Below are positions 1 through 64,000 of a stretch of 64,000 nucleotides of DNA, one piece after another (position 1 is the first letter of the stretch; each line of letters starts with the position of its first letter). The notes below the pieces were generated by a model. That model had not been told where the DNA came from. It did not search any database and saw nothing but the letters and a program-made list of their open reading frames with translations. Source of the stretch: Candidatus Woesebacteria bacterium (GTDB lineage: Bacteria; Patescibacteriota; Microgenomatia; UBA8517); assembly GCA_016432365.1 (NCBI GenBank), contig CP066686.1:627992-691991 (forward strand). Reading direction: 5' to 3'. Both the position numbers and the translations under genes were made by a program.

Positions 1-13
1 AACGGTAGTTCCA

Positions 14-72
14 TGAAAAAAAGAGGATTAGTGAAAACTAATATCAAGGTCTCTCGCCTCCTCTTTTTCTTT
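14..72. terminator. A/T-flanked hairpin (aaaaagagga ... tcctcttttt) at the window start; possible bidirectional terminator of an upstream gene
   Basis: Inverted repeat read directly, with an A-run before and a T-run after. Confidence 0.3.
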
Positions 73-88
73 CCTTAAAAGTGTTACA

Positions 89-451
89 ATGCGCATGATG
101 TCTAGTACTTTGGAAAGATTAACTTCAAGAGTGAGGGGTGCAACCGAACCCACCCCCCGAGCGGTCGATGATGCTATTCACCCCAAAATCACAGACATAA
201 ACGTGCTTATTCAAAATCTTCCACAGGAACTAATGGACGAGTTTATTTCAAATACCGGCCGTTCCAAAAAAGATAAATTTAGAAAATTCAAAAGACAACT
301 TTCGTTGTTAGTAGAAGATTACAAACCTACAGATTTATTAAAGATGAGCGCTGAATGTATTAAGAATGACGGAGGAATAGATATACAAAAATTGGAGGAA
401 ATACTTGACGAGGAGAAAGATTTTGTTGGGACAGTGCTTCATTCATGTTAG
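89..451 (+). CDS. Small hypothetical protein (about 120 aa). Likely a leaderless or short-leader mRNA; the true start may be the ATG at 95 or 98.
   Basis: ORF track. An extended -10 (TGtTACAAT) at about 77-85 sits immediately upstream of the ATGs. Confidence 0.4.
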   Translation: MRMMSSTLERLTSRVRGATEPTPRAVDDAIHPKITDINVLIQNLPQELMDEFISNTGRSKKDKFRKFKRQLSLLVEDYKPTDLLKMSAECIKNDGGIDIQKLEEILDEEKDFVGTVLHSC

Positions 452-463
452 AATTAACCCTCA

Positions 464-1528
464 ATGAAAAACAATATTAAGTGTCCTCATTGCGGCAAAG
501 AATTTGAAGCAACCGAAGCTCTTAAGCACGAAATTGAAGAACAGGTCGGTGCAGCTTTGTCTGCAAAACACAAGACAGAAATCGAGGAAATAAAAAGAAA
601 AAGCGAAGAAGAATCAAAAGCGCGGGTTGAAAAACTTACAAATCAAATATCCGAACTTTTGGATGAAATTAAAAAACTCCGGGAGAAAGACGAAGAGCGG
701 GAGATCGAAATGAAGAGAAAATTAATTCAGGAGGAGGAAAAAATTAAAGTGGAAGTCCGACAAAAAGCGGAAGAGGAGCACAAATTAAAAGACTTGGAAA
801 AGGACAGCAAACTTCAACAAGCTTTGGATCAAATAGAATCCCTTAAAACGAAAATTCAGCAGGGTTCACAACAAACTCAAGGTGAAACTTTGGAGTTGGA
901 ACTCGAAACAAAACTTAGAGAAGAGTTTCCTACCGATAAAATTTTAGAAGTTAAAAAAGGACAAAGGGGGGCCGATGTTGAACAAGAAGTGGTGGATAAA
1001 CTGGGTAGATCCTGCGGAAAAATACTTTGGGAAAGTAAGAACGCCGAGTGGAGTAACGGATGGATTTCTAAACTGAAAGAAGACCAGCGCCAAGCCAAAG
1101 CCGATTTGGCGGTTTTAGTTACAGTAAATTTACCGGAAGGAGTAGACAGTTTTGCTTATCGCGAAGGAGTTTGGATAGTAAGTTGGAAACATTTTATTCC
1201 ACTTTCCTGGTCCTTGAGGTTTAATTTGGTGAGTTTGTTCCACGAAAGGACTTCAAGTGAAGGTAAAGACGAGAAAATGAAGATACTTTATGCGTATTTA
1301 ACCGGAACCGAGTTTAAAAACAGAGTAGAGGGGATAGTGGACGCATTTAGTAATTTGCAGGAAGAACTGGAAAAAGAGAAAAGATATTTTAATGTAAAAT
1401 GGGCAAGACAAGAAAAGGAAATTCGAAAAGTAATAGATCATACCCATGGAATGTATGGAGACTTGCAGGGGGTAGTTGGCAAGAGTTTGCCCGAAATTAA
1501 AAGTTTGGAGTTGGGAAACGGAGAATAG
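464..1528 (+). CDS. DUF2130-family protein: N-terminal zinc-ribbon (CPHCG), a long coiled coil, and a C-terminal nuclease-like region
   Basis: N-terminus MKNNIKCPHCGKEF followed by a K/E-rich coiled coil, typical of DUF2130. Confidence 0.55.
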   Translation: MKNNIKCPHCGKEFEATEALKHEIEEQVGAALSAKHKTEIEEIKRKSEEESKARVEKLTNQISELLDEIKKLREKDEEREIEMKRKLIQEEEKIKVEVRQKAEEEHKLKDLEKDSKLQQALDQIESLKTKIQQGSQQTQGETLELELETKLREEFPTDKILEVKKGQRGADVEQEVVDKLGRSCGKILWESKNAEWSNGWISKLKEDQRQAKADLAVLVTVNLPEGVDSFAYREGVWIVSWKHFIPLSWSLRFNLVSLFHERTSSEGKDEKMKILYAYLTGTEFKNRVEGIVDAFSNLQEELEKEKRYFNVKWARQEKEIRKVIDHTHGMYGDLQGVVGKSLPEIKSLELGNGE

Positions 1529-1553
1529 GCCGAAATTACGGTATAATATCTTC

Positions 1554-2498
1554 ATGACTAATTTTTGGCAAAAACTACCCAAACCTTTTACGGTTTTGGC
1601 TCCGATGGACGATGTTACTGATAATGTTTTTAGGCAGGTAGTAATGGAGGCGGGAAGGCCGGATGTGTTTTTCACTGAATTTACGAGTGCGGATGGACTT
1701 GTGTATAATTCGCACGGAATTCCTCTTCGTAAATTAACTTTTACTCCTGGCCAGCATCCGATTGTTGCCCAGATTTGGGGGAAAGATCCGATGTTAATGG
1801 AAAAAGCGGCTGGGATTGTTGCAGACCTTGGTTTTGACGGAATTGACATAAACATGGGTTGCCCAGTTCGGGAGGTGATGAAGCGTGGGGCGGGTGCGGG
1901 GCTTATTGGTAATTATGATTTATCGGGTGAAATTATTAAATCGGTTAAAAACGGGGCGGGAAAAATACCCGTTAGTGTCAAAACTCGGCTAGGAAAAAAT
2001 GAGAATATTGCCCGCGAGTGGTGTACATTTCTTCTAAAACAAAATATTGCGACGCTAACTATTCACGCGAGAACCGCCAAACAGATGTCCGCTTCCCCCG
2101 CAGACTGGAACGAAGTAGCTGAAATTGTAAAAATCAAAAATGAAATTTCTCCCGAGACTGTTATTATCGGAAACGGTGATGTTAAAAGCTATGATGAGGT
2201 TATTGTTCTGTCTGAAAAGTACGGAGTGGATGGGGTAATGATAGGGCGGGGGATTTTTTCAAACCCCTGGGTATTCAACCCCACAACGCTCGCGCTTCGA
2301 GGGGTAAGGCAGGATTATATTGACCTTTTGCTTAAACATATTGATCTATTTGAAAAAACGTGGGGAGATACGAAAAATTTTGCCATAATCAAGAAATTTT
2401 TCAAAATGTATATCAATAATTTTAAAGGCGCAAGTATCTTAAGACAAAAACTAATGGAGGCAAAAAGTTTTGAAGAAATTAAGAAACAGCTAGAATAA
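1554..2498 (+). CDS. dus: tRNA-dihydrouridine synthase (Dus family)
   Basis: FTVLAPMDDVTDNVFRQ motif and TIM-barrel Dus signature. Start moved to the ATG at 1554 after the upstream stop at 1526-1528. Confidence 0.85.
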   Translation: MTNFWQKLPKPFTVLAPMDDVTDNVFRQVVMEAGRPDVFFTEFTSADGLVYNSHGIPLRKLTFTPGQHPIVAQIWGKDPMLMEKAAGIVADLGFDGIDINMGCPVREVMKRGAGAGLIGNYDLSGEIIKSVKNGAGKIPVSVKTRLGKNENIAREWCTFLLKQNIATLTIHARTAKQMSASPADWNEVAEIVKIKNEISPETVIIGNGDVKSYDEVIVLSEKYGVDGVMIGRGIFSNPWVFNPTTLALRGVRQDYIDLLLKHIDLFEKTWGDTKNFAIIKKFFKMYINNFKGASILRQKLMEAKSFEEIKKQLE

Positions 2499-2549
2499 AA
2501 CAATCGCCTTCAATTGGGGGTTAATTATAAATTTTTGATTTTAGAATTC

Positions 2550-3470
2550 TCATTTTGAAGCTTTCTTCTCTTCCCTTTCCCTCGCCCTATCTCCCTGTGC
2601 TTCCCAAACATCCTGGAAAGCTGAACCGGCTTCACCATAAACGCTGTCGGCGACTTCCAAGATTGTAAAGACAGATACATCTTCCGGAACGCCTTCGTCT
2701 GCCCACCTCCAAAGTTTGTTTAGGTCTCTTACATGGTCTCCGTCGACTCCCTGAGCTAACATTCCGGCATGAACCTGATTAAAAATTGCCAATGCTTTCT
2801 TTCTCTCGAGAGCTGTCCAGTCATCAGATAAAAGTGCACTGGTGAGCTCGCTTTTTTCAACAATTGGGGAATCGATAATCGCAGTTGGTTGCGCCTCAAT
2901 TCTGTGTCTGAATAGGAGTCTATCCTGAGAAAATTGGTTACGCATTTCATCAAAAACAGATTGTGCTATTTTTTGGCGCATCTGCCTTAGTTTGGGGTTA
3001 TCCGCCCTGGTTTCGACGATTGCGGTGCAAATCGCGGATGCCAAGTCTATCCGGTCTAATAACTTGTTGGCACTTCCGACATTTTCAGCGCTTTCTATAA
3101 TTGATTTCTCATCTTTTGTTTGATCAAAAAAACTCATATATATGTTTAAAATAGACTCTGCCAACCCATCCTTTTCTAAAGCAGCGGCTATTTCGCGATT
3201 AATTTCCGAAAACTTATCGAGCGCAGTGTTTGCAAGCTCGTTAGCAACTTCGGCTTCAGCTTTGGGAAGACCCGGATTTCTGCTTAAATTGTCGAGTGTG
3301 GCCCATGCTTTTTCTACCCGTTTTTGGCTGTTTGCCCAAAGTACTACAGTATCTTTAGAGTCTTTGTCGATATCTAAGATAGAAATATGGTCAAATTCGG
3401 GGTCCCCCGGACCGCCAATATGAGGAATTGGAAAGAGTACTCGGTTTGAAGTATCGGGTCTAATTTCCAT
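2550..3470 (-). CDS. Hypothetical protein. Compositionally GC-richer than the backbone. Start uncertain: the track start at 3563 would overlap the divergent neighbour.
   Basis: Long ORF with no recognisable motifs. The internal Met (MEIRPDT) gives a non-overlapping start. Confidence 0.45.
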   Translation of the reverse strand: MEIRPDTSNRVLFPIPHIGGPGDPEFDHISILDIDKDSKDTVVLWANSQKRVEKAWATLDNLSRNPGLPKAEAEVANELANTALDKFSEINREIAAALEKDGLAESILNIYMSFFDQTKDEKSIIESAENVGSANKLLDRIDLASAICTAIVETRADNPKLRQMRQKIAQSVFDEMRNQFSQDRLLFRHRIEAQPTAIIDSPIVEKSELTSALLSDDWTALERKKALAIFNQVHAGMLAQGVDGDHVRDLNKLWRWADEGVPEDVSVFTILEVADSVYGEAGSAFQDVWEAQGDRAREREEKKASK

Positions 3471-3552
3471 ATATTTTGGATTATACACCAAATACTCAAT
3501 TTCGACGGGCAATATTGAAGGTCCGGAAGCATTGGTGTACAATCCTGCCCAA

Positions 3553-4272
3553 ATGGAGAGCAAAGAAAAGGTAAGCCCAATGAGAGAGTTGTATTTGGAA
3601 GTGACGCGGGCGAGAGAAGTATTGAATGAAGTATTTTTTACTAGTACACCCTTCGTTATGCTGGGTTATAGCCCACGCGAAATCGCTGTTATCCATGGCC
3701 TTTATGACAGAGCGCGCAATGGGGGGGCGAGTGCGGCCGGCGCCTCATTTCCGGGTTGGTGGCATCATGGAGCAAGGTTTGAGGGGGAGTTGGGAGACTT
3801 TACAGTTAATGTAAGCAGGGAAAGAGACTTTGCGTGTTACGGACTGGTGAGTATCGAAACGCAAATTGAAAACGGTTTTAGCACCGCCTATATGCCACAA
3901 CTCTTTCTCTTAAGCAAGGTGGGAAATACTGGTTCTTTAGAACCTTACGAGATTACCCGAAAGGTGTTGTCCGGCGGAATTTATAGACCACACACCGGGT
4001 TATCAAAGTCAGTCGCAAAAATCCCAGGCTTAGAACATCTTGCGAATCGCCGAAGATACGAAAGTGTCTGGTTAGACGAGAGGACAAAAACAGGTCTGGT
4101 AATTAGACTTACCGAACCAAACCACATAATACTTTTAAGGAAGATTTCAAATAGTGCTGAGGAATATGAGGTTTGGGGGATAAAAAAGGATCCTGACCAG
4201 GCAATGTTGGAAAAAGTTTTATCCGAATCGAAGGTTGCAGCAACCCAAGCATTACCCGAACTCTCTTCTTGA
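3553..4272 (+). CDS. Hypothetical protein, divergent from the gene at 2550-3470
   Basis: ORF track. Start at MESKEK or MRELYL. No family recognised. Confidence 0.45.
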   Translation: MESKEKVSPMRELYLEVTRAREVLNEVFFTSTPFVMLGYSPREIAVIHGLYDRARNGGASAAGASFPGWWHHGARFEGELGDFTVNVSRERDFACYGLVSIETQIENGFSTAYMPQLFLLSKVGNTGSLEPYEITRKVLSGGIYRPHTGLSKSVAKIPGLEHLANRRRYESVWLDERTKTGLVIRLTEPNHIILLRKISNSAEEYEVWGIKKDPDQAMLEKVLSESKVAATQALPELSS

Positions 4273-4342
4273 GCGGCCAGGGGGAGTCGGACCCCCGTTT
4301 GTACCTTGGGAAGGTACCGTTAGGCCGTTTAACTATGGCCGC
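4272..4342 (-). tRNA. tRNA-Gly (anticodon CCC). The T-loop reads TCCGACT, which is atypical.
   Basis: Manual fold of the reverse complement: acceptor GCGGCCA/TGGCCGC, D-stem GTTA/TAAC, anticodon stem GTACC/GGTAC with loop TTCCCAA, T-stem GGGGG/CCCCC. Confidence 0.5.
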
Positions 4343-4416
4343 GTTTTGTAAGACAACTGGGATCATTATAGCATTTTGTCGAGCATGACCAAGATGATTT
4401 AATATAATATTAAGTT

Positions 4417-7400
4417 ATGGATATTGGTGAAAAGCCCGTTTTTGTAAAACGGGAACGTATGTTAATAGATTCAAAAGTTGAGGTTAAATATCCCGAAAAA
4501 ACTTGGTCGGTAGAGCAGTCATATCGTGATATATATCAAAACCATTTGGATGCTCAGTTCAAACTTTGTGTGAACTCACTTCTTTTAGATCTCTCACAAG
4601 TAGCTAACGCGGACCCAGATGAAATTCTGGAAAACAAAGAAATGCGTAAGGTGGCATATGAATATTTGGCGACAAAAAGTATGGTGGGCAAAGATATTCA
4701 AAATCAGATGATTGTTTTTTTGATGCAAGGAATTGGGGCAAAATCGGAAGAAGAAACAAATTTAAGAAATATTATTGAAGAACACAACTTGCAAACTCCA
4801 GACGTGGAAGTTTTGGTAAGATCTGATGCAGGAGACACCGTCTGGTTAAAAAAAGATGAAATTTCGAGGGATGAGCTTCAGAATTCTCGAATTGTAGGGT
4901 TTAGGATTAGTGACGATGGTACAGGTTATGACGCAAACCTTAAAGCTATGTTTTATTCTTCGGGTAAAGATTCACCTGATCAGATTGGCAAATTTGGTGA
5001 AGGTGGCAAAATGAGTGAGATACTATTACAACAAAAAGGCTTTCGAGTGGAATCTAGGTCGGCTTATGATTTTGATGACGAAAGTGGAAGACACCACATA
5101 CTTTGGAAAAGCAGGCCAAGAAAGTCAGAGGAGGGTTCGATGGAACTTCAAGTAACTAAAGTTGAGTTGGATAAATCAATACCAACAGGGTCAGTTACAG
5201 AAGTTATTTTTAGAGATGGTGAAGTAAAACAAGATGATGTGAGAAATCTAACGGAATGCATTAAATCATTGGGTCCGATACAAATACTTTACGACGTTCA
5301 CAGAGCCAACAACCTCACATTTGTCTATCCCTATTACGAACCTTCAAAACCATTGTTGGGAGTTAGCAAGTATTATGACGGTCTTATGGTGCAAGGGATT
5401 AGAGTAGAGCCTGTAAATACAAAGGAAAAAATATTGTTGGGTTACAGCACTTTTGATAAAGATGCGCTGATTGCTCGTGACAGAAATAAATATTCTGATG
5501 AGTTTTTACATTCAGTTGAAGATTTTTGGCTGAATGCTGACCCGTCAACGATTAGGCTTTTTTTTGATAAACTCGAACAATTGCGAGGTAAACAAGATGT
5601 TTTTAGATCTTTTGAAGTTGAAACTTTTAATAAAATTCTTAGACACTATTCAGGAGATGAGTTAAATGCCTCGGAGGAAAAAGTTCAGGCGTTTATGAAA
5701 AATGTGTTACAAGAAGTGTTAAGAAGGAGCAAAGTTAACGATTATCAAAGGATTTACTTCAAATCTGGAAGCGAGCGTTACGATTTTGCATTTTTTTTAG
5801 ACCACGATGTTAAAGTAGTAGATACTGCAGAATGGGGGATCCATTTTGATAGAAATTTCCTCGAAAGCTATTTGGGTGATCGATATGTATCCCCCAACGA
5901 GTTAAGAAAAAAGGTAAGCCGTAAAGACATTTCTAAAGATGTTGGTCAACTAACAGAACAAGAAGCAAAAGATGCACAAGATTGGTATGAAAACGTATTA
6001 AATTTTGTAAATTCATCAGCTGGGTCAAACGAAGAAAACAACCCCTTTGGTGGTTATTATATGTCTCCAAAATTTGTTAACGATGGCCCGGCATTTGCTG
6101 TAGTGTCAAATCGCGACGATGACTTATTAGAAGACTTGTGGGAGATTCATGTAGACAGAACATTACAAATTAACTGGAAAGCAATAAAAGACTCTGATAA
6201 TAGAAAATATCTAGAAAGGGAGCTTGCCGTATATATATTTGCATACAAATACTCTGGCTTTGGCGAATTTCATTTTTATTCTGCTCAAAATATGGCTAAC
6301 GATTTGATTAGAAGGAATTGGCAAGATGCAGTTGACTATAAGAGTATTGGAATTGACTACAAGGTTAAAACCGGCGAGTTTATAAAGATATTTGAGGGTT
6401 TAAGATCTGTTGAAATTGCAGAAAATGTAGCCGCTTTTAATATTGTTCAAAAACTTACAACTTCAGTTGTCGAGACAGTTGACGTGTATGATGCCTGTGA
6501 ACTTTTAAATACATTCAAAAGGCTGGACACAAGACTTTTGGATATTTTGACAAAAAACATATTTAGAACCAAAGACGGTTTTGCAAGATATACGGTAAAT
6601 GAACAAGGTGAGTATGTAGTAAATAACTTTGGTTTTGATGAGATGGAGCAAGTAGGCGACGTTGACGGTATGAAAGCATATAAATTTGGTGACTATGTAT
6701 TTTTAGAAGTTCCCAGATTTGATTATATTAAACATAAAAATGAAATAGTTTATAGACACGAAAATACGCTTTACAGGTCTTCACCTAGTAACATCATTTC
6801 TTGGGAGGTGGAAGTTGAAAACGAGGTTAAGTTTGGCGAAGGTTTTTGCTATTTCAAAGTTTATAAATCAACGGAAGATATCCGTAGTCAGGTTGCCAAT
6901 GTTACTTCGCAATTTGTTTTGGTAGACAAACGTAGCCAAGTGCCAAAGGCAACCAAATTAAAAGACGGTTATGTAGCCACCTCTGTCTCACTTGAATATG
7001 GTAAAGGAAATTGGGACAAACCAATTAGATTTTTTGAAGATATCGTACAAAATCATCTTAATGCCGGCGAAGTATCGATTAAATATATGCTTACAAGGGA
7101 CGGCTCAACCATTTGGGTAGAAAAAGAAGACATGCAAGTTGGGGAAAAAATACTCGGGGTAGAATTTTCTGATAACGGTCGTGGTTATGCACCTGAAAGT
7201 TTGGAAAGAATGGGCAGAACAGAGAAAAGTAGCCCACTTGATGAAGGTAAATATGGCGAGGGAACAAAAATGCTTTTAGCAGCCGCTTGCAGGAATCAAA
7301 TTGACCTTGAGTTTTCCTCGAATTGCCAAAGGGATGGCGTTCAAATGACTTGGAGGGCTCATGCAGAACAAGGTTCACGTCAGATTGTAGAAAATGGTAA

Positions 7401-8496
7401 AGTTGCCGAAGTTAAAATGGCGGGATTTGCTTTGGGCACTTCAGACGTTGTTAACACCGGGTCTACAACAAGAATAGTTTTTAACGACACAACCTCGGAG
7501 TTTTATGTGGAGTGTTTGAAAGTATTGGATCCAATGGGGGGTGACGGGGGTTTAAGCAGATATGTACGAACTCTTCCGGGAGGTGTGCCAATATCTAGTT
7601 CAGTTGGCCCTGTAAAAGTATTGGCCGATAGTAAAGGTGATATTTATGAAAATGGTTTGCTAATGAGTACAGAAAAAATGCTTTTAGGTAGCTTTGATGT
7701 CCCGGATGTTTCTGCCACAAGGGAACGTGACACTGTTAAGGCTGAATCAATGAAACAGTATGTGGATTTTGTTTTGTCCCATACTACCGACAGGGCGCTA
7801 GTTGCAAAGATACTTAAAGGTGCAGTTGAGGGCGGACTTTACGGTTATTTGGACACTAAAAATTTATTTGATGGCAAAAAGGTAACCCCAATAAATTTAG
7901 GAATCTGGCAAACTGCGGCTTTAAATTCGTTTTCTGATGTAATAATAGACGATATTAGTTTGCCAGATAGTGCTAGCAGGTACTTGAGGTACAACGGGTA
8001 TAATAAACGAATACATGTACATGGAAGGGATGGTAAAGATTTGCTGATGAAAGAGTGTTTCCCCACAGTTAAAGGTTTAATAGAAAGAAGTAGGACTTTG
8101 CCAACTGAAATACCCCAAAATACTCGGGAAAAAGTTAATGAAGTTGTTGATATTTTGGCCGACGAGGTTTTAAAAATTGTAGATTCAGGTGGTTTGGGGG
8201 ATGTTAAAAATCAAGAATTTGTGGCGGTGCTACGCGACAAACAAAGGCTTCACAGTACAATTGAATATTCAAAAATACATCCATTTATATTAGGTGAGGC
8301 AAAAGGAGATGATTTTAGGACCGTTATAAGTGAGTACCTCTTGCACGATACAAACGATTTAAATATGGTACTTTTACACGAATGGGCACATCATTTAACC
8401 GAACATGGTGACCTCGACGTTAAGTTTATTGCTGGCTTACTGGGGATCGCATGGGGAAACGGCAATAAGGTCAAAAGAAATAAGGTCAAATATTAG
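4417..8496 (+). CDS. Giant protein (1359 aa) with two GHKL/Bergerat-fold ATPase domains (sacsin/MutL/Hsp90/MORC-like) and a C-terminal HExxH zinc-peptidase-like motif
   Basis: Domain 1: N-box DIYQNHLDAQ, G1 ISDDGTGYD, G2 IGKFGEGGKMS. Domain 2: DIVQNHLNAGE, FSDNGRGY, GKYGEGTKM. C-terminal LLHEWAHHLTEHGD. Confidence 0.8.
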   Translation: MDIGEKPVFVKRERMLIDSKVEVKYPEKTWSVEQSYRDIYQNHLDAQFKLCVNSLLLDLSQVANADPDEILENKEMRKVAYEYLATKSMVGKDIQNQMIVFLMQGIGAKSEEETNLRNIIEEHNLQTPDVEVLVRSDAGDTVWLKKDEISRDELQNSRIVGFRISDDGTGYDANLKAMFYSSGKDSPDQIGKFGEGGKMSEILLQQKGFRVESRSAYDFDDESGRHHILWKSRPRKSEEGSMELQVTKVELDKSIPTGSVTEVIFRDGEVKQDDVRNLTECIKSLGPIQILYDVHRANNLTFVYPYYEPSKPLLGVSKYYDGLMVQGIRVEPVNTKEKILLGYSTFDKDALIARDRNKYSDEFLHSVEDFWLNADPSTIRLFFDKLEQLRGKQDVFRSFEVETFNKILRHYSGDELNASEEKVQAFMKNVLQEVLRRSKVNDYQRIYFKSGSERYDFAFFLDHDVKVVDTAEWGIHFDRNFLESYLGDRYVSPNELRKKVSRKDISKDVGQLTEQEAKDAQDWYENVLNFVNSSAGSNEENNPFGGYYMSPKFVNDGPAFAVVSNRDDDLLEDLWEIHVDRTLQINWKAIKDSDNRKYLERELAVYIFAYKYSGFGEFHFYSAQNMANDLIRRNWQDAVDYKSIGIDYKVKTGEFIKIFEGLRSVEIAENVAAFNIVQKLTTSVVETVDVYDACELLNTFKRLDTRLLDILTKNIFRTKDGFARYTVNEQGEYVVNNFGFDEMEQVGDVDGMKAYKFGDYVFLEVPRFDYIKHKNEIVYRHENTLYRSSPSNIISWEVEVENEVKFGEGFCYFKVYKSTEDIRSQVANVTSQFVLVDKRSQVPKATKLKDGYVATSVSLEYGKGNWDKPIRFFEDIVQNHLNAGEVSIKYMLTRDGSTIWVEKEDMQVGEKILGVEFSDNGRGYAPESLERMGRTEKSSPLDEGKYGEGTKMLLAAACRNQIDLEFSSNCQRDGVQMTWRAHAEQGSRQIVENGKVAEVKMAGFALGTSDVVNTGSTTRIVFNDTTSEFYVECLKVLDPMGGDGGLSRYVRTLPGGVPISSSVGPVKVLADSKGDIYENGLLMSTEKMLLGSFDVPDVSATRERDTVKAESMKQYVDFVLSHTTDRALVAKILKGAVEGGLYGYLDTKNLFDGKKVTPINLGIWQTAALNSFSDVIIDDISLPDSASRYLRYNGYNKRIHVHGRDGKDLLMKECFPTVKGLIERSRTLPTEIPQNTREKVNEVVDILADEVLKIVDSGGLGDVKNQEFVAVLRDKQRLHSTIEYSKIHPFILGEAKGDDFRTVISEYLLHDTNDLNMVLLHEWAHHLTEHGDLDVKFIAGLLGIAWGNGNKVKRNKVKY

Positions 8497-8613
8497 CAAA
8501 AAACATAGTATTTGTAGCTTTGCTATTATTTACTCTCAGTACTCATATCACCAAAAATGTTCAAGCCACTCAGAACACGGTATTGAGTATTAATTTTTAT
8601 CGTGCAAAAAAAA

Positions 8614-8657
8614 TCCCGGGCACCCAGTCTTGTAATAAGAATGGTGTGCCAGGGATC
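8614..8657 (-). terminator. Intrinsic terminator hairpin plus U-run downstream of the gene at 8666-9118 (copy 1 of a duplicated element)
   Basis: + strand aaaaaaaTCCCGGGCACCC...GGTGTGCCAGGGA. On the minus strand this is a stem with one mismatch followed by TTTTTTT. Confidence 0.6.
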
Positions 8658-8665
8658 TGTGCAAT

Positions 8666-9118
8666 TTATTTAATACGGTTAGTCACCTGCCAGGTGACGT
8701 TGATTGATGTTTCCCCGCTTGGGTATACAGCAGTGACAAGCCAGGTGTCTTCTCCGCGTGTCAGAGTCAAAAACTTCAGTTTTAGAATAACTTTATCTCC
8801 GGCTTTGAGATCGTACAAAAAACATGTCTGCTTCTCTGCGAGCTCTTGTCGACCAAACAAAAACTTGTAATCTTTGTCGATGTAGAGCATTCTCGTTCCG
8901 ACTGAATGTTGGAACCCTGTGTACGAGTAAATTGTCAAACTCTCAAGGTCTTCGTTCACAGTGATTTTCAAGTCAACCTGACCCATTCTGTATGGGGGCA
9001 ACATTGCGTCTGCAATGGCCTCTATAGTAACGGGACCAAAGCTTTCAGCCTTGGCTGTGCCGGCGGCGCTGCCCAACAACAGAACGAACAATGCAAGAAA
9101 CACGGAAACCTTTTTCAT
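8666..9118 (-). CDS. Small secreted protein with a signal peptide (paralog A)
   Basis: N-terminus MKKVSVFLALFVLLLGSAAGTAKA. GC-richer than the backbone. Confidence 0.65.
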   Translation of the reverse strand: MKKVSVFLALFVLLLGSAAGTAKAESFGPVTIEAIADAMLPPYRMGQVDLKITVNEDLESLTIYSYTGFQHSVGTRMLYIDKDYKFLFGRQELAEKQTCFLYDLKAGDKVILKLKFLTLTRGEDTWLVTAVYPSGETSINVTWQVTNRIK

Positions 9119-9162
9119 GGGACCTCCAAAGATGATTAGAAAGAGCGAATTACGGAAGCCAT

Positions 9163-9190
9163 ATTATAGGGCATAAAATGAATAAGTCAA
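9163..9190 (-). promoter_or_regulatory. Sigma70-type promoter TTGACT-N17-TATAAT for the gene at 8666-9118
   Basis: Reverse complement of the + strand reads ttgacttattcattttatgccctataat, about 35 nt upstream of the start. Confidence 0.55.
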
Positions 9191-9272
9191 GTTTGGCTCT
9201 GTAAGGAATTTTTAAATTAGATTGTCTTGACTTCACGACATGCAGGTTCCTTAACATGACATTTTTTGTATA

Positions 9273-9322
9273 AAAAAATCCCGGGCACCCAGTCTTGTAG
9301 TGAGAATGGTGTGCCAGGGATT
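9273..9322 (-). terminator. Intrinsic terminator hairpin plus U-run downstream of the gene at 9345-9839 (copy 2, near-identical to 8614-8657)
   Basis: taaaaaaaTCCCGGGCACCCagtcttgtagtgagaatGGTGTGCCAGGGA. Confidence 0.6.
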
Positions 9323-9344
9323 TGGCTAAATGGAAACACTATCG

Positions 9345-9839
9345 TTAGCGAGGAAGCACCTCGAGAGGCAATTCCATATAAATTGGATCTAAGGTGTCTT
9401 GCATGACCCAAACAGGAAAATAGTCAACACCGAGCTTGACGGCCTTGTATTTAAACTTGATTGTTATTGTATCCCCCGGGACCAGGTAGCCAAAGGCACA
9501 GAGTTGATCCTCGAATACCGGCATGATTTTTGGATTGCGGAAGAAATACCAACAATATTGGTAAAATTTTCCGTTAAACTGAACAAGCCAACTTACCGGT
9601 TCAACATGCGTCAAACCTTTTGTGCTGGTATCCACCCTGACGGAAAACACTTCCGCGCTGCCCACTCTGATCCGGATATAAGCCGTGCTCACCTGTCCCA
9701 CATGGGCCGAGGTCGTTTCTCCTGAAATATACAGGGGAGGCACGCCACCGTCAGTGTTTGACTGTGCATATGCCGGAACCGCCAATCCAAACATGACAAC
9801 TGAGATCAAAACGACGAAAAGATACAATTTTCTTTTCAT
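9345..9839 (-). CDS. Small secreted protein with a signal peptide (paralog B)
   Basis: N-terminus MKRKLYLFVVLISVVMFGLAVPAYA. Weak similarity to paralog A (GDKVILKLKF versus GDTITIKFKY). Confidence 0.65.
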   Translation of the reverse strand: MKRKLYLFVVLISVVMFGLAVPAYAQSNTDGGVPPLYISGETTSAHVGQVSTAYIRIRVGSAEVFSVRVDTSTKGLTHVEPVSWLVQFNGKFYQYCWYFFRNPKIMPVFEDQLCAFGYLVPGDTITIKFKYKAVKLGVDYFPVWVMQDTLDPIYMELPLEVLPR

Positions 9840-9882
9840 GGTACTCTCCTTTTTTTTGAAATGAGCTAACTACAACATCCTT

Positions 9883-9911
9883 ATTATAGGGTTAATATGA
9901 GGCTAAGTCAA
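9883..9911 (-). promoter_or_regulatory. Sigma70-type promoter TTGACT-N17-TATAAT for the gene at 9345-9839
   Basis: Reverse complement reads ttgacttagcctcatattaaccctataat. Confidence 0.55.
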
Positions 9912-10014
9912 TTTGGAGGTTAATATGTAATATCACGACAATAAAATCCGCAAAACAAATAGCAGATCAGCGTTCAATCTAGATTAGGAAATATTTTTCC
10001 TAAATGATAGAGGG

Positions 10015-10551
10015 TCAACGGGGAAGTGTTAATACGTTCCCCACGTGGATTACATTTGGGTTAACCAGGTTGTTTGCTTTTGCAACGCTTACCCATTTAT
10101 ATCCGTCTCCGTATGCACGCAGCGATATGCTCCAAAGAGTATCTCCTTTAACTACCGTGTAGGTATCACCCGACACCGTCTCTACTTTTGCAGTTAAAGT
10201 TGGTTTTGTTGATGTTGGTTTTTTGGCTGAAACTTCAGGCAAAGTTAATTTTTGTCCAACCTCTATTGTGTCTGATTTAAGTTCGTTGGCTTTTTTAACA
10301 TCTACCCAGTTGTAACCGGAACCGTATTTATCTTCTGCTATGGACCAAAGAGTTTCCCCTTTGACAACAATATGTTCCTTTTGTGACTCACTACCGACAC
10401 TGGCGCCGTTTAATGTTTCACCTTTTTTATCCTTGAAGTAATTTACAATCAAAACTCCCACAACCACTATGACCAAAGCTCCTAAAACCATGCTGATATT
10501 TTCTTCGTTAAGCTTTAAGTTTTTTAAAAATTTTTTTAGATCAAAGTTCAA
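10015..10551 (-). CDS. Membrane-anchored protein with two LysM peptidoglycan-binding domains
   Basis: N-terminal TM helix. Two copies of V[VK]KG[ED]TLWSI...Y...W..V..AN.L......I.VGQ.LTLP. Confidence 0.8.
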   Translation of the reverse strand: MNFDLKKFLKNLKLNEENISMVLGALVIVVVGVLIVNYFKDKKGETLNGASVGSESQKEHIVVKGETLWSIAEDKYGSGYNWVDVKKANELKSDTIEVGQKLTLPEVSAKKPTSTKPTLTAKVETVSGDTYTVVKGDTLWSISLRAYGDGYKWVSVAKANNLVNPNVIHVGNVLTLPR

Positions 10552-10755
10552 ATAAATTCACCGTCCTTCGCCTTCGGTTTCGGAGCGGCAGGCCCCCCGG
10601 GCAAGGGAATCGAATTAGCCTGAATTTAGACTACAGATAGGACCAAGTCAAGAGGATAAAATTACTTGAAAAATGTGGTAAATGTTATAGATTGAAAATG
10701 GGCAACTTTAGCTTAAAGTGGGGTGAATTTATAAATAATTGAGCGGGACCTTTGG

Positions 10756-11253
10756 TCAGGGTTTTTGAAGCCGTGATATTAACGATTCGTCTGAAAGATT
10801 TTGGTAAATGTAGTTTTCAAGCTCTTGCCAGTCAGCCATAGGAATATTTTTCTTCCCTTCCCAGGTTTCTTTGAATAGTCCATCTATCTCTACACGTGAC
10901 TCCTGCCCTATGGCATCCGGAATTATGTAATTACCGCTTTCAAAATCCATTTCTGCGGCCTCGGGTAACTTGGCAACGTCGTATTTTTCTAGATCACTCC
11001 TTTTAATACGTACCACAACAAAACGACCGCCTTTTTCACCCTCCATGCGTTGAATGGCATAGGCTTTTAAACCGGCCAAGCTGTCACAATACCAAGCGCC
11101 AATCCAGTCTTTTCTGGAAACATTTCCCTCGCGTGTCGTATCATACGGAACTGATGGATTTTCGTATCTATAAAGTGAGATGTAGTCAGGATTTTTGTAT
11201 AAGTTAATTTTGTTAGAATTGTCTTCTGGCCCTTCTTGGTTGGTTGACTCCAT
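10756..11253 (-). CDS. Hypothetical protein
   Basis: ORF track. No motif recognised. Confidence 0.45.
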   Translation of the reverse strand: MESTNQEGPEDNSNKINLYKNPDYISLYRYENPSVPYDTTREGNVSRKDWIGAWYCDSLAGLKAYAIQRMEGEKGGRFVVVRIKRSDLEKYDVAKLPEAAEMDFESGNYIIPDAIGQESRVEIDGLFKETWEGKKNIPMADWQELENYIYQNLSDESLISRLQKP

Positions 11254-11359
11254 AAAGCAAGTATACCAAAAGTTCCAATCTCTTCATGGAATATTAGTAG
11301 TTTGGTATAGTTATTGAGTCAAATTTGCAATACAGGATCGGTGGGGTGGGTTTGGGGAA

Positions 11360-11680
11360 TTATTGTGTCAGTTTCTTGTAATAATCTATAAATCTTTCTG
11401 TTACTTTAATAACTCTTTTCCCATCTATTTTTTCTTCAGTTACCAAACCGGCAATCTTCAAATTAATTAACCCTTCGGTAAGTGAGGTTTCAGGTACCTC
11501 CCGACCAAAATGGACTCCATCGTAGAGTCCCTCGTTGGGGTGAAGATCGTCTACAAGTACCGGCACCCACTCATTTGCTTCTGACGCCTTCTCTATAATG
11601 GTTGCCATAATATCCTCAGCCTCATTATTGTGAGCTGGGGAATCTGCCAATTGGCTTTTTTCAACCATTTTGATCTCCAT
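11360..11680 (-). CDS. Small hypothetical protein. Start probably MEIKMVEK, since the track N-terminus overlaps a structured region.
   Basis: ORF track. Confidence 0.45.
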   Translation of the reverse strand: MEIKMVEKSQLADSPAHNNEAEDIMATIIEKASEANEWVPVLVDDLHPNEGLYDGVHFGREVPETSLTEGLINLKIAGLVTEEKIDGKRVIKVTERFIDYYKKLTQ

Positions 11681-11777
11681 ATGTATTTGTTTCCGCCGAC
11701 TTGGCGGGAATAACACAGACGCTGTCGCTTCGTGCGGGCCCTGCCTCGCTGGAACCGAAGCTTTAGCGAGGTGAAAG

Positions 11778-11851
11778 CGGGATCGACGAGATTCGGACTC
11801 GCAACCTCTTCCGTGACAGGGAAGCGCTCTAGCCAGTTGAGCTACGACCCC
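11778..11851 (-). tRNA. tRNA-Asp (anticodon GTC)
   Basis: Canonical cloverleaf: acceptor GGGGTCG/CGATCCC (one GU pair), D-arm GCTC-AACTGGCTA-GAGC, anticodon stem CTTCC/GGAAG with loop CTGTCAC, T-arm GCGAG-TCCGAAT-CTCGT. Confidence 0.85.
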
Positions 11852-11971
11852 TTATTTTACCCAGGGGATAGCTACATTTTACCACGAAGGTTTCAAAAAT
11901 CCGAGTGGCAAGCTATGCATGCAACCAGTCTGACTTGAAAAGATTGGCTTGTTAGCACCTATAATCTTGAT

Positions 11972-11991
11972 TATGTCGACAATTCGACATA
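11972..11991. promoter_or_regulatory. Perfect 8-bp inverted repeat TATGTCGA-caat-TCGACATA between two TATAAT-like hexamers; candidate operator
   Basis: Read directly from the sequence. Confidence 0.3.
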
Positions 11992-12074
11992 TAATTGCCC
12001 CTTCAGTTTGAGCTGTTTATATCAAGTCTAAGTACAGCTAATCCAATTATCATTTCAAGATTGAGAGGATAACC

Positions 12075-12338
12075 ATGCAAAGTCTCAAGTTTAGGTTTAG
12101 AAATAAGCGCGTGTTCGCCCTTTTCCTGTTGAACGCCGGTCCAATCACTGTTCATTCGGTAGAAGAAAGGCCGTCCAATATTGTTTTTGAGGGCGTTGAA
12201 GGCCATACCGCCACAAACAATGGGCAGGTTCATACTTTCCAAACGACAGTCACCCTGAACGGGGAATCCGCTTTGGCCCAGGTTACGTTCAAAGTTGAAC
12301 AAGAAATCACCGGTGACATCAACTGGCTTTCGAATTGA
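12075..12338 (+). CDS. Small hypothetical protein (87 aa). Preferred over the overlapping minus-strand ORF.
   Basis: GAGAGGA ribosome-binding site 6 nt upstream, and an intrinsic terminator immediately downstream. Confidence 0.4.
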   Translation: MQSLKFRFRNKRVFALFLLNAGPITVHSVEERPSNIVFEGVEGHTATNNGQVHTFQTTVTLNGESALAQVTFKVEQEITGDINWLSN

Positions 12339-12344
12339 GGTTCG

Positions 12345-12400
12345 GCCCGCTCAACTAGTTAACCATTTTGGTTAATTCAGTCTCGAGCGGGTTTTTTTTT
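12345..12400 (+). terminator. Rho-independent terminator: stem GCCCGCTC/GAGCGGG with a nested hairpin, followed by T9
   Basis: gcccgctcaactagttaaccattttggttaattcagtctcgagcgggttttttttt. Confidence 0.6.
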
Positions 12401-12430
12401 GAGTTTTTTTCCTCTGATATAATTAATCTG

Positions 12431-14239
12431 ATGACAAATCTTCAAATAGCAGAACTTCTAAGAGATGCAGCAGCTGCATATCAATTAAAAGATCAGAATA
12501 AGTATAAATTCCAAATAATTGCATACGAACGGGCGGCGGATGCAGTGGAACACGCTACAAGCGAGCTTAAAGACCTTTGGGATGATGGAAAGCTAACTGA
12601 CGTTCCGGGAATAGGTCCTTCGATCGCTGAACATCTTAGTGAGATCTTCAAAACCGGTCACTCCAAACATTTTGATGAACTTATGAAGAATATTCCCAAA
12701 GAGGCCTTTAAATTAATGGAATTGCCCGGAATTGGTATCAAAACCGCAATGAAATTGCTAAAAGAAGGTGACCTGAAAGATATAAACGATAAATTAAAAG
12801 AAGTGGAGATAAAAGAGAAAAAAAGTAAACGTCATTTGTTGCCCTATGCCGCCATGAACGCTGGACTTGTTATTGACTGGATGAAAAAAGATAAGAATGT
12901 TATCCAAATTGACCCATTGGGCAGCTTGCGACGTCAGGTTTCGACCATTGGCGACATTGATCTATCTGTTGCGACAAACGAACCTGCAGAAGTTTTAGAA
13001 CATTTCACTAAATATCCCGACACTCAAAAAATTATTGAAAAAGGAGATATCAGCTCTTCAATAATCTTACCCGGTGGAATTCAAGTGGACATAATGGCAC
13101 AACCGGTAGAAGCATATGGATCGCTCCTTCAGCATTTCACAGGTAGTAAACATCATAATATTGCATTACGCGAATATGCTTTAAAAAAGGGATTAAGCTT
13201 GTCGGAAAAAGGAATTAAAGATCTCAAAAGTCAAAAGTCAAAAGTCAAAACTACAAATCAAAATTTAAAAGTGGCGAAATTTGATACAGAAGAGAAGTTT
13301 TATAACTTTTTGGGTCTGGATTATATCGAGCCGGAACTTAGGGAGGACACAGGTGAAATCGAAGCGGCCCTTCGACAGGCTCAGGGTCTTCGACCAGGGT
13401 TACCAAAACTTGTTGAACTAAAAGATATTAAGGCTGATCTTCAAATTCACTCGAGTTTTAATATCGAAACAAGTCACGATTTGGGAGCGAGTTCAATGGA
13501 AGAAATAATTAAAAAGGGAAATGAACTCGGTTACGAGTATTTGGCCTTCACGGAACATAACCCGTCGCAGAAAGGGCACACAGATAGACAAATTGCTGAT
13601 ATTTTAAAATGGAAAAGAGAGGTTGTAGATAAAATTAATTTTAAATTACAAAATAGCGGAAGCCGCCTACGTAAAACTTCGGCGAGCCAAAGGGTAGAAC
13701 AAAAAAATTACTCAATATCTAAAACGAATACAAAATATGTTCGTAAGGTATTTAATAGCCTTGAAATTGATATTAAATCCGATGGCAGTCTGCCTGTTCC
13801 CGTAGAAGGTTTAGAAACTTTGGATTTTGCTTTAGTTTCAATTCACTCTAGTTTTGATCTTTCTCGAGAGCTTCAAACAAAACGGGTCCTCTCGGCGTTA
13901 TCTAATCCAAAAGTAAAAATATTTGCTCATCCTACCGGACGCAAATTGAATGAACGCGAAGGAGCGGAATTAAATTGGCCGGAGATTTTTGAATTTTGTC
14001 TCAAAAATAATAAGTGGGTAGAAATAAATTGTGACCCAATGAGATTGGATTTACCGGATACGCTAGTTCGCGAGGCTGTGAAACTTGGTGTGAAATTGTC
14101 ATTTGGTACAGATGCTCATCACATTGACGGAATGAACAATATGATATTCGGAGTGTCTGTTGCCAGGCGCGGATGGTGTGAAGCAAAGGATATTGTGAAC
14201 ACAAGAAGTTTGAAAGAGTTTGAAGAGATGTTAGAATAA
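12431..14239 (+). CDS. polX: DNA polymerase/3'-5' exonuclease PolX (family X polymerase with a C-terminal PHP domain)
   Basis: HhH motifs (GIGPSIAEHL, LPGIGIKTAMKL), a pol-beta nucleotidyltransferase core, and a PHP region (HSSFNIETSHD, HNPSQKG). Start moved to MTNLQIAELL. Confidence 0.8.
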   Translation: MTNLQIAELLRDAAAAYQLKDQNKYKFQIIAYERAADAVEHATSELKDLWDDGKLTDVPGIGPSIAEHLSEIFKTGHSKHFDELMKNIPKEAFKLMELPGIGIKTAMKLLKEGDLKDINDKLKEVEIKEKKSKRHLLPYAAMNAGLVIDWMKKDKNVIQIDPLGSLRRQVSTIGDIDLSVATNEPAEVLEHFTKYPDTQKIIEKGDISSSIILPGGIQVDIMAQPVEAYGSLLQHFTGSKHHNIALREYALKKGLSLSEKGIKDLKSQKSKVKTTNQNLKVAKFDTEEKFYNFLGLDYIEPELREDTGEIEAALRQAQGLRPGLPKLVELKDIKADLQIHSSFNIETSHDLGASSMEEIIKKGNELGYEYLAFTEHNPSQKGHTDRQIADILKWKREVVDKINFKLQNSGSRLRKTSASQRVEQKNYSISKTNTKYVRKVFNSLEIDIKSDGSLPVPVEGLETLDFALVSIHSSFDLSRELQTKRVLSALSNPKVKIFAHPTGRKLNEREGAELNWPEIFEFCLKNNKWVEINCDPMRLDLPDTLVREAVKLGVKLSFGTDAHHIDGMNNMIFGVSVARRGWCEAKDIVNTRSLKEFEEMLE

Positions 14240-14277
14240 CTGGTCGCCTATGTTAAAACTACGGCGAGCCGAGGGAG

Positions 14278-14841
14278 GTGATATTTATGCCATATATTTT
14301 ATTAGGAATTGTTTTAATTTTAGTTCTTTGGGTGGTTTCGATTTACAATTTTTTTGTATCGACAAAGACCAGAGTTGGAGCTGCGATTCAGGAGATTGGA
14401 AACCAGCTTAAAAGACAGGCTGAACTTATTCCAAATTTGGAATCTTCAGTAAAAGGATATCTTAAGCACGAAAAAGGAATATTGGAAATGTTGTCCGATG
14501 CCAGAAAGATGGTATCTAGTGGTAAAGATGCGTCCAAAAAGATTTCAGAACTTTTGCCAAAACTTCAAGTTGTTGTTGAAAGCAATCCACAACTTAAAGG
14601 TGCTGATGTAGTTACGAACCTGATGAATGATCTAAGAGATACGAGTGATAAAGTAATGTATGCAAGAAGACTCTTAATTGACCTTACTGCTGATTACAAT
14701 GTTAAACGTGTAACTTTTCCCAGCAATTTGGTTGCCGACATGTTTCATTTTGAAACATTAAAGGGTTTGGAAACACCCGAAAGCGGAGACTTTACCAAAG
14801 TCTCAGAAACAGACACCAAAACTCCCAAGGTCAATTTTTAA
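14278..14841 (+). CDS. lemA: LemA family membrane protein
   Basis: N-terminal TM helix and the LemA-type region IQEIGNQLKRQAELIPNL...NPQLKGADVV. Confidence 0.7.
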   Translation: MIFMPYILLGIVLILVLWVVSIYNFFVSTKTRVGAAIQEIGNQLKRQAELIPNLESSVKGYLKHEKGILEMLSDARKMVSSGKDASKKISELLPKLQVVVESNPQLKGADVVTNLMNDLRDTSDKVMYARRLLIDLTADYNVKRVTFPSNLVADMFHFETLKGLETPESGDFTKVSETDTKTPKVNF

Positions 14842-16067
14842 TGGAGAATAAAGCATTCGATCGCTCAAAAAGATTTGATCTTTTGCGCTTGAACAAATTT
14901 TATTTGTTTTGGTGCAGGTTTTTTGTAGACCTTAACGCATTAAATGCGGTAGTTCAGCTTTTTTATTTACAACGAGGGGTAACACTTTCTCAAATTTACT
15001 TTTTGGGAATAGCTTTTTCTGTCGGAGTTCTGATTTTTGATATTCCTTCAAGTTATTTGGCCGATAGGTGGGGTAGGAAAAACACAATATTTTTAGGAGT
15101 ATTGATTAATATATTGGCTAACGGTTACCTTTTTGTCGCCCGCGGTTTTTGGCCATTTTTTATCGATACTTTTATACTGGCGGCCTCTTATTCATTCTTT
15201 TTCGGAGTAGAAGATGCATTTTTGTACGACAATTCAAAAGAAATGAAGCAAGAAGGAATAGTGATAAAAACGGCGGGAAAATATGCGGCTGCAGGCAGGA
15301 TTTCCAAAATTTTAACCCCGCTTTTTGGGGCGATAATTGCAAAAAATCTTACTTCACTACAGTTCGATATTTTGCTTTTTATTAATTTTGTAAGTTCATG
15401 TTTCGCCGCATTTTTTGCGTTTAAGCTGACAGAACCTAAAAGATTTATTGCAAAATTTCAAACCCAACTCTCAATTTTTAAAGACGGCCTTTCTACATTT
15501 TGGAATACAGAGGCCCTGCGTGTATTCGCCCTAAATAAGTCCTCAATTTTTATTGCCAGTTTTATTTTCTGGAGATTTTATCAGGACGCCTTGTATACCA
15601 GAGGATTTTCGGTTCTTCTTCTTGGTTTAATTTACCCCGTATCAAACGCAATTTTGGTTTCTGTGTTTGTTTTAGCCCCTAAAATTACAGAGAAAATAAA
15701 TTATTCCTTGATATTTAACTCGGTTGTTTATATTACTCTTGGAGCATCCATATTGTTTATTTTGACTGATTTCAAGTTGGCATTATATTTATCGTCAATA
15801 ATACTATTATCGGTAGCAACTGTCCGGGACCCGTTTTTTTTCCAACAAATTCACTACAGAATAAAATCGTACAATAGGGCGACCTCAAGTTCTATACTTG
15901 GCATATTTAAAAATCTTTCCGATATACCACTTCTGCTTTTATCGGGGTACATTGCTTCGTTTGGGGGAAAATGGATAATGGTTATTCCAATTACCCTTTC
16001 CTTGATTACAATTGTTTTCTTCCGAATCAAACCTAAATATATTGTTTTGTCGTATAATGAAGACTGA
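14841..16067 (+). CDS. MFS-type transporter (multi-pass membrane protein)
   Basis: 12-TM-like hydrophobic profile. The D-R-W-G-R-K motif after TM2 is characteristic of MFS. Confidence 0.6.
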   Translation: MENKAFDRSKRFDLLRLNKFYLFWCRFFVDLNALNAVVQLFYLQRGVTLSQIYFLGIAFSVGVLIFDIPSSYLADRWGRKNTIFLGVLINILANGYLFVARGFWPFFIDTFILAASYSFFFGVEDAFLYDNSKEMKQEGIVIKTAGKYAAAGRISKILTPLFGAIIAKNLTSLQFDILLFINFVSSCFAAFFAFKLTEPKRFIAKFQTQLSIFKDGLSTFWNTEALRVFALNKSSIFIASFIFWRFYQDALYTRGFSVLLLGLIYPVSNAILVSVFVLAPKITEKINYSLIFNSVVYITLGASILFILTDFKLALYLSSIILLSVATVRDPFFFQQIHYRIKSYNRATSSSILGIFKNLSDIPLLLLSGYIASFGGKWIMVIPITLSLITIVFFRIKPKYIVLSYNED

Positions 16068-17005
16068 TGAAAAACATTTACGAAGTCCAGTCTGCTAATA
16101 AAATTAAAAGCGCCGTTGTTGTGACATTTTTTGTAATTTTTGTTTTTGTATCTGTCTACATTTTAACGAATGCTTTTGGTTACTATATGGGCTACCAGCC
16201 GGGAGGGGTAGGTTACTTTGGAATGGCGATGATAATCTCCGGAATTTCTTCTTTTGTGAGTTACTACTATTCTGACAAAATCGTCTTGGGAATTTCGGGG
16301 GCGCGGCCAGCAAACGCAATCGAGGACAAACTGTTTACTCAGGTGGCTGAAAATTTATGTATCGGCGCGGGAATTCCTAAACCCAAATTGTATGTAATAG
16401 AAGACACAGCTCCTAATGCTTTTGCAACGGGACGCGACCCGGATCATGCTGTGGTTTGTGCAACAACAGGGCTTCTCTCAAAATTAAATCGAACGGAGTT
16501 GGAAGGAGTTTTGGCTCACGAAATTTCTCACATCAGAAATTATGACATTCGTTTAATGTCAGTTGTTTCTGTTATGGTAGGGCTCGTCGCCTTACTTGGA
16601 GATTGGTTTTTTAGAATAAGTTATTTTGGGCGGGGGTCAAGAGATCGTGACAATGGAAATATCGGAGCGATTTTTTTGGTGCTGGGAATAATTTTTGCCA
16701 TACTTTCACCAATAATTGCCCAATTAATCCAACTGGCGATCAGTAGGCGCAGGGAGTTCACAGCTGACGCAGGTTCGGTTGAAATGACCAGACAACCACA
16801 AGGACTTATCTCTGCCCTCAAAAAGATATCTGCCGATACCGAACCACTTGAAGCAGCAAATAAAGCAACTGCCCATTTATATATCGTAAATCCTTTCCAT
16901 TCGATTTCCGGCAGAGGCCAACGGGCAGTGAACTTTATGGCCGGTTTGTTTAACACCCATCCTCCAATGCCGGAACGCATTACGGCTCTTCAAAATATGA
17001 TGTGA
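16067..17005 (+). CDS. htpX: Zinc metalloprotease HtpX (M48 family)
   Basis: N-terminal TM helices, HExxH (LAHEISHIRNYD) and an M48 layout. ATGA overlap with the upstream gene. Confidence 0.8.
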   Translation: MKNIYEVQSANKIKSAVVVTFFVIFVFVSVYILTNAFGYYMGYQPGGVGYFGMAMIISGISSFVSYYYSDKIVLGISGARPANAIEDKLFTQVAENLCIGAGIPKPKLYVIEDTAPNAFATGRDPDHAVVCATTGLLSKLNRTELEGVLAHEISHIRNYDIRLMSVVSVMVGLVALLGDWFFRISYFGRGSRDRDNGNIGAIFLVLGIIFAILSPIIAQLIQLAISRRREFTADAGSVEMTRQPQGLISALKKISADTEPLEAANKATAHLYIVNPFHSISGRGQRAVNFMAGLFNTHPPMPERITALQNMM

Positions 17006-17017
17006 GTCGGGTATTAT

Positions 17018-17332
17018 ATGGATATGGCGAAGCTTTCAAAGGCAGATGTAGAACATGTAGCGGGTTTAGCGAAATTGGACTTGACTGAGACTGAAATCAA
17101 TAAATTTCTTCCCCAACTTTCCCAGATACTCGAACATGTTGGTGAATTGGGCAAGGTCGATACTACAGACCTTGCTCCTACCAGTCAGACTACCGGACTC
17201 ACAAACGTGTTTCGTGAAGATGAAGTCAAGCCAAGTAGTATTGATCTGGACGGTGCACTCTCGGGAACTGACAATACATTCAACGGATATTTCAAGGTAG
17301 AGGCAATACTAACGGAAAGGACAGATAAGTAG
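17018..17332 (+). CDS. gatC: Asp/Glu-tRNA amidotransferase subunit C
   Basis: Typical GatC N-terminus VEHVAGLAKLDLTETEINKF; about 100 aa. Confidence 0.85.
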   Translation: MDMAKLSKADVEHVAGLAKLDLTETEINKFLPQLSQILEHVGELGKVDTTDLAPTSQTTGLTNVFREDEVKPSSIDLDGALSGTDNTFNGYFKVEAILTERTDK

Positions 17333-17370
17333 AACAATTATTCAGTAAGTCAGTAAAGTCAATAAATAGA

Positions 17371-18765
17371 TTGTCAAAAATGAAGAATAAGTTACCACTC
17401 ACAATAAAAGAAACACAAGACGGACTTATTAAAAAGGAGTTTTCTGCTGTAGAGCTTGTCGATTCATATTTGGGTCAGATAAAAAGGTACAACGAGGAAT
17501 ACAATATCTTTCTTACAATTTGTGAGGACGAAGCTTACAAAAAGGCAAAGGAACTGGATAAATCGGGCGCCTATGCAACTCCATTAGCTGGAGTTGTCAC
17601 TTCGTATAAAGACATATTTTTAACAAAAGGAGTAAGAACTACAGCCGGATCAAAAGTTTTGGAAAGTTACATTCCACCTTACTCCGCAACCAGCGTATCC
17701 CGGATAGAAAATGCCGGGGCAATTCCGATAGGTAAATTAAACTGCGATGCCTGGGCGCATGGCTCATCAGGTGAAAATAGCGATTTTGGTTCTACAAAAA
17801 ACCCTTGGAATAAAGAATATGTGCCCGGAGGATCTTCAAGCGGTTCCGGGGCTGCGCTTGCGGCGAATATGAGTTTGATTACAACAGGAACTGATACTTG
17901 CGGGTCGATTAGATTGCCTGCGAATTATTGTTTTAGCGTTGCAATTAAACCGACCTATGGGGCTGTCTCCCGTTATGGAGTTATTGCTATGGCGTCTTCG
18001 CTGGATACGGTTGGGCCAATAGGAAGAACTGTCGAGGATGTAGAAACTGTTTTTAACGTTATAAAAGGGGAAGATGGATTTGATGGAACAGTTACAAACG
18101 AAGAACGAAAAGTGAAAAGTGAAAAGTTAAAAATTGGAATACCAAAAGAGTTCTTCACAGGAGGAATTGATCCGGAAGTCGAAAAAACAATAACTTTAGC
18201 AATAGAAGTTTTGAAAAATGAGGGTGTTGAGTTTAAAGAAGTAACTCTTCCTTCCACAAAATATGCTATCGATGTTTATTATGTTATTCAGCCGGCTGAA
18301 GTTTCATCTAATTTGGGAAGGTTTGATGGGATACGCTACGGAAATGGACGTGACGCTTTTGGAGATGAGGCAAAACGGAGAATAATGCTTGGAACTTATG
18401 TTTTATCTGCCGGATACTACGATGCTTATTATCTTAAAGCTATGAAGGTTAGATCTAAAATAATTAGCGAGGTAGACAAAGTATTTGATGAAGTGGACGC
18501 ACTTATAGCCCCGGTTGCCCCAACGCCACCGTTTAAGTTGGGAGACAAAGTTTCGGATCCCCTTACAATGTATTTAACTGATGTTTACGCTGCCACTGCA
18601 AATCTTTGCGGAATTCCTTCTCTTGCGCTACCAAGTGGATTTTCAAAACTAGGTTTGCCTCTCGGGTTTCAGTTGATGGGCCCGAGATTTTCGGAAAATA
18701 ATCTTTTTGAGTTAGGTAAAACTTGTCACAGAGCAATGAGTTACGAGCCAAAAGTTGCATTCTAA
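17371..18765 (+). CDS. gatA: Asp/Glu-tRNA amidotransferase subunit A (amidase signature)
   Basis: GGSSSGSGAALAA amidase-signature motif. Length 464 aa. Confidence 0.9.
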   Translation: MSKMKNKLPLTIKETQDGLIKKEFSAVELVDSYLGQIKRYNEEYNIFLTICEDEAYKKAKELDKSGAYATPLAGVVTSYKDIFLTKGVRTTAGSKVLESYIPPYSATSVSRIENAGAIPIGKLNCDAWAHGSSGENSDFGSTKNPWNKEYVPGGSSSGSGAALAANMSLITTGTDTCGSIRLPANYCFSVAIKPTYGAVSRYGVIAMASSLDTVGPIGRTVEDVETVFNVIKGEDGFDGTVTNEERKVKSEKLKIGIPKEFFTGGIDPEVEKTITLAIEVLKNEGVEFKEVTLPSTKYAIDVYYVIQPAEVSSNLGRFDGIRYGNGRDAFGDEAKRRIMLGTYVLSAGYYDAYYLKAMKVRSKIISEVDKVFDEVDALIAPVAPTPPFKLGDKVSDPLTMYLTDVYAATANLCGIPSLALPSGFSKLGLPLGFQLMGPRFSENNLFELGKTCHRAMSYEPKVAF

Positions 18766-18785
18766 AATTATAATGTTCAAATAAA

Positions 18786-20051
18786 ATGATTAACGAATTT
18801 AAACCGCTTTTTACGAGTTCAAAGTTTATGTACCTTTGGTCATCTCAAATATTGTCCCAGATTTCAGTTAATATGATGAATTTTCTGCTTTTAACTAGGC
18901 TTTTTACTGTAACAGGCTCGACGATTGCAACTTCGCTTTTGTGGGTGGCGTTTGCATTGCCGGCAATATTTTTTGGACCAATTGGGGCAGCAAGTGTTGA
19001 TTTGGTTAGTAAACGCAAGATGCTAATGATTACAAATTTGCTCCAAGCGGTAACAGTATTTATGTATATATTTACTCATCAGCAATCTGTGTTTTTACTC
19101 TATGCAGTTGTAGTCTTATATTCACTTTTAAATCAATTTTATGTACCAGCTGAAAGTGCATCTCTTCCTTCGGTAGTTAACAAAAAATATTTTGCTCAAG
19201 CGAACAGTTTGTTTTTTATCACACAACAGGCTGCTTTAGTTGTTGGTTTCGGTCTTGCTGGAGTGGTCCTAAATGTTTTAGGGTTTTCCGGAAGCTTGAT
19301 AGCTTGTAGCCTATTTTTATTCCTGGCGTTTCTGGCAACAGCATTCTTGCCTGAGATGAAATCTAAAATTGGAATTCCTGAGAGTTTTGAAAAGATAATT
19401 ATTGCCTTTTTTAAATCAATTTATGAAGGTTATGAATTTATTAAGGGTAAAAAATCCATACTTTACCCCTTATTTTTTCTTCTTGGGTTACAAGTTGCCC
19501 TTGCCATGATTGTGGTTAACCTGCCCGTTATAGCAACTCAAATACTAGGTGTCTCTGTTTCTTTTGCCGGACTTTTGGTCGTCGTTCCGGCCGGACTAGG
19601 AGCCACTATTGGATCAATATTTACTTCAAAATATCTTAAAAACGGAATTCGAAAGCGGATAGTAATAGAATATAGCTTGGCAGGTTTGGGATTGTCCATT
19701 TTGGCGTTAATCTTTTTAATTTCATACCTCCCAATATTTATCCGGTTAATAGCGGAAATATTTTTTGTTTTTTTTTCAGGGTTTGGATTTGTCGGTACAA
19801 ATATTCCGACTTTAACCCATTTACAGGAGGTGACACCCGAATGGTTGAGGGGCAGGGTATTTGGAAATTTAGGATTTTTAGTTACCATTGCCACGGTTTT
19901 CCCTGTTATCTTTTCGGGTGTTATAACTGATTTCTTTGGGGTAAGAACACTATTTGCCTTGATGGGGCTATCCGTATTTGCCGCATTTGTTTATTTAAAG
20001 AAAAACGGCCAAAATTTAGTTAGTGAAAATTTTTCGAAAATAAAATCATGA
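18786..20051 (+). CDS. MFS-type transporter inserted between gatA and gatB
   Basis: Multi-TM hydrophobic protein; MFS-like two-halves topology. Confidence 0.6.
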   Translation: MINEFKPLFTSSKFMYLWSSQILSQISVNMMNFLLLTRLFTVTGSTIATSLLWVAFALPAIFFGPIGAASVDLVSKRKMLMITNLLQAVTVFMYIFTHQQSVFLLYAVVVLYSLLNQFYVPAESASLPSVVNKKYFAQANSLFFITQQAALVVGFGLAGVVLNVLGFSGSLIACSLFLFLAFLATAFLPEMKSKIGIPESFEKIIIAFFKSIYEGYEFIKGKKSILYPLFFLLGLQVALAMIVVNLPVIATQILGVSVSFAGLLVVVPAGLGATIGSIFTSKYLKNGIRKRIVIEYSLAGLGLSILALIFLISYLPIFIRLIAEIFFVFFSGFGFVGTNIPTLTHLQEVTPEWLRGRVFGNLGFLVTIATVFPVIFSGVITDFFGVRTLFALMGLSVFAAFVYLKKNGQNLVSENFSKIKS

Positions 20052-21370
20052 ACACAAAACTTATTCCGATTATTGGTATGGAAATTCATATCGAACCTAA
20101 TACAAAAAGCAAAATGTTTTGCGCCTGCCCCCAGGATCATTTTGGAAAAGCTCCAAACACTCAGGTTTGTCCGATCTGTTTGGGTTTACCCGGGGCTTTG
20201 CCCTTCGCAAATTATGAAGGGATAGCAAAGACTGTAAAACTCGGACTCGCTCTTGGCAGTAAGATTAGCGAGTTTTCCAAATTTTACAGAAAGAATTATT
20301 TTTACCCCGATTTACCAAAAGGTTTCCAGACATCACAGCTCGACTCGCCTTTCTGCGTTGGTGGAAGCCTGAACGGCTTTGCAATTAATCACATACATCT
20401 TGAAGAAGATGCAGGAAAATTAGTTCACGAAACAATTGACGGCAAAAAATGCTCTCTGGTCGACTTTAACCGTAGCGGTTGCGCGCTTATTGAACTCGTT
20501 ACTGAGCCGGTTTTCCACGATATTCCATCCGTTATTTCATTTGTCAAAGAACTGCAGCTTGTTGCAAGATATATCGATATAAGTGGGGCCGATATGGAGA
20601 AGGGAAGTATGAGACTGGAGGCAAATATATCACTGAGCGAAGAAGAAAAAGTGAAAAGCGGGGAACTTCCTAACTATAAAGTTGAGCTTAAAAATATCAA
20701 TTCATTTAAGTTTTTGGAAAAGGCAGTTTCTGCAGAGATCAAGAGACAGACCGAAGCCATAGAGCGGGGTGAAGTATTGGTTCAGGAAACGAGAGGTTAT
20801 GATGAAGTTAAACAATCCACTTTTTCACAAAGATCAAAAGCAGATGCCCATGACTATAGATATTTTCCGGAAGCGGACTTACCTCCAATCGAACTGACGA
20901 AATCTCAAATTGCAAATATCAAATCACAAATTCCAGAACTACCAGAAAGTAAGAGGAAGAGGTTTGAGGAGGAGTACAAACTTTCGAAAGACTTTGCAGA
21001 TATTTTGGTTTCTGAAAAAGCCAGATCCGATTATTTTGAAGAGGCTGTTAAGCTCGGACAGGGATCCTCTCCGTCGGCAAAGACTGTTGCGGACTTGATG
21101 ATAAATAAAAAACTGGATGAACAATTTCCGGAACCTGCAGGACTTGTTAAAAAGATTGTTGAACTAACTAAAGTTGAATACGCTTCAACGGAAGAAGTTG
21201 AAAACGCCGTGAAAAGTGTTTTAATAGAAAATGAGAAAGCCGTCGCGGATTATAAAGGCGGTAACGGAAACGTGATAGGATTTTTAATTGGTATGACACA
21301 AAAGAAATTGCAAGGAAAAGGTAGCTCGCAGATTGTCCGTGAGAAACTTTTAGAAGGGATACAAAAATGA
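20048..21370 (+). CDS. gatB: Asp/Glu-tRNA amidotransferase subunit B
   Basis: N-terminus IGMEIHIEPNTKSKMFCACP...VCPICLGLPGALP is typical of GatB/GatE. C-terminal GatB/YqeY domain. Confidence 0.85.
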   Translation: MNTKLIPIIGMEIHIEPNTKSKMFCACPQDHFGKAPNTQVCPICLGLPGALPFANYEGIAKTVKLGLALGSKISEFSKFYRKNYFYPDLPKGFQTSQLDSPFCVGGSLNGFAINHIHLEEDAGKLVHETIDGKKCSLVDFNRSGCALIELVTEPVFHDIPSVISFVKELQLVARYIDISGADMEKGSMRLEANISLSEEEKVKSGELPNYKVELKNINSFKFLEKAVSAEIKRQTEAIERGEVLVQETRGYDEVKQSTFSQRSKADAHDYRYFPEADLPPIELTKSQIANIKSQIPELPESKRKRFEEEYKLSKDFADILVSEKARSDYFEEAVKLGQGSSPSAKTVADLMINKKLDEQFPEPAGLVKKIVELTKVEYASTEEVENAVKSVLIENEKAVADYKGGNGNVIGFLIGMTQKKLQGKGSSQIVREKLLEGIQK

Positions 21371-22083
21371 GTGACCGTACTCCTGAGCTACCAGAATACA
21401 CCATCAACGCAGCGGTCAAAGCTAATGAAAAATTGGGGGATGTTAAGGACAGACGACCAGGATTTTGGGGGCTCTTTCAGAAAAAAGTGCATCGATTATC
21501 AACAGATAAAGGTACAGACATTTTAGATACCTACGAGGCGGCAGAATTGTCTGACACAGATATGCTTACAGGTGTTGGGAGTGCTAGAGCTCAAGAAAAA
21601 TTTTTGGCAATGGATGATAGTGCGAGAAGAGAGGCTTCGACGACTCATGATAGGAGAGGTGAAAAGCTGGCACCCCCTGAGAATGGCCTACTTATATATA
21701 TGGACGTTGACGGATTAAAGGACGCCAATCTTAATGGTTACGAAGAAGGCGATAAACTTTTAAAACATGTAGCAAATGCAGCAAAAACAATTGCAAGGAG
21801 GCCTAAAGATGTAATATTTAGACAAGGGGCGGGTGGAGGCGACGAATTCGCGATTTTTTTACCAGGAGATAAATCGAAAGATATGGCAACAATAATAGAA
21901 AGGTTTGAGACAGCACTTAGAGATTTAAGCAATGGAACTGTTACAGCCAGTATGATAGTTGGAGAGTATGGTCGTGGCTCAAGTGCTCGAGAAACTTTAA
22001 TAACACTTGATAAAAGATTGGCGGCGGCTAAAGCAGAAAGGCATAAACGGGGTGCTCACGTCGAAACGATTTATATTAAATAA
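21367..22083 (+). CDS. Stand-alone GGDEF-domain protein (putative diguanylate cyclase), translationally coupled to gatB
   Basis: DMLTGVGSARAQEKFL (equivalent to DxLTGLxNR), RPKD I-site-like motif, RQGAGGGDEF active-site motif. C-terminal TASMIVGEY...LDKRLAAAK matches the GGDEF distal region. Confidence 0.7.
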   Translation: MSDRTPELPEYTINAAVKANEKLGDVKDRRPGFWGLFQKKVHRLSTDKGTDILDTYEAAELSDTDMLTGVGSARAQEKFLAMDDSARREASTTHDRRGEKLAPPENGLLIYMDVDGLKDANLNGYEEGDKLLKHVANAAKTIARRPKDVIFRQGAGGGDEFAIFLPGDKSKDMATIIERFETALRDLSNGTVTASMIVGEYGRGSSARETLITLDKRLAAAKAERHKRGAHVETIYIK

Positions 22084-22088
22084 TTAAA

Positions 22089-25000
22089 ATGTCAAAATTT
22101 GCCCATCTCCATGTTCACACAGAGTATTCACTTCTTGATGGATTAAGCAAAATCAAGAAACTTTTTGCGCATGTTAAAGAACAGGGAATGGAGTCTGTCG
22201 CCATAACAGATCACGGAGTAATGTATGGTGAGGTTGAGTTTTATAAGGAGGGGTTAAAGCAGGGTGTTAAACCGATTTTAGGGATGGAAGGGTACATAAC
22301 TACGGGGGATCTTCATGAAAAAGCGGAAAAAGGTAGGGCTCAAAACTTTCATATTCTACTTTTGGCAAAGAATAATGAGGGTTATAAAAATTTAATGAAA
22401 CTCGCATCCATTGCCCAGGTCGAGGGTTTTTATTATCGGCCTAGGATGGATCATGAAACTTTAAAAAAATATTCAAAAGGTCTAATTTGCACGTCGGGTT
22501 GTCCGCAGGCGGAAATTGGTCAAGCCATAGCTCACGGTGATACAACAACCACAAAAGAACTCGTCGATTTTTATCTGGATACTTTTAAGGATGATTTTTA
22601 TTTTGAAGTCCAGAGACATGAATATACAAAATGGCTAGCGAAAGCCCCCACAGCAGAAATAAAAAGCACCCTCAACGAACTTCAAGAAACTGAAAACAAA
22701 TGGAATGAGGGAATAATAAAACTTAGCAGAGAATATGGAGTCCCACTCGTGGCTACGAACGATGCACATTATATTAAACAAGAAGATGCTATGGCACAAG
22801 ATGCCTTGGTTTGTGTAGCTACGGGTAAAAATATGAGTGAAACAAAACGCTTAAGGTACATAGATGCTCAGACTTTTTATGTGAGAAGTCCGGCCGAAAT
22901 GGCAGCGCTATTTCCCGACTATCCCGATGCGTTGGAAAATACGGTTAAACTTTCCGAAAAGTGCAGCGTTGAAATAACACTTGGAAAATGGTTCTTTCCG
23001 AAATTTCCTTTGCCGGAAGGTGTTACAGCGGATGAACAATTGAGTACTCTTGCTCATGAGGCCCTGAAGGAAAAACTTCCAGATGGGGGTAAGCTGGCAC
23101 TCGAAAGACTTGAACACGAGCTTAACATTATTTCAACCAAAGGTTATTCTCCTTACTTTCTTATTGTGCGCGATTTGGCTAAATGGACACGGGAACATGG
23201 CATTGTTCAAAATACCAGAGGTTCAGCCGCAGGAAGCTTGGTGTCTTACGTTCTGGGTATCACTACAGTGGACCCCCTTAAATATTATTTGCCTTTCGAA
23301 AGATTTTTGAATCCATATAGACCTTCGCCACCGGATATCGATTTTGATGTAGCTGACGATAAACGTGATCAGATTATTGAATATATAACCAAAACTTACG
23401 GCAAAGATAATGTGGCTCAAATTTGCACTTTCGGAAGAATGCTAAGTCGGGCTGCTGTGCGCGATGTGGCACGTGTTTTGGGGTATCCATATAATGTGGG
23501 AGACAAAATTGCAAAACTGATTCCTCCTCCAAAACAGGGTTTTCCGATAACCATTTCTAAGGCTCTTGAAGAAACACCCGAACTTAAAGACTTATACTCA
23601 ACGGACGCTGACACAAAAAAGGTACTTGATTTAGCAATGCAAGTCGAGGGAAGTGCCAGACATGTTTCTGTCCATGCAGCGGGCGTAGTGGTTGCGCCAA
23701 CCAACATAACTGATTTTTCTCCGGTTCAACGCGAGCCGTCTGGTGAAAAAATAATAACACAATACGAAATGCATGCGGCGGAGGAAGTTGGATTAATAAA
23801 ATTCGACATTCTTGGAATTCGAAACTTATCAATTTTGGGTTCGGCAATTGATATTGTGGAAAAAGCGTACGGGAATAGAATCGATCTTCATAAAATTTCG
23901 TTGGAAGATAAAAAAACATTTGAAATGTTAGCCCGGGGGGAAACGATGGGCGTTTTTCAGTTTGCGGGCGGAGGGATGACAAAATATCTTAAAGAGCTTA
24001 AACCTAACCGTGTGGAAGACCTTATGGCAATGGTTGCTTTATACCGTCCGGGTCCCTTGGCGGTTATTCCCGAATATATTAAAAGGAAATCCAATCCAAA
24101 GCTGGTTAAATATTTAGATCCGAGAATGGAAAAATTTTTGGGCGCTAGTTATGGATTGATAGTTTATCAGGATGATTTACTTTTCTGTGCGATAGACTTA
24201 GCAGGATACACATGGGAAGAAGCCGATAAATTTAGAAAAGCAGTGGGAAAGAAAATTCCGGAAGAAATGGCGGCCCAAAAAGATAAATTTGTAAAAGGGA
24301 TTGTAGAAAATGGTCAAACCGCTGAATTTGCTGATGAGCTTTGGAAACTTTTTGAACCTTTTCAGTCTTACGGATTTAATAAGGCCCATGCGGCCTCTTA
24401 TGGTATTGTGGCCTATTATACGGCCTATATGAAGGCCAACTACCCGGTGGAATATATGACTGCACTTCTGACAGCCGAGGCAGCTGATAAAGACAAAATT
24501 TCACTGGCAATTAACGAATGCCGTAGAATGAAAATAAAAGTTTTACCCCCGGACATTAACGAGAGTGATATTGGCTTTACAATTCAGGAAGGAGCAATAA
24601 GATTTGGGCTTTCTGCAGTTAAAAATGTTGGTGGAGTGGCAATAGATATTATTTTGACTGCCAGAAAGGAAGGAAAGTTCGAATCGTTTGCCGACTTTTT
24701 AGGAAGAGTTGATGCCAGAAAAGTTAACAAAAAAGTTCTAGAGAGTTTAATTAAAGTTGGAGCCATGGGAATGTTTGGGGGAAGATCTACCCTTTTGGCA
24801 TCAATTGATAAAATCAGAGAAAAAGTTGCCAAACCTAAAGGTGATGACAATCAACAAGGACTTTTTGCGACAGGTGACCTCAAGAGAACGGAGGCAGCTT
24901 CGGTAATAACGATAGAAAATATCCAAGAGTTTGGAGACGACGAACTGGAGTCCCTCGAGCGGCAACTTTTAGGGTTTTCTTTGACCGCAAAGCCGATTAG

Positions 25001-25574
25001 TGAGCTTGTGGGCCCACTGGAGTTCCAATCAACACATAAAATTTTCGAAATCACTCCTGAAGAATATTTTTCTGATCTTGTAAGGATTGCTGCAGTTATC
25101 AGTGAAGTTAGAGTAATAACGACCAAGAAAACAGGCGCTGAAATGGCTTTTGTTAAAGTGGATGACGGTACAGGACAAATTGATTTGGTAGTTTTCCCAA
25201 AAATATTTAAGTCCACTCGTGATTTTTGGCTCGCCGGGAAACCCTTGCTCGTAGTAGGGAAAGTAGACTTTAGAGACGAAACACCCTCGATTCTTGTGGA
25301 AAGCATAGAGACCTTAAGTAGTTTGAGCGAGAAAAAGCAACGCGAGGTTTTTATCAAGATTCCGGGCAATGCTGATGCTAATTCGCTTAAAAGACTCAAA
25401 GAGCTTTTAACCAACAATCTTGGTGACCAGTCTGCCTATCTTCTTTTTGATGCTACCGGTGGGGGAAAAAGGGTCAAAAAGGTCAAATTACCCTTTCAGA
25501 TATCATGGAACGAGACATTGGCCAAAGGGATAACCGATATACTCGAAACTGCCAAGGTTCAAAGTGTGACTTGA
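22089..25574 (+). CDS. dnaE: DNA polymerase III alpha subunit
   Basis: PHP N-terminus HLHVHTEYSLLDG, polymerase core and OB-fold. Length 1161 aa. Confidence 0.92.
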   Translation: MSKFAHLHVHTEYSLLDGLSKIKKLFAHVKEQGMESVAITDHGVMYGEVEFYKEGLKQGVKPILGMEGYITTGDLHEKAEKGRAQNFHILLLAKNNEGYKNLMKLASIAQVEGFYYRPRMDHETLKKYSKGLICTSGCPQAEIGQAIAHGDTTTTKELVDFYLDTFKDDFYFEVQRHEYTKWLAKAPTAEIKSTLNELQETENKWNEGIIKLSREYGVPLVATNDAHYIKQEDAMAQDALVCVATGKNMSETKRLRYIDAQTFYVRSPAEMAALFPDYPDALENTVKLSEKCSVEITLGKWFFPKFPLPEGVTADEQLSTLAHEALKEKLPDGGKLALERLEHELNIISTKGYSPYFLIVRDLAKWTREHGIVQNTRGSAAGSLVSYVLGITTVDPLKYYLPFERFLNPYRPSPPDIDFDVADDKRDQIIEYITKTYGKDNVAQICTFGRMLSRAAVRDVARVLGYPYNVGDKIAKLIPPPKQGFPITISKALEETPELKDLYSTDADTKKVLDLAMQVEGSARHVSVHAAGVVVAPTNITDFSPVQREPSGEKIITQYEMHAAEEVGLIKFDILGIRNLSILGSAIDIVEKAYGNRIDLHKISLEDKKTFEMLARGETMGVFQFAGGGMTKYLKELKPNRVEDLMAMVALYRPGPLAVIPEYIKRKSNPKLVKYLDPRMEKFLGASYGLIVYQDDLLFCAIDLAGYTWEEADKFRKAVGKKIPEEMAAQKDKFVKGIVENGQTAEFADELWKLFEPFQSYGFNKAHAASYGIVAYYTAYMKANYPVEYMTALLTAEAADKDKISLAINECRRMKIKVLPPDINESDIGFTIQEGAIRFGLSAVKNVGGVAIDIILTARKEGKFESFADFLGRVDARKVNKKVLESLIKVGAMGMFGGRSTLLASIDKIREKVAKPKGDDNQQGLFATGDLKRTEAASVITIENIQEFGDDELESLERQLLGFSLTAKPISELVGPLEFQSTHKIFEITPEEYFSDLVRIAAVISEVRVITTKKTGAEMAFVKVDDGTGQIDLVVFPKIFKSTRDFWLAGKPLLVVGKVDFRDETPSILVESIETLSSLSEKKQREVFIKIPGNADANSLKRLKELLTNNLGDQSAYLLFDATGGGKRVKKVKLPFQISWNETLAKGITDILETAKVQSVT

Positions 25575-25606
25575 GCCTGGGCTTAATTTAATATACAATA
25601 TCGCAT

Positions 25607-25975
25607 ATGGCACTGAAAATTACGCTTAAAGAAGTTGAATTTGGAATCGGGGATAAAATCCGCGTTGTCCAAAAAATCAAAGATGGAGACAAAACGCGTG
25701 AATCCTTTTTTGAGGGTATGGTTATTGCTATTCGGGGAAGAGAGCCGGGAAAGACATTTGTGGTTAGAAAAATGGCCGAAGGAGGAATAGGAGTCGAAAA
25801 GATATTCCCATTAAATTTACCTTCAATTGACCGAATTTTGGTAATCAAAAAAGGCACAGAAGGAGTGCGTCGTGCCAAACTTTACTACACTAGAGAGAAA
25901 GCCCCGACTGAGGTAGAGATGATTTTCAAAAGAGCCGCTGTGCGTGCTAGCATAAAGAGTGGTAAAAACAAGTGA
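25607..25975 (+). CDS. rplS: 50S ribosomal protein L19
   Basis: Characteristic L19 sequence FGIGDKIRVVQKIKDGDKTR..FEGMVIAIRG. Confidence 0.9.
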   Translation: MALKITLKEVEFGIGDKIRVVQKIKDGDKTRESFFEGMVIAIRGREPGKTFVVRKMAEGGIGVEKIFPLNLPSIDRILVIKKGTEGVRRAKLYYTREKAPTEVEMIFKRAAVRASIKSGKNK

Positions 25976-26312
25976 GCTTGGAAATCTTGCTGAAAATTAC
26001 GCAGTAAAACTTCTTGAGTCTAAAGACTACAAAATAATAGACCGTAATTTTCGGTCCCGCTTTGGGGAAATCGACATTGTAGCTATTAATGGACCGACTC
26101 TGGTGTTTGTTGAGGTTAAAGCCAGGTGGTCGCGTAAGTTTGGGGCCCCTGAAGAGGCGGTGACGAAGTCTAAGTTATTTAGAATCCAAAAGACGGGTGA
26201 GTATTATGCATTACTCCATCCGGGCTTGCCCGTTAAACTTAGGATCGATGTTGTGTCCTTGGAAATTGAAGGAAAAACTGTTTCTTCAGCAAAAGTCATT
26301 CAAGTTTATTAA
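25959..26312 (+). CDS. yraN: YraN/UPF0102 family endonuclease-like protein (GTG start overlapping the rplS stop)
   Basis: GEIDIVA...VFVEVKAR motif; conserved rplS-yraN synteny. Confidence 0.7.
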   Translation: MVKTSELGNLAENYAVKLLESKDYKIIDRNFRSRFGEIDIVAINGPTLVFVEVKARWSRKFGAPEEAVTKSKLFRIQKTGEYYALLHPGLPVKLRIDVVSLEIEGKTVSSAKVIQVY

Positions 26313-26359
26313 TCAGTAAGGGCCTTGACTTGTGAGTTACAGACAAGATACATTTAGAT

Positions 26360-26998
26360 ATGTTTACTTTACCCGATCTCCCATATGCATATAGTTCATT
26401 GGAGCCCTTCATTGACGAAGAAACTATGCATGTCCATCATGATAAACATCATGCCTCATATGTTAAGAATTTGAATGATCTTTTGACTGGTCATGAAGAC
26501 TTGTTGAATATGGATGTTAATGACTTACTTGTAGATTTACGGAAAGTTCCGGAAGATATCCGTCAAAAAGTTAAAAACAATGCAGGTGGGGTGGCTAATC
26601 ATAATATGTTCTGGACAATAATGAGCGGAAACCCGACGACAGAGGCAAGAAGCCCGAGTGGAAGTTTGAAGAATGAGATTGAAAAGACATTCGGAAGTTT
26701 TGAAGCATTCCAAGAAAAGTTTTCTGCAATGGCACTAGGGCACTTTGGTAGTGGTTGGGCCTGGGTGGTTGTTAATAAGAGTAAGAATATGAGTTTGGAA
26801 ATCGTGGACACTACGAATCAAGACTCTCCTTTCTCGATCTCCAGTATGTACACACCCATCTTATGTTTAGATGTATGGGAACACGCTTACTATCTTAAAT
26901 ATAAAAATATGCGTGCTGACTATATTGAGGCGTGGTGGAATGTAGTTAATTGGACTGAAGTGGATAAGCGATTCCAATCGGTAGCTTTGAATAAATGA
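26360..26998 (+). CDS. sodA: Fe/Mn superoxide dismutase
   Basis: LPDLPYAYSSLEPFIDEETMHVHHDKHH and DVWEHAYYLKY motifs. Confidence 0.9.
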   Translation: MFTLPDLPYAYSSLEPFIDEETMHVHHDKHHASYVKNLNDLLTGHEDLLNMDVNDLLVDLRKVPEDIRQKVKNNAGGVANHNMFWTIMSGNPTTEARSPSGSLKNEIEKTFGSFEAFQEKFSAMALGHFGSGWAWVVVNKSKNMSLEIVDTTNQDSPFSISSMYTPILCLDVWEHAYYLKYKNMRADYIEAWWNVVNWTEVDKRFQSVALNK

Positions 26999-27010
26999 AA
27001 AATAAAATAC

Positions 27011-27047
27011 TCGCCCCGCGAAGCCCTAAGCGCAGTCGAAGGGGCGA
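27011..27047. other. GC-rich hairpin (TCGCCCC...GGGGCGA) inserted between the sodA stop and a relic alternative sodA 3' end (27051-27114)
   Basis: Inverted repeat read directly. There is no U-run, so it is not a classic terminator. Confidence 0.4.
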
Positions 27048-27050
27048 AGT

Positions 27051-27114
27051 GGGGTGGAATGTTGTTAATTGGAAAGAAGTTGAGAGAAGGTTTGAGGAGG
27101 TGATAGCAAAATGA
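27051..27114 (+). pseudogene. Relic or duplicated sodA C-terminal coding fragment (VGWNVVNWKEVERRFEEVIAK*). It ends in an ATGA overlap with the downstream gene.
   Basis: About 70 percent nucleotide identity with the sodA tail WWNVVNWTEVDKRFQS. In-frame stop TGA at 27112-27114 overlapping the ATG at 27111. Confidence 0.45.
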
Positions 27115-27383
27115 TGTGGAATAACAGTTACGGAAGTTATTGGTACCCTGGTGCCGCTTTTGGTGGTTTAATGGCAGGTTTTTCATTTCTATTGATCCCA
27201 CTCCTTGTTTGGAGTCTTTTTTGGAAAGGTTGGGCACTCTGGAAAGCTGCTAAAAATGACAGCAAGCCTTGGTTTGTTGCGTTGTTATTAATAAATACAA
27301 TGGGGATTTTGGACATTCTGTATATTTACGTCTTTGGTAAAGAGGTTAAAGAAGTCAAAAAATCTTCAAAAAGAAAGAAATAA
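27111..27383 (+). CDS. Small Trp-rich two-TM membrane protein (90 aa)
   Basis: GGAGGTG ribosome-binding site 8 nt upstream, two hydrophobic helices, K-rich tail. Confidence 0.55.
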   Translation: MMWNNSYGSYWYPGAAFGGLMAGFSFLLIPLLVWSLFWKGWALWKAAKNDSKPWFVALLLINTMGILDILYIYVFGKEVKEVKKSSKRKK

Positions 27384-27456
27384 GTAAACATATTGACAAA
27401 GTTTTTAAATCTTTGTAGACTCGTGTTCTGTTCTTTTATTTACTAAGAAACAAAAC

Positions 27457-27541
27457 GCGGGTGCTAGTTTAGTGGCAAAACGTTTGCATATGAGGCATGC
27501 TGATTATGCAAAAATCGAGGGTTCAAATCCCTTCACCCGCT
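27457..27541 (+). tRNA. tRNA-like gene 1 (85 nt). Canonical acceptor, D and T arms, but an aberrant anticodon arm: an 8-bp stem TTTGCATA/TATGCAAA enclosing a 14-nt loop with a GCATGC palindrome. Possibly a Leu(GAG)-like type-II tRNA; identity is uncertain.
   Basis: Acceptor GCGGGTG/CACCCGC, D-arm GTTT-AGTGGCA-AAAC, T-arm GAGGG-TTCAAAT-CCCTT. There are 53 nt between the acceptor and T-stem instead of 41. Confidence 0.5.
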
Positions 27542-27631
27542 TTTGGTGGGCACCGATCAAAAACCCTGTCTGGGACCAGATGGCAACAGTCGAAGATTGT
27601 TGAGCTGATGGGGTGTCCACCATTTTTCACC

Positions 27632-27704
27632 GGCGCCGTGGCCAAGTGGCAAGGCACAGGCTTAAGCAATACCTGGATCCGAGGTTCGAATCCTTGCGGC
27701 GCCT
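27632..27704 (+). tRNA. tRNA-like gene 2 (73 nt). Class-I length, but the anticodon stem is only CAGG/CCTG around a 9-11-nt loop CTTAAGCAATA containing a GCTTAAGC palindrome. No canonical 7-nt loop can be formed.
   Basis: Acceptor GGCGCCG/CGGCGCC is perfect. T-arm CGAGG-TTCGAAT-CCTTG. D-loop AGTGGCA. Confidence 0.5.
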
Positions 27705-27825
27705 TTCGGGAAATAGTGCCCATAAAACCCGACATTTAGCACCAGATGCTGGTGACTGAGTGGAATGCTGAGGTTCAGGAGTGGACATTACTGGACCATT
27801 TAGTAAGTTCTTTAAATTCTTTTGT

Positions 27826-27898
27826 GCGGGTGTAGCTCAGTGGGAGAGCATCTCCTTTTGTAAGGAGAAGGTTGGAGGTTCGAGTCCTCTCACCCGCT
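27826..27898 (+). tRNA. tRNA-like gene 3 (73 nt). Canonical, except for an 8-nt anticodon loop TTTTGTAA (Thr-TGT-like with one extra nucleotide).
   Basis: Acceptor GCGGGTG/CACCCGC, D-arm GCTC-AGTGGGA-GAGC, anticodon stem TCTCC/GGAGA, T-arm GGAGG-TTCGAGT-CCTCT. Confidence 0.55.
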
Positions 27899-27982
27899 TT
27901 TAGTGGGCGCCAGTCGGACTCTTTATCCGTCTTGGTAGACTGATCAGGATCCATGGTCCAAAATTGGTCGTGCCCACTATCT

Positions 27983-28056
27983 TGGCCGGTAGCTCAGCCG
28001 TTTAGAGCACTCGACGCGAAATCGAGTTGTCGGAGGTTCAAATCCTTCCCGGCCAG
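27983..28056 (+). tRNA. tRNA-like gene 4 (74 nt). Well-formed cloverleaf with anticodon loop CGCGAAA, which is Ser-CGA-like but has G at position 33 and a class-I body. The 1-72 pair is U-A.
   Basis: Acceptor TGGCCGG/CCGGCCA, D-arm GCTC-AGCCGTTTA-GAGC, anticodon stem CTCGA/TCGAG, T-arm GGAGG-TTCAAAT-CCTTC. Confidence 0.5.
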
Positions 28057-28173
28057 CTTGCCAATTACCTACGTCCTCAGGATGGAGGGTAAGCGGCAGA
28101 TAGGTGCCATAGATACCGCCATGCCAAAGCAGATGCGGCAGGACAAGGTGTTTGTGGCACTTAGAAATTATCA

Positions 28174-28250
28174 GGGCAGGTTATCTGTCAAACATTATTC
28201 ACAAATAATTGTTTGATTTATAGACAGATACCTGCCCTTTTCGTTTTTTG
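28174..28250 (+). terminator. Long hairpin (GGGCAGGTTATCTGTC ... GACAGATACCTGCCC) followed by a T-rich run; terminator of the tRNA cluster
   Basis: 15-bp stem with a 33-nt loop holding a nested hairpin, followed by ttttcgttttttg. Confidence 0.55.
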
Positions 28251-28268
28251 TTAGGGTATAATTTAGTT

Positions 28269-28790
28269 ATGCTTATTTTAGGAATAGATCCCGGTACGGC
28301 TACAACCGGTTTCGGACTTGTTCGTTTAAACGGAAAAGGAAACGAAGTTGTTACATGGGGGCTTATTGAGACAAGCAAAACTCTTCTTAAAGAGCGCAGG
28401 CTAGACTTCATATTTGAGGAAACCGTAGCACTTATAAAAAAACATAAGCCAGATGTTTTTGTTTTCGAAAAAGTTTTTTTCTCCACCAATGCGAAAACTG
28501 TGATTGCCGTGGGCCAGGCCCAAGGTGTGATGTTGTTGGCGGCCAGTAAAACTAACGTTCATGTTGAGGAATACGCGCCGGGAACTATTAAAAAAATGAT
28601 TACAGGTTCGGGCCGTGCAAATAAAAAGGAAGTTCAGGAGCATGTTCGAAGGATATTGGGAAGTAGAGTTAAAAGCGAAGCTCATAAAAAAACTCATTTT
28701 GATAATGCAGCGGACGCTTTGGCAATAGCACTCACGCACGCGTTTAAATTAGGCGAAAACGAAAAGGAGGGGGTGACGAAAGTTGTTTAA
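28269..28790 (+). CDS. ruvC: Crossover junction endodeoxyribonuclease RuvC
   Basis: MLILGIDPGTATTGFGLV N-terminus and an RNase H-like fold. TATAAT at 28258-28263 upstream. Confidence 0.85.
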   Translation: MLILGIDPGTATTGFGLVRLNGKGNEVVTWGLIETSKTLLKERRLDFIFEETVALIKKHKPDVFVFEKVFFSTNAKTVIAVGQAQGVMLLAASKTNVHVEEYAPGTIKKMITGSGRANKKEVQEHVRRILGSRVKSEAHKKTHFDNAADALAIALTHAFKLGENEKEGVTKVV

Positions 28791-29028
28791 AGTAGGCAAA
28801 GTTACTCATTATTACGATAAATTGGGAGTTGCTATAGTGGAACTGGACGGAACACTTTCTGTTAACGACAAGGTCAAATTTATGCGGGATGGGGAAATGT
28901 TGTTCGAACAGAACGTCGATTCGATTCAGGTCGAGCATGAAAAAAAAGATACCGCAAACAAGGGGGACGTGGTCGGGTTAAAAACTCAAGATGTTGTTAA
29001 GGAGGGAGCTGACGTATACAAATTGTAA
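28783..29028 (+). CDS. Small beta-barrel protein resembling EF-Tu domain 2 (stand-alone translation-factor-like domain)
   Basis: Pattern GVAIVELDGTLSVNDKVKF ... VDSIQVEHEKKDTANKGDVVGLK matches the GTP_EFTU_D2 consensus. Confidence 0.45.
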   Translation: MFKVGKVTHYYDKLGVAIVELDGTLSVNDKVKFMRDGEMLFEQNVDSIQVEHEKKDTANKGDVVGLKTQDVVKEGADVYKL

Positions 29029-29047
29029 GATTTAGTTCCTCCTCGAA

Positions 29048-29500
29048 TTGAAAATTCGTGGTATCCTTGAAACTGCCATGAGGATGTTAAAAAGGAGGCG
29101 GAAGTCTTCAAAATCGGTTGAGTGGTTGGATGCTCCCGACATAGCAAAAAGGTCCCTTAAACTCATAACAGAGCTCAAGATGGATTGGATTTTATACGAG
29201 CGTCTATTTTTCTATCGTTCCACAGATTCAAAAGCCAGAGCCTATGCACGGACTTGGGGATTGCCTTCCCTTTGGCAGAGATCTCTTGGAGTTGAACCGG
29301 GATATATAATCGAGGTTTTATCAGAGCATTTTGATAAATTAGATAAAAAAAACCAGGATAAGGTTATTCTTCACGAGTTAACCCATATACCCCACAATTT
29401 TTCAGGGGCATTAGTCCCCCACACTCACCGAAAAAAGGGTAGTTTCCACAAAAAATTGGATGAATTGGTTGAACGTTATTTGGCAGACAAGAATCTTTAA
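29048..29500 (+). CDS. Putative small HExxH zinc-metallopeptidase-like protein (SprT/WLM-like)
   Basis: VILHELTHIPHNFSG motif; about 150 aa. Confidence 0.45.
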   Translation: MKIRGILETAMRMLKRRRKSSKSVEWLDAPDIAKRSLKLITELKMDWILYERLFFYRSTDSKARAYARTWGLPSLWQRSLGVEPGYIIEVLSEHFDKLDKKNQDKVILHELTHIPHNFSGALVPHTHRKKGSFHKKLDELVERYLADKNL

Positions 29501-29535
29501 AGATGAATTTTATATATTTTAAATAAATTTAAATT

Positions 29536-30210
29536 ATGAAAATTATTATTTTACACGGGGACGATGAGCGGAAATTGTATGCCCGTTTGCAAAAGTTTAT
29601 CGAGACGGCGCGGTCGCGAAGTTGGGAGGTCGATTATTTAGATGATGTATCAATTAAAATCCAAGAAGTCTTATCTTCTACTTCCCTTTTTACCGATGAA
29701 CGGTTTTTTGTTCTTCGGGATATAAAACGATTAGGGAAAAAAGAAGCTGAATGGTTAAATAAAAAATATGCCGAGCTTTCGGGAAATCTAATTATTTATC
29801 ATGAGGGTTATATTCCAAAAAATCTTCTTTCGTCCCTTCCCAAGGATGTCAAAATCGAGGAGTTTAAGTTGCCGGTTATCATCTGGACTTTTTTGGAACA
29901 TATCTATCCGGGAAACTCCAAACAGATTATTTCAGAATTTCATAAAATTATAGAACGGGACGCGCCTGAGTATATTTTTACTCTTATAGCTAAACTTTTC
30001 CGCGATTTATATTGGGCAAAAGTTGATCCTGCTTCCATGCCATATCCGGCATGGAAAATATCAAAACTCAAATTTCAAATATCAAAATTTACAGACGAAC
30101 AACTTAAATACTTGATTAAAAGAATGTCGGAAATTGATATTGAAGTTAAAACAAGTAAGAGCAATTTGATTGCTGCGCTTGACCTTTTGATAGTTAAGCA
30201 ATTAAAATGA
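29536..30210 (+). CDS. holA: DNA polymerase III delta subunit-like protein (short HolA)
   Basis: N-terminal pattern IIILHGDDERKLYARLQKF ... SLFTDERFFVLRD resembles the HolA N-domain. Confidence 0.5.
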   Translation: MKIIILHGDDERKLYARLQKFIETARSRSWEVDYLDDVSIKIQEVLSSTSLFTDERFFVLRDIKRLGKKEAEWLNKKYAELSGNLIIYHEGYIPKNLLSSLPKDVKIEEFKLPVIIWTFLEHIYPGNSKQIISEFHKIIERDAPEYIFTLIAKLFRDLYWAKVDPASMPYPAWKISKLKFQISKFTDEQLKYLIKRMSEIDIEVKTSKSNLIAALDLLIVKQLK

Positions 30211-30220
30211 ATGACATTTT

Positions 30221-31708
30221 ATGAAAGTATCCGAATCGATTTTCCGAGATTATGACATAAGGGGAATAGCGGGTGACAAATTCTCTGCAAAATCTTTGGC
30301 GGAATATGAAAAATGGTATGGTAAATTCCCGGGAATAACAATTACTCCAGAAGTTGGTAAAGCGATAGGTAAGGCTTACGGATCGTTGATTTCCCAAAAA
30401 GGCGGAAAAAAGATTGTTATTGGCTATGAGATGCGTCCCTACGGCGACGAACTCAAAAAACAATTTAGCGAGGGTGTAATGGAGGCCGGGATCGACGTTT
30501 ACGACATTGGGGTCTCTTTGTCTCCTCAAGTTTATTTTTCGATCCCCCACTATGATTTTGACGGCGGAGTTAGCGTGACCGGAAGTCATAACGTTTATTT
30601 CTTCAACGGATTTAAAATGATGGGTAAGAATGTATACCCGGTATATGAAGGCGAAATTCAAAAAATGAAAAAGATGATTCAAAGTGATGATTATGTTAAC
30701 GCTTCAAAAAAAGGCAATTATTATGAAAAGGATTCAAAAACAGATTATATGAATTATTTGGTTGAACATGGAAAAATCGAGAAAAAATTAAAAGTTGTAT
30801 TAGATTGCGGTAACGGCTCCGCCGGACTTTTTGCACCGGAAATTTTAAAGAGATTGGGGGTCGATTTGGTCGAATTATTTTCCGAGCCCGACACCTCTTT
30901 TCCAAACCACGTTCCCGACCCTGAAAATATAAAAGTCATGCAGGATTTAGGCAAAATTGTGGTCGAGAATAAGGCCGATATCGGAATTGCACTAGACGCT
31001 GATGGAGATAGATTTGGAATAGTAACAGAAAAAGGAGAAACCGTGTTTTCTGACAGGCTTCTATTAATAATTGCAAAGGATGTATTGTCCAGGAATCCGG
31101 GAAAGAAAATTTTATATGACGTTAAATGTTCAAGACTACTTGATAAACTAATTCCTGAATTTGGAGGAGTTCCTTTGATGCACAAAACCGGACACGCCCC
31201 AATTAAAGCAACTTTTAGAGACGACCCGGATGTGATATTCGGTGGAGAGATTTCTGGCCATTTTTATTGGGGAGAAGATTATTACAAAATTGATGACGGA
31301 GTTTTTAGTGCTGTTAAGTTTCTTTCTTTAATTTCGAGATCAAACCAGAAGGTGTCTGAAATTATTAATGAGTTGCCCAAAACTTCAATGACGCCTGAGA
31401 TAAAAATGCCGTGTGCCGATGAGGTTAAAACAAAAGTTGTTGAGGCCATCCGGGAAAAATTTTCAAAAGATTACAAAACGATTCAAATGGACGGAGTCCG
31501 CGTCTTGTTTTCCGAAACATCCTGGGCGTTAGTCAGGCAATCTAATACAAGTCCGTATTTAACAATACGGATGGAAGCAGATAGTGACGCAGAATTAATT
31601 AAAATCAAAAACATTATTGCCGACGAACTTGAAAAATATCCCGAGATTGGTGATAAATTGGACCGGGAAAATGTAACCTCTTATACAGGCAAGTTGGGTT
31701 GGAGATGA
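30221..31708 (+). CDS. Phosphoglucomutase/phosphomannomutase (alpha-D-phosphohexomutase)
   Basis: FRDYDIRG N-terminal motif and the active-site serine loop SVTGSHN. Confidence 0.85.
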   Translation: MKVSESIFRDYDIRGIAGDKFSAKSLAEYEKWYGKFPGITITPEVGKAIGKAYGSLISQKGGKKIVIGYEMRPYGDELKKQFSEGVMEAGIDVYDIGVSLSPQVYFSIPHYDFDGGVSVTGSHNVYFFNGFKMMGKNVYPVYEGEIQKMKKMIQSDDYVNASKKGNYYEKDSKTDYMNYLVEHGKIEKKLKVVLDCGNGSAGLFAPEILKRLGVDLVELFSEPDTSFPNHVPDPENIKVMQDLGKIVVENKADIGIALDADGDRFGIVTEKGETVFSDRLLLIIAKDVLSRNPGKKILYDVKCSRLLDKLIPEFGGVPLMHKTGHAPIKATFRDDPDVIFGGEISGHFYWGEDYYKIDDGVFSAVKFLSLISRSNQKVSEIINELPKTSMTPEIKMPCADEVKTKVVEAIREKFSKDYKTIQMDGVRVLFSETSWALVRQSNTSPYLTIRMEADSDAELIKIKNIIADELEKYPEIGDKLDRENVTSYTGKLGWR

Positions 31709-32484
31709 TAAATAAAGTTGATACAAAAAAGTACTTCGAAATAGCAGAAACTATTAGTGACAAAGTTGGTGATTATCTAATTGGCGAATTTGGTGACAAA
31801 AAGGAAATAAAGAGAAAAGAAGGAAATCATTTTGGGATAAACGAAGACTTAGTGGCGAATTCAATGTATGAGGACTTTTTAAAGGCCAAAACTCCCGATA
31901 TAGGACTTTACACAGAAGAAGGAGAAAGAAATCTTGAAAATTCGCTGACTTGGGTAATAGATCCAATTGAAGGGACTTCAAATTATTCTGTTGGTAATCC
32001 GCTTTTTGCGACACAAATAGGGCTTCTGTACAACAACGAGCCGCTAGTTTCTGTTGTAAACGCGCCGGCATTGAAACAAAAGTTTACTGCCCGATTAGAC
32101 GGTGGCACATTCTTAAATGGCAAATCTGTGCATCCGACACCCATAGATCGGATTGAGTTGGCGCTTGTTGACATGGGAAGAGGCAGGACAGATAGGGATA
32201 AAGACTGGTTCTGTGATGTCCTATCAAAAATTTCTAAAAAGGTGAGAACAACCAGATCGTATGGTTCTACGGGTTTGGGAATATGTTTTGCGGCTGCGGG
32301 AATAACCGATATTTATATAAATTCAGGAAGCCAGATTTATGATTACTTGCCTGGTTCGTTAATAGTAAGGGAGGCGGGAGGTGTTGTTTTAAATTTAGAA
32401 GGAGAAGTTTGGAAGGCAGGAGATTCCGGATTTTTGGCAACAAATAAAAAATTAATAGATGAAGTTTTTAAAATAATTGTATAG
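31699..32484 (+). CDS. Inositol monophosphatase family protein (IMPase/SuhB-like)
   Basis: WVIDPIEGTSNY motif and a metal-binding DPIEGT signature. Confidence 0.8.
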   Translation: MEMINKVDTKKYFEIAETISDKVGDYLIGEFGDKKEIKRKEGNHFGINEDLVANSMYEDFLKAKTPDIGLYTEEGERNLENSLTWVIDPIEGTSNYSVGNPLFATQIGLLYNNEPLVSVVNAPALKQKFTARLDGGTFLNGKSVHPTPIDRIELALVDMGRGRTDRDKDWFCDVLSKISKKVRTTRSYGSTGLGICFAAAGITDIYINSGSQIYDYLPGSLIVREAGGVVLNLEGEVWKAGDSGFLATNKKLIDEVFKIIV

Positions 32485-32496
32485 TTAGTAGATTGC

Positions 32497-33597
32497 ATGA
32501 ACATAAATAGACCTTACATAATAATTCCAAAGTTGATAATTCAGCCCACATGGGGAGGAACGTATATAGCCAAAATGAAAGGTTGGCAAAATTTACCGGT
32601 TCTTCAAGATAAAAAAATCGGACAGTCTTATGAACTTTTCAGTGGCACAAAACTGGCAACTTCCATTTTTGATACTTCCGATCCAAAATTTATACCCGAA
32701 ATTGGTTTTCCGGACTCGCCGGAAACCGTCAGAGACTCTTTCAATTTGGTTGAGGGGGCTGATTATATTCAGCTTGCAGACGAAAATATGCCACTTTTGA
32801 TTAAATTCACACAAGCCCTCGGAAATTCTTTCCAGCTTCACATAAAGCACGATGTGAGTGATGCAAGGTGGAAACCAAAAGCTGAGTCTTGGTATTATTT
32901 TGAGGATGGAAAATTAACGTTTGGAATTAAAAAAGGGGCTGATATCGACGAGTACAAAAAAATTTGCCTTGAGATTGATAAATTTATGCAAAATTTGAGT
33001 AGAGAAATTAAAGGGAAACAAAAATCTTTGGACGTGGGACGTGCCGAAGCTCACGAATTTATTTTAAATAAAAATCCCTGGCAATTTGTGAATGTATATG
33101 AAGTTAAAAAATATGAGATCGTTGACCCCTCGCTTGGGGGCATTCATCACTCGTGGGAAGAGGATAATGAAAAATACCCATTGGGCAATGTTCTCTACGA
33201 GATTCAAGAAGATGTTATGGATCCAATAAGCACCATTCGTGCTTTCGATCAAGGAAAAATCAAGGATGACGGATCGATCCGTGAATTAAACATCGATGAC
33301 TATTTTAAATATTTAGATAAGACTGAGGAAAACAATAATATTGATCGAAACCGGACTTTATCCAATTCGGTTTATGCGATGGAGGTTTTGAATATTGATA
33401 AAAACGTAAGTTTAAATACAAATGGCCATTTTCACCACCTTTTTGTACGTGACGGCAGTGTCGAGATTCAATCAAATGCAGTTAACCTAAAAGTTGGACA
33501 GGGCCATTCTGTTTTTGTCCCGAAAGAGTTGGGGGATTATAATATTTTGTCGGGATCTGATGAAACTTGCGTACTAAAAACTGTTTCGAGTAAATAA
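32497..33597 (+). CDS. manA: Mannose-6-phosphate isomerase, class I-like
   Basis: N-terminal QPTWGGTYIAKMKG...IGQSYELFS and C-terminal GHSVFVPKELG resemble type-I PMI motifs. Confidence 0.5.
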   Translation: MNINRPYIIIPKLIIQPTWGGTYIAKMKGWQNLPVLQDKKIGQSYELFSGTKLATSIFDTSDPKFIPEIGFPDSPETVRDSFNLVEGADYIQLADENMPLLIKFTQALGNSFQLHIKHDVSDARWKPKAESWYYFEDGKLTFGIKKGADIDEYKKICLEIDKFMQNLSREIKGKQKSLDVGRAEAHEFILNKNPWQFVNVYEVKKYEIVDPSLGGIHHSWEEDNEKYPLGNVLYEIQEDVMDPISTIRAFDQGKIKDDGSIRELNIDDYFKYLDKTEENNNIDRNRTLSNSVYAMEVLNIDKNVSLNTNGHFHHLFVRDGSVEIQSNAVNLKVGQGHSVFVPKELGDYNILSGSDETCVLKTVSSK

Positions 33598-33653
33598 ACT
33601 GCTACGCACTTCTGTGTGTAGATTTTGTCGCCAAGTAAGGAAAATGCAATAAT

Positions 33654-34253
33654 ATGGATTTTAAATTTGTCGGCAAACACTTTGCACAAAAAACTTTTGA
33701 GCAGATGAAAGAAGTATTGATGGATCCAAAAGCCAACGCGCCGGAAATATTTTATTATATGGTTCGTGGCGGAATCGATCAAAGAAATATTACAGTTTGG
33801 GAACCTGGAAAAGTTGGAGGAGAATATATAAAATCTTACGGTCATTATCACATAGGCGATTTAAACGAGACTTATTGGATACTTTTTGGTGAAGGTGTTG
33901 CGTTGTTACAAAAAACGAAATTGAACAATGACGGAAAGATTGTTCCAGATGAGGCATTAGAATTCAGAGCCATAAAAGTTAAAGCGGGAGATATTGTTAA
34001 GATTCCAAAAGGTTTCGGGCATGTATTTGTCAACACCGGCCGGACATTTTTTGTAACAGCCGATGATACCGATGTTCTTTTTGACGATGAGACGCCACAG
34101 AAATATCCCGGTCATACCGACTATGAGGCTGTTAAAAAAATGCAAGGCTTTGCGTATTATGTGATTGAAGAAAATGATTTGCCGGCTTTAAAGAAGAATA
34201 AAAATTATAAAAGTATTTTAAAAACAGATTTTGGTGGGCTACCTGTTTTGTAG
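33654..34253 (+). CDS. pgiA: Cupin-type glucose-6-phosphate isomerase (archaeal-type PGI)
   Basis: TVWEPGKVGGEYIKSYGHYH motif, equivalent to TxxYPGKVGxExxxTKGHxH of Pyrococcus/Thermococcus cupin PGIs. About 200 aa. Confidence 0.55.
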   Translation: MDFKFVGKHFAQKTFEQMKEVLMDPKANAPEIFYYMVRGGIDQRNITVWEPGKVGGEYIKSYGHYHIGDLNETYWILFGEGVALLQKTKLNNDGKIVPDEALEFRAIKVKAGDIVKIPKGFGHVFVNTGRTFFVTADDTDVLFDDETPQKYPGHTDYEAVKKMQGFAYYVIEENDLPALKKNKNYKSILKTDFGGLPVL

Positions 34254-34298
34254 ATACCCTCTTTACCTTTTAACTTTTACCTTTTAATATATATTTGT

Positions 34299-36578
34299 AT
34301 GGTTACTCTGCCAATAATTAAGTTCTTCAAGGATATCGATAAACATGACACACCTCTGGTTGGCGGCAAAGGTGCCAACCTTGGTGAAATGACAAAGGCC
34401 GGTTTTCCGGTTCCAAATGGGTTTGCAATTACAATTAATGCCTATGATGCCTTTTTGGCTGAAAACGAAATTGCCAAGAAAATTTATGAGATTCTGAGCG
34501 TTACGGACGTAAATGATCCGATTCAGCTTGGTGATGCCTCTGCCAGAATTCAAAAGATGGTGATCAACGGGAAATTTCCCGACGATGTTTCAAGGGAAAT
34601 AATTTCTTCGTATAAGAAACTTTCGGGAGTTTTTAAGAAAGCGTTGGTGGCGGTTAGATCTTCCGCTACAGCAGAGGATTCCGGAGATACGTCTTTTGCC
34701 GGGCAACAGGCAAGTTTTTTGAACGTTCAGGGTGATGCCAATCTTCTTGTTAATGTGCGTGAGTGTTGGGCATCTCTTTTTACACCCAGGTCTATTTTTT
34801 ACCGTGTAGAAAATAAAATTAAGCATGAAAGTGTAAAAATTTCTGTGATAGTTATGAAAATGGTTCAGAGTGAGGTAAGCGGCGTTATGTTCTCCATAGA
34901 TCCTGTTAAAAATGACAAAGAAAGGATTCTAATTGAATCGGTTTGGGGTCTTGGGGAAATGATAGTTCAAGGTTCAGTTGTTCCCGATAATTATGTTGTT
35001 CAAAAGGGAACGTTTGCGATACTTTCAAAAGAAATTTCCGATCAAAGTGTTCAACTGTCCAAAGAGGGAGGGAAAACGATTGAAAGGGAAGTTCCTGTTA
35101 AACTACGTGACAAGCAAAAAATTACAGATGCGGAGATAATACAGCTGGCAAAATATGTAGACCAACTTCAGAAACATTATTATTTTCCCCAGGATTGTGA
35201 GTGGGCCAAAGAAAAAGGGAAGCTATACATTGTTCAGACCAGGCCAATTACCACTATTTCTGCGGTAGGGAAAAGTGAGGCAAAGGAGCTTAAAACACAA
35301 AAGGGCGTAGATTTTGTTAAAACTACAGAAATACCGATTGTTACGGGTGCTGCGGCTTCCCCGGGACTTGGAACCGGCCCTGTCAAAATTCTTAGAAGTC
35401 CAAAGGAGATTGGCAAAGTCCAAAAAGGAGATGTTTTGGTAGCCCCCATGACTTCTCCTGATTATGTTCCCGCTATGAAAAAAGCTGCAGCGATTGTAAC
35501 CGACGAAGGCGGTCAAACTTCCCACGCGGCTATAGTTTCCCGTGAACTTGGAATTCCTTGTGTGGTCGGTACAAAGGACGGGACCTCAAAACTAAAAGAA
35601 GGGTCAATTGTCACCGTTGACGGGGCCTTGGGTCAAGTTTTCGTCGGAGCAAAAACAGTTAAGCAAGAGGCGGCGATTAAACTCAAAGAAAAAATTGTTA
35701 AAACAAAGACTGCTACCAAAATTTATGTAAATTTGGCTGAACCGGAACGCGCTCAGGAAATCGCAAAACAGTATGTAGACGGGGTAGGGCTTTTACGAGC
35801 TGAATTTATGATTGCCAATATCGGAGTCCATCCCAAGCAGGCTATTGCCGATAAAAAGCAGGATATATTTATCGATAAGTTAGCTGACGATTTAACTACT
35901 TTTTGTAAGGCTTTCTATCCCAGACCTGTTACCTACAGAGCAACTGATTTTAAAACAAACGAATATAGAAGTCTAAAAGGGGGTGCGGCCTGGGAGCCGG
36001 TAGAACCAAACCCAATGCTTGGGTTTCGTGGAGCGTTTCGTTATGTATCCAGTCCCGAAGTGTTTAATTTAGAACTTGCGGCTATTAGAAGAGTCCGTGA
36101 GAAATATGACAATTTACATTTGATGATTCCTTTTGTAAGATCTCCTGAGGAGCTTGCGAAGGTAAGAAGGCTGGTTGCAACCGAAGGACTTTTTGAAAAG
36201 ACCTCTTTCAAATTTTGGATGATGGTTGAAATCCCTGTCAACGTTATTCAAATTGAAGATTTTATTAATGTGGGAATTGACGGTGTTTCTATCGGCAGCA
36301 ACGACTTAACTATGCTTATGCAGGGGACTGACCGTGATAATTCAGAAGTTGCACAGGAGTTTAATGAAAGGTCGCCTGCAGTTTTATGGGCTCTTAAACG
36401 GGTTATAACTAAATGCAATGCGGCAGGGGTTACAAGTTCCATTTGCGGACAGGCGCCAAGCGAATACGAGGATTTGGTTAAAAAATTGGTAAGATGGGGA
36501 ATAACAAGCCTTTCGATTAACCCCGATTCCATAAACAGAGTTAGAGGTGTGGTTGCAGAAGCAGAGAAGGAAATATAG
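34299..36578 (+). CDS. ppsA: Phosphoenolpyruvate synthase (pyruvate, water dikinase)
   Basis: ATP-grasp N-domain, phospho-His domain GGQTSHAAIVSRELGIPCVVG, and a C-terminal PEP-utilising TIM barrel. Length 759 aa. Confidence 0.85.
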   Translation: MVTLPIIKFFKDIDKHDTPLVGGKGANLGEMTKAGFPVPNGFAITINAYDAFLAENEIAKKIYEILSVTDVNDPIQLGDASARIQKMVINGKFPDDVSREIISSYKKLSGVFKKALVAVRSSATAEDSGDTSFAGQQASFLNVQGDANLLVNVRECWASLFTPRSIFYRVENKIKHESVKISVIVMKMVQSEVSGVMFSIDPVKNDKERILIESVWGLGEMIVQGSVVPDNYVVQKGTFAILSKEISDQSVQLSKEGGKTIEREVPVKLRDKQKITDAEIIQLAKYVDQLQKHYYFPQDCEWAKEKGKLYIVQTRPITTISAVGKSEAKELKTQKGVDFVKTTEIPIVTGAAASPGLGTGPVKILRSPKEIGKVQKGDVLVAPMTSPDYVPAMKKAAAIVTDEGGQTSHAAIVSRELGIPCVVGTKDGTSKLKEGSIVTVDGALGQVFVGAKTVKQEAAIKLKEKIVKTKTATKIYVNLAEPERAQEIAKQYVDGVGLLRAEFMIANIGVHPKQAIADKKQDIFIDKLADDLTTFCKAFYPRPVTYRATDFKTNEYRSLKGGAAWEPVEPNPMLGFRGAFRYVSSPEVFNLELAAIRRVREKYDNLHLMIPFVRSPEELAKVRRLVATEGLFEKTSFKFWMMVEIPVNVIQIEDFINVGIDGVSIGSNDLTMLMQGTDRDNSEVAQEFNERSPAVLWALKRVITKCNAAGVTSSICGQAPSEYEDLVKKLVRWGITSLSINPDSINRVRGVVAEAEKEI

Positions 36579-36586
36579 TAAATAAT

Positions 36587-37855
36587 ATGGCAAAAATATC
36601 TAAAGTTTGGGCAAGAGAAATATTAGACAGCCGCGGTGTTCCCACGGTCGAAACCGCTTGTATGCTCGATAATGGGATTGTTACTGTGTCAGCTGTGCCC
36701 GCCGGTACTTCTACAGGTACACACGAGGCCTTGGAGCTAAGGGATACGGACAATCCGAGGTATCTGGGCCAAGGAGTTTTGAAATCAGTTGAAAATGTAA
36801 ATTCGGTTTTGGGGCAGGCGATTCTTGGGATGGATCCCACTGACCAATTTGGAATTGACAAACGTTTAATTGAAATTGACGGTACGGAGAATAAAAGTAA
36901 ATACGGTGCAAATGCCATTCTTTCGATCTCACAGAGTGTTGCAAAAGCAGGAGCGGCCGCAATGGGGCAACAGTTGTATGCTTGGATTTTTGCACTTGCT
37001 TCGAAGGGTGGAATAACCAAGAGTGTAAAAATGCCAATCCCCCTTTTTAATATGATTAACGGAGGTCTCCATGGAGCCGGGAATCTGGATTTTCAGGAAT
37101 TTTGGTGTATTCCGGCCAGCAATAAAACTTTTATCGAAGGGTTGCAGATTGGGGCTGAGGTTTATTTAAGCATCGGTGAAAATCTGGCCAGGCGGGGAGC
37201 AATCCATTCGGTAGGCCATGAAGGCGGATATGCCCCAAATCTTTTTACGAACGCGGATGCATTCGAAGTGTTTGTTGAATCGATTAAACAAACAAAATAT
37301 TCGTTGGGCCGAGATGTTTTTCTGGGACTTGATGTAGCAGCTAACTCTTTTTATAAGGGTGGAGAATATGTTATTAAAGACAGAAGCAGTGGAATGGACG
37401 ACAACCAACTTTTGGAATATTACAAAGGTCTATACGATCAATATAAATTGGCAATTTTGGAGGATGCTTACCAGGAAGACGGTTGGGATAGTTGGAAAAA
37501 ACTTTTTTCAGAGATGGGAAGCTCGATGGTGGTCATGGGAGACGATTTGCTGGTGACAAATCCAAAGAGAGTTCAAAAAGCAATCGATGAAAAGGCGTGC
37601 AATGGAGCTGTCATTAAACCAAACCAAATCGGCACAATTACGGAAACCTTAAATGTTGTAAAAATGGTACGCGATGCAGGCTGGAAAGTTTTAGTTTCGC
37701 ATAGAAGTGGTGAAACAAACGACAGTTTTATTGCTGATTTCGCTGTCGGCGTTGCCGCTGACTATGCCAAGTTTGGCGCACCAGCAAGGGGTGAGCGTGT
37801 GGCAAAATATAACCGTCTGTCTGCAATTGAAATAGAACTTTCGAGAATCAAATAG
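36587..37855 (+). CDS. eno: Enolase
   Basis: N-terminus ISKVWAREILDSRGVPTVE and the KPNQIGT motif. Confidence 0.95.
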   Translation: MAKISKVWAREILDSRGVPTVETACMLDNGIVTVSAVPAGTSTGTHEALELRDTDNPRYLGQGVLKSVENVNSVLGQAILGMDPTDQFGIDKRLIEIDGTENKSKYGANAILSISQSVAKAGAAAMGQQLYAWIFALASKGGITKSVKMPIPLFNMINGGLHGAGNLDFQEFWCIPASNKTFIEGLQIGAEVYLSIGENLARRGAIHSVGHEGGYAPNLFTNADAFEVFVESIKQTKYSLGRDVFLGLDVAANSFYKGGEYVIKDRSSGMDDNQLLEYYKGLYDQYKLAILEDAYQEDGWDSWKKLFSEMGSSMVVMGDDLLVTNPKRVQKAIDEKACNGAVIKPNQIGTITETLNVVKMVRDAGWKVLVSHRSGETNDSFIADFAVGVAADYAKFGAPARGERVAKYNRLSAIEIELSRIK

Positions 37856-37857
37856 AA

Positions 37858-39519
37858 ATGAGTCAAACTCCACCAAAATTCGTTATGCTTGTGGTCTTAG
37901 ATGGATGGGGGATAGCTGCTCCTGGCCCGGGGAATGCCATAACACAATCGGAAACTCCCAATATGAATCGCTTCAAGGCCTCTTTTCCTCATACTCAACT
38001 TGGGGCATCAGGGGAATCAGTCGGACTTCCCAGGGGAGAAGTTGGTAATACTGAAACGGGGCACCTTAATTTGGGGGCCGGCAGGATTGTTTATCAGGAT
38101 CTTCAGAAAATAAACATGAGCATCGCTGACGGGAGTTTGTTTCAGAACCAGGTTTTAATAGGGGCAATTGACCACGTTCGTGCCAGTGGGGGCAATTTAC
38201 ATTTGATGGGATTGGTCGGAGCCGGCGGGGTTCACAGTAATATTGAACATCTTTTTGCCCTTATCGATTTAGCCAAACGGCACGAATTTAATCGTATATA
38301 TTTACATCTTTTTACAGACGGACGTGACTCTCCACCTACCGCTGCAAAAACTTATATTGCTCAAATTAGAAAGGTATTAGCAAACCACGGGATCGGGCAA
38401 ATTGCGTCAATAATGGGTAGGTACTGGGCAATGGATAGGGATTTAAGGTGGGATAGAACTGCCAAAGCATATGCAGCGTTAACTAAAGGAGAGGGGCATT
38501 TTGTTAAGACTCCGGAAGAAGCAATTGATAATTCATATGCAGAGGGGCGAACCGATGAGTTTTTAGAACCTTCGGTGGTTACGGCAACGGACGGTAAACC
38601 GTTAGCAGTGATTAAAGAAAACGATTCTGTAATTTTTTTTAATTTCAGAATAGACAGACCACGTCAACTTTCACGCGCTTTCCTTTTTGATGACTTCTCA
38701 AAAGCTAACGCTCCATCCGGTTTTGATCCTTACCAGGTAAAATACGTTAAAACTCATTTATCACAAACTCCGGCTCCACTCACCGAGCCTTTTGTACGGG
38801 GGCCCAAAATATCAAATTTATATTTTGTTACAATGACAGAGTACGATAAACCGATTGTTGATGCAGGGGCAAAAGTCGCGTTTCCTCCTGAAGTTGTTCG
38901 GTTACCCATTGGGGCAATAATATCTGAAGCAGGATATAAACAGTTAAGATCTTGTGAAAGTGAAAAAGAAAGATTTGTTACATTTTATTTTAACGGTCAG
39001 CAAGAAACGGCCTTTATAGGTGAAGACAGATTAATAGTTTCATCACCTAAAGTAGCTACATACGACTTAATCCCGGAAATGTCTGCCAGAACATTGACAG
39101 AAAATGTTTTAGCTAAAATAAAAGATTTTCCTGACTACAAATTTATTTTAATAAACTTTGCCAATCCGGATATGGTTGGGCATACTGGCAATATTGGTGC
39201 TGCAGCTAAAGCCTGTCAGGTGGTAGATGAATGTTTGGGTAAACTATACGACCACATTACAGCGTATGACGGCCTAATGATTATTACGGCCGATCACGGT
39301 AATTGTGAAGATATGATAGATTCTCAGACAGGAGAAATTGAAACTGAACATAGCTCAAACCCCGTACCCTTTTATGCAATTTCAAAGAATCTTGAGGGAA
39401 AACCTGTTACTTTGACTTCGGGTATACTGGCGGACGTTGCCCCAACCATTCTTAAAGTATTGGGTATGCAAGTTCCCGGAAACATGACCGGCAGAAATCT
39501 CCTTGAGTCAATCGATTAG
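37858..39519 (+). CDS. gpmI: 2,3-bisphosphoglycerate-independent phosphoglycerate mutase
   Basis: N-terminus FVMLVVLDGWG; metalloenzyme domain ITADHGN. Confidence 0.9.
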   Translation: MSQTPPKFVMLVVLDGWGIAAPGPGNAITQSETPNMNRFKASFPHTQLGASGESVGLPRGEVGNTETGHLNLGAGRIVYQDLQKINMSIADGSLFQNQVLIGAIDHVRASGGNLHLMGLVGAGGVHSNIEHLFALIDLAKRHEFNRIYLHLFTDGRDSPPTAAKTYIAQIRKVLANHGIGQIASIMGRYWAMDRDLRWDRTAKAYAALTKGEGHFVKTPEEAIDNSYAEGRTDEFLEPSVVTATDGKPLAVIKENDSVIFFNFRIDRPRQLSRAFLFDDFSKANAPSGFDPYQVKYVKTHLSQTPAPLTEPFVRGPKISNLYFVTMTEYDKPIVDAGAKVAFPPEVVRLPIGAIISEAGYKQLRSCESEKERFVTFYFNGQQETAFIGEDRLIVSSPKVATYDLIPEMSARTLTENVLAKIKDFPDYKFILINFANPDMVGHTGNIGAAAKACQVVDECLGKLYDHITAYDGLMIITADHGNCEDMIDSQTGEIETEHSSNPVPFYAISKNLEGKPVTLTSGILADVAPTILKVLGMQVPGNMTGRNLLESID

Positions 39520-39557
39520 CGGTATTAATAATAAGATTTTTACAGTAAAATAATCAG

Positions 39558-40172
39558 ATGCAATATTTAACAGAAATTCTTACCTCATTTATTTCTTCCT
39601 ACGGCTATCTCGCGGTTTTTATATTAATGACGGCAGAATCTGCTTTAATTCCAATTCCTTCAGAAATAACAATGGCTTTCGCAGGTTTTCTGGTCGGAAT
39701 TAATGTAATAAATTTTTGGATGGCGGTATTTCTTGGGGCATTGGGAAACCTGGTCGGCTCCCTACTCGCTTTTTATTTGGGTAGGGCAATGGGGGAGCAG
39801 TGGATCCGCGATGCAATCAGAAAATGGGGGAAATGGATTTTGGTTCATGAAAAAGATTTTGATACGGCATTGGCTTGGTTTAAAAAATACGGTCAGGGTA
39901 TTGCCTTTGGTTCAAGGTTGCTTCCAATTATCCGTACATTCATAAGTTTGCCTGCGGGGATTGCAGAGATGAATGTTGTTAAATTTAGTATTTTTACTTT
40001 CATTGGTTCATTTATTTGGTCTGCTTTTTTGGCCTATTTGGGTCTTAAATTAGGCCAAAATTGGGAGGTAATAGACCCATACTTTAGAAAGTTTCAATTT
40101 TTGATAGTAGGACTAGGGGTTGCAGCAGTCGGCTTCTATATTTATTCCCATTTGAAGAGGAAAAAAGAGTAA
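39558..40172 (+). CDS. dedA: DedA family membrane protein
   Basis: SALIPIPSE motif and multi-TM topology. Confidence 0.8.
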   Translation: MQYLTEILTSFISSYGYLAVFILMTAESALIPIPSEITMAFAGFLVGINVINFWMAVFLGALGNLVGSLLAFYLGRAMGEQWIRDAIRKWGKWILVHEKDFDTALAWFKKYGQGIAFGSRLLPIIRTFISLPAGIAEMNVVKFSIFTFIGSFIWSAFLAYLGLKLGQNWEVIDPYFRKFQFLIVGLGVAAVGFYIYSHLKRKKE

Positions 40173-40260
40173 TTACCCCATAGTTGATTTTTGCACAATT
40201 TTTATTATATACTTCTTCTTGCGCAATTCTGCGTACATTTTAAGCCTTAAGGAGGCCTAA

Positions 40261-40752
40261 ATGAAGCGAACATTAATACCAGTGTTAACGATAGTCGGTT
40301 TGTTACTTGGATTATTCACCGCGGTCATGCTTAGATTAAGTTCATGGCGGATAAACCAAGACATTAACGGGTGGAAAGATCGCGCGGAAGTGTCCTCGGA
40401 ACCTCACGACATGCTTTTGTATATGACCAACACCAGAGACGGTATGGTTAAATGGGGCATGACTGAGGGTAACGCAGCACTGTTTTTTCCAACTCCGGAA
40501 ACCGACATGTCTCTGATCTACCGAAATGTCAACCAATATGTTGACCAGTCCAAAGTTTTGCTCGAAATGGATCGTACATCACCCCAATATGCAATGAACT
40601 TGGAACAGCTTAGCTGGTCCATTAACAGGTTAGACCTGCACGCATTTCAATATTGGGCTAACCATGACGGCTTGGACACTGCCATCCTTTGCTGGGTAGG
40701 TTGGCTGGCGTTTGTGGTTTTTGGAATTTGGTGGATGTTTCTCGATCTGTAA
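40261..40752 (+). CDS. Hypothetical membrane protein (N- and C-terminal TM helices)
   Basis: ORF track and hydrophobic termini. Confidence 0.45.
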   Translation: MKRTLIPVLTIVGLLLGLFTAVMLRLSSWRINQDINGWKDRAEVSSEPHDMLLYMTNTRDGMVKWGMTEGNAALFFPTPETDMSLIYRNVNQYVDQSKVLLEMDRTSPQYAMNLEQLSWSINRLDLHAFQYWANHDGLDTAILCWVGWLAFVVFGIWWMFLDL

Positions 40753-40814
40753 GACGATCTACGCAATAAACCCCTTCCAGTCGGAAGAAATGAGGATTGG
40801 AGGGGGAAAGTTTT

Positions 40815-41438
40815 TTAGTTTGCCCTATATTTCCTGACTAACCCCACAACCTTACCCTGAATCCTAACATTCTTAACAAAAATTGGTTGCATTTTGGCAT
40901 TTGCCGGCTCCAGACGGACCCGGGTTGCCTCTCTAAAAAATCTTTTAAGAGTTGCCATGCCGTTATCTAAAAGTGCAACCACAATTTCTCCGTTGGTGGC
41001 GGCTTCCGTTTGTTCGACTATTACATGATCGCCATCCAAAATACCGTCTTCTATCATACTTTCTCCGCGAACCTGAAGAACATAAGTTCTTTTTTTGCCC
41101 GAAACCATTGACTGCGGAATATTTATTGTAGCGTTTGGATCGGTAAAGGTTTGTATTGGCATTCCGGCTGCGATATAACCCAAAATTGGAGCTTCAAATT
41201 TTTCATTTTCGTAATCCACTTTGACGTTAACAATTTCAATTGTTCTGGACTTTCCCGCTTTGCGTTTTATTAACCCTTTTTCGGTTAATGCCTGTAGATG
41301 TTCATGCACCGTTGCCAAAGAAGAAACCCCGATTGCATCTGCAATATTTCTTAACGTCGGAGCGCTTCCGTTCATTTGGATAAATTGTTTAATAAAATCC
41401 AAAATTTGTTGCTGCCTTTTGTATACGATTAATGCCAT
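40815..41438 (-). CDS. lexA: LexA repressor (winged-helix plus S24 peptidase domain)
   Basis: HTH region SLATVHEHLQALTEKGLI, Ser-Lys dyad region VRGESMIEDGILDGDHVIV and ...VGLVRKY. Confidence 0.85.
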   Translation of the reverse strand: MALIVYKRQQQILDFIKQFIQMNGSAPTLRNIADAIGVSSLATVHEHLQALTEKGLIKRKAGKSRTIEIVNVKVDYENEKFEAPILGYIAAGMPIQTFTDPNATINIPQSMVSGKKRTYVLQVRGESMIEDGILDGDHVIVEQTEAATNGEIVVALLDNGMATLKRFFREATRVRLEPANAKMQPIFVKNVRIQGKVVGLVRKYRAN

Positions 41439-41533
41439 AGTTCAATGTACAAATATAACCCGAATTCGTCAACTGGATCTTACTATTACAAAACCAAACA
41501 ATTACCGAATAATATATATTGAGGATGTTGAAA

Positions 41534-41782
41534 CTAATCCAATTCCTTTACTATAAATTTCCCAGTCGCCTCATCGAAATAGGTGACGGTGGGTTTGCCT
41601 TTTAAAAAAGATGTGGCTATACCTTCCGCGAAATCATCCGGTTGGTCGCTATCTAGTTCCACCTCAATACCAGATTCGGACCTTACCATACGAGTGTCCA
41701 GTTTTGTGCGGTCATCCCTAACGGCGAATAAATTTGCCAAAGGACCCAAAAAATTGAGGCAACCAGGCCTTTCCTTATTCAT
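41534..41782 (-). CDS. Small hypothetical protein upstream of lexA on the same strand
   Basis: ORF track only. Confidence 0.4.
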   Translation of the reverse strand: MNKERPGCLNFLGPLANLFAVRDDRTKLDTRMVRSESGIEVELDSDQPDDFAEGIATSFLKGKPTVTYFDEATGKFIVKELD

Positions 41783-41837
41783 ATAAGCTATAATATCACT
41801 AGTTTTTCAATATTCAAGTAATATAAAATCCAAACAA

Positions 41838-43862
41838 ATGAATTCTTTCAAGCTCAAAACCAACTACAAACCTATTCCCGATCAGGAGCGCGCAATCGAA
41901 ACTTTGGCGCGTGGAATAACTGGTGGAGAAAAATATCAAACATTGCTTGGGGTAACCGGAAGCGGCAAGACTTTTACGATGGCTAATGTTATCGAAAAAG
42001 TGCAAAGACCGACATTAATTATCTCTCATAACAAAACTTTGGCGGGGCAACTTTATCAGGAAATGAGGGAGCTTTTTCCGGACAACGCGGTCAGCTATTT
42101 TGTTTCTTATTACGACTATTATCAACCCGAAGCTTATATTCCCTCAACCGATACCTATATAGAAAAAGACGCGGATATTAACGAGACAATAGATAAACTA
42201 AGGCTTGCTGCTACTACCAATCTCTTGACCCGATCGGATACAATCGTGATCGCTTCAGTGTCTTGCATATACAATATCGGTTCTCCCCGTGAATACGGCC
42301 ATTTTGTTTTTGAATTTACGGAGGGAATGAAAATTTCGCGCGACCAAATTATAGATAGAATTGTGGATTTGCAATACGAACGCAGCGACTTTGGTTTTAA
42401 CAGAGGTACATTCAGAGTGCGCGGTGACTCAATTGATGTTTACCCCGCTTATTTGGATGAAGGAATTCGAATAGAATTATTCAATAACTCAATCAAGTCA
42501 GTAAAGACAATAAATACAGTTACAGGCGCTGTAATCAGTAAACAGTCATCAGTAACCAGTTACGTTCTCTACCCCGCCAAGCATTTTATGACCAACCCCG
42601 AAAGTTACAAAGAGGTTTTTGAAGTAATAAAAAGAGATTTGGATATTCAGGTCAAGAAATTAAAAAGTGAAGGAAAGTTGCTCGAGGCTCACAGAATTGC
42701 ACAAAAAGTTACCTATGATTTGGAAATGATTCAGGAAGTAGGTTACGTTAAAGGAATCGAAAATTATTCTCGTTATTTTGACGGCAGAAAGCCCGGAGAT
42801 GCCCCCTTTACACTTTTGGACTATTTCCAAGAGCCGTATAAGGACAAGTGGATGTTAATGGTTGACGAATCTCACATGACTTTTCCTCAGATTCGCGGCA
42901 TGTACAATGGCGACTTGGCAAGAAAGCAAACCTTGATCGATTACGGTTTCAGACTTCCGTCGGCGCTAGACAACAGGCCGTTGCGTTTTGAAGAATTCAT
43001 GAGGAGAGTTCCCAACTTCATCGCGTCTTCTGCCACTCCGAATGATTGGGAAGTGTCCCTATCCGAAGGAAATGTTACAGAGCTTTTGGTTCGTCCCACC
43101 GGAATCCCCGATCCTTTAGTGGAAATTAAACCTGTAAAAAATCAAGTGACCGATATTATAGAAGAAATAAAAAAGACTGTTGCCAAGAAGCAAAGGACCT
43201 TGGTTACGACCTTGACCAAAAGAACCGCAGAGGATCTGTCGGCTTATCTTGCGGAACAGGGATTGAAAGTTCAATATTTGCATTCAGATGTTAAAACTCT
43301 CGAGCGGACCGATATTTTGGACGCACTTCGAAATGGAAAATATGACGTACTTGTTGGAATCAACTTACTTAGAGAAGGATTGGACTTGCCCGAGGTGAGC
43401 CTGGTAGCAATACTTGATGCCGATAAAGAAGGTTTCTTACGAAGTGACGTAACACTTATTCAGACGATGGGTAGGGCCGCTAGACACGTTGAGGGTCGCG
43501 TAATAATGTATGCCGATAAAGTAACCGGTTCTATGGAAAGGGCTCTTAGTGAGGTCAAACGTAGGCGTGAATATCAGCTTAAATACAATATAGAACACAA
43601 CATTACCCCTGTAAGCATAAGTAAACCCATGAGAGAAAGAATTATCGAATTTGAGTCAGGCGAGCGTGGTCCTTGGGTTTTTGGGTCAAAAGAACCTGTT
43701 TTTGAAAGTCTTCCCCATCTTGAATTGGACGCGATGACACCAATGGAGAAAAAACGTTTGGTTAAAAATTTAACCGCTGAAATGCGTCTGGCTGCTCAGG
43801 ATCTTAACTTTGAACTTGCGGCGGAAATTAGGGATAAAATTAAAGAAATAGGCAAGGTTTAA
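41838..43862 (+). CDS. uvrB: Excinuclease ABC subunit B
   Basis: GVTGSGKTF Walker A, helicase motifs, and a C-terminal UVR domain. Length 674 aa. Confidence 0.95.
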   Translation: MNSFKLKTNYKPIPDQERAIETLARGITGGEKYQTLLGVTGSGKTFTMANVIEKVQRPTLIISHNKTLAGQLYQEMRELFPDNAVSYFVSYYDYYQPEAYIPSTDTYIEKDADINETIDKLRLAATTNLLTRSDTIVIASVSCIYNIGSPREYGHFVFEFTEGMKISRDQIIDRIVDLQYERSDFGFNRGTFRVRGDSIDVYPAYLDEGIRIELFNNSIKSVKTINTVTGAVISKQSSVTSYVLYPAKHFMTNPESYKEVFEVIKRDLDIQVKKLKSEGKLLEAHRIAQKVTYDLEMIQEVGYVKGIENYSRYFDGRKPGDAPFTLLDYFQEPYKDKWMLMVDESHMTFPQIRGMYNGDLARKQTLIDYGFRLPSALDNRPLRFEEFMRRVPNFIASSATPNDWEVSLSEGNVTELLVRPTGIPDPLVEIKPVKNQVTDIIEEIKKTVAKKQRTLVTTLTKRTAEDLSAYLAEQGLKVQYLHSDVKTLERTDILDALRNGKYDVLVGINLLREGLDLPEVSLVAILDADKEGFLRSDVTLIQTMGRAARHVEGRVIMYADKVTGSMERALSEVKRRREYQLKYNIEHNITPVSISKPMRERIIEFESGERGPWVFGSKEPVFESLPHLELDAMTPMEKKRLVKNLTAEMRLAAQDLNFELAAEIRDKIKEIGKV

Positions 43863-43931
43863 TTTTCGACTGCGTCGTAAAATTAAAGAAATAGGCAAGG
43901 TTTAATTTTCGACTGCGTTGTAAAATTAAAG
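43836..43931. repeat. Tandem direct repeat of 43 bp, about 2.2 copies (aaaattaaagaaataggcaaggtttaattttcgactgcgtcgt). It spans the uvrB stop codon and the 3' UTR.
   Basis: Copies at 43836-43878 and 43879-43921 differ by one nucleotide. A third partial copy starts at 43922. Confidence 0.85.
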
Positions 43932-44372
43932 TTATTCATTCAAGGTAATTTTCAATCCTTTGTCCTCAAAGACCGTTTTAAGTTGAGCAAAAAACTCTTC
44001 CTGCGAGGCAAAAAGGTTTTCGGGATGTATGTGAACAACGTTAATAAAACTGATGAAACTTCCATCAGAATAAAAGCCTCCGGTATTTCCATTAAAAGGT
44101 AATTCCATTAAATTGCAGGCAGCCTTAGCAATGCAACTGTCTGGATCAAAATCGTTAGACATTAAGTTAGTTTTTACCATGGCCTTCAGGGCATCATCTG
44201 TTTCATTAGGCGCCGAAAGTGGAATTGCTATGGATTTATCTACAAGAACCCCCAAAAGAGACAGTCCCTTAGAATTTTCAATTTTTACTGTTTTTGCGTG
44301 AGAAGAAATCGAAATTTCTAAATTCTTAGGATCAAAAATGTCTCTTATTCTTCTATGGTGAATTTCTGACAT
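43932..44372 (-). CDS. Hypothetical protein (146 aa)
   Basis: ORF track. No family recognised. Confidence 0.5.
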   Translation of the reverse strand: MSEIHHRRIRDIFDPKNLEISISSHAKTVKIENSKGLSLLGVLVDKSIAIPLSAPNETDDALKAMVKTNLMSNDFDPDSCIAKAACNLMELPFNGNTGGFYSDGSFISFINVVHIHPENLFASQEEFFAQLKTVFEDKGLKITLNE

Positions 44373-44503
44373 AAGCAGCTATTATACCAGTTTGATATAG
44401 TTAGTGGAAATGGTTGGTTAGGAGCGGAATAGAGGTGAGCCGAGCTGCCTCTAAAATGTTAGGAAGTACATCGAAGTTTATATTTAAGGGGGAATGCAAG
44501 GGA

Positions 44504-44929
44504 TCAGTGAAAACGGGGTGAATTGTCTTCCTGAAAATCTTTAATACGATAGTCAAGGCGAGACCTATGAACAAGGTCCATGTTTAATAATGCCTGTAGG
44601 TATTCACTGTAAAAAAGCAGCCAGCCACACATGGTGTCGGGATTTTTATTTATGTCATTGTAAAGAAGATCAAAAGCGTCGGCAGTTCCTATTTCCAATG
44701 CCTCTACCATTTGGGAATATTCACCCAGAAGCTCTTCATCTTTTAGCATTTCTTCATGGCGTTTTTTTGTAAATTGGCCATTATTTATATAATGATTGAC
44801 TATTTGTATATTGCCCTCGACTATAGCCCTTGCAACTTGAGCTTCCTCTATACTTACATGGTGGTTGAGTTCGAAATCTCTCCGGTCAATTTCGTTTACG
44901 AATTCTTTCGATAAAAAAATTTTTTCCAT
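44504..44929 (-). CDS. Hypothetical protein (141 aa), mostly helical
   Basis: ORF track. Confidence 0.5.
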   Translation of the reverse strand: MEKIFLSKEFVNEIDRRDFELNHHVSIEEAQVARAIVEGNIQIVNHYINNGQFTKKRHEEMLKDEELLGEYSQMVEALEIGTADAFDLLYNDINKNPDTMCGWLLFYSEYLQALLNMDLVHRSRLDYRIKDFQEDNSPRFH

Positions 44930-44951
44930 ACGGGGAATTATACTCTATAAA

Positions 44952-47498
44952 TTACCTACTTGGATCAAGGGGAACGGAGATATGCGACAAAGTGTTATTG
45001 TCTTTTGAAATAGAGATTAAATCCCCATTCAGATAGATATTACTGATACCACCAATTTGATGGCTGTTTATCACCTGCGAGGGAAATGCGTATCTTTTAG
45101 CATTAACTTTGAGCATATAGTCATCCGGAATAATATCTGATAGATAATAGTTCCCATTTTGGTTCGTAAAGTCTGTCTTGAGATTTCCCGATTGAGAATA
45201 AAGAATGATGTAAGCGGCGAAAACAGGACTTTTATTTGAAGTATCGAACACAACTCCGTCAGTTTTTTTGTTATTCATAATGAAAGGTAAGAAATATGAA
45301 AGTTTAGACCTCATTCCGCGCCCTACGCTTGTAACATAATCAAAAGGCATTTTCCAAACACTTCTTTCTGTTGTTTGGTAAACGACAGGTAACGATGACA
45401 AAACAATATTTGAAGTTGTGACAAATATTACAAAGATGATAACAACGATTGTCGCAGCAGAAGTTGCTCCGGCACCTACGGCTCCAATTAAAATAATATT
45501 ATTCAGATTACTTTGAGAAAAACTTGTCTGAATAGAAGAGGGAGTAGATTGCAAAGAAGTCGCAGACAATGTTGGAGATGGCTGTACCTGGGCAGAACTT
45601 GTAGATTCTGTCGGTGTGGTGGTAGGAATGGGAGTAGAAGTGGGAGCGGGTGAGCCCGTCGTAACGAATGAAGAGAAAATATTAGACCAGGGGCCGCCGG
45701 CGCAATCGTTAACAGCTCTGATTTTGAAATAATAAGATTGAAAAGGTGATAAATAATTGATTGTGTACGTTAAGACTCCCGCAGAGGATTGACTGGAAAA
45801 ACTTACACCAAACCTTTCATCTGTCGGTGTTAAGCCATAGATTACTTGATAACCGGTTGTATTCGATGTAACCGATGTGAAGTATAAAGTCGCGCTTCCT
45901 CCACTCCTGGATACTCTGGAAATAAAAGGTGCATTTATCGGAGAGGGGTTTGTGCAAGTATCCCCCGGACCCGGAGGAGATAGAGTTGGGGTAGGAGTTG
46001 GAGTAGCCGCGGGAGGACCCGAATATTTTATAATAACAAAGTTAAAAGATCCTGCTCCAGAAACCGTAATATTACTACCAAAATCATATTGACTGGTTCC
46101 GTAAATTTCTCCTACAGCATAAGTATTACCTGAGGTGTCGTTTACAACCCCCTTATAATATGAGTTGTTTGGTCCTACCACCGTTGTCTTTGCCCACTGT
46201 GCAAGTCCACCGCTGTCATATTTGACAACAAGCAAATTATTCGATGAATACGCACCAGTTATGGTTATACCATTACCAAAATTGTATTGACTGGTACCGT
46301 CAATTTCTCCAACCGCGTAAACATTTCCGGAAGAATCACTCGAAATACCATTGAAAGTTCCATAATCCGGTCCTACCACCGTTGTCTTTGCCCACTGAGC
46401 TACTCCGCTAGCACTATATTTAACAATGATTGGGTTACCAGACGAGTTAGTGCCTGTAACTGTTACACTATTTCCAAAATCGTATAAACCAATGCTGGCA
46501 ATTTCTCCAACAGCTACAATATTACCTGAGGAGTCCATAGAAATTCCACTAAAAGATAAAGAATCCGAGCCACCGGTTGTTGTCTTTGCCCACTGGGGGA
46601 CACCGCTTGAATCATACCCGATTACTATTGGATTGCTTGACGAGCTGCTTCCGGTAACAGTTATACTACTGCCAAAATCGAACTGAGAGGAGCCAACAAT
46701 TTGCCCTGCGGCATAACTATTACCTGAGGAGTCAGTCGCAATGCCGTTAAAAACTGAAGTTCCGGGTCCCACTGAGGTTGTCTTTGCCCACTGAGCGAGC
46801 CCACTACTGTCATATTTTATGATTACGGCATTCTGGGATGCATTTGCCCCCGCGGTTGTTACGCTGTTGCCGAAATTGAATGTACCGGAGCCATTTAAAT
46901 TTCCTACCACAATGCTGTTTCCCGAAGAGTCGATTGATATTCCATTAAATTTTGATGAATTTGGTCCCGTTACGGTAGATTTTGCCCACTGAGCGTCCCC
47001 GCTCGAATTATATTTAATTACTAAACCGTTACCGGCGGCATGCCCTCCTGCAACAGTAACACTGTTACCGAAATTAAAAGTACCTGTTCCGCTAATTGAG
47101 CCTGAAATATAAATATTCCCGGATGAGTCAATTTTTATTCCGGTGAATGAGGAAGAATTTGCTCCTGAAATTGTTGTTTTCGCCCATTGGGCAGACCCAC
47201 CAGAATCATATTTAACCAAAACAGCATTATTGCCCGAACTACTTCCGGCTGCCGTCACACCGTTACCAAAGTTAAACGTACCTGTGCCACTGATGTTTCC
47301 AACAGCATAAATATATCCGTTCGAATCTATATAGACCCCGTTGTAAATGGAGTCGTCAGGTGCCGTAACCGTCGACTTTGCCCAGACAGTATCACTTTCG
47401 GCCGCATAGACGGTTGAGAAATCGACAAAACTTGTTATAAAAGTGAAGATGCAGGCTAGCACGATGATTAAAATATTTTTAGCCTTAGATGATTCCAT
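44952..47498 (-). CDS. Large secreted cell-surface protein: signal peptide, about 10 SBBP-type beta-propeller repeats (AQWAKT...SGN.Y..G...G), an FN3-like domain, a Pro/Thr-rich linker, a TM anchor and a C-terminal domain
   Basis: Repeated ...SG[GV]AQWAKTT..G...S.F.GI..DSSGN.Y..G units, read directly from the translation. Start placed at MESSKAKN with a signal peptide. Confidence 0.75.
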   Translation of the reverse strand: MESSKAKNILIIVLACIFTFITSFVDFSTVYAAESDTVWAKSTVTAPDDSIYNGVYIDSNGYIYAVGNISGTGTFNFGNGVTAAGSSSGNNAVLVKYDSGGSAQWAKTTISGANSSSFTGIKIDSSGNIYISGSISGTGTFNFGNSVTVAGGHAAGNGLVIKYNSSGDAQWAKSTVTGPNSSKFNGISIDSSGNSIVVGNLNGSGTFNFGNSVTTAGANASQNAVIIKYDSSGLAQWAKTTSVGPGTSVFNGIATDSSGNSYAAGQIVGSSQFDFGSSITVTGSSSSSNPIVIGYDSSGVPQWAKTTTGGSDSLSFSGISMDSSGNIVAVGEIASIGLYDFGNSVTVTGTNSSGNPIIVKYSASGVAQWAKTTVVGPDYGTFNGISSDSSGNVYAVGEIDGTSQYNFGNGITITGAYSSNNLLVVKYDSGGLAQWAKTTVVGPNNSYYKGVVNDTSGNTYAVGEIYGTSQYDFGSNITVSGAGSFNFVIIKYSGPPAATPTPTPTLSPPGPGDTCTNPSPINAPFISRVSRSGGSATLYFTSVTSNTTGYQVIYGLTPTDERFGVSFSSQSSAGVLTYTINYLSPFQSYYFKIRAVNDCAGGPWSNIFSSFVTTGSPAPTSTPIPTTTPTESTSSAQVQPSPTLSATSLQSTPSSIQTSFSQSNLNNIILIGAVGAGATSAATIVVIIFVIFVTTSNIVLSSLPVVYQTTERSVWKMPFDYVTSVGRGMRSKLSYFLPFIMNNKKTDGVVFDTSNKSPVFAAYIILYSQSGNLKTDFTNQNGNYYLSDIIPDDYMLKVNAKRYAFPSQVINSHQIGGISNIYLNGDLISISKDNNTLSHISVPLDPSR

Positions 47499-47521
47499 TA
47501 GAAAAAGCATAACATATGAAA

Positions 47522-47546
47522 ACAGGTATACCATCTGTGTTATAAT
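47522..47546 (+). promoter_or_regulatory. Putative uvrA promoter region: TATAAT at 47541-47546, preceded by the palindrome ACAG-GTATACC-ATCTGT
   Basis: Read directly from the sequence. The -35 box is weak. Confidence 0.3.
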
Positions 47547-47582
47547 CACTCGTCCACCGCGATCTCGCGGCGGGTTTTTGTT

Positions 47583-50567
47583 ATGGATCAATATATAAAA
47601 ATACGTGGTGCGCGTCAGCACAATCTCAAGAACATCGATCTCGATATTCCCAAAAATAAACTAGCTGTTTTAACGGGAGTCTCGGGCAGCGGTAAAAGCA
47701 GTTTGGCTTTTGATACCCTTTACGCCGAAGGCCAAAGGCGCTATGTGGAGTCACTTTCTTCCTATGCCAGGCAGTTCCTGGGAATCATGGAAAAACCGGA
47801 TGTGGACTCAATCGAGGGTTTGTCTCCCGCAATTTCCATTGATCAAAAAACAACATCCCATAACCCCAGAAGTACAGTAGGAACTGTGACTGAAGTTTAC
47901 GATTATTTAAGGCTTTTGTTTGCCAGAATTGGCCACCCCCATTGTCCGACTTGCGGACGCGAAATTTCCCATCAAACCTTGGATCAAATAGTTGATCAGG
48001 GTATGAACCTGATTGAAGAAACAATAAAAGTCGACAAAAAAGCCTGGTTTTTAGTTTTGTCCCCGATGGTTCAGGAGAGGAAGGGAGAATTTTCACAGCT
48101 TTTTGATAACTTGAAATCCAAAGGGTACCGGCAGGTCCGAATAGATGGGTTTATACACGATTTATCAGAAGATTTAATCCTTATCAAAACCAATAAACAC
48201 ACTATCGAATGTGTTGTTGATAGAGTAGCAGTTGCCGCCACATCCTTTAAAGACACGGTCTTTAAAGGGGAGTTCAGAGGAAGAATGAGCGATTCGATAC
48301 AACAGGCATTAAATTTGTCGGAAGGCATCGTAATATTTGCGCAGGTGCAAGACAAAGAATTTACAATGCCAACTTCACCCAAAAAATTTACTGATCACCT
48401 GTTTTCCGAAAGATTTGCTTGTCCTGTAGATAATATCAGTCTTCCGGAAATTGAGCCGCGCACCTTTTCTTTCAATTCTCCTCAAGGCGCCTGTGCAACT
48501 TGTACCGGCTTAGGGAAAATTTTGAAAGTTGAACCCGACCTTGTGTTTTCTCCCGAATTAACTATTAACGAAGGCGGAATCTTGCCTTTTGCAAACATGC
48601 TTGAACATGGGAGTTGGTTTGGTAGAACTATTCTTGCGGTTTGCGAGAAACAAGGGATAAATCCTCGTACTTTAACGAAAGACCTTACAGAAAAAGAAAG
48701 AAAGATTTTGTTATATGGAACGGGAAACACAGAATATCAGGTGGAAGGAAATAACAGATTTGGCAAGCCGACATCTATTTGGCAAAGATGGGAAGGAGTT
48801 GTAAATAATCTCGAAAGGAGATACGCAGAAACGGACAGTGACTGGGCCCGCGAGGAAATTAAAAAATACATGAGGGAAAGAGTATGTCCGGGATGTCTTG
48901 GGCTTCGTCTTAAAAAAGAAGCGCTTTCTATAACAATCGATGGGTTGTCCATCGCTGATGTAACCGGTTTTTCTATAGAAAAGACACTGGAATGGGTTAC
49001 TACACTAATAAGCACAAATATTGTGAATGCCAGGGAGTTGGAAATTGGTAAATTGATAATTAAGGAGATCCAAGCAAGGCTCCAATTCTTGCTAAATGTA
49101 GGGCTTGAATATCTGACTCTAAATAGAGTTGCCGGCTCTCTTTCGGGAGGAGAGGCTCAAAGAATAAGGCTTGCGAGCCAAATAGGGTCGGGCTTAACCG
49201 GCGTTTTATATGTACTGGACGAGCCGACAATCGGACTTCACCCCAGAGATGATCAAAAATTAATAGATACACTTAAAAAATTAAGAGATTTGGGCAACAC
49301 AGTGGTGGTTGTTGAACACGATGCTTCAATGATGAAAGAAAGCGATTATATTATTGATTTTGGTCCGGGGGCGGGGAAGCTTGGTGGGGAAGTGGTTGCT
49401 GCAGGAACCTATAATGAAATCTGTAAAGATCCCAAGTCAATTACTGGACTTTACTTGTCAGGAAAAAGGAAGATTGAATTGGGAAATATGAAGACAGATA
49501 ATGAAGTTGGAAATAAGAAATCTGAAATCGGATTTCAAAATTCGGTATTCAATCTTCATAATCAGATTTCCGTCCTCAATCATCCACTTTCTTTGAAAAT
49601 CTACGGTTGTGATCAATTTAACCTTAAAAACTTAGATGTTGAATTTCCTTTAGGCAAACTTGTTTCGATTACGGGCGTTTCGGGATCCGGGAAATCAACA
49701 TTGCTTGTGGAGACGTTATACCCGGCACTTCAAAAAGAATTGAATTATAACTACCGTGGGGAGGCAGCCGGCTACAAGAAAATTGAGGGCCTTGAGAATG
49801 TGGATAAAGTAATTTTGATTGATCAGTCGCCAATCGGAAGAACCCCAAGAAGTAACCCCGCAACCTATACAGGCATGTTTGACCCGATTCGTGATGTTTT
49901 TACCGCAACCCGCGATTCAAAAGTTGCCGGTTTTAAAAAGGGCAGGTTTTCTTTCAATGTAAAAGGCGGAAGGTGTGAAGCTTGTGAAGGTCAGGGGCAG
50001 ATTAAAATTGAAATGCAGTTTATGAGTGATATTTGGGTAACTTGTGAGGTTTGTCATGGAAAACGTTACAACGTCCAAACTTTGGAAATATTATATCGGG
50101 GGAAAAATATTGCAGAAGTATTGGATATGACAATTACAGATGCCTTGGAATTTTTCCACGCGCATCCGCAGATTGAACAAAAACTGGAGACTCTTACTTT
50201 GGTTGGTTTGGGGTATATGCAACTTGGGCAACCTGCGACAACATTATCGGGAGGAGAAGCTCAGAGGGTTAAACTTGCAACTGAGCTATCTAGGCGTTCT
50301 ACAGGACGAACCGTATACATTTTGGATGAACCTACAACAGGGCTTCATTTTGCCGATGTAGAGAAACTTATGAGAGTACTAAAATTACTCGTTCAAAAAG
50401 GTAACTCAGTTTTTGTAATTGAACACAATTTGGATGTTATTAAAAACAGTGATTATATTATTGATTTGGGTCCCGAAGGAGGAGAAGGCGGAGGAAAAAT
50501 TGTGGCAAAAGGAAGTGTAAAAGATATAAAGTCTTCTAAATCTTCGTATACCGCGGAGTATCTTTAA
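47583..50567 (+). CDS. uvrA: Excinuclease ABC subunit A
   Basis: Two ABC ATPase modules (GVSGSGKSSL, GVSGSGKSTL) and zinc fingers. Length 994 aa. Confidence 0.95.
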   Translation: MDQYIKIRGARQHNLKNIDLDIPKNKLAVLTGVSGSGKSSLAFDTLYAEGQRRYVESLSSYARQFLGIMEKPDVDSIEGLSPAISIDQKTTSHNPRSTVGTVTEVYDYLRLLFARIGHPHCPTCGREISHQTLDQIVDQGMNLIEETIKVDKKAWFLVLSPMVQERKGEFSQLFDNLKSKGYRQVRIDGFIHDLSEDLILIKTNKHTIECVVDRVAVAATSFKDTVFKGEFRGRMSDSIQQALNLSEGIVIFAQVQDKEFTMPTSPKKFTDHLFSERFACPVDNISLPEIEPRTFSFNSPQGACATCTGLGKILKVEPDLVFSPELTINEGGILPFANMLEHGSWFGRTILAVCEKQGINPRTLTKDLTEKERKILLYGTGNTEYQVEGNNRFGKPTSIWQRWEGVVNNLERRYAETDSDWAREEIKKYMRERVCPGCLGLRLKKEALSITIDGLSIADVTGFSIEKTLEWVTTLISTNIVNARELEIGKLIIKEIQARLQFLLNVGLEYLTLNRVAGSLSGGEAQRIRLASQIGSGLTGVLYVLDEPTIGLHPRDDQKLIDTLKKLRDLGNTVVVVEHDASMMKESDYIIDFGPGAGKLGGEVVAAGTYNEICKDPKSITGLYLSGKRKIELGNMKTDNEVGNKKSEIGFQNSVFNLHNQISVLNHPLSLKIYGCDQFNLKNLDVEFPLGKLVSITGVSGSGKSTLLVETLYPALQKELNYNYRGEAAGYKKIEGLENVDKVILIDQSPIGRTPRSNPATYTGMFDPIRDVFTATRDSKVAGFKKGRFSFNVKGGRCEACEGQGQIKIEMQFMSDIWVTCEVCHGKRYNVQTLEILYRGKNIAEVLDMTITDALEFFHAHPQIEQKLETLTLVGLGYMQLGQPATTLSGGEAQRVKLATELSRRSTGRTVYILDEPTTGLHFADVEKLMRVLKLLVQKGNSVFVIEHNLDVIKNSDYIIDLGPEGGEGGGKIVAKGSVKDIKSSKSSYTAEYL

Positions 50568-50573
50568 AATTAA

Positions 50574-50640
50574 TTGTTTGCCTGGATGGATACTTTGTCT
50601 CGATGATTTGAGATTTTTGTATCCACCCAGGACTTTGTCG
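50574..50640. repeat. Copy 1 of a ~65-bp element. It contains a 13-bp inverted repeat CCTGGATGGATAC ... GTATCCA(C/T)CCAGG around a 25-nt spacer.
   Basis: About 94 percent identical to the copy at 51356-51425. Confidence 0.8.
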
Positions 50641-50653
50641 CTAGCGTAAAAAA

Positions 50654-51184
50654 CTAACTTACAGTGATTGTGGCAATAACTTCGCCTTCGTCTGCGTCTG
50701 CATCCGACATTGTATACAGCAGATAGACAAAAACAGACTTGGACAAGTCAGTGTCAAATGAAAACAACATCCGACTATCATGGCTTGCCAGAAGCGAGTT
50801 TATTTGCTCGGGTTTGAGGCCGGCGTTAGCGGCATCGATGCAAAGACCAAGAAGGTCCTTATAGAGATTTGGGTGATTTGGTTCGTTAGATGCAGTGATT
50901 TTTTTGATCACCTGTCCAAATTTGGTCGAGGCTTTTTGAATAGCACGAGATTCAACTTTGCTGTTCAAAATGGCAGCTTTCATGAACTTCGGGAATGCGA
51001 CGGCAAAAGCCACAATGGTGCCGATAGACCACCAAAAGATCATGAAACCCCATTTAAATGCGACAGTAGTGTCGGTGTAAAGAATGCCCATCATGGCGAC
51101 CAAAACGAACATGACGAGCCAGGCAACAACGTAACCAAGAAAGGTACGAAACATTGTTCGATCAATAGATTGTTTAGCAAACAT
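50654..51184 (-). CDS. Hypothetical membrane protein (176 aa); GC-richer than the backbone
   Basis: Two or three TM helices at the N-terminus. Confidence 0.55.
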   Translation of the reverse strand: MFAKQSIDRTMFRTFLGYVVAWLVMFVLVAMMGILYTDTTVAFKWGFMIFWWSIGTIVAFAVAFPKFMKAAILNSKVESRAIQKASTKFGQVIKKITASNEPNHPNLYKDLLGLCIDAANAGLKPEQINSLLASHDSRMLFSFDTDLSKSVFVYLLYTMSDADADEGEVIATITVS

Positions 51185-51355
51185 TAGATCCTCCAGATCT
51201 ACATCTGATTTCCGTTACCAGAGCCTAACGCTCCCGGAAATTTGAGTTGTGTGAACGTGCTAGCGACAAGGGGAATTTTAACATTATTATGGGGGGAGTC
51301 AAATTGAAGTAAAAACCTAAATATGGGGAAAAACAGATAACGCGGTTAAGTTCTT

Positions 51356-51425
51356 AAATTGCTTGCCTGGATGGATACTTTGTCTCGATGTTTTGAGATT
51401 TTGGTATCCATCCAGGACTTTGTCG
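51356..51425. repeat. Copy 2 of the ~65-bp hairpin element
   Basis: ttgcctggatggatactttgtctcgatgttttgagattttggtatccatccaggactttgtcg. Confidence 0.8.
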
Positions 51426-51472
51426 TGCAGATTTGAAAAGGAAGCCCCCGTTCAACTTTCATCAAGCAAATA

Positions 51473-51904
51473 TTAGCTTGACTGAGTTTCAGCCGGAACG
51501 GATTTTGTGGTGATTTCAAAACCCAAGGCGGCAATGAGGGCGGCGCAGACGTGAATGGCGATTTGCATCAGGCACACCATGTAGATGAGTGTGCTCCAAA
51601 CGAGCGTTACTTCGTGGGAACTTGACAGAGTTCCGATGAGACATAGAATCAGAGCGATGCTGACGATGACGTCAGTGCCAACAAACACATCGCTTTTGAT
51701 CCGTCCCCAAAGGATGAGCCAACTTGCCAGAGTCAACAGGATCGTCGCAATCACAGCAATCAGGGCCCATGGGGCGTCCGTGACTTGAAAGATTGCCAAT
51801 AGGACAATTCCCCAAAAGATCGGGGCAATGACCCATAGCATCAGTATCGCCGTTGCCATAATAGCGTTTTTGGCTTCGGGTGAAAGATCACTCAGTTTGG
51901 TCAT
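51473..51904 (-). CDS. Hypothetical multi-TM membrane protein (143 aa)
   Basis: Four predicted TM helices. Confidence 0.55.
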   Translation of the reverse strand: MTKLSDLSPEAKNAIMATAILMLWVIAPIFWGIVLLAIFQVTDAPWALIAVIATILLTLASWLILWGRIKSDVFVGTDVIVSIALILCLIGTLSSSHEVTLVWSTLIYMVCLMQIAIHVCAALIAALGFEITTKSVPAETQSS

Positions 51905-52105
51905 TGAAATATACCTCCAGGCTTAATTTGACTGTGAATTCAGTCAGGCCCAATCTGGATACCAAAGAATGATACCCACATTGGGCCTATTTAAGCCAAG
52001 AGTTTTGCACGACTTTTTAAAGAACATTACATTTTACCATTAACTATAGGTTTTGTCAAGTTCGGCTAGGCATGAGTGTGTATTTCCTCTATACTTAATT
52101 CATAG

Positions 52106-52177
52106 CAAACTCAAAATTAAATGACTGATTTTTGAGTTTGGTATAAAAGTGACATTTGGTTTTAATATGACTATATG
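52106..52177 (+). promoter_or_regulatory. Conserved leader: 11-bp inverted repeat CAAACTCAAAA-N13-TTTTGAGTTTG, then GTATAAA and tgactatATGAAA including the start codon. It is shared with the region at 61672-61774.
   Basis: Same IR arms and the same sequence around the ATG upstream of two unrelated genes. Confidence 0.5.
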
Positions 52178-54088
52178 AAATTCTGGAAATTTATCGTTTT
52201 CTTCATGCTCTGTACTCTGTACTCTGTACTAAGCACTCGCCCAGCTTTAGCCGAGGGTGAATTTACTACTTCTTCCAATGTTAATTACAAAGTCCAAGAG
52301 TCAGGTAGAACTCTTGTTACACATAACATTACTCTGGAAAACAATTTATCTACAATTTATGCAACTACATACACGCTTTCCTTGGAGAATATTGATGCTC
52401 AGGATATAAAAGCAAGCGAAGAGGTAAAAGGGAAAAGCGAAGAACTAAAAGTTGAGACACAAAAAGAAGGAGACAAAACAGATATCAAAATTGTGTTTCC
52501 GGATGCTGCCGTAGGTAAAGGCGTAAAAAGAGATTTTTCAATATCTTACGAAAATGGTAATTTTGCGGTTAGAACAGGTGAAGTTTGGGAAATTTCAATT
52601 CCCAGGCTTTCTAATCCCGACTCATTCGGAAGTTATTCACTAAATCTTCAGGTTCCGGACTCTTTTGGGTTGGAGGCATACATATCACCACGTCCGATGG
52701 AGTTTTCAGATATCGATGGATATAAAAATTATAAATTTAACAAAGAGTCTGTTACGGCGACCGGTGTTACAGCAGGATTTGGGCAATTCCAGGTGTTTTC
52801 CTTTAGTCTTGCATATCATTTGGAAAATCCGCTAAATATTACCTCCGAAACTCAGATTGCTCTCCCGCCTGATACGGCTTTTCAAAAAATTTACATTACC
52901 AAACTAGATCCGATACCTGCGAATGTTGTGGTTGATAATGACGGAAACTGGATCGCAATTTACAAATTAGGTCCGCGGCAAAGAGTGGACGTAAAAGCGG
53001 AAGGGTCGGTGCAAATATTTGCCAGTTTTAGGAAATTTCCAAGGCCCACCGAAGGAGAGCTAACCGACAATTTGAAAGAAGCTGAGTATTGGCAAGTAAA
53101 TGACCCCGAAATACAATCATTAGCCGCAAGTTTAAAAACTCCGCAGGCCATGTATGATTATGTATCAAAAACTTTGAAATATGATTTTGCCAGGGTTCAG
53201 CCTAACGTGCAACGTTCGGGCGCCAAAAAAGCGCTGACCAATCCCACGCAGGCAATTTGTATGGAATTTACTGATCTTTTTATAGCAATAGCCCGTGCTG
53301 CCGGAATCCCTGCCCGTGAGATCAACGGATATGCATATACAGAAAATCCAGAACTTCAACCACTCAGTTTAGTTGCAGATGTATTGCATTCCTGGCCGGA
53401 GTATTATGACAAAGATAAAGGTGTTTGGATTCCGATAGATCCAACTTGGGATTCAACCACGGGCGGTGTTGATTTTTTTACCAAACTTGATCTTAGGCAT
53501 TTTGCATTTGTAATACATGGGGCAAGTGCTACCAAACCCTATCCACCTGGCTCATACAAACTGGGTTCCAATCCTCAAAAAGACGTTTTCGTTTCGTTCG
53601 GAAAGTTGCCTGTGGGCCGAATCAGTAAACCAACCATAACGGCCACATTGAAAAGAAATGTTCCTTTTTTGGATTTAATCTATTTGGTTAGTATCTACAA
53701 CCCCGGTCCAGAAGCTCTTTACTCGGTTAGGCCTGCAGTTTACTTTGACAACAAAGAAAATTTACGTGATTTTATTGAGATTCTAACTCCTTTTAGTAGA
53801 CATCAAATGGAAGTAAAAGTTCCATTTAGCCTTTTAGGCAAGGATACTCCTGAGGTTGTTAAAATAAGTGTTGAAGGGAGTGAGATAGAAGTTCCCACAA
53901 ACAAGAATCAAGTAATAATTAATAGTTTGATTTCAATATTTATTCTTTTCGGAGTACTTATGATTGGTATATTAATTAAGCTTAAGAAAATTACATTTAG
54001 GCGTCTTACTGCTACAATACAAGCCACATATGCAAAGTTTGGTAGAAAAATTGACAAAAATCCCCCTCAAACAGGGACAGCGACGTAA
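52175..54088 (+). CDS. Secreted transglutaminase-like cysteine-protease-domain protein with a C-terminal TM anchor
   Basis: Signal peptide. Catalytic core QAICMEFTDLFIAIARAAGIPAREINGYAY. Confidence 0.75.
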   Translation: MKFWKFIVFFMLCTLYSVLSTRPALAEGEFTTSSNVNYKVQESGRTLVTHNITLENNLSTIYATTYTLSLENIDAQDIKASEEVKGKSEELKVETQKEGDKTDIKIVFPDAAVGKGVKRDFSISYENGNFAVRTGEVWEISIPRLSNPDSFGSYSLNLQVPDSFGLEAYISPRPMEFSDIDGYKNYKFNKESVTATGVTAGFGQFQVFSFSLAYHLENPLNITSETQIALPPDTAFQKIYITKLDPIPANVVVDNDGNWIAIYKLGPRQRVDVKAEGSVQIFASFRKFPRPTEGELTDNLKEAEYWQVNDPEIQSLAASLKTPQAMYDYVSKTLKYDFARVQPNVQRSGAKKALTNPTQAICMEFTDLFIAIARAAGIPAREINGYAYTENPELQPLSLVADVLHSWPEYYDKDKGVWIPIDPTWDSTTGGVDFFTKLDLRHFAFVIHGASATKPYPPGSYKLGSNPQKDVFVSFGKLPVGRISKPTITATLKRNVPFLDLIYLVSIYNPGPEALYSVRPAVYFDNKENLRDFIEILTPFSRHQMEVKVPFSLLGKDTPEVVKISVEGSEIEVPTNKNQVIINSLISIFILFGVLMIGILIKLKKITFRRLTATIQATYAKFGRKIDKNPPQTGTAT

Positions 54089-55370
54089 ACCCTCCGTTGT
54101 TTATTCACTGCCGGAGTCTGCTGGTGTTTACGTCTTTTTTAAAGACGGATTGCCAATTTATGTTGGTAAGGCAATAAATTTAAAAAGAAGAGTCGGGTCT
54201 TATTTTGATTTAGATCTTGAAGTTAAAACCGACAGAATGGTTAAAGAGGCAACAGACCTCTCCTTTATCCAAGTAGCGAGTGAACTGGAAGCCCTTCTTT
54301 TGGAAGCCCGTTTAATCAGAAAATATATGCCGCATTATAATATTGAGGCAAAAGACGATAAACATCCACTCTATATTGTTATCACAAAAGAAAAATACCC
54401 CAGGGTGACGACTGTCCGTAAAATAGATTTAAATAAAAGTTTTTCTTCGTCATTTGGTCCTTTTCCTGCCGGAGGAACCGTCCGTTCTGTTCTTAAGATG
54501 ATTAGAAGGATTTTTCCCTTTTCCGACCACAAACTAGGCAAACGCGGGTGTTTATATTCTCATATTGGGCTTTGTGACCCATGCCCAAGTGAAATATTAA
54601 ATATTAAAAATTTAAAATTAAAAATTCAAGCCGGACAGAAATATAAAAAAAACATTCGAAATATCAAAAAAATTCTTGATGGCAAAGTGAATAATTTACA
54701 AAGAGATTTGGAAAAAACCATGGCAAACCTTTCTAAACAACAAATGTATGAAGAAGCAAAAATTGTTCGGGATCAACTTGAGAGGCTTGGTTATATTACC
54801 CAGCCTCAAATGCCTATCGACTTTTATATGCAAAATCCTAATTTGTATGAAGATGTTCGAAAGAAGGAACTATCAGAACTTTCAAAAATTCTTAATTCTT
54901 CATTCTTAATTCTAAATTCACTTCATAGAATTGAGTGTTTCGATATTGCCCATCTTGCAGGAAGTAGCCCCACAGCTTCTATGGTTACTTTTATTAATGG
55001 AGAGGCCGACAAGACATTTTATCGTCATTTCAAAATTAAAAAAGCCAAAGGGGGAGACGACTACGATTCAATGAGGGAAGTTGCGAAAAGAAGAATGGGC
55101 CATCTTGGAGACTGGGGCAAGCCGGATTTAATCATTGTGGATGGGGGAGCAGGACAGGTGAAAGCTTTCAGTTCAATTCTACTTGATAATAAAGTGGACA
55201 TCCCGGTTGTGGGAATTGCCAAAAATCCGGACAGACTGATCGTTGGAGACGAGAAAATTCGCTTAAGTGGCGCTCCCCTAGCCTTAGTTTCACGGATTCG
55301 AGACGAAGCGCATAGATTTGCAAGGAGATATCACCACAAATTAGTCTCCCGTGAATTAATTCCAAAGTGA
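54030..55370 (+). CDS. uvrC: Excinuclease ABC subunit C, short form lacking the C-terminal HhH
   Basis: GIY-YIG domain GVYVFFKDGLPIYVGKAINLKRRVGSYF, Cys-rich GCLYSHIGLCDPCP, and endonuclease domain IECFDIAHLAGSSPTASMVTFINGEADKTFYRHFKIK. The start overlaps the upstream gene and is uncertain. Confidence 0.8.
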   Translation: MQSLVEKLTKIPLKQGQRRKPSVVYSLPESAGVYVFFKDGLPIYVGKAINLKRRVGSYFDLDLEVKTDRMVKEATDLSFIQVASELEALLLEARLIRKYMPHYNIEAKDDKHPLYIVITKEKYPRVTTVRKIDLNKSFSSSFGPFPAGGTVRSVLKMIRRIFPFSDHKLGKRGCLYSHIGLCDPCPSEILNIKNLKLKIQAGQKYKKNIRNIKKILDGKVNNLQRDLEKTMANLSKQQMYEEAKIVRDQLERLGYITQPQMPIDFYMQNPNLYEDVRKKELSELSKILNSSFLILNSLHRIECFDIAHLAGSSPTASMVTFINGEADKTFYRHFKIKKAKGGDDYDSMREVAKRRMGHLGDWGKPDLIIVDGGAGQVKAFSSILLDNKVDIPVVGIAKNPDRLIVGDEKIRLSGAPLALVSRIRDEAHRFARRYHHKLVSRELIPK

Positions 55371-55451
55371 TTTAGCCAAAAGAAAAGGAACCCCTCAATT
55401 TGGCTGATGCCAAATGTGTTGGGGTTCCTGATGATAAGCTTTACGCCGATA

Positions 55452-57128
55452 TTATCGGTTCCAAATTTCCTTGACGATACGCCAAGCCAGCTTATTAAGC
55501 TCGGAGTCGTTCTGATACGAAATGCTGACAGGTGGAGCTGCCATCAATCCACCGGTGTTGCCACGCTTCTGAATTTCGTTAATGATCTGATTCAGAAGTT
55601 TCCACAGTTCATCAGTGGAGTATTTTGACAGATCTAAACTGTCTGTGTTTTCCACCGGCAGCTGGTTCGGAGCTATTTGGGATAGTTCTCCGGGACCTTG
55701 AAGCCAGGCGTTAACCGCTTGGACAGAATCCAAATCCTGCATTACTACAGAATCTTCGGCGCGGATTGTAACGAACATTCGCGTATGAAGCGGTTTGCTT
55801 CCCAAGGCTGCGTAACCGACAAAATAGAGTTTGCCGTTATGTGCCACAGGCAGCATTTCGAGTACCTCGATTTCACCTGAGAGCGTACCGTTGTTGTTGA
55901 TCAACCACACGATATCGTTCGGATGCCCGCTGGTTGTTTTGATAGTCGCAACGAGGGCGTCCACTCCCGGATATGCCTTACCTTCGGGCACATGCCAGAT
56001 GTATACAGGTCCGTTGATGTCATTGGACCTTTGCCAGGCTAGTGCGGTCATACTCGGTGTATTGAGCGGTGAAACTGGCGTAACCCAATACATCGTATCA
56101 CCGGCGCGCATATGAAACGGAGGCGTGTTTTCGGCGTCGGTGGAAGATTCTTGCACTTCAACCAAGCCTGTTCGATGAAAGATCGCGTCGCTTAGGCCGT
56201 GGGAATATCCATAAGCATTCACCAGCATTTTCTCGAACCACTCAGGGATAATTTGCAGGCCAACGAAACGGGGATCTTCCAGAGCCTCATTGACAGTCAA
56301 CCATTCCTGGCGTCCGCCCGAATGTATGACTACCACGTTGGATATGTAAGGTACTGCGTCAAAACCACGGCGCTTAACTAGGCTGATCACTGCCATGTAA
56401 CGTCCGTCTGCGTCAGAGTCGGGTGTGTATAACACCTTTTCGTAATACGCAAACGGGTCACGTTTCGCGATAAGAACATGCAAGCTGTTGCCTGCAATTC
56501 CATTTTCAGCGAATACCATTTGATTTGGTACGTATTGCGGATTCGGATTTATTCGAGGATCATACCAAAAAAATCCTTGAGTGGGATAGTCCAAACTGTT
56601 CCAAAATCCACTGGGACCGTATTCCGTAATCCACTGGTCGTGAACATACGAAATTTGTCCAATTTTAAAACGGGCATCGGGGTTCTGGGTATTGAAATTG
56701 GCCTGAGCCTCTGCGAATGCGGAGGGGCGAATTTCGGTAATATTCAGCGGCATTTCGGATTCAACATAGTGAGTCTCCGAACGTAGCGCAATCATTACCC
56801 GGGCGTCGTACGTGACCATGTTCCAGACTCCCCAGACGATGCCGATAACGGCGATGAATGTGCAAACCCAGTCGAAGAAATTGAAATCGCCGTTGCCAAA
56901 ATCAGCTGACATTGCCTTGATGGCTGCCATACCGCCAATTGTGAAAACCATTGTTGACGTTATCATGGCAACCGGGTTGACGTTCCACCAATATAGGTAA
57001 GAACGGAACGGATCATAGGCATGAAAAAGGCCTACAAGCATCCACCAAACAACCGTGATAGCGGCAAAGACTAAGTACACCGCATAATCACTCAGATCAA
57101 AATCGCGACGTGAACTATAGTACGACAT
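55452..57128 (-). CDS. Large hypothetical membrane protein (558 aa; N-terminal TM bundle plus a large extracytoplasmic domain). Noticeably GC-richer than the backbone; possibly UPF0182/COG1615-like.
   Basis: ORF track. Hydrophobic N-terminus. Composition judged by eye. Confidence 0.55.
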   Translation of the reverse strand: MSYYSSRRDFDLSDYAVYLVFAAITVVWWMLVGLFHAYDPFRSYLYWWNVNPVAMITSTMVFTIGGMAAIKAMSADFGNGDFNFFDWVCTFIAVIGIVWGVWNMVTYDARVMIALRSETHYVESEMPLNITEIRPSAFAEAQANFNTQNPDARFKIGQISYVHDQWITEYGPSGFWNSLDYPTQGFFWYDPRINPNPQYVPNQMVFAENGIAGNSLHVLIAKRDPFAYYEKVLYTPDSDADGRYMAVISLVKRRGFDAVPYISNVVVIHSGGRQEWLTVNEALEDPRFVGLQIIPEWFEKMLVNAYGYSHGLSDAIFHRTGLVEVQESSTDAENTPPFHMRAGDTMYWVTPVSPLNTPSMTALAWQRSNDINGPVYIWHVPEGKAYPGVDALVATIKTTSGHPNDIVWLINNNGTLSGEIEVLEMLPVAHNGKLYFVGYAALGSKPLHTRMFVTIRAEDSVVMQDLDSVQAVNAWLQGPGELSQIAPNQLPVENTDSLDLSKYSTDELWKLLNQIINEIQKRGNTGGLMAAPPVSISYQNDSELNKLAWRIVKEIWNR

Positions 57129-57234
57129 GTATGCCTCCTTTGGGCATGAATTAAGATTTTAATGTTGCCAGTTGACGTATCCTATATTATACACAGCTTG
57201 TCAAAATAGGTCAAATGCACATATACTAAAATAT

Positions 57235-57636
57235 ATGAGGGCGCTTCTTAAGCATTTTATTATCGATACAGTGGCTCTTTACCTAATTTCTCTGGCCATT
57301 CAGGGTATCGTTTTTGAGAGAGGGATAGAAAGCCTGCTTTTGACCGGCTTCGTGCTTATGCTGGCAACAACCATTATCAAGCCAATCATTAATGTTCTTC
57401 TTTTGCCCATAAATCTCATCACATTTGGATTATTTAAATGGGTTGCATACGCAGTCACGCTTTATCTTGTAACACTGGTTGTTCCCGGATTCAAACTCAT
57501 GGACTTCATCTTTGCCGGTTATTCTTCGTATTGGATAGCTATTCCAGCCATACATTTGACAGGAGCATTGGCATTTTTGGCCTTTTCATTAGTAATTTCT
57601 TTGGTCTCGTCCATTGTTTTCTGGATCTTCAAGTGA
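57235..57636 (+). CDS. Small 4-TM membrane protein, possibly phage-holin-family-4-like
   Basis: Four hydrophobic helices and an LVVPGF motif. Start moved to MRALLKHF. Confidence 0.4.
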   Translation: MRALLKHFIIDTVALYLISLAIQGIVFERGIESLLLTGFVLMLATTIIKPIINVLLLPINLITFGLFKWVAYAVTLYLVTLVVPGFKLMDFIFAGYSSYWIAIPAIHLTGALAFLAFSLVISLVSSIVFWIFK

Positions 57637-57675
57637 TTTTTTGGTGTGGGGGTGAATTTAAGGTATAATCCATAT

Positions 57676-57891
57676 ATGAAGCAAATTTTAACAATAGTTC
57701 AAATGATAGTTTCGGTAATCCTGATTGGCTTAATCCTAGTGCAGGCCAGAGGTACCGGTTTGGGAAGAACTTTTGGAGGCGGTGGCGGCACTTCCTTTGC
57801 CAGACGGGGATTGGAAAAAATCATTTTCAAATTAACCTTCGTAACGGTCGCGGTGTTTTTAGTTATTTCAGTTCTTTCCCTTTTATTCTAA
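57676..57891 (+). CDS. secG: Preprotein translocase subunit SecG
   Basis: TM1, then LVQARGTGLGRTFGGGGG, then TM2; about 72 aa. Confidence 0.75.
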   Translation: MKQILTIVQMIVSVILIGLILVQARGTGLGRTFGGGGGTSFARRGLEKIIFKLTFVTVAVFLVISVLSLLF

Positions 57892-59214
57892 ATGCTCAAA
57901 GTTCGCTACATTTTAAGACTCGTCGGCGCCTTTGTGGCACGTTTCAGAACCTTAATTATAATCGGCATTTTAATCGGAGTAGGCTTCTTTTTTGTTTTAA
58001 AATTTCTTCTCCCCGTCCTTTCGGGTGGTGCTGTTGAAAGAATCGGAATTACAGGCAGGTTCACTACAAACAATTTACCCGTAGGTATACTTCGTTTAAT
58101 CGGAGACGGTCTTACAAAACTTGATGCTACGGGAAACGTGGAACCTAATTTGGCAGCGAGTTGGGAAACTCCGGACAGGGGTAAAACCTGGATTTTTCAC
58201 TTGAGAAAAGATATTACCTGGCAGGATGGAGTTCGGGTTACATCAAGTGGAATTTCCTATCAGTTTTCAGATGTGACTACGGAGCGCCCGGATGATTCGA
58301 CTATAATTTTCAAACTGCAAACGCCGTACTCGGCTTTTCCGGCAGTTTTAGCAAGGCCGGTTTTTAGGAAGGGTTTACTTGGGACAGGAGAATGGGATGT
58401 AAAGAAGCTTTCTGTAAATATTTCATTTGTCGACTCACTCACTCTTGAAAAAAAAGATTCCGGCAAAATTATTTATAAATTTTATCCAACAGAGGAAAAG
58501 ACCAAATTGGCGTTTGAATTAGGACTCGTAGATAAAGTTACCGATATTTTTAACCCTTCGCCTCTTAACACTTGGAAAAAGGCAAAGGTGGAAACATTTT
58601 CGAACACAGGTGAATATGTTGCTGTGTTTTTTAACACACAGGATAAAATCTTAGCCGACAAAAGTCTTAGGCAGGCACTTTCTTACGCAATAGATAAAGA
58701 GCGTCTTGGAGAACTCAGGGCGGTTGGCCCAATTTCGATGGATTCATGGGCTTACAATTCGCAAGTTAAACCCTACAATTTTGATTTAGATAAGGCTAAA
58801 GAAATAATAGCTGATTACAAAAAGGCCGCCAAGATTGAAAAGCTTGAGGTTAGTCTAACTACCGCACCTATTCTTTTAGGCAAGGCGGAAATGATTGCAA
58901 AAGATTGGGAATCGGCGGGGGTCGCCGTAAATCTTCAGGTTTTTTCCGGAGTACCTTCCGATTATCAGGCACTTTTAGCAATATTTGATATACCGGACGA
59001 TCCCGATCAATATTCTATTTGGCATTCTACCCAAACGGCAACCAATATTACTCGTTATCAAAACCCGAGGATCGATAAACTTTTAGAAGACGGCAGGAGT
59101 CAAATTAATATTGAAGATAGAAGAAAGACATATCTGGATTTTCAGAGATATTTGGTGGAGGATTCCCCCGCGGCCTTCCTTTATTTTCCCACTACTTACA
59201 CCATAAGCAGGTAG
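57892..59214 (+). CDS. ABC transporter substrate-binding protein, family 5 (peptide/nickel type). Shorter than usual; possibly C-terminally truncated.
   Basis: N-terminal anchor and the LDATGNVEPNLAASWE ... WIFHLRKDITWQDG motif. Confidence 0.65.
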   Translation: MLKVRYILRLVGAFVARFRTLIIIGILIGVGFFFVLKFLLPVLSGGAVERIGITGRFTTNNLPVGILRLIGDGLTKLDATGNVEPNLAASWETPDRGKTWIFHLRKDITWQDGVRVTSSGISYQFSDVTTERPDDSTIIFKLQTPYSAFPAVLARPVFRKGLLGTGEWDVKKLSVNISFVDSLTLEKKDSGKIIYKFYPTEEKTKLAFELGLVDKVTDIFNPSPLNTWKKAKVETFSNTGEYVAVFFNTQDKILADKSLRQALSYAIDKERLGELRAVGPISMDSWAYNSQVKPYNFDLDKAKEIIADYKKAAKIEKLEVSLTTAPILLGKAEMIAKDWESAGVAVNLQVFSGVPSDYQALLAIFDIPDDPDQYSIWHSTQTATNITRYQNPRIDKLLEDGRSQINIEDRRKTYLDFQRYLVEDSPAAFLYFPTTYTISR

Positions 59215-59234
59215 GTGTGTATAATTAACAGGAA

Positions 59235-60395
59235 ATGAAAATTATATTTGGAGGTTGGTATCAACGTACAACCTTACACTTGAGTGAAATCTACGATTTA
59301 TTTGCGCTGGGCCATTCAAATTTACCGCTTTCTTCCGAAAAACTTTCAGAATTTAAAGAGAATTTTGGATTTAAAAGCGTTATCAGAACACCGGGATATT
59401 TAGAATGCGTTGAGGCGAGAACTCTGCATGGCATAGTTGTCAGGTATTATGAAGACGGTTTGTACACTCTCGAGTTTGACTCAACCGACATACTTAATTC
59501 CCAAAAAATTTTAGAACACTATTTCGAGAATAATATATCGCCCGCAATCTCGTACATATTTTCTTTGGGGGCCCCAACTCCCAAGGTTGTTGCGAATATA
59601 AAAACTGAACACCCCACGGTAGTTATTGACCAAGTAAAAAATCTTGAGGATTATAAATTCGATACACTGAAGTTCGGAGAGGTATATTCCAAGATCGTCT
59701 CGGGGAACTTTGCGGTTTACAAAGCGCCCAAGTTTATATTTGTAATCTCTAATCATAAGAAGCCTGAAATACTTTCAAATTTGGTTGAAATGCAAATATT
59801 TTTCAGGGAATTTAAGGATCAGTTAGAAAAATACTTGAATATACATAGGAATATCTGGGAGGAAATATCGGCACTCAAGGAGAAAAAACAAATTAAAGGA
59901 AGTGAAATTAATAAATATAGAGTGCTTCTTGAACAATATTTAACTACAATTAATTTGATATCGAATAGGATTAATCAGATGGGCTCCTATATTAAGACCA
60001 GGCAGTCAATTGCCAAAGAGCTCGAGCTGGAGACCAGTCTTACAAAACTCTTTCAGTATAAGTTTGACTCGCTTAATGATACTCTTGGATATATTAAGGA
60101 AATATGGAAAATGACGTCCGATTACACAGAAAACTCATTGAAACTTTTAGGGGATTTAGAAAATAACAGCCTAAATAACAGCATCAAATCTTTACAAGTA
60201 ATTACAAGTATAGGAGTTGTCTCCGGTGTACTTGGATATTTGACAAAAGACGCCCTTCCGACACCTACTTACAAGGGTGTAATATTTTTTGCAATACTGG
60301 TAATTTTGTCAATAGCGGTGAATTTTATAATAACTCTTGTTTACAAAAATCTTAAATACAAGATTAAATTTTCGGAGAGAAAAGAAGATATCTAG
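59235..60395 (+). CDS. Hypothetical protein with C-terminal TM helices
   Basis: ORF track. Confidence 0.5.
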   Translation: MKIIFGGWYQRTTLHLSEIYDLFALGHSNLPLSSEKLSEFKENFGFKSVIRTPGYLECVEARTLHGIVVRYYEDGLYTLEFDSTDILNSQKILEHYFENNISPAISYIFSLGAPTPKVVANIKTEHPTVVIDQVKNLEDYKFDTLKFGEVYSKIVSGNFAVYKAPKFIFVISNHKKPEILSNLVEMQIFFREFKDQLEKYLNIHRNIWEEISALKEKKQIKGSEINKYRVLLEQYLTTINLISNRINQMGSYIKTRQSIAKELELETSLTKLFQYKFDSLNDTLGYIKEIWKMTSDYTENSLKLLGDLENNSLNNSIKSLQVITSIGVVSGVLGYLTKDALPTPTYKGVIFFAILVILSIAVNFIITLVYKNLKYKIKFSERKEDI

Positions 60396-60408
60396 ATAAA
60401 AGAAAAAC

Positions 60409-61611
60409 TTAATCTGTACACCCCGATCCTACTCCGCCGACGCAGTTTTCAGCAGGAGGCTTACCACGTTCAGGACATTTGAGGGAATAAATACAAGAGA
60501 GATCGGTTACAGAATTAATTTGAGTGTTTAATTTGTTATCTTCTGTTGGGCCAAAACTGATCAAGATGCGGTCAAGGTCTTGAGGAATATAATTTTGAAA
60601 GTCGGTGTTTATTAATCCATTTACGTACATTTTGAGATTTGCCTGGTTAGAGTTGCAGAATTTTTGACCATTATCCAGCGTAAAACAACTATCGGTAAAG
60701 CTCATTTTTAGAGAATTAAATAATTGGCCGATGGGAATTCCGGTCTTGTGAACGTGAACCAAGTTTCCGTTTCCGTCATGGACATGAATATAAGGGTCCA
60801 GATCTTTTCCTTCCGCTGATTGGTATTTAGCAAGACCAAAATTAACTCTTGAGCCGTTTAGGTACACCTTAAGGTCAAAGTGCCCGTGATAAGCGGCGGG
60901 GGCGGGGGTTTGGGAAATCTTTTCTTTATCTAGAGCGCTTTGAATAATCTTTTTAAAATCATCATAGTTGGCCGGCAATTCAAGTTTAACCCCGTTTAAG
61001 TAAAAGGTGGGTGTTGCATTCAATGCCACAAGATAACCATCGTCCGAATCTTTCTTAACTTTATCCTTAACTTTTTGGGAATCGATATCTGTTTTAAATT
61101 GGTTAACGTCTAAGCCCAGGTCCTTGGCATAACCGATAAAAATTGACTTAGCATCGGTTGAAGTGCTCCACGATTGCTGTGTCTCAAATAATTTATCATG
61201 CATTTCCCAGAATTTTCCTTGCAATCCGGCCGCCTCGGCGGCAAAGGAAGAGATAGGGGCATTGGCGTGTTGATTCAGAGGAAAATTTCTAAAAACATAA
61301 TTAACCTTACCTGCAAATTCAGTAATAATTTGTTTGGTAAGCGGATTAAAAATACCGCAAGCGGGACATTGATAGTCTCCGAATTCAACCAATGTTAGTT
61401 GTGCAGAACTATTTGCAGGTAGATATTTTCCGTTTACAATTCCGGAGGTGATATTCGACCCTTTCGGAACCAGAATGTCATTTGAGATTTGTTTTCCACC
61501 GGGTTCTACGGATCCGTCTCTGCTAAAAAAGAAAACTCCACCAAGTATAAGTGCGATGGTTGCAACAGTTCCTGCAATAAAAATTATATTGCGTCGGATG
61601 AAGTCTTTCAT
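60409..61611 (-). CDS. Membrane-anchored DsbA-family thioredoxin-like protein with a ~200-aa Cys-containing C-terminal extension
   Basis: N-terminal TM helix. LVEFGDYQCPACGIFNP holds the CxxC active site. Confidence 0.7.
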   Translation of the reverse strand: MKDFIRRNIIFIAGTVATIALILGGVFFFSRDGSVEPGGKQISNDILVPKGSNITSGIVNGKYLPANSSAQLTLVEFGDYQCPACGIFNPLTKQIITEFAGKVNYVFRNFPLNQHANAPISSFAAEAAGLQGKFWEMHDKLFETQQSWSTSTDAKSIFIGYAKDLGLDVNQFKTDIDSQKVKDKVKKDSDDGYLVALNATPTFYLNGVKLELPANYDDFKKIIQSALDKEKISQTPAPAAYHGHFDLKVYLNGSRVNFGLAKYQSAEGKDLDPYIHVHDGNGNLVHVHKTGIPIGQLFNSLKMSFTDSCFTLDNGQKFCNSNQANLKMYVNGLINTDFQNYIPQDLDRILISFGPTEDNKLNTQINSVTDLSCIYSLKCPERGKPPAENCVGGVGSGCTD

Positions 61612-61671
61612 TATGAAGCTATTATATCATGTTGTATACTTTTTCCATGGCATGTGACGAAACTAATATAG

Positions 61672-61774
61672 CAAACTCAAAAGAAATACAGATTTTGAGT
61701 TTGGTATATAGAAATTTTATAGATTTGCCAAACAAAATGTTAAAAACGATATTTTGTTTTTATGTGACTATATG
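61672..61774 (+). promoter_or_regulatory. Second copy of the conserved leader: CAAACTCAAAA-N10-TTTTGAGTTTG, then GTATATA and gtgactatATGAAAG
   Basis: Matches the region at 52106-52177. Confidence 0.5.
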
Positions 61775-63274
61775 AAAGAATCACTTTCTCAGTTAACCGG
61801 TAATAACTTGTCCCGAAGTGTGTATACAAGTGAGGTGTCGGATATTGTTCAGGAGGCTATTGGTTACCCTCCAAATGCGCCGTGGGATAGGCCGATTGCT
61901 GAATGGGTAGGTGTTCTCAAAGAACGATTCGGTCCGGTTTGCAAAGCAAATGTTGAGATTTATAAACACTTTGAAAATAAGGACAAGGATTCCGACGAAA
62001 CTCTAATCTTCCAAATTTTTTCAGAATTAACACCCGAAATTACTGAGATTGCGATATCTCAATTTGAACAGGGTTACAACGGTCCAAAATCTTGGAGAGA
62101 AGTAAATAAAGATGCTTCAGACAGGTTGGAGGAAAAAATAGCAAACGTTTTGAGTACAGGTAAATTTTCAGACATGCTTGGTAGGTTGAAGGGAGTCGGT
62201 ATGGCGTTGGAGTTTATAAAAGATGTACTTATTCCCTCAAACGACCCCGACTATATTTTTCAGAAACACTCCGAATATATTGGAGCTTGTATAGAGGCCA
62301 ATTCAAAAGGTGAACCGATTCTATTCATTCCGTTTGATAGTGATTATACAAACCCTGTAGAAAACTTTGGTGAAAAAACTCAAATTTGCGAAGCCTCGGT
62401 CTCTGTAATACTACCCATAGCTCCTGAAGAAAAAACTAAATTCGATAACTTGGCAGAAAATTTGTGGAATGAATTAAAGCAAAGAAAAAGTCAAACAGAT
62501 ATACCAATACCTAAATTTATTGTTGGTAAGGACATGGCAGCTGCAGGTTTTCCGGTGTTGTCATCTACAGTTGGTGAAGCGGTCACCACAGATAGCGGTA
62601 AGGGCACCGAGCATTGTATATATTTGGCTCTAAACAATTTAGCTAAAAAAATCGGATATTGGAATATATCATCCGAAATAATTAATACGTATACAGATAA
62701 AGGCGCTGAAACCTACTTTAACATCGCAACTTTTTTATATCTATTACACGAGGAGGGACACAGGCTGTTTCCCGAATATGGTTTATACGGTGAAACTACG
62801 ACAGATATCCCCGCAGTTGTCACGGCTGTTAAGATGGCATCAGATAATGAAGAACTTTACTTAAATGACGTAATAAAGGGAGTTCTGACAGAATATGTCT
62901 CCGAAATTGTTACCGGAGTTTCGGATGAAGCTTGGTTTGAAGGACATAGGGAAAATGAAAGCAACAAAGTTTTTGAAGGTTATATTCTTTCAGGCGTATT
63001 AATTTTAAATGCCCTTACAGACAGCGGACTTGTAAGAATTAATAGGGAGGGTGGTATTGATATAAATGCAACACAAGACAATCTTAAATTGTTTATTGCC
63101 GATTTAGAGGCGGTAGATGCCAAATTTTACGAAAAAGATGCAAAAACTCTCGAACGGATAAGTTTGGCTGTAGCCAACCCGGAAGCAACCGATATTATTG
63201 AGCTTTACAGAAGAAAAGTGAAAGAAAAGCTGTTTATCCAAGATCCTTCCATTCCGGCTGAAATCACCCCTTAG
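61772..63274 (+). CDS. Hypothetical protein with an HExxH motif (LLHEEGHRLFPEYG); possible metalloprotease-like. The track start (TTG at 61754) or the ATG at 61772 are both possible.
   Basis: ORF track and motif. Confidence 0.5.
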   Translation: MKESLSQLTGNNLSRSVYTSEVSDIVQEAIGYPPNAPWDRPIAEWVGVLKERFGPVCKANVEIYKHFENKDKDSDETLIFQIFSELTPEITEIAISQFEQGYNGPKSWREVNKDASDRLEEKIANVLSTGKFSDMLGRLKGVGMALEFIKDVLIPSNDPDYIFQKHSEYIGACIEANSKGEPILFIPFDSDYTNPVENFGEKTQICEASVSVILPIAPEEKTKFDNLAENLWNELKQRKSQTDIPIPKFIVGKDMAAAGFPVLSSTVGEAVTTDSGKGTEHCIYLALNNLAKKIGYWNISSEIINTYTDKGAETYFNIATFLYLLHEEGHRLFPEYGLYGETTTDIPAVVTAVKMASDNEELYLNDVIKGVLTEYVSEIVTGVSDEAWFEGHRENESNKVFEGYILSGVLILNALTDSGLVRINREGGIDINATQDNLKLFIADLEAVDAKFYEKDAKTLERISLAVANPEATDIIELYRRKVKEKLFIQDPSIPAEITP

Positions 63275-63280
63275 CCTCTT

Positions 63281-63360
63281 AGCTTGCCACTCTGCATTTG
63301 GTAATACCTCGTGGTAAGCGGAGCTTGCCACTCGGCAGATGACATTGCCTCGTGGTAAAA
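63281..63360. repeat. Two imperfect ~38-bp direct repeats (agcttgccactc...cctcgtggtaa) upstream of tRNA-His
   Basis: 12/12 identical head and a conserved tail. Read directly. Confidence 0.5.
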
Positions 63361-63524
63361 TACAGATGTTCCCATTTTTGGGTTCAATCCAAATTTCTTT
63401 TAGAAATTTGAAAGGAGCAACCGACTAGCGATAGTACCTAAAATGAAATTTTAGTGTACGCGTAGCGCGTCGCGTTGCGACGCGGTGGTCGTAAGCAAAG
63501 CTTGGCCCCCACCTCGTATTACTC

Positions 63525-63600
63525 GGTGGTCGTAGCTCAATGGTAGAGCACTAGCTTGTGGAGCTAGGTGTTGCGGGTTCAAATCCCGTCGACCACCCCA
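63525..63600 (+). tRNA. tRNA-His (anticodon GTG) with the encoded G-1 and an encoded CCA
   Basis: G-1 plus acceptor GTGGTCG/CGACCAC, D-arm GCTC-AATGGTA-GAGC, anticodon stem CTAGC/GCTAG with loop TTGTGGA, T-arm GCGGG-TTCAAAT-CCCGT, discriminator C, CCA. Confidence 0.88.
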
Positions 63601-63987
63601 ATTAGGATTTTGATAAGACGAAACTCCCTTTATGGCCGTGTCTTCGGCTTTTAGTGCAGGTGCGAGCCAATCCCGTTCAATGTCATACCTCCCGATAACC
63701 TCCTGTATAAATGCAAAGGGCTTACGAACCTCAATAGCAAGTTTCCTATCCGTAAGCACAAGGTGCGAGCCGATTGCCTTTAATATCAGTTTCTTTGTTT
63801 CCGGAGAGCCGTTCTCAAACTTGTCCTGAGCTGTTGACGCAAAATCAAAGGTTTTTGCGGTCAAATCTATCCATTCGTCATATCTTGCATCAAAATTCTT
63901 CACCTGTTCATTGATTCTGGCCTTTTCTTCCAATAAAGCTGTCTTCTTTGTCTGGAACTCATCATCCGATAGCATATTTCCATCCAT
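63601..63987 (-). CDS. Hypothetical protein or gene fragment at the window edge. The track ORF 63451-63987 continues antisense through tRNA-His, so its C-terminal third is probably not real coding sequence.
   Basis: The translated segment GGRRDLNPQHLAPQASALPLSYD is the typical antisense-tRNA artefact. Confidence 0.3.
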
Positions 63988-64000
63988 ATTATTTGCACTA

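Follow-up and report, generated by a model that had tools for sequence, protein, structure and literature searches.

A predicted twin GHKL ATPase architecture joined to a minimal zincin in Candidatus Woesebacteria and related genomes

Introduction

MutL, Hsp90, type II topoisomerases and MORC proteins are dimers whose ATP-binding domains close together upon ATP binding, and GHKL ATPases are known to power nucleases and topoisomerases as well as chaperoning and the compaction of chromatin. To our knowledge, the well-studied ATP-dependent proteases all use AAA+ rings, and we know of no GHKL ATPase that drives a protease. Here we describe a protein of Candidatus Woesebacteria, QQG41212.1, that is predicted with high confidence to join a twin GHKL-plus-transducer ATPase architecture to a C-terminal zincin.

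The ATPases of ParE/GyrB and topoisomerase II, the N-terminal domain of MutL, MORC2/3/4 and SMCHD1 are homodimers, whereas QQG41212.1 holds two modules in one chain. It departs from this GHL/MORC class further: Asp stands for the catalytic Glu, four residues ahead of the Mg-binding Asn; the transducer loop has an invariant R-[DE]-R in place of the switch Lys; and DNA-binding, nuclease, Toprim, CW and coiled-coil parts are all missing. Its effector is instead a predicted protease. The N domains of the Hsp90 proteins (HtpG, TRAP1 and GRP94) give no significant sequence match to QQG41212.1, which, unlike Hsp90, lacks a C-terminal dimerisation domain, has a duplicated ATPase and carries a fused predicted protease. 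The sacsin repeat regions (SRR) resemble it in placing repeated Hsp90-like ATPase modules within a long chain and in the Q-N-x-x-D-A form of motif I, and phrog_6077, a phage protein family, is homologous to one GHKL-plus-transducer module, being a single module with no zincin.

Among metalloproteases, Wss1/WLM and SprT/Spartan differ from QQG41212.1 in that the latter has no ubiquitin-, SUMO- or DNA-binding module. The minigluzincins (proabylysin, projannalysin and selecase) are free-standing and take a Glu on a later helix as the third ligand, whereas the zincin described here ends a 1359-aa ATPase and has an invariant Asp seven residues past the second His. FtsH, a functional analogy only, likewise combines an ATPase and an HExxH metalloprotease in one polypeptide, but it has the AAA+ ring fold and is a membrane-anchored hexamer, in contrast to the unrelated predicted GHKL clamp, without a TM segment, of the present protein.

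Results

Open reading frame and domain layout

The window analysed is a 64,000-nucleotide stretch of a Candidatus Woesebacteria genome (GCA_016432365.1, CP066686.1:627992-691991). An earlier note on this DNA, made from the sequence, had called a single 1359-aa ORF with neither a signal peptide nor a TM helix, and both statements were confirmed: the frame is intact from its ATG, the best 19-aa Kyte-Doolittle mean of the product is 1.01, and the N-terminus is hydrophilic. The product, of about 155 kDa, is entered at NCBI as 'hypothetical protein HYV90_03475' of Candidatus Woesebacteria. A promoter and terminator scan gave no signal exceeding the shuffled expectation. The features of the locus are as follows.

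4271..4342, minus strand: tRNA-Gly(CCC), divergent from the ORF, with 75 nt between the tRNA end and the ATG
4417..8496, plus strand: whole ORF, ATG start, 1359 aa, predicted cytoplasmic, NCBI QQG41212.1
4438..5211, plus strand: module 1 GHKL (Bergerat) ATP-binding domain, aa ~8-265
5212..5556, plus strand: module 1 transducer-like second domain, aa ~266-380 (approximate boundaries), with loop R354-D355-R356
5557..6948, plus strand: 'Mid' scaffold, aa ~381-844, ~460 aa
6949..7482, plus strand: module 2 GHKL ATP-binding domain, aa ~845-1022
7483..7791, plus strand: module 2 transducer-like second domain, aa ~1023-1125, with loop R1102-E1103-R1104 (T-R-E-R-[ND])
7792..8181, plus strand: helical linker domain, aa ~1126-1255
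8182..8451, plus strand: minimal zincin domain (predicted), aa ~1256-1345, ~90 aa
8377..8427, plus strand: putative metal-site signature H1321-E1322-x2-H1325-x6-D1332-x4-F1337, invariant in 69/69 long-form relatives
11777..11851: tRNA-Asp, which together with tRNA-Gly bounds the segment holding the ORF

The 'Mid' scaffold, whose helical part reaches to about aa 715 and is followed by a beta-rich part (aa ~716-836), occurs only in the long form of the family; compact relatives of ~1000 aa lack it and have a helical linker domain after each module. The only PDB sequence match of the N-terminal half of the protein is a weak, sub-significant one between this scaffold and the GRP94 middle/C region (E 0.0046).

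Two GHKL modules in one chain

All the ATPase motifs quoted in the earlier note for the two modules are present where it had placed them (DIYQNHLDAQ at aa 38, ISDDGTGYD at aa 164 and IGKFGEGGKMS at aa 190; DIVQNHLNAGE at aa 875, FSDNGRGYAPE at aa 917 and GKYGEGTKM at aa 944). In module 1, motif I reads D38-x2-Q41-N42-x2-D45-A46, motif II D166-x-G168-x-G170, motif III G191-K-F-G-E195-G196-x-K198 and motif IV G258-S259; the counterparts in module 2 are D875-x2-Q878-N879-x2-N882-A883, D919-x-G921-x-G923, G944-K-Y-G-E948-G949-x-K951 and S1016/T1018. A helical insert of ~80 aa (aa ~47-125) separates motifs I and II in module 1, whereas module 2 has no such insert. The modules are an internal duplication: BLASTP aligns aa 118-373 with aa 860-1110 at E 2e-11, far beyond chance, and hhalign matches the module 1 alignment with the module 2 alignment over 267 columns (probability 100%, E 8.7e-43).

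Conservation of the nucleotide-binding motifs is strict in both modules. Each of motifs I-IV is kept by no fewer than 64 of the 69 relatives, and for most of the motifs the count is 66-69; the Mg-binding Asn of the N-box is N42 in 68/69 and N879 in 69/69, the motif II residues D166, G170 and G921 are found in 69/69 and D919 in 68/69, and G191, E195 and G196, with G944, E948 and G949, are invariant in motif III. Where a catalytic Glu usually stands, four residues ahead of the Mg-binding Asn, both modules have Asp (D38 in 67/69, D875 in 67/69), still a carboxylate but one carbon shorter than Glu; for this reason turnover of ATP may be slow or may serve regulation. The catalytic transducer residue is Arg in Hsp90 and Lys in MutL and GyrB; here, R354/R356 and R1102/R1104, which sit in a loop ahead of a helix and vary little or not at all, are candidates for the residue that contacts the gamma-phosphate.

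The structural comparisons place both modules in the GHKL superfamily. An AF2 model of aa 1-1200 (pLDDT 86.8, pTM 0.82) has the Bergerat alpha/beta sandwich fold, its best Foldseek match is the MORC4 ATPase (E 1e-4), and, as in GHL/MORC proteins, the second domain packs on the GHKL domain and aligns together with it. In hhalign comparisons, module 2 matched E. coli MutL at E 2.7e-5 and HtpG at E 4.9e-4; the register against E. coli HtpG, MutL and GyrB is uncertain past motifs I-III, and T-R-E-R does not fall exactly on the S-R-E loop of HtpG, where the register is likewise uncertain.

Pfam profiles see little of this. The only Pfam signal in the window protein is HATPase_c (PF02518) at aa 884-953, which with 20.5 bits lies below the gathering threshold of 26.4, and module 1 has no match to HATPase_c (PF02518) or HATPase_c_3 (PF13589). 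HATPase_c_3 is passed by the compact relatives P0086 (27.8) and P0159 (31.3) against a cut-off of 25, and PF25856 is precomputed on compact relatives.

Two known classes were considered for the modules and rejected. A sensor histidine kinase, the ordinary explanation that the earlier note had wished to see checked, would carry a DHp/HisKA helix with a phospho-acceptor His beside its CA domain, and no such helix was found. The likeness to sacsin drawn in the same note did not extend to membership: a sacsin-type ATPase (SRR, or NCBIfam NF047352, the model for bacterial sacsin look-alikes) is neither an N-terminal model match nor the closest structural neighbour of the window protein, and compact relatives reach the sacsin N-terminal model below threshold.

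The C-terminal domain

The earlier note had the protein end in an HExxH motif. The sequence LLHEWAHHLTEHGD is indeed present, at aa 1319-1332, but this is not the very end, as 27 residues precede the stop. H1321, E1322 and H1325 are invariant in 69/69 relatives, and the motif sits on a helix (aa 1312-1328) in the model. The domain runs from three short strands to the HExxH helix and then a second helix, and it has the mixed sheet, active-site helix and following helix expected of a zincin. Together, the invariance and the fold rule out a chance motif in a helical region, the objection that had been anticipated. D1332, seven residues beyond the second His, is also invariant (69/69) and is the obvious candidate for a third metal ligand. 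The metal-site signature recurs in most compact relatives.

All six best matches of the C-terminal domain are peptidases. Wss1/WLM and SprT were reached by PDB profiles at E-values of 0.0076-0.04, which are not significant alone, and the Pfam SprT-like and WLM models gave no match in the window protein. Membership of Wss1/WLM/SprT was rejected on the missing significant profile match and on the candidate third ligand, which is Asp and not His; the domain is also not a minigluzincin, as these are free-standing proteins of ~100 aa with a Glu third ligand.

Family and databases

The family comprises 483 clusters at 50% identity and is thus not rare, and the named MAGs that carry it are mostly Patescibacteria. 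Its members share ~20% identity, diverge fast and are acidic in every domain family-wide (median pI 5.1-6.4). One giant protein, P0142, measures 6439 aa. The window protein lies above threshold in none of Pfam, NCBIfam and PADLOC, and the architecture is not described in the curated models and the literature searched, within which the earlier statement that this is not a described bacterial system holds. The phage and plasmid collections gave no match to the gene, and a PHROG search with the window protein gave none at E 1e-3. phrog_6077 (~417 aa, phage, function unassigned) was matched by the compact relative P0086 at 2e-33 and by P0009 at 1.7e-11, and members are encoded at loci L007 and L008. 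The family of predicted ATPase-zincin proteins is uncharacterised.

Gene neighbourhood

The gene had been placed directly 3' of tRNA-Gly within a tRNA-bounded accessory island. The adjacency stands, whereas the orientation does not: the tRNA lies on the minus strand, so that the ORF begins beyond the 5' end of the tRNA gene and is read away from it. Likewise, tRNA-Gly and tRNA-Asp do bound the segment, but for this locus synteny and the neighbour census speak against an accessory or defence island. Locus L011, from a related genome whose protein is 55% identical, keeps the order tRNA-Gly(CCC), gene, LysM, PolX; the conserved pairing with tRNA-Gly(CCC) thus serves as a synteny marker and is not part of the protein function. 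In that comparison the flanking genes show 60-72% identity. A tRNA adjoins the gene at 4 of 19 loci scanned. As the earlier note had suspected, the two ORFs at 2550-4272 are compositionally atypical (GC 0.446, top 3% among same-size windows), while the QQG41212.1 gene lies at the low end (GC 0.376, fourth lowest among 120 windows); the variable part of the locus is this ORF pair, across the tRNA from the gene.

Neighbours in a 24-locus census are mainly housekeeping genes (aminoacyl-tRNA synthetases, FtsZ/FtsA, NadA, Mur ligases and similar). All-against-all ORF clustering in 33 and then 73 loci found no conserved operon partner, with no neighbour family common to independent loci among the 73; the commonest neighbour clusters were ABC transporters, Mur ligases and a serine recombinase (5/73). 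ParB-methylase and PDDEXK genes lie near the gene at locus L002, and Rep and Shedu SduA_C genes at L005. No defence-protein model of PADLOC-DB v2 was matched. The gene is stand-alone and vertically inherited.

Discussion

Our preferred reading, to which we give a little less than even weight, is that the protein is an intramolecular GHKL clamp gating a protease that acts on protein clients. Both clamp halves would come from one polypeptide instead of two partners; with ATP at both modules, the clamp would shut around a client, the R-[DE]-R loops of the transducers would sense the gamma-phosphate, and closing would bring the C-terminal zincin into place or expose it, so that it could cut the captured client. 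Such a protein would be an ATP-gated protease with GHKL in place of AAA+ modules. That ATP drives the closing of the two modules, an intramolecular dimerisation, we infer from the tandem arrangement only. The acidic domains, the GRP94 match, the sub-threshold sacsin match and a transducer Arg as in Hsp90 hint weakly at a protein rather than a DNA client; an Hsp90/sacsin-style quality-control or maturation protease, with a routine or stress function in reduced genomes, is the most likely form of such a system.

The modules might alternatively shut on DNA, as the ATPase gates of MutL, MORC and type II topoisomerases do, with a Wss1/SprT-like zincin degrading DNA-stuck or crosslinked proteins or removing chromatin proteins. 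We consider this unlikely: no domain is basic family-wide, Pfam recognises no DNA-binding domain, repair genes are not associated with the gene at the loci surveyed, TRAP1 and the minigluzincins score equally, and the candidate third ligand is Asp at +7 in place of the His of Wss1/SprT. It is very improbable that the C-terminal domain is not a protease and instead a metal-dependent regulatory or RNA-cleaving, YbeY-like zincin fold that would leave the protein a chaperone or clamp only. The YbeY site is H-x3-H-x5-H, without a catalytic Glu, whereas the Glu of HExxH, invariant in the family, is a peptidase signature, and the best matches are exclusively peptidases.

A conflict system made of one gene, directed against phages or mobile elements or acting by abortive infection, would have the ATPases detect the invader and the zincin, as effector, degrade a protein of the host or of the invader. 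It would fit the union of a large ATPase and an effector in one protein, the fast divergence, the mobile-element genes near some loci (serine recombinase; L002; L005), the single-module phage homologues of phrog_6077 and the occasional adjacent tRNA. This explanation nevertheless seems doubtful to us, since PADLOC is silent, housekeeping neighbours dominate with no enrichment of defence genes, the gene is missing from the phage and plasmid collections, and the L011 order is kept with a divergence only slightly faster than that of the neighbours. The silence of PADLOC, the housekeeping neighbours and the kept order also speak against the island setting proposed in the earlier note.

If the clamp-gated protease acting on proteins is the right reading, the family may represent an ATP-gated protease of a new type. 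A bolder version, possible but one that we hold with some reserve, makes it the founding GHKL-driven protease, in which a linked twin clamp would hand its client to a minimal zincin; this would be a CPR-born fourth solution to ATP-dependent proteolysis beside AAA+, and in these reduced genomes it may replace Hsp90- or Lon-type quality control or the clearance of DNA-protein crosslinks. A covalently duplicated GHKL clamp, if true, would offer a single-chain model in which to study how ATP drives the dimerisation cycle of MutL, Hsp90 and MORC enzymes. Since the 483 clusters are unseen by current annotation models, a domain description would clear a sizeable block of 'hypothetical' proteins from CPR genomes, and it would also draw attention to a lineage-specific element of protein or DNA housekeeping in organisms for which growth in pure culture is not yet possible.

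Tandem GHKL modules and a C-terminal zincin

The ORF at 4417..8496 (plus strand) opens with ATG, runs for 1359 codons, and encodes a protein identical to NCBI entry QQG41212.1, which lies on a 1.08-Mb contig. All the motifs quoted in an earlier note occur in this ORF where that note placed them, and its statement that a transmembrane helix and a signal peptide are absent agrees with our analysis: no transmembrane helix was found (best 19-aa Kyte-Doolittle mean, 1.01), and the N-terminus is hydrophilic. In an alignment of 69 full-length relatives (about 20% mean identity), two Bergerat motif sets are retained almost without exception.

Conserved motifs of the two modules
Motif I: module 1, D38-x2-Q41-N42-x2-D45-A46; module 2, D875-x2-Q878-N879-x2-[DN]882-A883
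Motif II: module 1, D166-x-G-x-G170; module 2, D919-x-G921-x-G923
Motif III: module 1, G191-x2-G-E195-G196-x-K198; module 2, G944-x2-G-E948-G949-x-K951
Motif IV: module 1, G258-S259; module 2, S1016/T1018
Transducer loop: module 1, R354-D355-R356; module 2, R1102-[ED]-R1104

Four positions ahead of the Mg-binding Asn, both modules carry Asp, not Glu (67/69 in each), which may make hydrolysis slow and switch-like. The C-terminal H1321-E1322-x2-H1325-x6-D1332-x4-F1337 is present in all 69 relatives, and most members of the compact form also show HExxH-x6-D-x4-F. Judged by sequence comparison, modules 1 and 2 are paralogues (BLASTP E 2e-11; hhalign probability 100%, E 8.7e-43 over 267 columns).

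AlphaFold2 models were obtained for aa 1-1200 (69-sequence alignment; pLDDT 86.8, pTM 0.82) and aa 1090-1359 (pLDDT 85.3, pTM 0.75).

Structural neighbours and their scores
ParE 43 kDa: 13.0
Topo II ATPase domains: 12.6-12.9
TRAP1 (283 aligned residues): 11.9
MORC2: 11.4
SMCHD1: 11.3
MORC3: 10.9
MutL: 10.4-10.6
GRP94: 9.4
Topo VI-B: 9.2
Histidine kinases: 7.3 or less
Sacsin SR1: 6.0

The structural alignments, 207-283 residues long, span the GHKL domain together with the transducer domain that follows it, and this coverage places each modelled module in the gyrase/Hsp90/MutL/MORC class. The modules are accordingly not kinase catalytic domains. In Foldseek, the MORC4 ATPase was the sole match below E 1e-3; compared with E. 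coli proteins by hhalign, module 2 matched MutL (E 2.7e-5), HtpG (4.9e-4) and GyrB (0.015). The tandem GHKL arrangement proposed in the earlier note stands, but the protein falls outside the sacsin type, and SR1 is the lowest-scoring of the neighbours above. QQG41212.1 belongs to the GHKL superfamily and the zincins; assignment to the histidine kinases, Wss1/SprT, the minigluzincins or a PADLOC system was rejected.

Family size and forms

The only Pfam match to QQG41212.1, HATPase_c at aa 884-953, is below threshold (20.5 bits versus 26.4), and neither module 1 nor the C-terminus drew a Pfam match. NCBIfam and PADLOC gave no match, and phmmer against PDB sequences found nothing meaningful. For the compact relatives, but not for QQG41212.1, Pfam has precomputed matches to a newer entry, PF25856. 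A word-indexed search of 5.8 billion proteins recovered only 13 relatives; a C-terminal-half profile run against 1.84 billion cluster representatives recovered 483 proteins at E<=1e-3, of which 126 reached E<=1e-30. The family is therefore large and invisible to current models.

Architectures were told apart with family HMMs for five segments, the domain boundaries of QQG41212.1 being approximate. The long form, to which QQG41212.1 belongs, consists of module, mid segment (~460 aa), module, linker and zincin (about 100 representatives, 1350-1950 aa); the compact form (~900-1100 aa) consists of module, linker, module, linker and zincin. This latter cassette is also embedded at about aa 2440-3353 of P0142, a giant protein of 6439 aa in the representative library, which has many domains and an N-terminus resembling a signal peptide.

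Genomic context and inheritance

Features adjoining the gene
2550..3563, minus: hypothetical ORF, no Pfam match
3532..4272, plus: hypothetical ORF, no Pfam match
4271-4342, minus: tRNA-Gly(CCC), ending 75 nt ahead of the start codon

The tRNA is adjacent as had been noted, but it lies on the opposite strand, and the two genes therefore diverge. The hypothetical ORF pair (306 and 230 aa in NCBI-style calls) is indeed compositionally atypical (GC 0.446 over 2550-4272, top 3% of same-size windows). It occupies the 3' side of the tRNA, and this position makes it the likelier inserted or variable segment. At L011 (CAZRGC010000001.1), a related locus encoding a protein 55% identical to QQG41212.1, the order of minus-strand tRNA-Gly(CCC), big gene, LysM, PolX and next gene is as in the window, LysM following the big gene directly; to the left of the tRNA nothing is common to the two, and the otherwise syntenic locus has no counterpart of the ORF pair. 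This conserved order argues that the gene was inherited in place and that the pair is the variable segment, contrary to the proposed tRNA-bounded accessory island.

The big gene is separated from the LysM gene by two small ORFs with signal-peptide-like N-termini, 8666-9118 (minus; 150 aa) and 9345-9839 (minus; 164 aa); Pfam gave no match, and tblastn over the L011 locus found no counterpart. A DUF2130 protein is encoded 3 kb upstream (464-1528, plus) and recurs near one other family locus, making two of about 25 loci, probably by chance. Elsewhere in the window, ARAGORN called His(ATG, 85 nt), Ala(AGC), Tyr(GTA) and Ser(CGA) tRNAs at 27457-28057 (plus); Rfam confirmed all four as tRNAs, and the A34 anticodons and 85-nt 'His' tRNA, odd for bacteria, may reflect mis-assigned isotypes.

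Scans of GTDB species genomes and metagenomes with short degenerate patterns yielded 23 and a further 45 loci, respectively, counts that do not represent prevalence within Patescibacteria. Taxonomy here follows MAG labels: record titles of the 23 loci name Moraniibacteriota, Paceibacterota, Kerfeldbacteria, Saccharibacteria, Parcubacteria and Levyibacteriota, and some TPA MAGs (L010, L011, L012, L015-L017) are titled "uncultured Gammaproteobacteria" or "Pseudomonadales". These TPA labels look wrong, and at least that of L011 is unreliable, because three genes there (PolX, LysM and one more) share both their order and 60-72% identity with their counterparts in the Woesebacteria window. P0009, a 1523-aa homologue on a 5.5-kb contig labelled Candidatus Methanomethylicaceae archaeon, represents a rare member from the archaea or else was binned wrongly.

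When all ORFs were clustered, first over 33 loci and then over 73, independent loci had no neighbour family in common beyond generic paralogues (in the 73 loci, ABC transporters at 8, Mur ligases at 6 and serine recombinase at 5). Among 141 neighbours within 4 kb at 24 non-redundant loci, a Pfam census was dominated by housekeeping genes, such as aminoacyl-tRNA synthetases, FtsZ/FtsA, NadA, NUDIX and DnaB.

Proposed mechanism and client

GHKL ATPases of the gyrase/Hsp90/MutL/MORC class are dimers whose ATP-binding domains close together on nucleotide binding, with a basic residue of the transducer domain as the gamma-phosphate sensor. With both dimer halves in one chain and the constrained nucleotide motifs intact, the protein is most simply read as an intramolecular ATP-operated clamp of putative geometry, the metal ligation of its zincin being putative too. 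Since the terminal zincin is the only other catalytic element and is equally constrained, and since no partner gene accompanies the big gene, we infer an ATP-gated protease, in which clamp closure would capture a client and position or unmask the zincin. A non-proteolytic C-terminus is very improbable.

Client identity is the weak step of this model. The acidity of every domain across the family, two marginal matches (one to the middle/C region of GRP94, E 0.0046, the other to the N-terminal model of sacsin), and a transducer loop carrying Arg, not Lys, favour a protein client, and a clamp-protease acting on proteins is our leading, still tentative, reading. A DNA-linked protease, to which the top structural neighbours, as DNA enzymes, and the resemblance of the zincin to Wss1 and Spartan would point, seems unlikely. 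We hold a role in a conflict system to be equally doubtful. Mobile-element genes do adjoin some other loci: at L002 these are genes for a serine recombinase, a ParB-methylase and a PDDEXK protein, and at L005 genes for Rep and a Shedu SduA_C protein. Phage and plasmid collections gave no match. Phage single-module homologues belong to phrog_6077; those on IMG/VR contigs (L007:9791-11050, L008:5964-7217, L009:5141-6394) are GHKL+transducer proteins of ~417 aa without the zincin.

The literature searched on GHKL with SprT, zincin or metallopeptidase, like a MORC/paraMORC survey, mentions no such fusion or tandem arrangement, in keeping with the earlier view that this is not a described bacterial system. 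The proposed coupling of GHKL and zincin is plausible and would be new, and the family of QQG41212.1 combines folds that are already known into an architecture that is undescribed and widely conserved.

Follow-up and report, generated by a model that had tools for sequence, protein, structure and literature searches.

Four tRNA-like genes lie side by side in a 64,000-nt stretch of a Candidatus Woesebacteria (Patescibacteria) chromosome (contig CP066686.1, positions 627,992 to 691,991; hereafter the window), and their irregular anticodon arms raise the question of whether they decode codons at all or whether a tRNA-shaped body is used here in another way. The original prediction listed short introns, quadruplet or non-standard decoding, tRNA-derived RNAs, a degenerating horizontally acquired array and wrong manual folding as possible explanations. 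We read the genes as an accessory polycistron of irregular tRNAs, which would be cut by RNase P and RNase Z and may be charged without serving as normal decoders, and we give this reading an even chance of being correct.

The four genes and the surrounding operon

The predicted presence of four tRNA-like genes with abnormal anticodon arms was supported by ARAGORN, by alignments to the Rfam tRNA family (RF00005) and by an independent parse. All four genes exceed the RF00005 gathering score of 29 bits, with alignments that span the full-length model (positions 1-71) and follow its overall fold, and each combines a 7-bp acceptor stem and a D arm with a 5-bp T stem, a T loop of the GUUCRANYC type and a variable loop of 4-5 nt (Table 1). 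The worry about the manual folding proved unfounded, as the covariance-model alignments showed it to be essentially correct, and together with our own parse they confirmed the anticodon-arm oddities gene by gene. Genes 1 and 3 do share the acceptor stem GCGGGUG, as claimed, and the D loop AGTGG, which had been ascribed to all four, does not hold for gene 4, whose D loop is AGCCGUUUA. The three other tRNAs of the window are canonical, with normal 7-nt loops.

In gene 1, an 8-bp anticodon stem (UUUGCAUA/UAUGCAAA) carries a 14-nt loop (UGAGGCAUGCUGAU); 20 nt lie between the strands of the canonical 5-bp stem, an 18-nt stretch is aligned against 5 positions of RF00005, and the linker from acceptor to D stem is 3 nt long (CUA) instead of 2. 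In gene 2, CAGG pairs with CCUG around the 11-nt loop CUUAAGCAAUA, which shortens to 9 nt if a C.A pair joins the stem. The arm of gene 3 consists of the stem UCUCC/GGAGA and an 8-nt loop (UUUUGUAA). In gene 4, a CUCGA/UCGAG stem closes a loop of 7 nt (CGCGAAA), in which position 33 is G. The features of a canonical decoder (5-bp stem, 7-nt loop, U33 and purine 37) are combined in 0/4 window genes, and the arms of genes 1, 2 and 4 were found in no other assembly. The anticodons called by ARAGORN (His-atg, Ala-agc, Tyr-gta and Ser-cga for genes 1-4) are forced and unstable. When introns are allowed, gene 2 becomes Cys-aca with a 2-nt "intron", and the Ser- or Tyr-type "anticodons" sit on class I bodies. 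Since the calls are of this kind, the outcome named beforehand as refuting the prediction, canonical 7-nt loops returned for all four genes, was not obtained.

Table 1. Positions of the operon components within the window, with the bit scores of the tRNA-like genes against RF00005.
Feature	Positions	Strand	Description
Predicted sigma-70-type promoter	27393-27421	+	TTGACA-17 nt-TAGACT; 10/12 positions match
tRNA-like gene 1	27457-27541	+	Family A; acceptor GCGGGUG, U73; ARAGORN, RF00005 (40.9 bits), fold
Spacer 1 (S1 module)	27542-27631	+	11-bp closing stem GGUGGGCACC/GGUGUCCACC, two inner hairpins
tRNA-like gene 2	27632-27704	+	Family B, Cys-type; acceptor GGCGCCG, U73, GCA in loop; ARAGORN, RF00005 (48.3 bits)
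Spacer 2	27705-27825	+	Structured; specific to the window; fold z = -2.6
tRNA-like gene 3	27826-27898	+	Family A, Thr-type; ARAGORN, RF00005 (64.7 bits, one inserted U), fold
Spacer 3 (second S1 module)	27899-27982	+	Closing stem AGUGGGC/GCCCACU
tRNA-like gene 4	27983-28056 (ARAGORN: 28057)	+	Family C; U1-A72, G73, class I body; ARAGORN, RF00005 (57.3 bits)
3' hairpin 1	28058-28099	+	UUGCC...GGCAG with inner CCUC-AGGAUG-GAGG hairpin
3' hairpin 2 (S4 module)	28100-28166	+	Long; closing stem GGUGCCAUA/UGUGGCACU
Intrinsic terminator	28172-28249	+	Stem GGGCAGGU...ACCUGCCC, then U-run; fold z = -5.2

The four genes appear to be one module of a larger non-coding operon of ~860 nt (27393-28249), which is flanked by a DUF5652 gene on one side and ruvC on the other. 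Its order is promoter, four tRNA-like genes interleaved with structured spacers, two hairpins and terminator. The predicted promoter is the sole promoter-like site within 27000-28500; its hexamers and the downstream stretch cgtgttctgttcttt are kept in the related loci L001 and L002, and the loci L006, L007, L013, L014, L015, L088 and L105 have equivalent promoters with TTGACA.

The long-range stems that had been proposed to close two of the spacers are real, and they covary in relatives. Spacer 1 folds with a minimum free energy of -36.5 kcal/mol (z = -3.3 against shuffles), and spacer 3, which is 95% identical to its counterpart in L001, has z = -4.1, with 0/200 shuffles folding as well. For spacer 2, BLAST found no match of 27706-27806 in any related locus, L001 has only ~15 nt at this position, and the 3' end of the spacer (uuuaguaaguucuuuaaauucuuuugu) is similar to the pre-gene leader found in L001 and L002. 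The terminator hairpin described after the cluster is also real, and a GGGCAGG/CCUGCCC terminator likewise closes the islands of 14 relatives; it is not single, however, as two more strong hairpins precede it, and the fold of 28058-28170 that contains both has z = -7.8. The first of these is 98% identical in L001 and has a counterpart with compensated stems in L002. The second, the S4 module, is the most widely conserved non-tRNA element and occurs in nearly every island. Compensatory changes are seen at 14/20 pairs of S4 (RNAalifold, 9 islands) and at 6/10 pairs of the S1 closing stem (8 sequences), which indicates that the spacers are structures under selection.

Structured trailers are not a general habit of the tRNA genes of this organism, as the three housekeeping tRNAs of the window have no S1-like closed stems. 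An Rfam search of the window region and seven islands gave no family besides tRNA above threshold, and the matches of spacers and hairpins to known RNA families (rox2 and Yfr10, both on the AT-rich terminator; Plastid-ycf2; and, in L002, sR20) were at chance level only. Protein coding was also rejected: no Pfam family matches the open reading frames 27497-27739 and 27953-28216, which overlap the tRNA genes.

Distribution and turnover of the islands

The operon is lineage-specific and patchy, and it is confined to some Candidatus Woesebacteria. Of 22 syntenic Woesebacteria genomes, 9 have an island, which is 470-920 nt long and has a promoter and a terminator of its own, and the remaining 13 have a gap of just 48-165 nt at the site; L016 retains the terminator remnant alone. 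Further islands were gathered from metagenomes. The setting is a conserved housekeeping neighbourhood, with the order DnaE, L19, YraN, SOD, DUF5652, island, RuvC, PhageMetallopep, HolA-like and PGM. Flanks in all relatives are these syntenic housekeeping genes, with no prophage gene beside an island, and IMG/VR scans with family B and C patterns matched unrelated ordinary tRNAs only, so that a phage origin was rejected. RuvC identity among the compared species is 72-96%. The islands hold 1-4 mostly irregular tRNA-like genes, and these can differ even where RuvC proteins are identical (L084 and L086).

A set of 47 non-redundant island tRNA-likes shows conserved acceptor, D and T arms and an anticodon stem whose sequence turns over while its pairing persists. 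Mean identity is 0.63-0.83 in the acceptor stems and 0.83-0.88 in the T loops; at the anticodon stem positions it is 0.37-0.44, with pairing in 92-100% of cells and 2-6 standard pair types per position. A canonical loop (7 nt, U33, R37) occurs in 12/47 genes, six carry inserts of 20-65 nt, and U8 is absent from 10/47. The loop GCGCAGC is conserved on different stems in L001, L002, L013 and L014, as is GCAGCAAC in L070, L088 and L105, and the 32-38 closing pair covaries (G-C, A-U and G-U).

The "anticodons" are not conserved among orthologues in a way that matches body identity. Family C orthologues have CGA, GGG, AGG, GAA, AUU, UUA and GGU, two of which (AGG and AUU) begin with A34, and family A has CGU, UGU, GGU, GCU, CCA, CUC, GUC and UAC. 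Members with UUA as anticodon are present in L007 and L010, in which about half of the neighbouring genes stop with TAA. Some members look canonical, namely Thr-CGU/Thr-UGU in L013, L014 and L090, Trp-CCA in L001, Phe-GAA in L013 and Val-UAC in L072. Family B, with gene 2 included, has U73 in 13/13 members and GCA in the loop in 12/13, which are the main determinants for CysRS, and the GCA sits in shortened or enlarged loops of non-canonical geometry. A metagenome scan with the family B pattern, which has limited recall, found Woesebacteria-type copies inside islands only. Other matches to the family B pattern (L074, L083 and others) came from unrelated GC-rich organisms, and family B was rejected as a ubiquitous Woesebacteria tRNA-Cys.

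Compared with L001, a near-identical relative, the 41-nt segment of gene 4 from the D to the variable loop was replaced as a block: it holds 24/37 of the differences in the right half (P ~1e-16), whereas the rest of that half is 95-100% identical and the flanks of gene 4 are 97-99% identical. The anticodon arms are again the least conserved parts in the left half (0.40 and 0.48). This pattern indicates that close relatives exchange anticodon arms as cassettes. The anticodon arm of gene 3 is identical to that at L001:3557-3629. Its loop differs from UUUGUAA, the canonical loop of a Thr-type relative, by one added U; its orthologues in L014, L013 and L090 have canonical loops (UUUGUAA and UUCGUAA), and other 8-nt loops occur in L086 (UGUUGUAA) and L084 (UUUUUAAA).

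The proposed polycistron and known systems

On the reading that we favour, the strong promoter would give one transcript with four irregular tRNAs. Two of these have U73 and an acceptor of the Thr/Gly type, the Cys-type one combines U73 with GCA, and the fourth has U1-A72. In each unit the upper half is conserved (acceptor stem, D/T elbow, T arm, and a 3' end that lacks CCA and runs into UU), which would allow RNase P, RNase Z and the CCA-adding enzyme to act on it. Cleavage of the transcript would release tRNA-sized RNAs and hairpin RNAs of 45-120 nt. The anticodon arm would be required merely as a helix, with its sequence, loop length and "anticodon" free, and arm cassettes would be exchanged through recombination; because of this freedom and exchange, the products are most likely not ordinary decoders. 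The UUA members amid TAA stops, the A34 anticodons and the missing U8 speak against normal decoding as well. Some members may nevertheless be aminoacylated, as both main CysRS determinants persist in the Cys-type, and G35-U36 in many Thr-type members. If charged, they might act outside normal decoding, or the units might simply be processing or stability modules for the spacer RNAs. Since several members in relatives look fully canonical, the operon may mix working and non-working tRNAs. Among the explanations originally listed, tRNA-derived RNAs with a non-standard role fit the comparative data best.

The closest known case is the irregular-tRNA polycistrons of Mukai et al. (2017, NAR 45:2776; PMC5389517), which have very diverse anticodons and some of whose tRNAs are charged in vitro yet unused in translation. 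The two have in common several irregular tRNA genes with similar bodies and diverse anticodons in one transcription unit; here, one promoter and one terminator enclose four irregular genes that would be co-transcribed. Some members of those polycistrons also combine U73 with a GCU anticodon or have an extra acceptor/D-stem loop (PMC5389517). There are also clear differences. The tRNAs of Mukai et al. have 8/4 or 9/3 acceptor/T stems and long variable arms, whereas the window genes are 7/5 with class I bodies and thus lack the 12-bp acceptor branch and long variable arm of allo-tRNAs. Their hosts are Acidobacteria and other phyla, with toxin-antitoxin genes nearby, in contrast to a CPR bacterium with housekeeping flanks. 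Here the irregularity is concentrated in the anticodon arm, and the unit includes conserved structured spacers.

Other systems share single features with the locus. As in mascRNA (MALAT1 3' end) and 3'ETS-leuZ, a tRNA-shaped upper half may recruit RNase P/RNase Z and free the adjoining RNA; however, mascRNA is eukaryotic and ETS sponges flank ordinary tRNAs. Gene 2 (29.6 bits) and L002:3466 (25.7 bits) fall below the gathering score of 42.5 for mascRNA-menRNA (RF01684) and therefore do not belong to this family. Bacillus cereus "tRNA-Other" and the Staphylococcus non-proteinogenic tRNA-Gly are single genes with normal 7-nt anticodon loops, and have LysRS and FemXAB as partners. The likeness of the island genes to these two tRNAs, which are cited in PMC5389517, would lie in a tRNA shape, possible aminoacylation and a role outside ordinary decoding. 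Bacterial and phage accessory tRNA arrays are likewise clustered, dispensable and fast-changing, but they consist of many mostly canonical tRNAs head to tail (for example L069), whereas the islands have long conserved structured spacers. No tmRNA was found by ARAGORN in the window, and tmRNA, Y RNA (YrlA), ROOL, GOLLD and other large ornate RNAs had no Rfam match in the window region and seven islands; the neighbours are DUF5652 and RuvC rather than the rsr/Ro60 of Y RNA loci.

Other readings and significance

The genes could instead be working decoders with unusual loops, which we consider possible though doubtful. Gene 3 would then be a natural sufJ-like tRNA-Thr with four-base reading or +1 frameshifting, gene 2 the tRNA-Cys of the organism, and gene 4 an isoacceptor that tolerates G33. 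All four genes lie well over the tRNA gathering threshold with perfect acceptor, D and T arms, and some orthologues are canonical. Gene 3 has an 8-nt loop on an otherwise normal tRNA, one U away from the loop of L014 and identical in a second species (L001). As a Thr-type tRNA whose loop is one nucleotide longer on its 5' side, it resembles the frameshift suppressor SufJ and the yeast mitochondrial tRNA-Thr(UAG), which also have 8-nt anticodon loops (PMC4238358; PMC7609411). SufJ, however, is a laboratory suppressor mutation and the yeast tRNA serves codon reassignment, whereas the sister genes of gene 3 have arbitrary loops. Quadruplet or non-standard decoding, as first suggested, is possible for gene 3 and cannot explain genes 1 and 2. 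The sole overlapping gene pair of the window checked as a candidate for +1-suppressor-dependent frameshifting, a transglutaminase-like gene and uvrC, consists of two separate genes. Family B retains GCA and U73, the main CysRS determinants (PMC5389517), and this fits a working, odd tRNA-Cys equally well; if canonical Thr or Cys tRNAs were absent elsewhere in the genome, some island genes would have to decode. Against decoding, loops of 11 nt (gene 2) and 14-20 nt (gene 1) are not known to decode, and "anticodons" at orthologous positions vary freely among close relatives, for example in family C. In addition, members with the ochre-suppressor anticodon coexist with heavy TAA stop usage, the 13/22 relatives without an island mark it as dispensable at this site, and Woesebacteria-type family B copies were found inside islands only, in the pattern scan of limited recall.

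It is unlikely that the islands are neutrally decaying accessory tRNA operons, in which anticodon loops are hit first and deletion is under way as in many relatives. Such decay would agree with the patchy presence, the terminator remnant of L016, the loss of U8 in 10/47 genes and the outlying position of window genes 1 and 2 in their families. On the other hand, the stems stay paired, with many compensatory changes, between species as distant as 72-96% RuvC identity, non-canonical loop types recur on different stems, the differences are clustered replacements (P ~1e-16) rather than scattered substitutions, and promoter, spacers and terminator are conserved. The odd loops conserved on different stems, the 32-38 covariation and the retention of GCA and U73 together argue strongly that this is not decay. 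The degenerating horizontally acquired array of the original prediction is countered by the same evidence, and no phage or foreign source was found.

We think it quite unlikely that the tRNA bodies are scaffolds that show variable hairpins acting in trans, such as antisense or decoy RNAs in interactions with phage or host. In such an RNA diversity system of CPR bacteria, the body would give stability and exact RNase P/RNase Z excision to a hypervariable recombining hairpin cassette, and the locus would supply decoys or guides against phages, toxins or host rather than serve translation. The cassette-like replacement of arms between near-identical genomes, the turnover of modules between strains with the same RuvC, and the conserved body with a strong promoter are in its favour. 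However, 2.9 million viral contigs contain no exact copy of 20-23-mers from three long inserts, so that these inserts were also rejected as spacer-like virus matches, and many loops have just 5-8 nt. Complementarity inside the window stays at the chance level: for the gene 1 loop there is one 12/14 match, antisense to sodA, with 0.25 expected, and for the gene 2 loop there is none. Palindromes of at least 6 nt occur in 10/47 loops, 4 of them being one same loop, which is about the shuffled-loop rate, so that palindromic loops are not enriched and were rejected as kissing or dimerisation signals.

Finally, it is very improbable that the extra nucleotides are short introns or insertions, excised from the transcript to leave normal 7-nt loops. 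A plausible 7-nt loop does precede the hairpin insert in several relatives (UUGGUAA in L105:2258, UUUUUAU in L009:3557 and UUGUUUA in L002:3633), and intron models can be forced in ARAGORN; however, chance alone would supply a suitable 7-mer in most cases, and the inserts vary in length and sequence among orthologues. Window genes 1-3 lack bulge-helix-bulge geometry, in which a 4-bp helix between two 3-nt bulges marks the exon-intron borders (a relaxed form can be drawn only for the relative L105:2258). The anticodon arm of gene 1 forms an unbroken 8-bp helix topped by a loop, the extra nucleotides in genes 2 and 3 number only 1-4, and gene 4 has G33 without any insert. The inserts, 1-13 nt here and up to 65 nt in relatives, are far from the >200 nt of group I introns (RF00028), and no intron family in Rfam matched the window region or seven islands at E <= 1 or E <= 0.5. 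To our knowledge, no bacterial enzyme is known for splicing such short inserts from tRNAs.

Automatic annotators label the island genes as His, Ala, Tyr, Ser, Pro and even suppressor tRNAs, and inferences on the tRNA complement and genetic code of CPR genomes can therefore be misled. The locus is suited to asking how much the anticodon arm contributes to tRNA identity, for which the GCA and U73 of members with 5-6-nt loops offer one handle and the conserved 8-nt Thr-type loops a second, and also to asking how cassette exchange diversifies such loci. If the RNAs are made and processed as proposed, reduced-genome CPR bacteria would keep strongly promoted, tRNA-shaped RNAs that are freed from decoding. 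This would be a further bacterial case of tRNA architecture reused beyond codon reading and a natural example of a "tRNA scaffold".

Anticodon arms of the four tRNA-like genes

ARAGORN called seven tRNA genes in the window, and four of them (genes 1-4) lie head to tail between the DUF5652 gene and ruvC. All four matched the Rfam tRNA model (gathering score, 29 bits) over its full length. In these alignments, gene 1 carries 18 nt in place of five model positions, gene 2 carries 8 nt in place of six and gene 3 has a single U insertion, while gene 4 is gap-free yet has G at position 33. In our own parse, the anticodon arm is an 8-bp stem UUUGCAUA/UAUGCAAA with the loop UGAGGCAUGCUGAU in gene 1, a CAGG/CCUG stem with CUUAAGCAAUA in gene 2, a UCUCC/GGAGA stem with UUUUGUAA in gene 3, and a CUCGA/UCGAG stem with CGCGAAA in gene 4. 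The abnormal anticodon arms of the original prediction are thus real, as confirmed by both the model alignments and the parse. Two details were revised: the AGUGG D loop described for all four genes does not hold for gene 4, whose D loop is AGCCGUUUA, and the 5' part of gene 1 reads GCGGGUG-CUA-GUUU-AGUGGCA-AAAC-G, in which three nucleotides separate the acceptor stem from the D stem. The isotypes assigned by ARAGORN (His-atg, Ala-agc, Tyr-gta and Ser-cga for genes 1-4) are artefacts, because a 7-nt loop is forced; when introns were permitted, the call for gene 2 changed to Cys-aca with an 'intron' of 2 nt, and gene 1 was given a long but weak variable arm.

As predicted, the other three tRNAs of the window have ordinary anticodon loops; CCA is unencoded in them, likewise in the island genes. 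The T loops of tRNA-Gly(CCC) and tRNA-Asp(GUC) are UCCGACU and UCCGAAU, that is, with C55, a position that is nearly always U (pseudouridine 55) in tRNAs; the usual UUCRA is found in tRNA-His and in each of the four genes of the island. The trailers of the island genes begin with UU directly after the discriminator, which, together with the unencoded CCA, we take to fit RNase Z substrates.

Coordinates of island features and other elements in the window
Feature	Position	Strand	Remarks
Island promoter	27393-27421		10/12 matches
Gene 1	27457-27541	+	40.9 bits (Rfam tRNA model)
Gene 2	27632-27704	+	48.3 bits
Gene 3	27826-27898	+	64.7 bits
Gene 4	27983-28057	+	57.3 bits
Two hairpins before terminator	28058-28166		z = -7.8
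S4 hairpin	28100-28166		in almost all islands; compensatory changes at 14/20 pairs
Terminator	28172-28249		z = -5.2
81-aa ORF	28783-29028	+	adjoins ruvC on its 3' side
tRNA-Gly(CCC)	4271-4342	-	
tRNA-Asp(GUC)	11777-11851	-	
tRNA-His	63526-63600		

A patchy non-coding operon beside ruvC

The island is flanked by housekeeping genes, with GGDEF, DnaE, L19, YraN, SOD and DUF5652 upstream and RuvC, a PhageMetallopep-domain protein, a HolA-like protein and PGM downstream. A RuvC-based scan with one genome per species gave 22 loci, named, where a name is given, as Candidatus Woesebacteria or Patescibacteria, and gene order was identical in all of them. Thirteen loci have a gap of 48-165 nt between DUF5652 and ruvC, and in the other nine (L001, L002, L006, L007, L009, L010, L013, L014 and L015) this gap consists of non-coding sequence 470-920 nt long. 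Each long gap has its own TTGACA-type promoter, one to four tRNA-like genes with long spacers, a conserved hairpin and a GGGCAGG...CCUGCCC terminator. Further islands were collected from metagenomes via RuvC homologues and a DNA pattern of family B (the gene 2 body type), and all Woesebacteria-type matches to this pattern in the metagenome scan fell inside this same island. The four-gene cluster is therefore one module of a lineage-specific, patchy non-coding operon.

The S1 module, which follows family A genes (the type of genes 1 and 3) in many islands, occurs twice in the window, as spacers 1 and 3, and 6 of 10 pairs in its closing stem of 10-11 bp show compensatory changes. Spacer 2 is unique to the window, and the S2 module found in, for example, L002, L013, L014, L084 and L090 is absent from it. 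The single large hairpin expected after the cluster is present as the terminator, but two strong hairpins come before it. Searched against Rfam, the island sequence matched no family besides tRNA.

Several further features were noted at these loci. CAGGA occurs four times within about 400 nt of spacers and hairpins (27775, 27945, 28079 and 28137), and one copy sits in a CCUC-AGGAUG-GAGG hairpin loop, a candidate CsrA-type site by eye. The 165-nt gap of L016 (3836-4000), which has no tRNA-like genes, retains a terminator-like hairpin (ggcagtttactgtc...gcctgccc), perhaps left over from an island since lost, or perhaps from a terminator older than the island. The 81-aa ORF weakly resembles domain 2 of EF-Tu, at a sub-threshold 28.3 bits, and ORFs of 79-82 aa are called at the equivalent position in relatives. 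In one clade of L009-type loci (L096:2732-3859), small GIY-YIG domain ORFs flank ruvC on both sides, beside the island.

Conservation and segment exchange

Twenty-eight island genes were used to build a covariance model, which gave 64 matches in 41 sources, and 47 distinct island genes were parsed after removal of the window's three housekeeping tRNAs and repeated sequences. Three body types were found. Family A has a GCGGGUG acceptor and U73, with Thr anticodons (UUCGUAA, UUUGUAA) in those members that are canonical; family B is Cys-like, with a GGCGCCG acceptor, and of its 13 genes, all keep U73 and 12 keep GCA, which are the main two determinants for CysRS (PMC5389517); family C (gene 4) has a G or A discriminator and U1-A72. 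Across the 47 genes, pairing holds in 94-100% of cells of the acceptor, D and T stems, except for the family B D stem, which lacks its fourth pair under a four-pair parse, and T-loop identity is 83-88%. The anticodon stems are also paired in 92-100% of cells, with a mean pairwise identity of 0.37-0.44 and two to six standard pair types per position; therefore, the anticodon helix is under selection and its sequence is not.

Loops range from 5 to 65 nt, and a 7-nt loop with U33 and a purine at 37 occurs in only 12 of the 47 genes. Six genes (window gene 1, L070:3427, L002:3633, L009:3557 and two in L105) have inserts of 20-65 nt, which mostly fold into an extension hairpin; those of L105 measure 53 nt (2258-2375) and 65 nt (2587-2716). 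The 'anticodons' of family C orthologues vary freely (CGA, GGG, AGG, GAA, AUU, UUA, GGU), and many family A loops keep G35-U36-A37-A38 with a variable 5' side (UUC-, UUU-, UGU-, UUUU-, UGUU-).

Cassette replacement was observed on comparison with L001, whose RuvC is 96% identical. Outside the D-arm-to-variable-loop segment of gene 4, every part of the island's right half is 95-100% identical; 24 of 37 differences fall within the 41 nt of this segment (binomial P about 1e-16), and the anticodon arm matches at 8 of 18 positions. The left half is more diverged, and conservation there is again lowest in the anticodon arms of genes 1 and 2 (0.40 and 0.48, versus 0.73-0.96 elsewhere). Similarly, two metagenome contigs with identical RuvC proteins (L084:2400-3010 and L086:540-1180) differ in the spacer modules present and in the family A gene (acceptor GCAGAUA and loop UUUUUAAA versus GCGGAUA and UGUUGUAA). 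The locus therefore evolves by segment exchange rather than by drift, and we infer that exchange takes place between the conserved 5' and T-arm stretches common to tRNA genes.

Possible products of the island

As the best explanation, to which we give an even chance, the island would be a processed polycistron of irregular tRNAs. A single transcript would run from 27422 to about 28250, and each tRNA-shaped unit would be cut by RNase P and RNase Z before CCA addition, giving four irregular tRNAs together with spacer RNAs, among them folded ones of the S1 and S4 type. The anticodon arm, free to vary, would then contribute no more than the L shape's lower helix. Some products, of the Cys type and Thr type, could be charged and would be poor decoders or none, and the working products may be the tRNA-like RNAs, the spacers, or both.

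That the genes are working unusual decoders, among them a sufJ-like Thr tRNA, is unlikely. The GCA and U73 kept in family B, the gene 3 loop (UUUGUAA plus one U, the same in L001) and several fully canonical members in relatives speak for it. However, we know of no decoding mode for loops of 11 nt and 14-20 nt. Canonical-looking loops with UUA at the anticodon position occur in L007 (3755-3829) and L010 (2891-2966), where TAA stops 3 of 7 and 4 of 8 neighbouring ORFs, respectively, ruvC included; A34 anticodons are present, U8 is absent in 10 of the 47 genes, and 13 of 22 relatives dispense with the island at this site. These observations argue against ordinary decoding but fall short of proof.

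Neutral decay, offered in the original prediction as a degenerating array, is quite improbable in view of covariation and conserved odd loops. In family B, the GCGCAGC loop is found on UGAGU/ACUCA (L001) and CAGGU/ACCUG (L002) and also in L013 and L014, and GCAGCAAC on CCUUG/CAAGG (L070), CCAGA/UCUGG (L088) and CCUUG/CAGGG (L105). The first and last nucleotides of these loops covary (G-C, A-U, G-U), and the arm is actually a 6-bp stem with a 5-6-nt loop; the conservation of non-canonical loops on unrelated stems argues against simple decay.

Trans-acting hairpins on a tRNA scaffold are very unlikely, since viral or local targets were not found and palindromes are at chance level. The sodA mRNA (+ strand, 26445-26458) is complementary to the gene 1 loop at 12 of 14 nt, with UGAGGCAUG contiguous, which is not significant (0.25 such matches expected by chance). 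A phage origin of the island was unsupported. Short introns, also proposed originally, are highly improbable, as neither a bulge-helix-bulge motif nor a group I signal was seen in the window genes. The sole intron-like case seen was L105:2258-2375, where a canonical-looking UUGGUAA is followed by an insert pairing with the anticodon region, drawable as a relaxed bulge-helix-bulge.

The nearest published parallel is the 'polycistrons of irregular tRNAs' and allo-tRNAs reported by Mukai et al. (2017), with diverse anticodons, U73/GCU members and extra loops, some species being charged in vitro yet unused in translation (PMC5389517). Those tRNAs are defined by 8/4 or 9/3 geometry and a long variable arm, whereas the island genes have 7/5 class I bodies that are irregular in the anticodon arm alone, their spacers are structured and the host is a CPR bacterium; the island is therefore a distinct variant. 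Literature searches turned up no account of clusters like these in CPR bacteria or Woesebacteria, and a complete Microgenomates genome was reported merely as having 51 tRNA genes, with all codons covered (PMC7143001). A classic dense array, with 32 head-to-tail tRNA genes within 3.2 kb of an unrelated GC-rich metagenome contig (L069:1-3226), contrasts with the island.

In conclusion, the interpretation first given to these genes was partly supported. Because several members in relatives are fully canonical, the operon may, in the mundane reading, be a mix of canonical and irregular tRNAs. The island shows a striking pattern of selection, and the locus is readily testable.
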